From Bdellovibrionales bacterium (GTDB taxonomy: Bacteria > Bdellovibrionota > Bdellovibrionia > Bdellovibrionales > DASUEL01): 14,632 bases of DNA. The stretch lies in assembly GCA_050250255.1 (NCBI GenBank), contig JBFWOZ010000059.1:1-14632 (forward strand), read 5' to 3'. A program made the translations under genes and the position numbers. How positions within the stretch are numbered: position 1 is the stretch's first letter; every line of letters begins with the position of its first letter. The notes under the pieces are model-generated. The model searched no databases and had not been told where the DNA came from. It was given only the letters and a program-made list of their open reading frames with translations. Below are positions 1 to 14,632 of this stretch, piece after piece.

Positions 1-7
1 TCCGCCA
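1..7 (+). other. Possible 3' end of a tRNA-Ser or of an att-site copy, truncated by the window edge
   Basis: TCCGCCA matches the end of the tRNA-like ATCCCTCCCTCTCCGCCA at 13146-13163 and CCCTCTCCGCCA at 9606-9617. The downstream sequence is also similar (tccgccattaaaaatac vs tccgccactaataattc, 14/17). Only 7 nt are visible. Confidence 0.45.
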
Positions 8-12
8 TTAAA

Positions 13-69
13 AATACAGAATTCCGTATTCAGCATATTGAACCCCGAATTCAGGTTCTACGAATTCAG
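13..69 (+). repeat. Degenerate 7-bp tandem array (consensus about WATTCMG)
   Basis: Units are aatacag/aattccg/tattcag/catattg/aaccccg/aattcag, with G at 19, 26, 33, 40, 47 and 54. These are followed by gttctacg and a further aattcag (63-69). Confidence 0.65.
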
Positions 70-1004
70 TGTCCGTACCTATGGACAAAGAGTCGGGTGT
101 CGCTAATAATGAAGCGCCTATGTATTTTCATGTGGATATGGACAACTTGTGGATCTATGAAAAAGAGTTTGGAGCTCTGTCTACGGCCAGCCCTGAGGCA
201 CTTTACTCACAAGCGGCTCCGCGAATGCTAAAGCTTTTTGATGAGTTTTCTGTGAAAGCCACATTTTTTATTGTAGGTAGAGATTTAGAGTTTCCCAGTT
301 GCCAAAGTTTTTGCGAGCAAGCTCTTGATCAAGGCCATGCTTTTGCAAATCACAGTTACACTCATCCCACAAATCTCAGTGAAATGAGCTTTGATGAAAA
401 GAAGCGCGAAATTAAAATGTGTCACGAAGCTCTTCAAGATATCACCGGCATTGCGCCAATTGGCTTTCGTGGACCTGGCTATTACATAGATCAAGACATG
501 CTCGATATATTGATCAAATTGGGTTACCACTACGACTCTTCCATACTACCCGGCTTGTCGCCTACGCTCATGGGTGCCTACTTAAAGTATGTCAAACGTA
601 GTAAGGCCAATAAAAAAATTGGTAGTTCGGGCTTTTTAAACGGCAGACTTCAAAAAGTACCTCACTCTAGAGACTGCAAAGAATGGATTCAAGAAATACC
701 CGTGGCGGTGACTAAGTATGCGGGTCTCCCCATTCACTCGAGCTTTATATTTTTGTTAGGACCAGTCTACTTGAGCTTGGTCAATCGTCTCACGGATTTT
801 AAAAGCCCCATGGGTATTTACCTTTTGCACGGCATTGACACCCTTGAATTGCATGAAAAATGCCCATTGAAAAACAAGGTTCCTAGTCTCAAAAGCCCTT
901 TATCAAATAGAATGGCTCTCCTTAGAAAAATCCTGAAATCTCATAGCTCTATCCATACAAATGTGAGTCTAGAGGAGTCTCTGAGGCGCTCGGCATCGAA
1001 TTGA
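69..1004 (+). CDS. Polysaccharide deacetylase (CE4/NodB homology); true start may be ATG 81 or ATG 120
   Basis: Motifs FHVDMD, KATFFIVG, NHSYTH (metal-binding His pair), GFRGPGY and YDSS. Confidence 0.88.
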   Translation: MSVPMDKESGVANNEAPMYFHVDMDNLWIYEKEFGALSTASPEALYSQAAPRMLKLFDEFSVKATFFIVGRDLEFPSCQSFCEQALDQGHAFANHSYTHPTNLSEMSFDEKKREIKMCHEALQDITGIAPIGFRGPGYYIDQDMLDILIKLGYHYDSSILPGLSPTLMGAYLKYVKRSKANKKIGSSGFLNGRLQKVPHSRDCKEWIQEIPVAVTKYAGLPIHSSFIFLLGPVYLSLVNRLTDFKSPMGIYLLHGIDTLELHEKCPLKNKVPSLKSPLSNRMALLRKILKSHSSIHTNVSLEESLRRSASN

Positions 1005-1090
1005 CTTATTGCACACTTCTAGCTACTGATAATTACGGAAGCATTGTCAATAAACACGGTCATTTTAAGCACTTCCACGAAGGAGATTTT

Positions 1091-1462
1091 GTGACGAACA
1101 CTGGTGAATCAACCAATAGCCATGCAAGTACTTCGGGCCAAAAATCTGTCACCAAAGAGAGTGTGAGAGACTTGATTTATGAAGCTATTGATCGCGTCAA
1201 CAAACAAGCGGCAAAAACAAAAAATGTCCAATTAGAAAAAGACATGGGCACTGTGCTTTTTGGAAGCGCCAGTCAGTTGGACTCTTTAGGCCTCATCAAC
1301 TTGATTGTGGCCACCGAAGAAAATCTAGAAAACCGTTTCGGACTTGTACTGACCTTGGCCGACGAACGAGCTCTTTCACAAAAAGAAAGCCCATTTCGAA
1401 CTGTTGCGAGTTTAGTGGATTATATTTACTTATTGATGACAGAAAAAAACAGTGAATCCTAA
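1091..1462 (+). CDS. Acyl carrier protein
   Basis: LDSLG phosphopantetheine-serine motif and ACP-like C-terminus (ADERALSQKESPFRTVASLVDYI). An AGGAG RBS at 1081-1085 precedes an in-frame GTG at 1091, which is preferred over the track's 1001 start. Confidence 0.85.
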   Translation: MTNTGESTNSHASTSGQKSVTKESVRDLIYEAIDRVNKQAAKTKNVQLEKDMGTVLFGSASQLDSLGLINLIVATEENLENRFGLVLTLADERALSQKESPFRTVASLVDYIYLLMTEKNSES

Positions 1463-1477
1463 CAAGGAATACTCGCA

Positions 1478-2185
1478 TTGACTTCTGGCCAAGTTATTCT
1501 CATTACAGGCACCAGCCGCGGAATTGGAAAATTTCTCACTCAACACTATTGCCAAAAAAACTTTCAAGTGATCGGCGTGAGCCGAACGGCACCGGACTGG
1601 AAAGCGCCTAGCAATTACACACATCATATTTTGGATATCTCTAACGAAAAAGAAGTGGCGGACCTGTTTAAAACGTTAAGAACAAGCTTCAAACGTTTAG
1701 ATGTCCTCATTAACAATGCTGCTATCAACCCCAAAATAGCTCCCGCTATGCTGATGTCGATGACTGATCTTGTACAAACAATGAGTGTCAATTTTTTTGG
1801 AACATTTCTTATGTCTCGTGAAGCCGCAAAACTGATGATGAGAAATCAATTTGGGCGAATCATCAATTTGAGTTCAATGGCAGTAAAACATGAGGTGGCA
1901 GGTGAGGCAGCGTACACATCATCTAAAGCAGCTGTTGTTGCATTTACGAGAGTGTTCTCTAAAGAGGTCTACGCTCAAGGCATTACCTGCAATGTTGTAG
2001 CACCGGCAGCGATTGAAACCCAAATGATGGCCGCGGTGGATAAAAATGCGTTAGCTGATGTTTTAAAACGAAACGCCATTCCTGAAATTGGTGAATTTGC
2101 TGATGTTGCGGCAGCGACAGATTGGCTGATCTTAAAAGAAAGTCAAAAAATCACAGGCCAAACCATTTACTTGGGGGGCGCTTGA
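1478..2185 (+). CDS. SDR family oxidoreductase, FabG-like 3-oxoacyl-ACP reductase
   Basis: TGTSRGIG Rossmann motif, NNAA, and catalytic S...YTSSK. AAGGA RBS upstream of the TTG start. Confidence 0.9.
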   Translation: MTSGQVILITGTSRGIGKFLTQHYCQKNFQVIGVSRTAPDWKAPSNYTHHILDISNEKEVADLFKTLRTSFKRLDVLINNAAINPKIAPAMLMSMTDLVQTMSVNFFGTFLMSREAAKLMMRNQFGRIINLSSMAVKHEVAGEAAYTSSKAAVVAFTRVFSKEVYAQGITCNVVAPAAIETQMMAAVDKNALADVLKRNAIPEIGEFADVAAATDWLILKESQKITGQTIYLGGA

Positions 2186-2808
2186 TTCAGGTAGAGAGAA
2201 TCCCCCTAGGGCCATGGAAAACAAATTGCTTTGTGGTTTATAACAAACAAAACGAATCCTTTGTGGTGGATCCGGGTGATGATGCCTTAGAGCCCGTGTC
2301 TGAGAGCGTGAAGAGACTGGGACTTTCATTGAAAGCGATTTTATGTACACATGCACATTTGGATCATGTGGGTTCTGTGACCGAAATCAAAGAAGCCTTT
2401 GGGGTACCTGCTTACTTGCACTCAGGGGACCAGCGAATTCTCTCTCAAATAAATATGTTTCGTACTTTTTTTCAAAAAAAACAGCCCATCAAAGTGCCTG
2501 TGATAGATCATGATTTGTCTGGCGAAACGGAACTCAACATTGCGAGCTTCAAAGTTCAAGTGATTGCTGTGCCTGGGCATACACCCGGTGGAGTTGCTTT
2601 TTTGATAGAGAATTGTCTTTTTACTGGAGACACTGTGATGGAAAAGGGCATGGGACGCACCGATTTACCTGGGAGTGATCGAGAGCTATTAGTTCAGTCG
2701 GTGAAACGCTTGTTTGAGCTTCCAGCAGAAACTCATTTCTACCCTGGACATGGAAAGCCTGGTGCCCTTTCTGTCTGGAAAGAAACTCTCATGGGGAGTT
2801 TTTTGTGA
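2182..2808 (+). CDS. MBL-fold metallo-hydrolase (glyoxalase II/YcbL-like)
   Basis: THAHLDH metal motif, PGHTPG, FTGD, GRTDLPG and PGHG. A TTG at 2182 overlaps the SDR stop (TTGA) after a GGGGGG RBS-like run; homolog-like sequence begins at IQVERIPLGP. Confidence 0.9.
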   Translation: MIQVERIPLGPWKTNCFVVYNKQNESFVVDPGDDALEPVSESVKRLGLSLKAILCTHAHLDHVGSVTEIKEAFGVPAYLHSGDQRILSQINMFRTFFQKKQPIKVPVIDHDLSGETELNIASFKVQVIAVPGHTPGGVAFLIENCLFTGDTVMEKGMGRTDLPGSDRELLVQSVKRLFELPAETHFYPGHGKPGALSVWKETLMGSFL

Positions 2809-3812
2809 GAGCACAAATCAAAGCGATCTCTTCATATTTGCCGCAAACCACACTCACAAATCAGGTGCTAGCAAAACAAAACCCTAACTGGGATATGGAT
2901 TCAGTTGTGGCCAAGGCTGGGGTTGTATCACGTCACATCGCCGGAGCTGACGAAACGTCTTTCGATATGGCAGCACGAGCTTGTGATCAATTAATCAAAG
3001 AAATAGGCATAGATAAAAACTCCATCGACGGAATTATTTTTTGCACACAAAGCCCCGATTACATTATGCCTCCCAATTCGCATTTGATTCATAAACATCT
3101 TGGCCTCACGGATCGAGTGATCGCCTTTGATTTAAACCTCGCTTGTTCTGGCTTTGTGTATGCTTTAGCTCTTTGCCATTCTTTGATACACAGTAAAATG
3201 GCCTCCAACGTACTGCTCATCACTTCAGAAACCTATTCAAAGTTTATTCACCCAAGCGATCGATCGTCTCGGGTTTTGTTTGGCGATGGCGCAGCGGTTA
3301 CTTTAGTCACTGGTGCAGAGACAAAAGGTTTTATTGATAGTGAGCTTTCATCTCATGGAGATGGGTTTGAAAAGTTTTATATACCTGCCGGCGGAATGAG
3401 ATGCCCAAAATCTCAGGCCACGTCCACTGAAACAACCGACAGAAATGGAAATGTACGCTCTTTGGAGAATATCCACATGGATGGTCTGGGAGTTTGGTCG
3501 TTTATCAATTCGGTAGTGCCTAAGCAGATCAAACGGGTACTAGAAAAAAATAAACTCTCTATTCCGGATATCGATCAATTTATATTTCATCAGGCCAGTC
3601 AAATGACTATCGACAGTTTGATCAAGTCTTTGGACCTCCAAGAGAGACAGGTGTTTATTAACCTTTCACAACTTGGCAACACCGTTTCGGCCTCCATACC
3701 ATTGGCATTTAAGCAGGCCCAAGAACAGGGCGTGATTAAAGAGAATCAAAAGATTATTCTTTGTGGATTTGGTGTAGGTTTTTCTTATGCCACAGTTTTA
3801 TTAGAAACCTAG
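2805..3812 (+). CDS. fabH: 3-oxoacyl-ACP synthase III (KAS III)
   Basis: Intact Cys-His-Asn triad (LACSG, FHQA, GNT), plus FGDGAA and GFGVG. GTGA start/stop overlap with the upstream gene. Likely a cluster paralog rather than the housekeeping copy. Confidence 0.9.
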   Translation: MRAQIKAISSYLPQTTLTNQVLAKQNPNWDMDSVVAKAGVVSRHIAGADETSFDMAARACDQLIKEIGIDKNSIDGIIFCTQSPDYIMPPNSHLIHKHLGLTDRVIAFDLNLACSGFVYALALCHSLIHSKMASNVLLITSETYSKFIHPSDRSSRVLFGDGAAVTLVTGAETKGFIDSELSSHGDGFEKFYIPAGGMRCPKSQATSTETTDRNGNVRSLENIHMDGLGVWSFINSVVPKQIKRVLEKNKLSIPDIDQFIFHQASQMTIDSLIKSLDLQERQVFINLSQLGNTVSASIPLAFKQAQEQGVIKENQKIILCGFGVGFSYATVLLET

Positions 3813-3828
3813 TGATCTGGAGTCATGT

Positions 3829-5193
3829 TTGTTGTCGTCAGTGGATTCAATACATATAAGGTTTTTGCTAGAGCAGTTTCAAAATAACAGCGGTCAAACG
3901 GCGTTGGTGTATCAAGGAAGGTGCGTGAGCTTTTCTGATTTGTTAATGAATATTTCTGAGTGTAGCCGCGCCATTTCTGAACAAGGAATTCAAAGCGGCG
4001 ATGTGGTAGCGCTCGAAGCAGATTTTTCGCCCAATGGCATTGCACTTTTTTTAAGCCTCGTCGAAAAAGCTTGTCTCTTGGTCGTTCATACCAATGCCCA
4101 CCATATAGGTCGTGAGAAAAAAGACGAGATCGCACAAGTAGAATGGAATGTTGTTTGTGATAAAGAGGATAATTATAAATTTGAGAAAACACGTCGCAAA
4201 GCTCAACATGACATTTACACACATCTAAAAGATCTTAAACACCCAGGCCTGGTCTTATTTTCCTCAGGCACATCGGGCGAACCAAAAGCCGCTGTTCATG
4301 ATTTCTTGCCGCTCCTCGAGAAATTCAAAGTTCCAAAAAAGGCTATGGTCAGCCTTAACTTTCTTTTGTTTGATCATTGGGGTGGGCTCAATACAATGCT
4401 ACACACTCTCTCAAACGGAGCAGCACTTGTGAGTTTACAAGACAGGTCCCCTGAGTCTGTATGCGAGCTTATACAGTCGGCAAAAGTGCAGCTGTTACCT
4501 TCAACTCCTACATTTTTAAATCTTATGCTCCTCAGTGAAGCCCATAAAAAATATGATCTTTCAAGTCTACAAGTGATTTCTTATGGTGCCGAGCCTATGC
4601 CAGAAAAAACTTTAAGCCGACTCAAAGAAGCCTTTCCTCATATCAAGCTTCAACAAACCTATGGGTTGATCGAAGTAGGCGTGCTGAGATCTAAATCAAA
4701 AGAGAATGGCTCTCTATGGGTAAAAATTGGCGGTGAGGGATATGAGACCCGAGTTGTGGATAATATTCTACAGATTAAGACTAAATCGACTATTCTTGGA
4801 TATTTAAACGCCCTAAGCCCCATAACAGAAGATGGCTGGTTTATAACGGGTGACGAAGTCTATCAAGAGGGCGAGTATTTTCGTATTTTGGGTCGCAAAT
4901 CCGAGATGATTAATATTGGTGGGGAGAAGCTACATCCCTCTGAAGTTGAAAGCGTTATTTTACAATTAAATAACGTGGTGGATGTGACTGTTTTTAGTGA
5001 GAAGAACCCGATTTTAGGTCGCCTGCTTTGCGCGAACGTGAAATTGCAAGAGCCCGAGGATCCACGCGAGTTTTCGGATCGATTAAAAGAATTTTGCGCC
5101 GACAGACTTGATCGTTTTAAAATACCTGTAAAAATTAAGTTGATCGATGGGGAGCTCCATGGGGACAGATTTAAAAAAATCAGAAGTTTTTGA
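3829..5193 (+). CDS. ANL-superfamily AMP-dependent acyl-CoA/acyl-ACP ligase
   Basis: SSGTSGEPK P-loop, YGAEPM, QTYGLIE, WFITGD and GRKSEMINIGGEK motifs. GGAG RBS at 3819-3822. Confidence 0.9.
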   Translation: MLSSVDSIHIRFLLEQFQNNSGQTALVYQGRCVSFSDLLMNISECSRAISEQGIQSGDVVALEADFSPNGIALFLSLVEKACLLVVHTNAHHIGREKKDEIAQVEWNVVCDKEDNYKFEKTRRKAQHDIYTHLKDLKHPGLVLFSSGTSGEPKAAVHDFLPLLEKFKVPKKAMVSLNFLLFDHWGGLNTMLHTLSNGAALVSLQDRSPESVCELIQSAKVQLLPSTPTFLNLMLLSEAHKKYDLSSLQVISYGAEPMPEKTLSRLKEAFPHIKLQQTYGLIEVGVLRSKSKENGSLWVKIGGEGYETRVVDNILQIKTKSTILGYLNALSPITEDGWFITGDEVYQEGEYFRILGRKSEMINIGGEKLHPSEVESVILQLNNVVDVTVFSEKNPILGRLLCANVKLQEPEDPREFSDRLKEFCADRLDRFKIPVKIKLIDGELHGDRFKKIRSF

Positions 5194-5899
5194 TCCTAGC
5201 CGTACTGATAGTGGAGTGGAGCTGAAAGCTTTTTTGGCATTCCGTGAGTCGGGTCGTATTCCACTCAAGTACATGATCCCGCTTGGCATTAAAAGTCTTC
5301 TCTTTGACATTCCTTATGCGATTTTACAGTACTGGCCAGGACCAGTTGGGATGAAGCTGAGACAGATTTATTTTAAATTCAAATTTCATACTATGGGTAA
5401 AAATGTGATTATCGGTGCGAGTGCCGACATACAAATGCCAAGTGCCATTTCGGTGTCTGATTACGCTTTTATCGATCACCATGTGAGTTTAAACGCCATG
5501 GCCGGGAACATTCATATAGGTCGAAGAATTCATATTGCTCCCTACGCCATCATTTCGGGTGTTGGTGGTGGTATTTATTTAGGAGATTACGCTGCTGTAG
5601 GAGCGTTCGCTAGAATCTACTCTCACTCAGAAGCTCCAGTGGATGGTAAAAGACTGAGTGGCCCTATGATTCCAGAAAGCATGAAGGGCATGGTGACGGG
5701 CCCCGTTCACATTGGTAAGGATGCTTTGATAGGCACAGGTGCTGTGGTTTTGCCGGGAGTCACTTTGGGTGAGGGTGCCATTGTCGCAGCAAACTCCTTT
5801 GTTCCGGCACATACTAAAATCCCACCTTACGCCATCTATGGTGGTGTACCGGCTAAAATGTTAGGGCTTCGTCAAAAAATAACTGTAGAAGATATTTAA
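5147..5899 (+). CDS. Hexapeptide-repeat (left-handed beta-helix) acyltransferase; start may be ATG 5159
   Basis: Repeated [IV]GxxxxI hexapeptides, PVHIGKDALIGTGAVVLPGVTLGEGAIVAANS, and C-terminal GGVPAK. Confidence 0.88.
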   Translation: MGSSMGTDLKKSEVFDPSRTDSGVELKAFLAFRESGRIPLKYMIPLGIKSLLFDIPYAILQYWPGPVGMKLRQIYFKFKFHTMGKNVIIGASADIQMPSAISVSDYAFIDHHVSLNAMAGNIHIGRRIHIAPYAIISGVGGGIYLGDYAAVGAFARIYSHSEAPVDGKRLSGPMIPESMKGMVTGPVHIGKDALIGTGAVVLPGVTLGEGAIVAANSFVPAHTKIPPYAIYGGVPAKMLGLRQKITVEDI

Positions 5900-5913
5900 A
5901 CTCTGATTGGCTC

Positions 5914-8346
5914 GTGGTGAAAATGAAGGTCCAACTTCAAAATTTTCAAAAAATATTGTCTGATGGTTTTACGAGTAGCATATTAAAAAGCTGTGCTCTT
6001 GGATTTTTGCTTTTTGCTCTACAAGTTGTTTTAGGACTGTTTATTTCACTTCCTTTATTTAATGCGACTTTGGTGACTGGTCTGTCTGTTCTTGTCGTAG
6101 CGGGTTTAGAGTTCGAAAAAAAGAATTGGAGACTTTATGTGAGTGTTGGTCTGGCTATTTTAGCCTACATGAGTTTTACAAAGCTCACACCTTGGCTCAT
6201 GTCTCAATTTCCAATTTACGATTCTCCCCGTAGAGCCATCGGATATACTCAATTTTTTGCCTATCCTAAAAAGAGCGAATTTTTAATATTTACTCTCAGT
6301 ATGTTCATGGTGATGCTCATTGTTACTGTGGGTTCTGTTCTTCACTGGAGAGCAAGTCCTAGTCAGTCACAAAACGAAATCCACAGAGACACAGAGGAAT
6401 CCACGAAATGGTTTTCGTGGCATTTATTTTTGTATTGGGGTTTGTTTTTATTGATTGCTTGGCCCGACTGGAATGAGGTGGTGAAGCAACTTAAAAATTT
6501 TCAGCATACAGGTCTTTGGGATCAATCTGTATTTTGGGTCTGGAGCCAGGCCGTACATAAGGGCCTACTACCCTATGTCGATTTTTGGTTTCCGTATGCT
6601 GGGTCCTATAAAATGCTCGCACCTACGCCAGACAGCTTGTTGAGATTGTTTGTCCATGAAGCCATCGTCATGTTTTTTTTGATCCTGGGTCTTTTTAGAA
6701 CATTTGAAAATTCAACTCATAAGTTGGCCATTGTTTTGCTCCTTTTGGCTTGGGCCATGCTTGATGAAACCTTTTTGACTTGGCATAGATACCTTATTCC
6801 GTCGACCTTTTGTCTTTTAATCCCAGATTTTTTTCTAAAACAAAAAGTTCCAAAAATTTATGCAGTTGTGTTTGGACTTTATTGTGCCTATGTCTTTCAG
6901 TACGAGCCCAATCTTTTCTTCTACCCCGTGTTGGCCGTATTTTTTTTCATGGCCTACGCTGTGCTTAATAAACGCTTAGGCTTAGTTTTAAAAAATGCCT
7001 ATCCAGCTATCGTCTGCCTACTACTGGGTGTGTCTGTATTTTTTGTTTCATTGTATCTCAAGAATCAATGGTCTGGCTTTGTAAGCCTATATGAAACCCT
7101 GGGTGTGGCCTTAGAATATGGCGGTATCAACACTGATTTGCATCGTTGGTATCAAATTGGTCATTCAGCACAGCAAGTGTCTTGGCTAGCAGTCCATATT
7201 TTGTCAGCACTTGGGGCTTTGACTTTAATGCGATTTTTGACTCAAGCACCGGAAAAAAAGTTGGAGCGTTTGGGTTTTGGCTTATTCATATTTGGCCTGA
7301 CTTTGTTTCCTTTACTTCAAAAACAACTTCTTCGCCCACACATCATTGATCAAATTGCTTTGCAGACATTTGTTGGTTTAATTTCGATGCTTTTGCTGTG
7401 GGAGTGTTTTTTAAAACAAAAAAGTAAAATCTTTTTTTGGGGCGCGCTCAGCTTTATTGTTTTAAGTTTTTCGTACTCTGGTAGTTACTCTTATAGATCA
7501 TTGGGTATTCTCCTCAGCTCTGTTTATAAAATGATAACGAGCCAAGATGTGCTCAGGCACTCAGATGAGATAGAGCGCGCGCGCAATCATTTTTATTCGG
7601 AGGCCAGTTTTACAGAAGCCTTACCAAACATTCTTGACGAGGTCTCTCGTTTAAAAGAACTCGTGAAGGACCGCGAGTTTTTTGTACTTGGTGATTTTTC
7701 TCAAGTGTATGGATTTTTAGGTCAGACACCTTATTTTCACTCTACTCTCTATGAGCGCTCACCTATTTTTGAACAGGCATACACAATAAAAGAACTCGAA
7801 CGCAGAAAGCCGGAGCTTGTATTATGGAGAAGAGTTCCTGGTGAAGAGAACAAACAGCTGTATATGGATCAAGTACCATATTTTTTAAGAACTCCTTTGA
7901 TTTTTAAATACGTTATTAAAAACTTTCAGTGGAAAACAAGGGTTGGAGATTTTGATGTTTTAGAAAGGCATGAGTATCCAAGTTCTGAGCAGTTTTGGCT
8001 TAAAAGTCTTGGAAGAGATATTGACCTGGGTTACCTCCCAGCACTCTCTAGCTTTCATAGAGCGAAAGGCTGTGAGCCTCATGAGACCAGTCACTGCAGA
8101 ATTTTTTTAAAATTGAGTGTAGAAGAAAAACTTGAGCCCAGTGAAAAGTTAGTGCTGAGCTCGGAGTCTGCGTTGGGTTCAGTGAGTTTGAGCTTATCTA
8201 TCTTCGGCAATCAGCAAGTGTATTTAATAGATTGGAATCGAATTTGGTTTTCTATTTATCTTGATCTCAATAATACCAATTGGAAGGCGAGTCAGGGAAG
8301 CCTGGAGCTCGTTTGGCTTACTGATGATCCTGATGTTCTGTACTGA
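5914..8346 (+). CDS. Large multi-pass membrane protein with C-terminal soluble domain; possible GT-C-fold glycosyltransferase-like
   Basis: 810-aa ORF with many hydrophobic helices in the first ~540 aa. The loop WDQ...GLLPYVDFWFPY resembles the G-x-x-P-Y-x-D-F loop of GT-C-like proteins. The ORF is secure; the function is inferred. Confidence 0.6.
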   Translation: MVKMKVQLQNFQKILSDGFTSSILKSCALGFLLFALQVVLGLFISLPLFNATLVTGLSVLVVAGLEFEKKNWRLYVSVGLAILAYMSFTKLTPWLMSQFPIYDSPRRAIGYTQFFAYPKKSEFLIFTLSMFMVMLIVTVGSVLHWRASPSQSQNEIHRDTEESTKWFSWHLFLYWGLFLLIAWPDWNEVVKQLKNFQHTGLWDQSVFWVWSQAVHKGLLPYVDFWFPYAGSYKMLAPTPDSLLRLFVHEAIVMFFLILGLFRTFENSTHKLAIVLLLLAWAMLDETFLTWHRYLIPSTFCLLIPDFFLKQKVPKIYAVVFGLYCAYVFQYEPNLFFYPVLAVFFFMAYAVLNKRLGLVLKNAYPAIVCLLLGVSVFFVSLYLKNQWSGFVSLYETLGVALEYGGINTDLHRWYQIGHSAQQVSWLAVHILSALGALTLMRFLTQAPEKKLERLGFGLFIFGLTLFPLLQKQLLRPHIIDQIALQTFVGLISMLLLWECFLKQKSKIFFWGALSFIVLSFSYSGSYSYRSLGILLSSVYKMITSQDVLRHSDEIERARNHFYSEASFTEALPNILDEVSRLKELVKDREFFVLGDFSQVYGFLGQTPYFHSTLYERSPIFEQAYTIKELERRKPELVLWRRVPGEENKQLYMDQVPYFLRTPLIFKYVIKNFQWKTRVGDFDVLERHEYPSSEQFWLKSLGRDIDLGYLPALSSFHRAKGCEPHETSHCRIFLKLSVEEKLEPSEKLVLSSESALGSVSLSLSIFGNQQVYLIDWNRIWFSIYLDLNNTNWKASQGSLELVWLTDDPDVLY

Positions 8347-9217
8347 GAGAGTTTTTTTGTCCAAAGACAATCATTTCACCAATGTAAAAAGGGATCGAGA
8401 GATCTTTGAGTCGTTGAGGAGAGGCCTTGTAAAGTGGGCTGAGTAATTTTTGAAACTCAGGGCCAAATGTGCCGAGTACTCTATAGACAAACTCAATGGG
8501 TAGATTTTTTTTGTGACTGATCCGACGCCTAAATTCAAATCCTTTTTGTTTAAAAAGTAATTTCAAACTTTTTTCAGAAAAGAGAAAAATATGTTCAACT
8601 GGCGTGTAGGGGAACCAGTGTTTTGACATGGTTCGTGCGAGCCAGGAGCCCGAGTCTGGTGTTTGGATCATGATGATTCCACCTGGTGCTAAAAGCTCAT
8701 GAATGCGAGCAACAAGTTTGTCGGGGTTTAATACGTGCTCAATGACTCCGTTGATAGAAATCACATCAAAACTTTGAGAGGGTAAGTTGTTGAAGTAAAC
8801 ATCTGAGTTTAATACTTTTCCGGGCAAAATCTTATTCACAAACTCTACGGCCTCTGTTTGAAGCTCTATACCAAGCACATCAGCACCCTCTTTGTGAAGA
8901 GCTTCAATAAAGCCCCCCAAAAAGCATCCGATATCGAGAACTTTTAAGCCCTTGATATTTTTGCCAAGCAGCTTTAATTCATTTTTCAGGTGATCTTTTA
9001 GCCCATTGTGAATGGGTTGATACGCATCACGCATTTTGTAACCAAGAGCATAGTTACCTTTTTTTGCTTGCTCCTCGTAATGTTTTTCAATGGTGGCTGA
9101 ATCAGGCAGTGGCAATGTCACAACCAGTTTGCACTGGGGGCATTGGGCGTAGTCAAAACCCCGCTTTCTAAATTTTGCTTTATACTCAGTTTGACAAACT
9201 AAACATTGTTGTTTCAT
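8318..9217 (-). CDS. Class I SAM-dependent methyltransferase with N-terminal CxxC...CxxC zinc ribbon
   Basis: CLVC...CPQC, VLDIGCFLG (motif I), FDVISINGVIEHV and LAPGG. Overlaps the convergent membrane-protein gene by 29 bp. Confidence 0.9.
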   Translation of the reverse strand: MKQQCLVCQTEYKAKFRKRGFDYAQCPQCKLVVTLPLPDSATIEKHYEEQAKKGNYALGYKMRDAYQPIHNGLKDHLKNELKLLGKNIKGLKVLDIGCFLGGFIEALHKEGADVLGIELQTEAVEFVNKILPGKVLNSDVYFNNLPSQSFDVISINGVIEHVLNPDKLVARIHELLAPGGIIMIQTPDSGSWLARTMSKHWFPYTPVEHIFLFSEKSLKLLFKQKGFEFRRRISHKKNLPIEFVYRVLGTFGPEFQKLLSPLYKASPQRLKDLSIPFYIGEMIVFGQKNSLSTEHQDHQ

Positions 9218-9328
9218 CGGATAATTTCTGTACCTGAAAAATAGGGGTTAATTGGGTCACTAAAATGTATAGACTAATCCGGTCGAAATGTCTAAAGATG
9301 GATCAAGTATATATTCAGTATTCCGAAC

Positions 9329-9376
9329 TTGCTGGTCCGTTGACACGCGTGCGTACAAAGCAATCTTCTTCTTCAT
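9329..9376 (-). pseudogene. 5' stub of a serine recombinase (resolvase/invertase/LSR family)
   Basis: AAGGGGAA RBS, then ATG at 9376 encoding MKKKIALYARVSTDQQ (catalytic YARVS motif). Similarity ends after about 16 codons and the frame stops at 9260. Confidence 0.8.
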
Positions 9377-9399
9377 TATTATTCCCCTTCGTTTAATGT

Positions 9400-9610
9400 T
9401 TTTAGGTTTGCAAAGTGGAAATGAGCGGTACGGATTGAGTCGTTCCCAGGCATGGGCTTGGCTGCAACCAAGTAACTTGGCCACAGTTACGGTTGTCTTG
9501 TGGATTGTCATTAAAGCGGTTAGTTCAGACTTGGACAGGATCTTCGGCTCTGGATAAGCCTCGAACTCGAATACAACGGCAGAAAAGTGTTCGCCTACTT
9601 TATAGCCCTC
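9400..9610 (-). pseudogene. Possible helix-turn-helix gene remnant upstream of the recombinase stub
   Basis: Open frame EGYKVGEHFSAVVFEFEAYPEPKILSKSELTALMTIHKTTVTVAKLLGCSQAHAWERLN. VAKLLGCSQAHAWERL fits an HTH pattern. There is no ATG/GTG/TTG start between the in-frame stop inside the repeat and ATG 9511. Confidence 0.4.
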
Positions 9611-9688
9611 TCCGCCACTAATAATTCCGGAATCCCGGTATACAAGTTAACCGGTATACCCGAATTCCCGAATGAAATCTGGTTCTAC
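9606..9688 (+). repeat. 83-bp direct repeat, copy 1 (att-like; tRNA-Ser 3' end plus 8-bp tandem array)
   Basis: CCCTCTCCGCCA...AAATCTGGTTCTAC is identical base for base to 13152-13234. Confidence 0.97.
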
Positions 9689-9732
9689 GGTTTTTAGAAC
9701 TTAACCTACCCACAAATGTGTGGGTTTTGGCT

Positions 9733-9813
9733 GAAGCCGGGAGAAGCCGGTACGGACACACTTTTGGGACTCAACGCGTCCCAAAAGTGTGTCCGTACCG
9801 GCTTCCCGGCTTC
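9733..9813. repeat. Long inverted repeat (REP/REPIN-like hairpin)
   Basis: 9743-9770 is the perfect reverse complement of 9778-9805 (28 bp, 7-nt loop TCAACGC). 9733-9740 pairs with 9806-9813 after a 2-nt bulge. Confidence 0.95.
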
Positions 9814-9843
9814 GCACAAGGTTTACTCATTTGCTATTTATCT
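9814..9843 (+). repeat. 30-bp near-identical copy of 11364-11393
   Basis: GCACAAGGTTTACTCATTTGCTATTTATCT vs GCACAAGGTTTACTCGTTTGCTATTTATCT; single mismatch A9829/G11379. Confidence 0.95.
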
Positions 9844-10000
9844 CTATAAAGTCTTTTCGAACGGAATAGCCGAACTTACCATCGCAGGACATGAGCCTTT
9901 AGACTGTGAGATCGTTATACCGACCAACATGTATATGAATATGTCTGCTGAACAGGCGATTGCTGACGCCGTTCAACGTTTCCGTGAAGAAAATAAATAA
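9815..10000 (+). pseudogene. Probable orphan 3' gene fragment (...AEQAIADAVQRFREENK*)
   Basis: Protein-like open frame ending at TAA 10000. The 5' part of the track ORF (9716-9813) is only the translated hairpin. Confidence 0.4.
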
Positions 10001-10140
10001 TTACCGATCTCTCAGAGAGAATATAAAAAATTAAAATTCGTTTTGTGAAACGAATGATGAAACAAGTGGTGTGTGATGTTTTTCATCAAAGAATCATAGC
10101 GATGTGCTACTGGTCGCACCTCTTTTAAATTTTAATGATC

Positions 10141-10947
10141 TTAAAACTTAAACCAGTCAATATTTAGACATGCCAGAATTTCTGAATCGCTTTCTTTCAC
10201 CTTCATTGTAGTGTCTTGAATAAAATTGGTTAAATCACTACGGATTTCTTCGAGCGCTTTTTTTGAGAGCGAAAGTGGACCCGTAAAAAATAATTCCTCA
10301 GAATCCATATGTCCCATTTTCTGTAGTCCTTTTATTCGCCAGTTGGCGTGATGACGATTCACTAAGGGGGATGTTGATTCCACATGAGTGGACTTTGGGC
10401 CGATTGCGTATCGGCCATCTTTTTCGACAACAAGTCGTTGTCGTATGAGAAACTCTAAGACTTCGGCGACAAGGGGGCGGGGGAGCTGAAAATGGTGAGC
10501 AATGGATTCGAGAGTGGAAAAAGATTTAATAGAGGTACTTAGTCGTATTCCACTGTAATACCAGTTGGAATAAAAGGTAGATCGGACCTCCTCCACAATG
10601 TCTTTTTCAGGTTGAAGACGAGATTTTAAATTTCGTGCCTCTGTTTTTTTCAGGCGTATCTTTTTCTCAATAAAGCTTTTCCATTTTTGGGTACTTGCTC
10701 GCGCATGATCTACAAGAAGTAGAAAGAAATCTCGCTCTATTTCGGAAAGACCCAAGAATTCCGAGAGCTCTAACGCTTGATCAATGCCCAACTCTCGATT
10801 GCCTTTAAATATCTGACTGATTGTCACACTGTTGATTTTTAAATGTTCTGCCAACCGCTGGTACTGGCCATACCCCTTCTTTGGCATCTCCTGAATGCGT
10901 GTGTTCACAAAGAGTTTGTAGTCGTCAAAATCAAATACTGAAACCAT
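10141..10947 (-). CDS. TIGR02147-family protein (N-terminal XRE-like HTH, C-terminal DUF4423-like), putative regulator
   Basis: Characteristic VFDFDDYK start, HTH LAEHLKINSVTISQIFKGNREL, YSNWYYSGIR, HHANWR and C-terminal CLNIDWFKF. GAGG RBS. Confidence 0.85.
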   Translation of the reverse strand: MVSVFDFDDYKLFVNTRIQEMPKKGYGQYQRLAEHLKINSVTISQIFKGNRELGIDQALELSEFLGLSEIERDFFLLLVDHARASTQKWKSFIEKKIRLKKTEARNLKSRLQPEKDIVEEVRSTFYSNWYYSGIRLSTSIKSFSTLESIAHHFQLPRPLVAEVLEFLIRQRLVVEKDGRYAIGPKSTHVESTSPLVNRHHANWRIKGLQKMGHMDSEELFFTGPLSLSKKALEEIRSDLTNFIQDTTMKVKESDSEILACLNIDWFKF

Positions 10948-10959
10948 AGGGCCTCACTT

Positions 10960-10977
10960 ATTAGCATATTTGCTAAT
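10960..10977. promoter_or_regulatory. Candidate operator palindrome in the divergent promoter
   Basis: ATTAGCA-TATT-TGCTAAT has perfect 7-bp arms and lies 13-30 bp upstream of the TIGR02147 start. Confidence 0.55.
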
Positions 10978-11064
10978 GGTTTTGTTAAAAATTAAATAAA
11001 TAAATCTAGATTTTCCTGTTTCAGTCAATTAGTTTCGCCGCATCTTTAGGTTTTAGGAGTTTTT

Positions 11065-12381
11065 ATGAATGCACGTAACTTTGTGGTTTTGATGGTCTTG
11101 TTTCTTTTTGGATGTAATTCCAGTCAGCCCAGCTCTGCTCCAAATTTTCCTGTAAGCGAAGCGCAAACAAAAAATGAAGGAGCCATTGATAGTGGCGGTG
11201 GAGAATTAAAGAAAAGAGCGTCAGGTTCTGCGTGGTTTGTGGGCGCAGATAAAACGATTCGATATTGTGTTCGTGTGGCGCCTGACTTTGGTATGCCTGA
11301 AGAACAGGTGGGAGATTTAATTAGCCGCTCTTTCCAGCAATGGTCAGATTACATGGCTAATCAGCACAAGGTTTACTCGTTTGCTATTTATCTACCGCGA
11401 AAACATCAAGAGGTCCGTTGCGGTGAGGAACATGATGTGACTTTTCTAATGGGTATCAATACTGAGACAGTTGAGAAGGCAAAAAAACACTATGATGTTT
11501 CAGCAGCCTTTGCAGTGAGAACCGAATATGATTTAGACAAGGGTTGGGGCAAAGGACTTGTTTGGGTTTCCGCTGAAGAAGAGCTTGCCAGTGCGGTTGG
11601 CAAAGAGTGGAAGTGGCCAGCCAATTACAAAGTTTCTTTTTGGAAAGAACCGCGTCGTGTGCATGGTCTCATTCTTCATGAGATTGGTCATATTTATGGT
11701 TGTGGTCACATGCCAGGCACCATTATGCGTGAAGATATTGTGCGAGCGGCTTTGATGGAGAAGTCTACGGTGCAGAGCTTGCCCTATGATCCTGAACTTT
11801 ACTATTCGCGCCTCACCACAATAGACGACAGTCGACAGTTGAGTTTTCCTTATAAACCCACTCAATATTTGATGGGACATTTAAGTATACAGTCGACTTT
11901 AGGAGTCAGTGTGGATCAAAGCGCACAGCATTTTGAACTGCTTGTAGGGAGAAAACCAGTCGGTAAAATGTATGTGCTTTATCGTCAAGTAGGAGATTCT
12001 GTTTTTCCGACGAATGAACTTCTCATTAAAGATCAATTGGGCGTTGCTCGTATACCTCTTCAAATTGTAAATAATAATTTTGATCAATCGTTTGGTGCGA
12101 GCCTTTTCCACTATGACTCCAACCTATCTGATATGCGATACCCAGCAGGGGCTAATAGAGACTATTCCCGCATAAAAATGGCCAAAGTTCTTTTGCCTTC
12201 CGGAAAAGAAATGATGGTTGGTATTGATGAGAACACAAACAATACAAACTATTGGGCTGGTGGCTTTCTGAGAATTAGAAAATTAGAGCGAGATGTAGAA
12301 GAAACACTCTTTCACTCGAGCTTAGCAGTACAACAACTCCCAGACGATGAAGTAAAAAAACTTTTTAACATTCGGGAATAA
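11065..12381 (+). CDS. Lipoprotein zinc metalloprotease (metzincin clan, matrixin-like)
   Basis: AGGAG RBS; signal peptide with lipobox-like LFGC (Cys17); HEIGHIYGCGH (HExxHxxGxxH) followed by a candidate Met-turn (GTIM). Confidence 0.8.
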   Translation: MNARNFVVLMVLFLFGCNSSQPSSAPNFPVSEAQTKNEGAIDSGGGELKKRASGSAWFVGADKTIRYCVRVAPDFGMPEEQVGDLISRSFQQWSDYMANQHKVYSFAIYLPRKHQEVRCGEEHDVTFLMGINTETVEKAKKHYDVSAAFAVRTEYDLDKGWGKGLVWVSAEEELASAVGKEWKWPANYKVSFWKEPRRVHGLILHEIGHIYGCGHMPGTIMREDIVRAALMEKSTVQSLPYDPELYYSRLTTIDDSRQLSFPYKPTQYLMGHLSIQSTLGVSVDQSAQHFELLVGRKPVGKMYVLYRQVGDSVFPTNELLIKDQLGVARIPLQIVNNNFDQSFGASLFHYDSNLSDMRYPAGANRDYSRIKMAKVLLPSGKEMMVGIDENTNNTNYWAGGFLRIRKLERDVEETLFHSSLAVQQLPDDEVKKLFNIRE

Positions 12382-12384
12382 AAC

Positions 12385-13017
12385 ATGAAAAACTATTTTG
12401 TAACGCTTGCTATTTTTGGCTTTATTTTTTCAGCACAAGCCCAGGAAGTATCTTCGACTACGTCAAACTCTATAGACCCTCAGAAGCAGGTTGGAGAAAA
12501 TAATTTTCGATTTTTCCCGTTCAATCTTGTGACGAAGAGTTATCATGGAGCCTTTGAACGTCGAATCTCGTCGCAGTGGGCGCTAGGGCTTGAGGGGGCT
12601 TGGCAGAGTCAATTTGAAAGAATCTCCGATTATGGAAATGCTCGTGAAAGATACATTGGTTTATTTGCCCAATACTATCTTAAGCAGTCGATGAAGGGCT
12701 ATTTTCTTGAGGGCGGGTTAAACTATGCGACCGTTGAATTCTCGGATTTTGTTACGACATCGGGAGTAGCTCAGTTTGCCCATTTCTATTTGATGCCACA
12801 TTTAACAATAAATCATAGGTTTGTGGCCGACTCAGGTTTGAGTTTCACAATTGGATCTGGTGCCTATCTCTATTTGGGTGATTCAGTAGAAACTCGCCGT
12901 GTGATCGGCGCATATGCAGACTCGAATTCGTCTGGGCTTATCACAGAAAAAGAAAGAGACCATTACACCTTTATTCCGCAGCTTAGAGTTCGTGCTGACA
13001 TTGGATATACGTTTTAG
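12385..13017 (+). CDS. Outer-membrane beta-barrel protein (DUF3575-like)
   Basis: Signal peptide ending in AQA, alternating aromatic/hydrophobic strands, and a C-terminal BAM-type signal IGYTF. Starts 3 bp after the protease stop. Confidence 0.7.
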   Translation: MKNYFVTLAIFGFIFSAQAQEVSSTTSNSIDPQKQVGENNFRFFPFNLVTKSYHGAFERRISSQWALGLEGAWQSQFERISDYGNARERYIGLFAQYYLKQSMKGYFLEGGLNYATVEFSDFVTTSGVAQFAHFYLMPHLTINHRFVADSGLSFTIGSGAYLYLGDSVETRRVIGAYADSNSSGLITEKERDHYTFIPQLRVRADIGYTF

Positions 13018-13145
13018 CAAATCCATGAAACGAGAGGACGTCTTTAAGATGTCTTCAGGGGACCTGAGCGACAATTGAAGCGTGACAAGTTATTGAATTT
13101 ACTAAAAACTGTGAACTAACAAGAACTTGCGAAGAGGCGGGTTAT

Positions 13146-13163
13146 ATCCCTCCCTCTCCGCCA
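13146..13163 (+). other. Isolated tRNA-Ser-like 3' fragment (attR-like)
   Basis: ATCCCTC-CCTCTCC-G-CCA reads as T-stem 3' strand, acceptor 3' strand, discriminator G and CCA. The T-loop is degenerate (GGGTTATATCCC instead of GGGTTCGAATCCC) and no GGAGAGG 5' acceptor strand lies upstream. Confidence 0.7.
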
Positions 13164-13234
13164 CTAATAATTCCGGAATCCCGGTATACAAGTTAACCGG
13201 TATACCCGAATTCCCGAATGAAATCTGGTTCTAC
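13152..13234 (+). repeat. 83-bp direct repeat, copy 2
   Basis: Identical to 9606-9688. Confidence 0.97.
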
Positions 13235-13445
13235 TGTTCAGACAACATTCTAAATAGTTTTAAAAGTGACAATTTGTCTCAAACAGAGAGAAAAAAGTCT
13301 CACGATTTTTCTATTTTATTAGCTATTCAGTTATGTGGAATCGAGATTCGTTCTATTACTTATTTCATAGATAGGTTTTAAGTCTGGTCTAGCGCAGAAA
13401 CTCTTTTTTTTCGTGTAAGATAAATCCATAGCTATCATTTTTCTT

Positions 13446-14141
13446 TTGGAGGAAAAATTGAAGTTTTTGATTTGGACAATGGTTTTTTTATTTATTGCGT
13501 GCAATAAGCCCACTGAAAAGGATGCTCAGAAGGAAGCGGATATACGAACTACGAATGTGTCTGGAATTTATCCCCACTCTCCGGAATTTAAAAAGACATA
13601 TCAACATGGTCAGTCTTACATGGCCGATAAAACGTCATGTTTACAATGTCATGGCTTAGATCTTAAGGGCGGAAATTCAAAAGTGAGTTGCACTTCCTGT
13701 CATAACTATCCACACGAAGCGAGTTGGGCTGTGCCTCAACAACATGGAACCTATTATCTGGGTCTCGAAACTGCAAAAAAAGAATCATGTATGAAATGTC
13801 ATTCTCCGACGGTTGAGAGTGCTCAGAGTACTCGAAAATCCATTACTTGCTCGGGATGCCATAGTCTTTACCCGCATGGAGTGGATTATATCAATACTCA
13901 TGCGGAAAATAAGCCAGACTCTGGCTCCAGCTGTACCGTATGTCACAACGATATTCGAAACAATGAACTGGGATGCACCACATGTCACTCAGATGCTCAG
14001 CTCAGGCCAATGTGGAAGCCTATGGAAGCAAAGCCACCAAGTGCAAAATTAGAAAAATCCCCTATGAATAAATCATTGAAAAATCAGCAAAAGACTACTT
14101 TTCATTCACGAATACCTTCTTCTCAAAAGAAGAAAAAGTAG
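13446..14141 (+). CDS. Hexaheme cytochrome c lipoprotein
   Basis: Lipobox FIAC. Six CxxCH motifs: CLQCH, CTSCH, CMKCH, CSGCH, CTVCH and CTTCH. Confidence 0.88.
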   Translation: MEEKLKFLIWTMVFLFIACNKPTEKDAQKEADIRTTNVSGIYPHSPEFKKTYQHGQSYMADKTSCLQCHGLDLKGGNSKVSCTSCHNYPHEASWAVPQQHGTYYLGLETAKKESCMKCHSPTVESAQSTRKSITCSGCHSLYPHGVDYINTHAENKPDSGSSCTVCHNDIRNNELGCTTCHSDAQLRPMWKPMEAKPPSAKLEKSPMNKSLKNQQKTTFHSRIPSSQKKKK

Positions 14142-14631
14142 TAACTGGTGATAAAAAATCCTGGAAGTGACATGTTCTGCACCCAAATTCTTTTCCAAAT
14201 TTATTGATATGCCTGTTCTCATGACAGCGCACGCAGGTCAGGTCGACCGCTTGAAATTGGTGACCTCGATTTGTCGGTCCGCCATGGCAGTCGGCGCATG
14301 CGATGGCTCTGAGGACTGATTTTTCTTTAGGGAGATCGGAAACAGCTCGAGGATCAGCATTTCGCTCTCCCTCGGTGAGTTCTAAGGAATTCAATAGCTG
14401 TAAGTCTGTCATTTTGGAGAGATGAACTTTATGAAGATATGACTTGTCGACCTTTGGTATTTTTTCGATTTCTTCAAACGGCATTGGACCAGTAAGTGTG
14501 GAACGATCTTGATGGCCCGAGAGATGGCAGGAGGCACATAGATTTTGCTTTACATAAGGAGTGTGGTGTAAGTCTTTTGGAAAAGTTGGACGCTTTGTGA
14601 GCATCACATATAATTCGGTAACATAAGCTCT
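14095..14631 (-). CDS. Multiheme cytochrome c, C-terminal part (5' end probably outside the window)
   Basis: CASCH, CADCH, CVRCH and CRTCH motifs. The frame stays open from 14607 to the window edge (RAYVTELY). Confidence 0.85.
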   Translation of the reverse strand, partial: RAYVTELYVMLTKRPTFPKDLHHTPYVKQNLCASCHLSGHQDRSTLTGPMPFEEIEKIPKVDKSYLHKVHLSKMTDLQLLNSLELTEGERNADPRAVSDLPKEKSVLRAIACADCHGGPTNRGHQFQAVDLTCVRCHENRHINKFGKEFGCRTCHFQDFLSPVTTFSSFEKKVFVNEK

Positions 14632-14632
14632 T

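Follow-up and report, generated by a model that had tools for sequence, protein, structure and literature searches.

RNA-guided systems with a 3′ guide (IS200/IS605 TnpB) and CRISPR arrays combine a hairpin with a downstream spacer-sized stretch that matches a gene. Templated insertions are placed at deletion junctions by template switching, and examples are known from eukaryotes. TIRtrons, or TIRYTs, contain a Y1 transposase gene between terminal inverted repeats (TIRs), dimers of which occur elsewhere, as outlined by Di Nocera et al. 2013 (PMC3733652) and Quentin et al. 2018 (PMC6006769). We analyzed a 14,632-nucleotide stretch of DNA from a Bdellovibrionales bacterium, hereafter the window, in which a hairpin is followed by a 30-nucleotide copy of part of a neighboring protease gene. 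The copy has a common hairpin repeat on one side and the tail of a broken, unrelated gene on the other. This position makes an ordinary scar of DNA rearrangement, left in a decaying genomic island, its most likely explanation, rather than a guide or antisense RNA.

The copied segment and its source

A repeat search of the window identified a direct repeat of positions 9814-9843 and 11364-11393, spaced by 1550 nucleotides and identical at 29 of 30 positions. Pairs of this kind are expected by chance in the window at 3.9e-8, and the flanking sequences diverge at once at both edges of the match. The source (11364..11393, plus strand) encodes part of the variable loop that separates a conserved Trp from a conserved Cys in an intact metzincin-type protease (11065..12381, plus strand), which carries the motif HEIGHIYGCGH and, judging from its N-terminal Cys, is likely a lipoprotein. 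The single mismatch is located in protease codon 105, where the copy has TCA and the gene has TCG, both encoding Ser. These properties agree with the first-pass annotation, which had described the near-exact match, its synonymous mismatch, its sharp ends and its occurrence beyond chance. No third near-exact copy of the segment was found in the genome.

The same annotation had missed what lies downstream. The copy is real, but it is no isolated non-coding segment, as its reading frame continues into what is left of the 3′ end of a MauJ-family gene, where it stands (9814..9843, plus strand) in place of ten former MauJ codons. It belongs to a predicted chimeric open frame of 94 amino acids (9716..10000, plus strand) composed of the left flank, the hairpin, the protease decamer and the MauJ tail, which corresponds to the single-member gene call P0005 in a public collection. 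Copies of short coding stretches in nearby intergenic DNA occur at four loci in the genome, including this one, and the three others resemble remnants or element features.

The copy probably replaces codons of a truncated MauJ-family gene

The remnant downstream of the copy (9845..10000, plus strand) comprises the last 51 codons and the stop codon of a MauJ-family gene. The residues encoded by 9845-9997 are identical to those of three full-length MauJ-family proteins at 45, 41 and 40 of 51 positions, the first being protein P0111, and the remnant scores 74.7 bits against a hidden Markov model of 120 MauJ relatives. Full-length relatives are 423-493 amino acids long and contain the PF17419 domain. 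The remnant matches neither PF17419 nor any other Pfam family, and the domain itself is gone. The gene breaks off at the foot of the hairpin; the approximately 390 codons of its 5′ part were not found in the assembly, and only residues 377-439 of P0111 have a match in the genome.

Ancestry changes sharply at 9843/9844. Protein P0111 is identical to the locus at 27 of 28 positions just after the copy and at 1 of 10 within it (Fisher p = 6e-7), and among 1,046 pairs of MauJ members with 21-22 identities in the 28 positions after the copy point, three have at most three identities in the decamer. The protease decamer scores 0.2 bits against a profile of 120 full-length MauJ relatives, below all of them, the lowest member reaching 18.9 bits, and is therefore foreign to the MauJ gene. 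The next three blocks after the decamer are within the range of the 120 members. The contrast between the 45/51 tail and the 1/10 identity over the copy indicates that protease DNA took the place of MauJ sequence, with both frame and register maintained. To the protease family the decamer has a neutral fit, equaled by 1,150 of 3,000 random decamers; that the segment is native to the protease is judged from the intact protease gene together with the exclusion of the decamer from MauJ. An initial reading of the copy as native to MauJ, with the protease as recipient, was ruled out by the profile tests. Nor is there support for MauJ homology that extends leftwards beyond the copy or through the hairpin, as invariant positions fail.

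The copy nevertheless fits its MauJ position better than chance, its score being reached by 842 of 200,000 random decamers. In expected DNA match to a back-translated MauJ segment, its source ranks 8th among 6,554 places in the cassette. With single closest relatives, also back-translated rather than real MauJ DNA, the rank is 24-126 of 6,556, and about 200-250 for the last 15 nucleotides. Such a fit is the trace expected from similarity-guided rejoining, and these comparisons suggest that the protease and MauJ stretches were probably weakly alike before the event. The modest extent of this prior similarity counts against a similarity-guided join.

Searches of 300 genomes of the order and 400 genomes of the phylum did not recover the MauJ tail. 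Neither viral contigs nor phage records contain a match to P0111, and the MauJ-family protein has none in PADLOC or the PDB. A literature search on MauJ with HEPN returned nothing relevant.

The hairpin core is a dispersed repeat linked to a Y1 transposase

The 81-nucleotide hairpin at 9733-9813 folds more stably than controls (z = -11.6 and -13.7). The first-pass annotation had placed the copy directly after its last paired base; the hairpin is real, and its last pair is at 9813 or 9815, as two more base pairs (9730-9731 with 9814-9815) can form beyond a bulged T. The hairpin is composed of a 51-bp repeat core and GC-rich outer arms (9733-9748 and 9800-9813). The core (9749..9799) is a doublet of 22-bp terminal inverted repeats with a 7-nucleotide loop, one of 16 such doublets in the genome, and a repeat arm folds only with its partner arm. 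The GC-rich outer arms are absent from all 15 other doublets, which have an A directly to the left, a T directly to the right, and A/T-rich flanks in 14 of 15 cases. This difference suggests a local rearrangement.

Arms of the same repeat at C8:18738-18759 (plus strand) and C8:19421-19442 (minus strand) flank a Y1 gene (C8:18789-19412, PF01797); there are eight Y1 matches in the genome. Its RAYT/TIRYT-like transposase scores 55.6 bits against NF047646 (E = 5e-15), which marks it as related to that family although it falls short of the cut-off of 80. In the 16 doublets, the arms start with GGTAC or AGTAC and lack GTAG. The 22-bp arm is also present in other Bdellovibrionales genomes. Repeats that flank a Y1 gene and also occur as dispersed dimers without GTAG make the family a candidate of the TIRtron/TIRYT type, in which the transposase would mobilize the dimers. 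The absence of a GTAG foot and a short internal palindrome, and a transposase below the RAYT cut-off, set it apart from REPINs and RAYTs in the strict sense.

To the left of the hairpin lies a small 7-bp hairpin followed by T's (9708..9725, plus strand; motif count of one in the genome), which competes with pairing between the left flank and the copy. We rejected a candidate outer G-U-rich stem formed by 9713-9732 and the copy. Shuffled flanks fold equally well (60/400 and 185/400, plus strand), random genomic 30-mers do so in 553 of 1000 cases, and the local 7-bp hairpin wins in a longer fold.

The setting of the locus

The setting is a decaying island, marked by att-like repeats of 87 bp, by the stub of a recombinase gene, and by a contig beginning at the 3′ end of a tRNA-Ser. 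The unit bounded by the repeats is 3,546 bp long and located near a tRNA-Ser; the repeat was compared with tRNA-Ser(GCT). The left repeat (9606..9692, plus strand) resembles a tRNA-Ser 3′ end with a downstream hairpin and is identical at 86 of 87 positions to the right one (13152-13238). The right end (13126..13238, plus strand) is attR-like, with the decayed 3′ half of a tRNA-Ser (about 13126-13163) that leads into the repeat, and a tRNA search of the window called no tRNA. An 18-nucleotide match of window positions 14601-14618 to a tRNA-bearing contig is probably due to chance. The recombinase stub (9260..9376, minus strand) has no Pfam match and loses similarity after its YARVST start, which we take to be that of a serine recombinase; resolvases of the genome start with the related YIRVST or YKRVST.

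The cassette also encodes a TIGR02147/DUF4423 helix-turn-helix protein (10141..10947, minus strand), one of 25 such loci in the genome. A 210-residue protein with a signal-like start and a terminal Phe (12385..13017, plus strand) has no family match and, from these features, is likely an outer-membrane barrel. A search of the ESM Atlas gave low-scoring matches only. No unrearranged relative of the locus was found, protease relatives being at most 36% identical, and the ancestral state is therefore unseen. Two other origins, an insertion that duplicated a 30-bp target and an att core lying within the protease, were rejected, as there is no 5′ part of the protease to the left of the copy.

Proposed routes to the probable scar

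We lean towards the view that the copy is the scar of one replication or repair event that deleted most of the MauJ gene. DNA synthesis may have stalled or broken at the 81-nucleotide hairpin and switched to the protease gene, 1.55 kb away, where a stretch of 30 nucleotides was copied, so that the transfer would have run from the protease gene to the remnant. The strand would then have rejoined the MauJ gene where the protease stretch resembles MauJ codons, which would explain why reading frame and register were kept, and all sequence from the hairpin to the rejoining point would have been lost. Of the three readings offered by the first-pass annotation, the one that invokes capture or template switching at the end of the hairpin fits the evidence and is here made specific as a templated insertion at a deletion junction.

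It is also possible, if less probable, that the scar formed in two steps. The protease and MauJ stretches, being weakly similar, would first have undergone unequal crossing-over that duplicated 1.55 kb in tandem. A later deletion, with one end at the hairpin and the other inside the first of the two protease copies, would have left only the last 30 nucleotides of that copy at the join. This route leads to the identical end structure and accounts for the in-register join. Tandem duplications at 0-5 bp of shared sequence are described for Acinetobacter in PMC9997567, and deletions beside mobile elements are described as common in PMC11708052. At locus L063 of this genome, a lone copy of the same inverted repeat adjoins a truncated, 87% identical copy of a nearby Rhs-like gene. 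Two events are nevertheless required, the second ending within 30 nucleotides of the join, and no longer duplication or joint that could represent an intermediate was present in the contigs of three runs. One genome cannot tell the one-step and two-step routes apart.

We consider it improbable that a Y1 (HUH) transposase captured the segment by cutting single-stranded DNA at two places, one close to the hairpin and one within the protease gene, and joining the pieces by strand transfer. The repeat flanks a Y1 gene in a genome with several Y1 matches, and related enzymes cut C|T or C|A beside REPs and perform strand transfer in vitro, as described in PMC8266576. A CA at 9815-9816 and a CT at 9842-9843 mark both ends of the copy, but these dinucleotides are common and were chosen after the fact. 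Furthermore, the repeat lacks the GTAG motif of the studied enzymes, there is no sign of capture at the 19 other repeat sites in the genome, and strand transfer alone leaves the in-register MauJ fit unexplained. A broader proposal, that a domesticated, TIR-associated Y1 transposase of the host cuts at the feet of its hairpin repeats and splices in short pieces of neighboring genes in vivo, here making a 30-nucleotide antisense element against the protease of a predatory bacterium, is unlikely as well. Taken jointly, the single-step, two-step and Y1 capture routes make a scar very probable.

Functional readings of the hairpin and copy

We presume that the scar is without function; it could be transcribed nonetheless. 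That it specifies an antisense RNA is very unlikely. A minus-strand transcript, arising by read-through from the TIGR02147 gene or from a promoter near 10020, would end in the hairpin and pair with the protease mRNA. The orientation is right, a sigma-70-like site is located at 10049-10020 on the minus strand, and the predicted 30-bp duplex has an energy of -47.7 kcal/mol, but such an energy follows from any exact copy. Promoter-like sites occur at chance level (five found, 4.2 expected), no terminator-like site is predicted at the hairpin, and over the locus no Rfam family reaches the threshold, the matches being hairpin look-alikes only. The first-pass annotation had suggested looking for the same arrangement at other TIGR02147 loci; the hairpin-plus-copy layout is missing from the 24 others in the genome and from the 29 best-matching loci of relatives.

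The reading as a scaffold with a 3′ guide, directed by an undescribed RNA-guided protein acting in trans against the cassette's own gene, is more doubtful still. On the plus strand, a spacer-sized copy does lie directly 3′ of a strong hairpin, and about 19 HNH proteins in the genome are unexplained. The supposed scaffold, however, is a dispersed repeat whose other copies lack guides. Recurrent gene matches beside them, which the first-pass annotation had named as support for a system, are absent from all 19 other sites in the genome, and no spacer-sized gene copy flanks the repeat at 19 loci in other genomes. This non-recurrence largely refutes the guide, which moreover runs on in frame into a pseudogene and pairs with the left flank no better than shuffled or random sequences do. 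The search for effector genes covered TnpB/Cas12f (PF07282) and Cas1 (PF01867), neither of which was found in the 99.2%-complete assembly, and no IS110 recombinase (PF02371) was found in the genome. In diversity-generating retroelements, template and variable repeat differ at adenines; the one difference here is A in the copy and G in the gene, and a single site carries no weight. Thirty nucleotides is short for such a template repeat, and no reverse transcriptase (PF00078) was found in the genome. The outer arms and left flank of the hairpin match nothing near the HNH genes or elsewhere in the genome. What had been proposed as a candidate undescribed system is best read as a one-off junction that runs into a broken MauJ gene.

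Strong hairpins can disturb assembly and contigs were the only material at hand, but an assembly chimera is scarcely credible, as the two copies differ by one base, frame and register with MauJ are preserved across the join, and both copy edges are crossed by contigs, not raw reads, of two samples with 0 differences (9659-13181 in run X1, possibly the source of the window, and 9547-9875 in run X2, from another sample of the same study at a depth of 2.6).

Implications and comparison with known systems

The locus, a lone scar of rearrangement known from one uncultured Bdellovibrionales genome, matters little as it stands. It calls for caution in genome scans, as a hairpin with a spacer-sized self-match may be a pseudogene junction, which was exposed here by translating the DNA downstream of the "guide". 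The locus also documents, with unusual clarity, a natural frame-keeping join between weakly similar coding sequences, and such joins are one origin of chimeric open frames. Should the Y1 transposase be responsible for the join, the locus would offer rare in vivo evidence of the activity of these domesticated enzymes.

The repeat resembles TIRtrons and TIRYTs as described in PMC3733652 and PMC6006769, in which a Y1 gene is flanked by TIRs without GTAG and dimers are moderately abundant genome-wide. It differs from those descriptions in that the 22-bp arm lacks the GGGGWSAS motif at its end, and in the unique GC-rich outer arms of this copy. The available parts of the two accounts describe no gene fragment captured beside a dimer. 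With REPINs and RAYTs, as presented by Bertels and Rainey 2011 (PMC3116915) and in PMC8266576, it shares an extragenic inverted doublet, a long hairpin and the link to a Y1/HUH transposase. REPINs are described there with a GTAG foot, a short internal palindrome and hundreds of copies, in contrast to 16 here, and the C8 transposase remains below the NCBIfam cut-off for RAYTs. The locus differs from TnpB and CRISPR systems in that no effector gene (TnpB/Cas12f or Cas1) was found, in that it lacks an array, a conserved scaffold and recurrence, and in that it matches the element's own neighbor. Compared with MauJ-domain proteins of about 440-450 amino acids (PF17419), to which its C-terminal 51 residues are up to 88% identical, the locus retains only the tail. 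In a limited literature search, we found no bacterial description of a frame-keeping templated insertion with this signature. Templated insertions and illegitimate joins share with the locus a breakpoint beside secondary structure at which a short stretch of nearby DNA has been copied almost exactly and with sharp ends, whereas the insert described here also keeps the frame and register of the gene that it replaced.

Reality and edges of the 30-nt copy

The stretch 9814-9843, which directly follows the hairpin 9733-9813, is a direct repeat of 11364-11393 within the metzincin-type protease gene (11065-12381, plus strand), with 29 of its 30 bases identical. The lone mismatch (TCA/TCG) is synonymous in the protease, the match has sharp edges on both sides, and the chance expectation for such a pair in the window is about 4e-8. 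The window is the whole of its contig, from an assembly of 3.09 Mb and 99.2% completeness. A contig from one sequencing run, possibly the window's source, spans 9659-13181, and a contig from a second sample spans 9547-9875, both with zero differences to the window. The copy is real, as the first-pass annotation had described it. Local direct copies between coding sequence and intergenic DNA (24-60 nt, at most two mismatches, gene calls made in this analysis) occur at four loci in the genome, the window's among them. Separately, an island-like region of contig C45 carries, between its genes, an 83-nt remnant of a gene close by (14168-14250 and 17413-17494).

The hairpin repeat

In the 51-bp hairpin core (9749-9799), 22-bp inverted repeats are paired as a doublet. 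Of the 20 genomic sites of this repeat, 16 are doublets, two are degenerate, and two are single arms that enclose a Y1 tyrosine-transposase gene (C8:18789-19412). The GC-rich outer arms of 14-16 nt in the 9733-9813 hairpin are found nowhere else in the genome, and the flanks of the other 15 doublets are A/T-rich. All but one of the records with the same hairpin repeat are named Bdellovibrionales or Bdellovibrionia. In other Bdellovibrionales genomes (loci L047-L065), the 22-bp arm bounds elements of 51 bp, 73 bp, ~170-230 bp (these have long, imperfect palindromes inside), and ~700 bp, which points to a family that comprises Y1-associated elements and miniature versions of them. Palindromic repeats of a second dispersed family lie at 9624-9673 and 13170-13219; related copies follow tRNA-Asn (C10) and tRNA-Ala (C15), and others lie beside HNH genes (C29, C30, C39, C1).

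The copy adjoins a truncated MauJ-family gene

The reading frame across the copy stays open until a stop at 10000. The residues encoded by 9815-9997 had 22 matches among 1.84 billion representatives: one was the query sequence, another an unrelated repeat protein, and the other 20 were relatives, of which three contain the MauJ domain PF17419. A profile built from 12 of these relatives, with the window's own sequence left out, retrieved 440 proteins, the best 120 of which all contain PF17419 and are 423-493 aa long. The window's last 51 residues are identical to the closest full-length relative (P0111) at 45 positions, and the remaining parts of MauJ relatives have no match anywhere in the assembly; 9845-10000 (plus strand) is thus the 3' end left over from a MauJ-family gene that was truncated recently. 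Searches of 300 genomes from the order and 400 from the phylum did not find this tail. Plasmids and a viral contig carry MauJ relatives, as would fit island cargo. The family has no PADLOC or PDB match. This 440-aa family (P0022-P0149; L068:1-1395; L070:6064-7320) has hundreds of members, also on island-like DNA, and a defence role is a guess.

Alignments starting inside the copy first suggested that it was native to MauJ, which a profile test overturned. The copy's ten residues score 0.2 bits on the MauJ profile, under all 120 members (minimum 18.9), and the blocks after it score as typical MauJ. Identity to P0111 is 27/28 past the copy versus 1/10 inside it (p = 6e-7). Judged by these scores and identities, the stretch is foreign to MauJ and probably derived from the intact protease. 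The source stretch sits in a variable loop of the protease. For the protease family the decamer is a neutral fit, equalled by 1,150 of 3,000 random decamers; its fit to the MauJ position beats chance (matched by 842 of 200,000). With a 30-member profile, the stretch is 8th of 6,554 cassette places in expected DNA match to the MauJ codons that were displaced; with each of the three closest proteins singly it is 24th, 29th and 126th of 6,556, at most 18-20 of 30 bases. This is moderate evidence that weak similarity guided the join; a guide-acquisition machine would have no reason to respect similarity to MauJ.

Island setting

The hairpin, MauJ tail, TIGR02147 gene (10141-10947, minus strand), protease, and a probable outer-membrane gene form a 3,546-bp unit bracketed by an 87-bp direct repeat (86/87). 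Each repeat copy starts as a tRNA-Ser-like 3' end; a degenerate tRNA half precedes the right-hand copy. The window's contig opens with a tRNA's final 3' bases, and tRNA-Ser(GCT) closes contig C10. A stub at 9260-9376, which we take to be recombinase-like, has no Pfam match. We infer that islands are stacked at tRNA-Ser and that deletion has shrunk the inner one. The gene cluster at 1-9217 begins right at the tRNA 3' end and is probably a second island; its labels, read off translations except for the methyltransferase, are polysaccharide deacetylase-like, acyl carrier, reductase, FabH-like, AMP-ligase, acetyltransferase, membrane, and methyltransferase.

Recurrence of the arrangement

The first-pass annotation had looked to other hairpin copies for recurrent ~30-nt gene matches, and to other TIGR02147 loci for the same arrangement; neither materialized. 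When the 60-nt flanks at each of the 20 repeat sites were compared with the genome, only the window's site had a spacer-length match to a coding sequence (0 of the 19 others). The remaining strong flank matches involved another repeat family, DNA next to paralogous HNH genes, or a pair of duplicated sites matching each other. At 19 repeat loci from other genomes (two pairs redundant), no spacer-sized copy lies within 3 kb. At L063:3001-3183, a lone inverted-repeat arm abuts a 150-nt, 87% copy of an Rhs-like gene 1.9 kb away; the copy seems to be a truncated paralogue. The genome has 29 TIGR02147 matches, merging into 25 loci; at none of the 24 outside the window does a repeat hairpin lie next to a gene copy within 5 kb. 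Across 300 genomes of the order, TIGR02147 had more than 600 matches; the best 29 of these loci, viewed with 1.5-kb flanks, also lack the layout. Short coding-sequence copies of a different kind occur at two of the 24 loci, a ferredoxin 3' end on C1 and an HNH palindrome on C10.

The ferredoxin 3' end (C1:57351-57376) is duplicated 1,046 bp downstream (58397-58422), directly after the stop of a TIGR02147 paralogue (C1:58423-59232), and looks like an integration scar. The TIGR02147/DUF4423 genes at the 25 loci nearly always adjoin a gene, divergent or directly downstream, for a protein with a signal-like start. About 19 HNH proteins of the host have a weak DUF222-like N-terminus (C10:42709-43602, C18:38164-39060, C8:46204-47007, and ~16 paralogues). 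Several of their genes hold a palindrome ~610-680 nt into the gene, and three (C10, C18, C8:46204) have a similar one 260-310 nt upstream; on C10, 43868-43897 and 42925-42954 agree at 29/30. Such pairs could be operator pairs or mobile-element ends.

Origin of the copy

We lean slightly towards a single template-switch event as the most economical route to the copy. DNA synthesis would have stalled or broken at the hairpin, jumped 1.55 kb, copied 30 nt of the protease gene, and rejoined the MauJ gene at similar codons, with deletion of the DNA between the hairpin and the rejoining point. Of the options in the first-pass annotation, a scar is favoured, the copy being joined to the truncated MauJ gene at the repeat edge. 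A duplication at the similar patch, followed by a deletion starting from the hairpin, would yield the same product and is a possible but less likely route; both event types have precedent, as illegitimate duplications and element-adjacent deletions are documented (PMC9997567 and PMC11708052). Strand transfer by the Y1 enzyme might have made the join, because C|T or C|A near REPs is where related enzymes cut (PMC8266576), but capture is seen at no other repeat copy, and we consider this improbable. A functional antisense RNA from the copy is very unlikely, and a guide even more so: both lack positive support, the apparent long stem taking in the copy is not significant, promoter-like sites are no more than chance level, and Rfam gives nothing above threshold. 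The proposed scaffold with a 3' guide RNA further lacks recurrence in the repeat flanks, and a search of the genome for four families (Cas1, TnpB, IS110, and reverse transcriptase) found none of them. An assembly artefact is the least credible explanation, given the matching contigs of both samples.

We conclude that 9814-9843 is a genuine rearrangement scar that can be described precisely, lying at the border of a Y1-associated repeat within a decaying island. The type of event is already known, and the window adds one more case. The Y1 protein is RAYT-like yet under the family cut-off (55.6 versus 80 bits), and the repeat arm lacks GTAG; therefore, the hairpin element fits the TIRtron/TIRYT class (Di Nocera et al., PMC3733652; PMC6006769) better than strict REPINs (PMC3116915).
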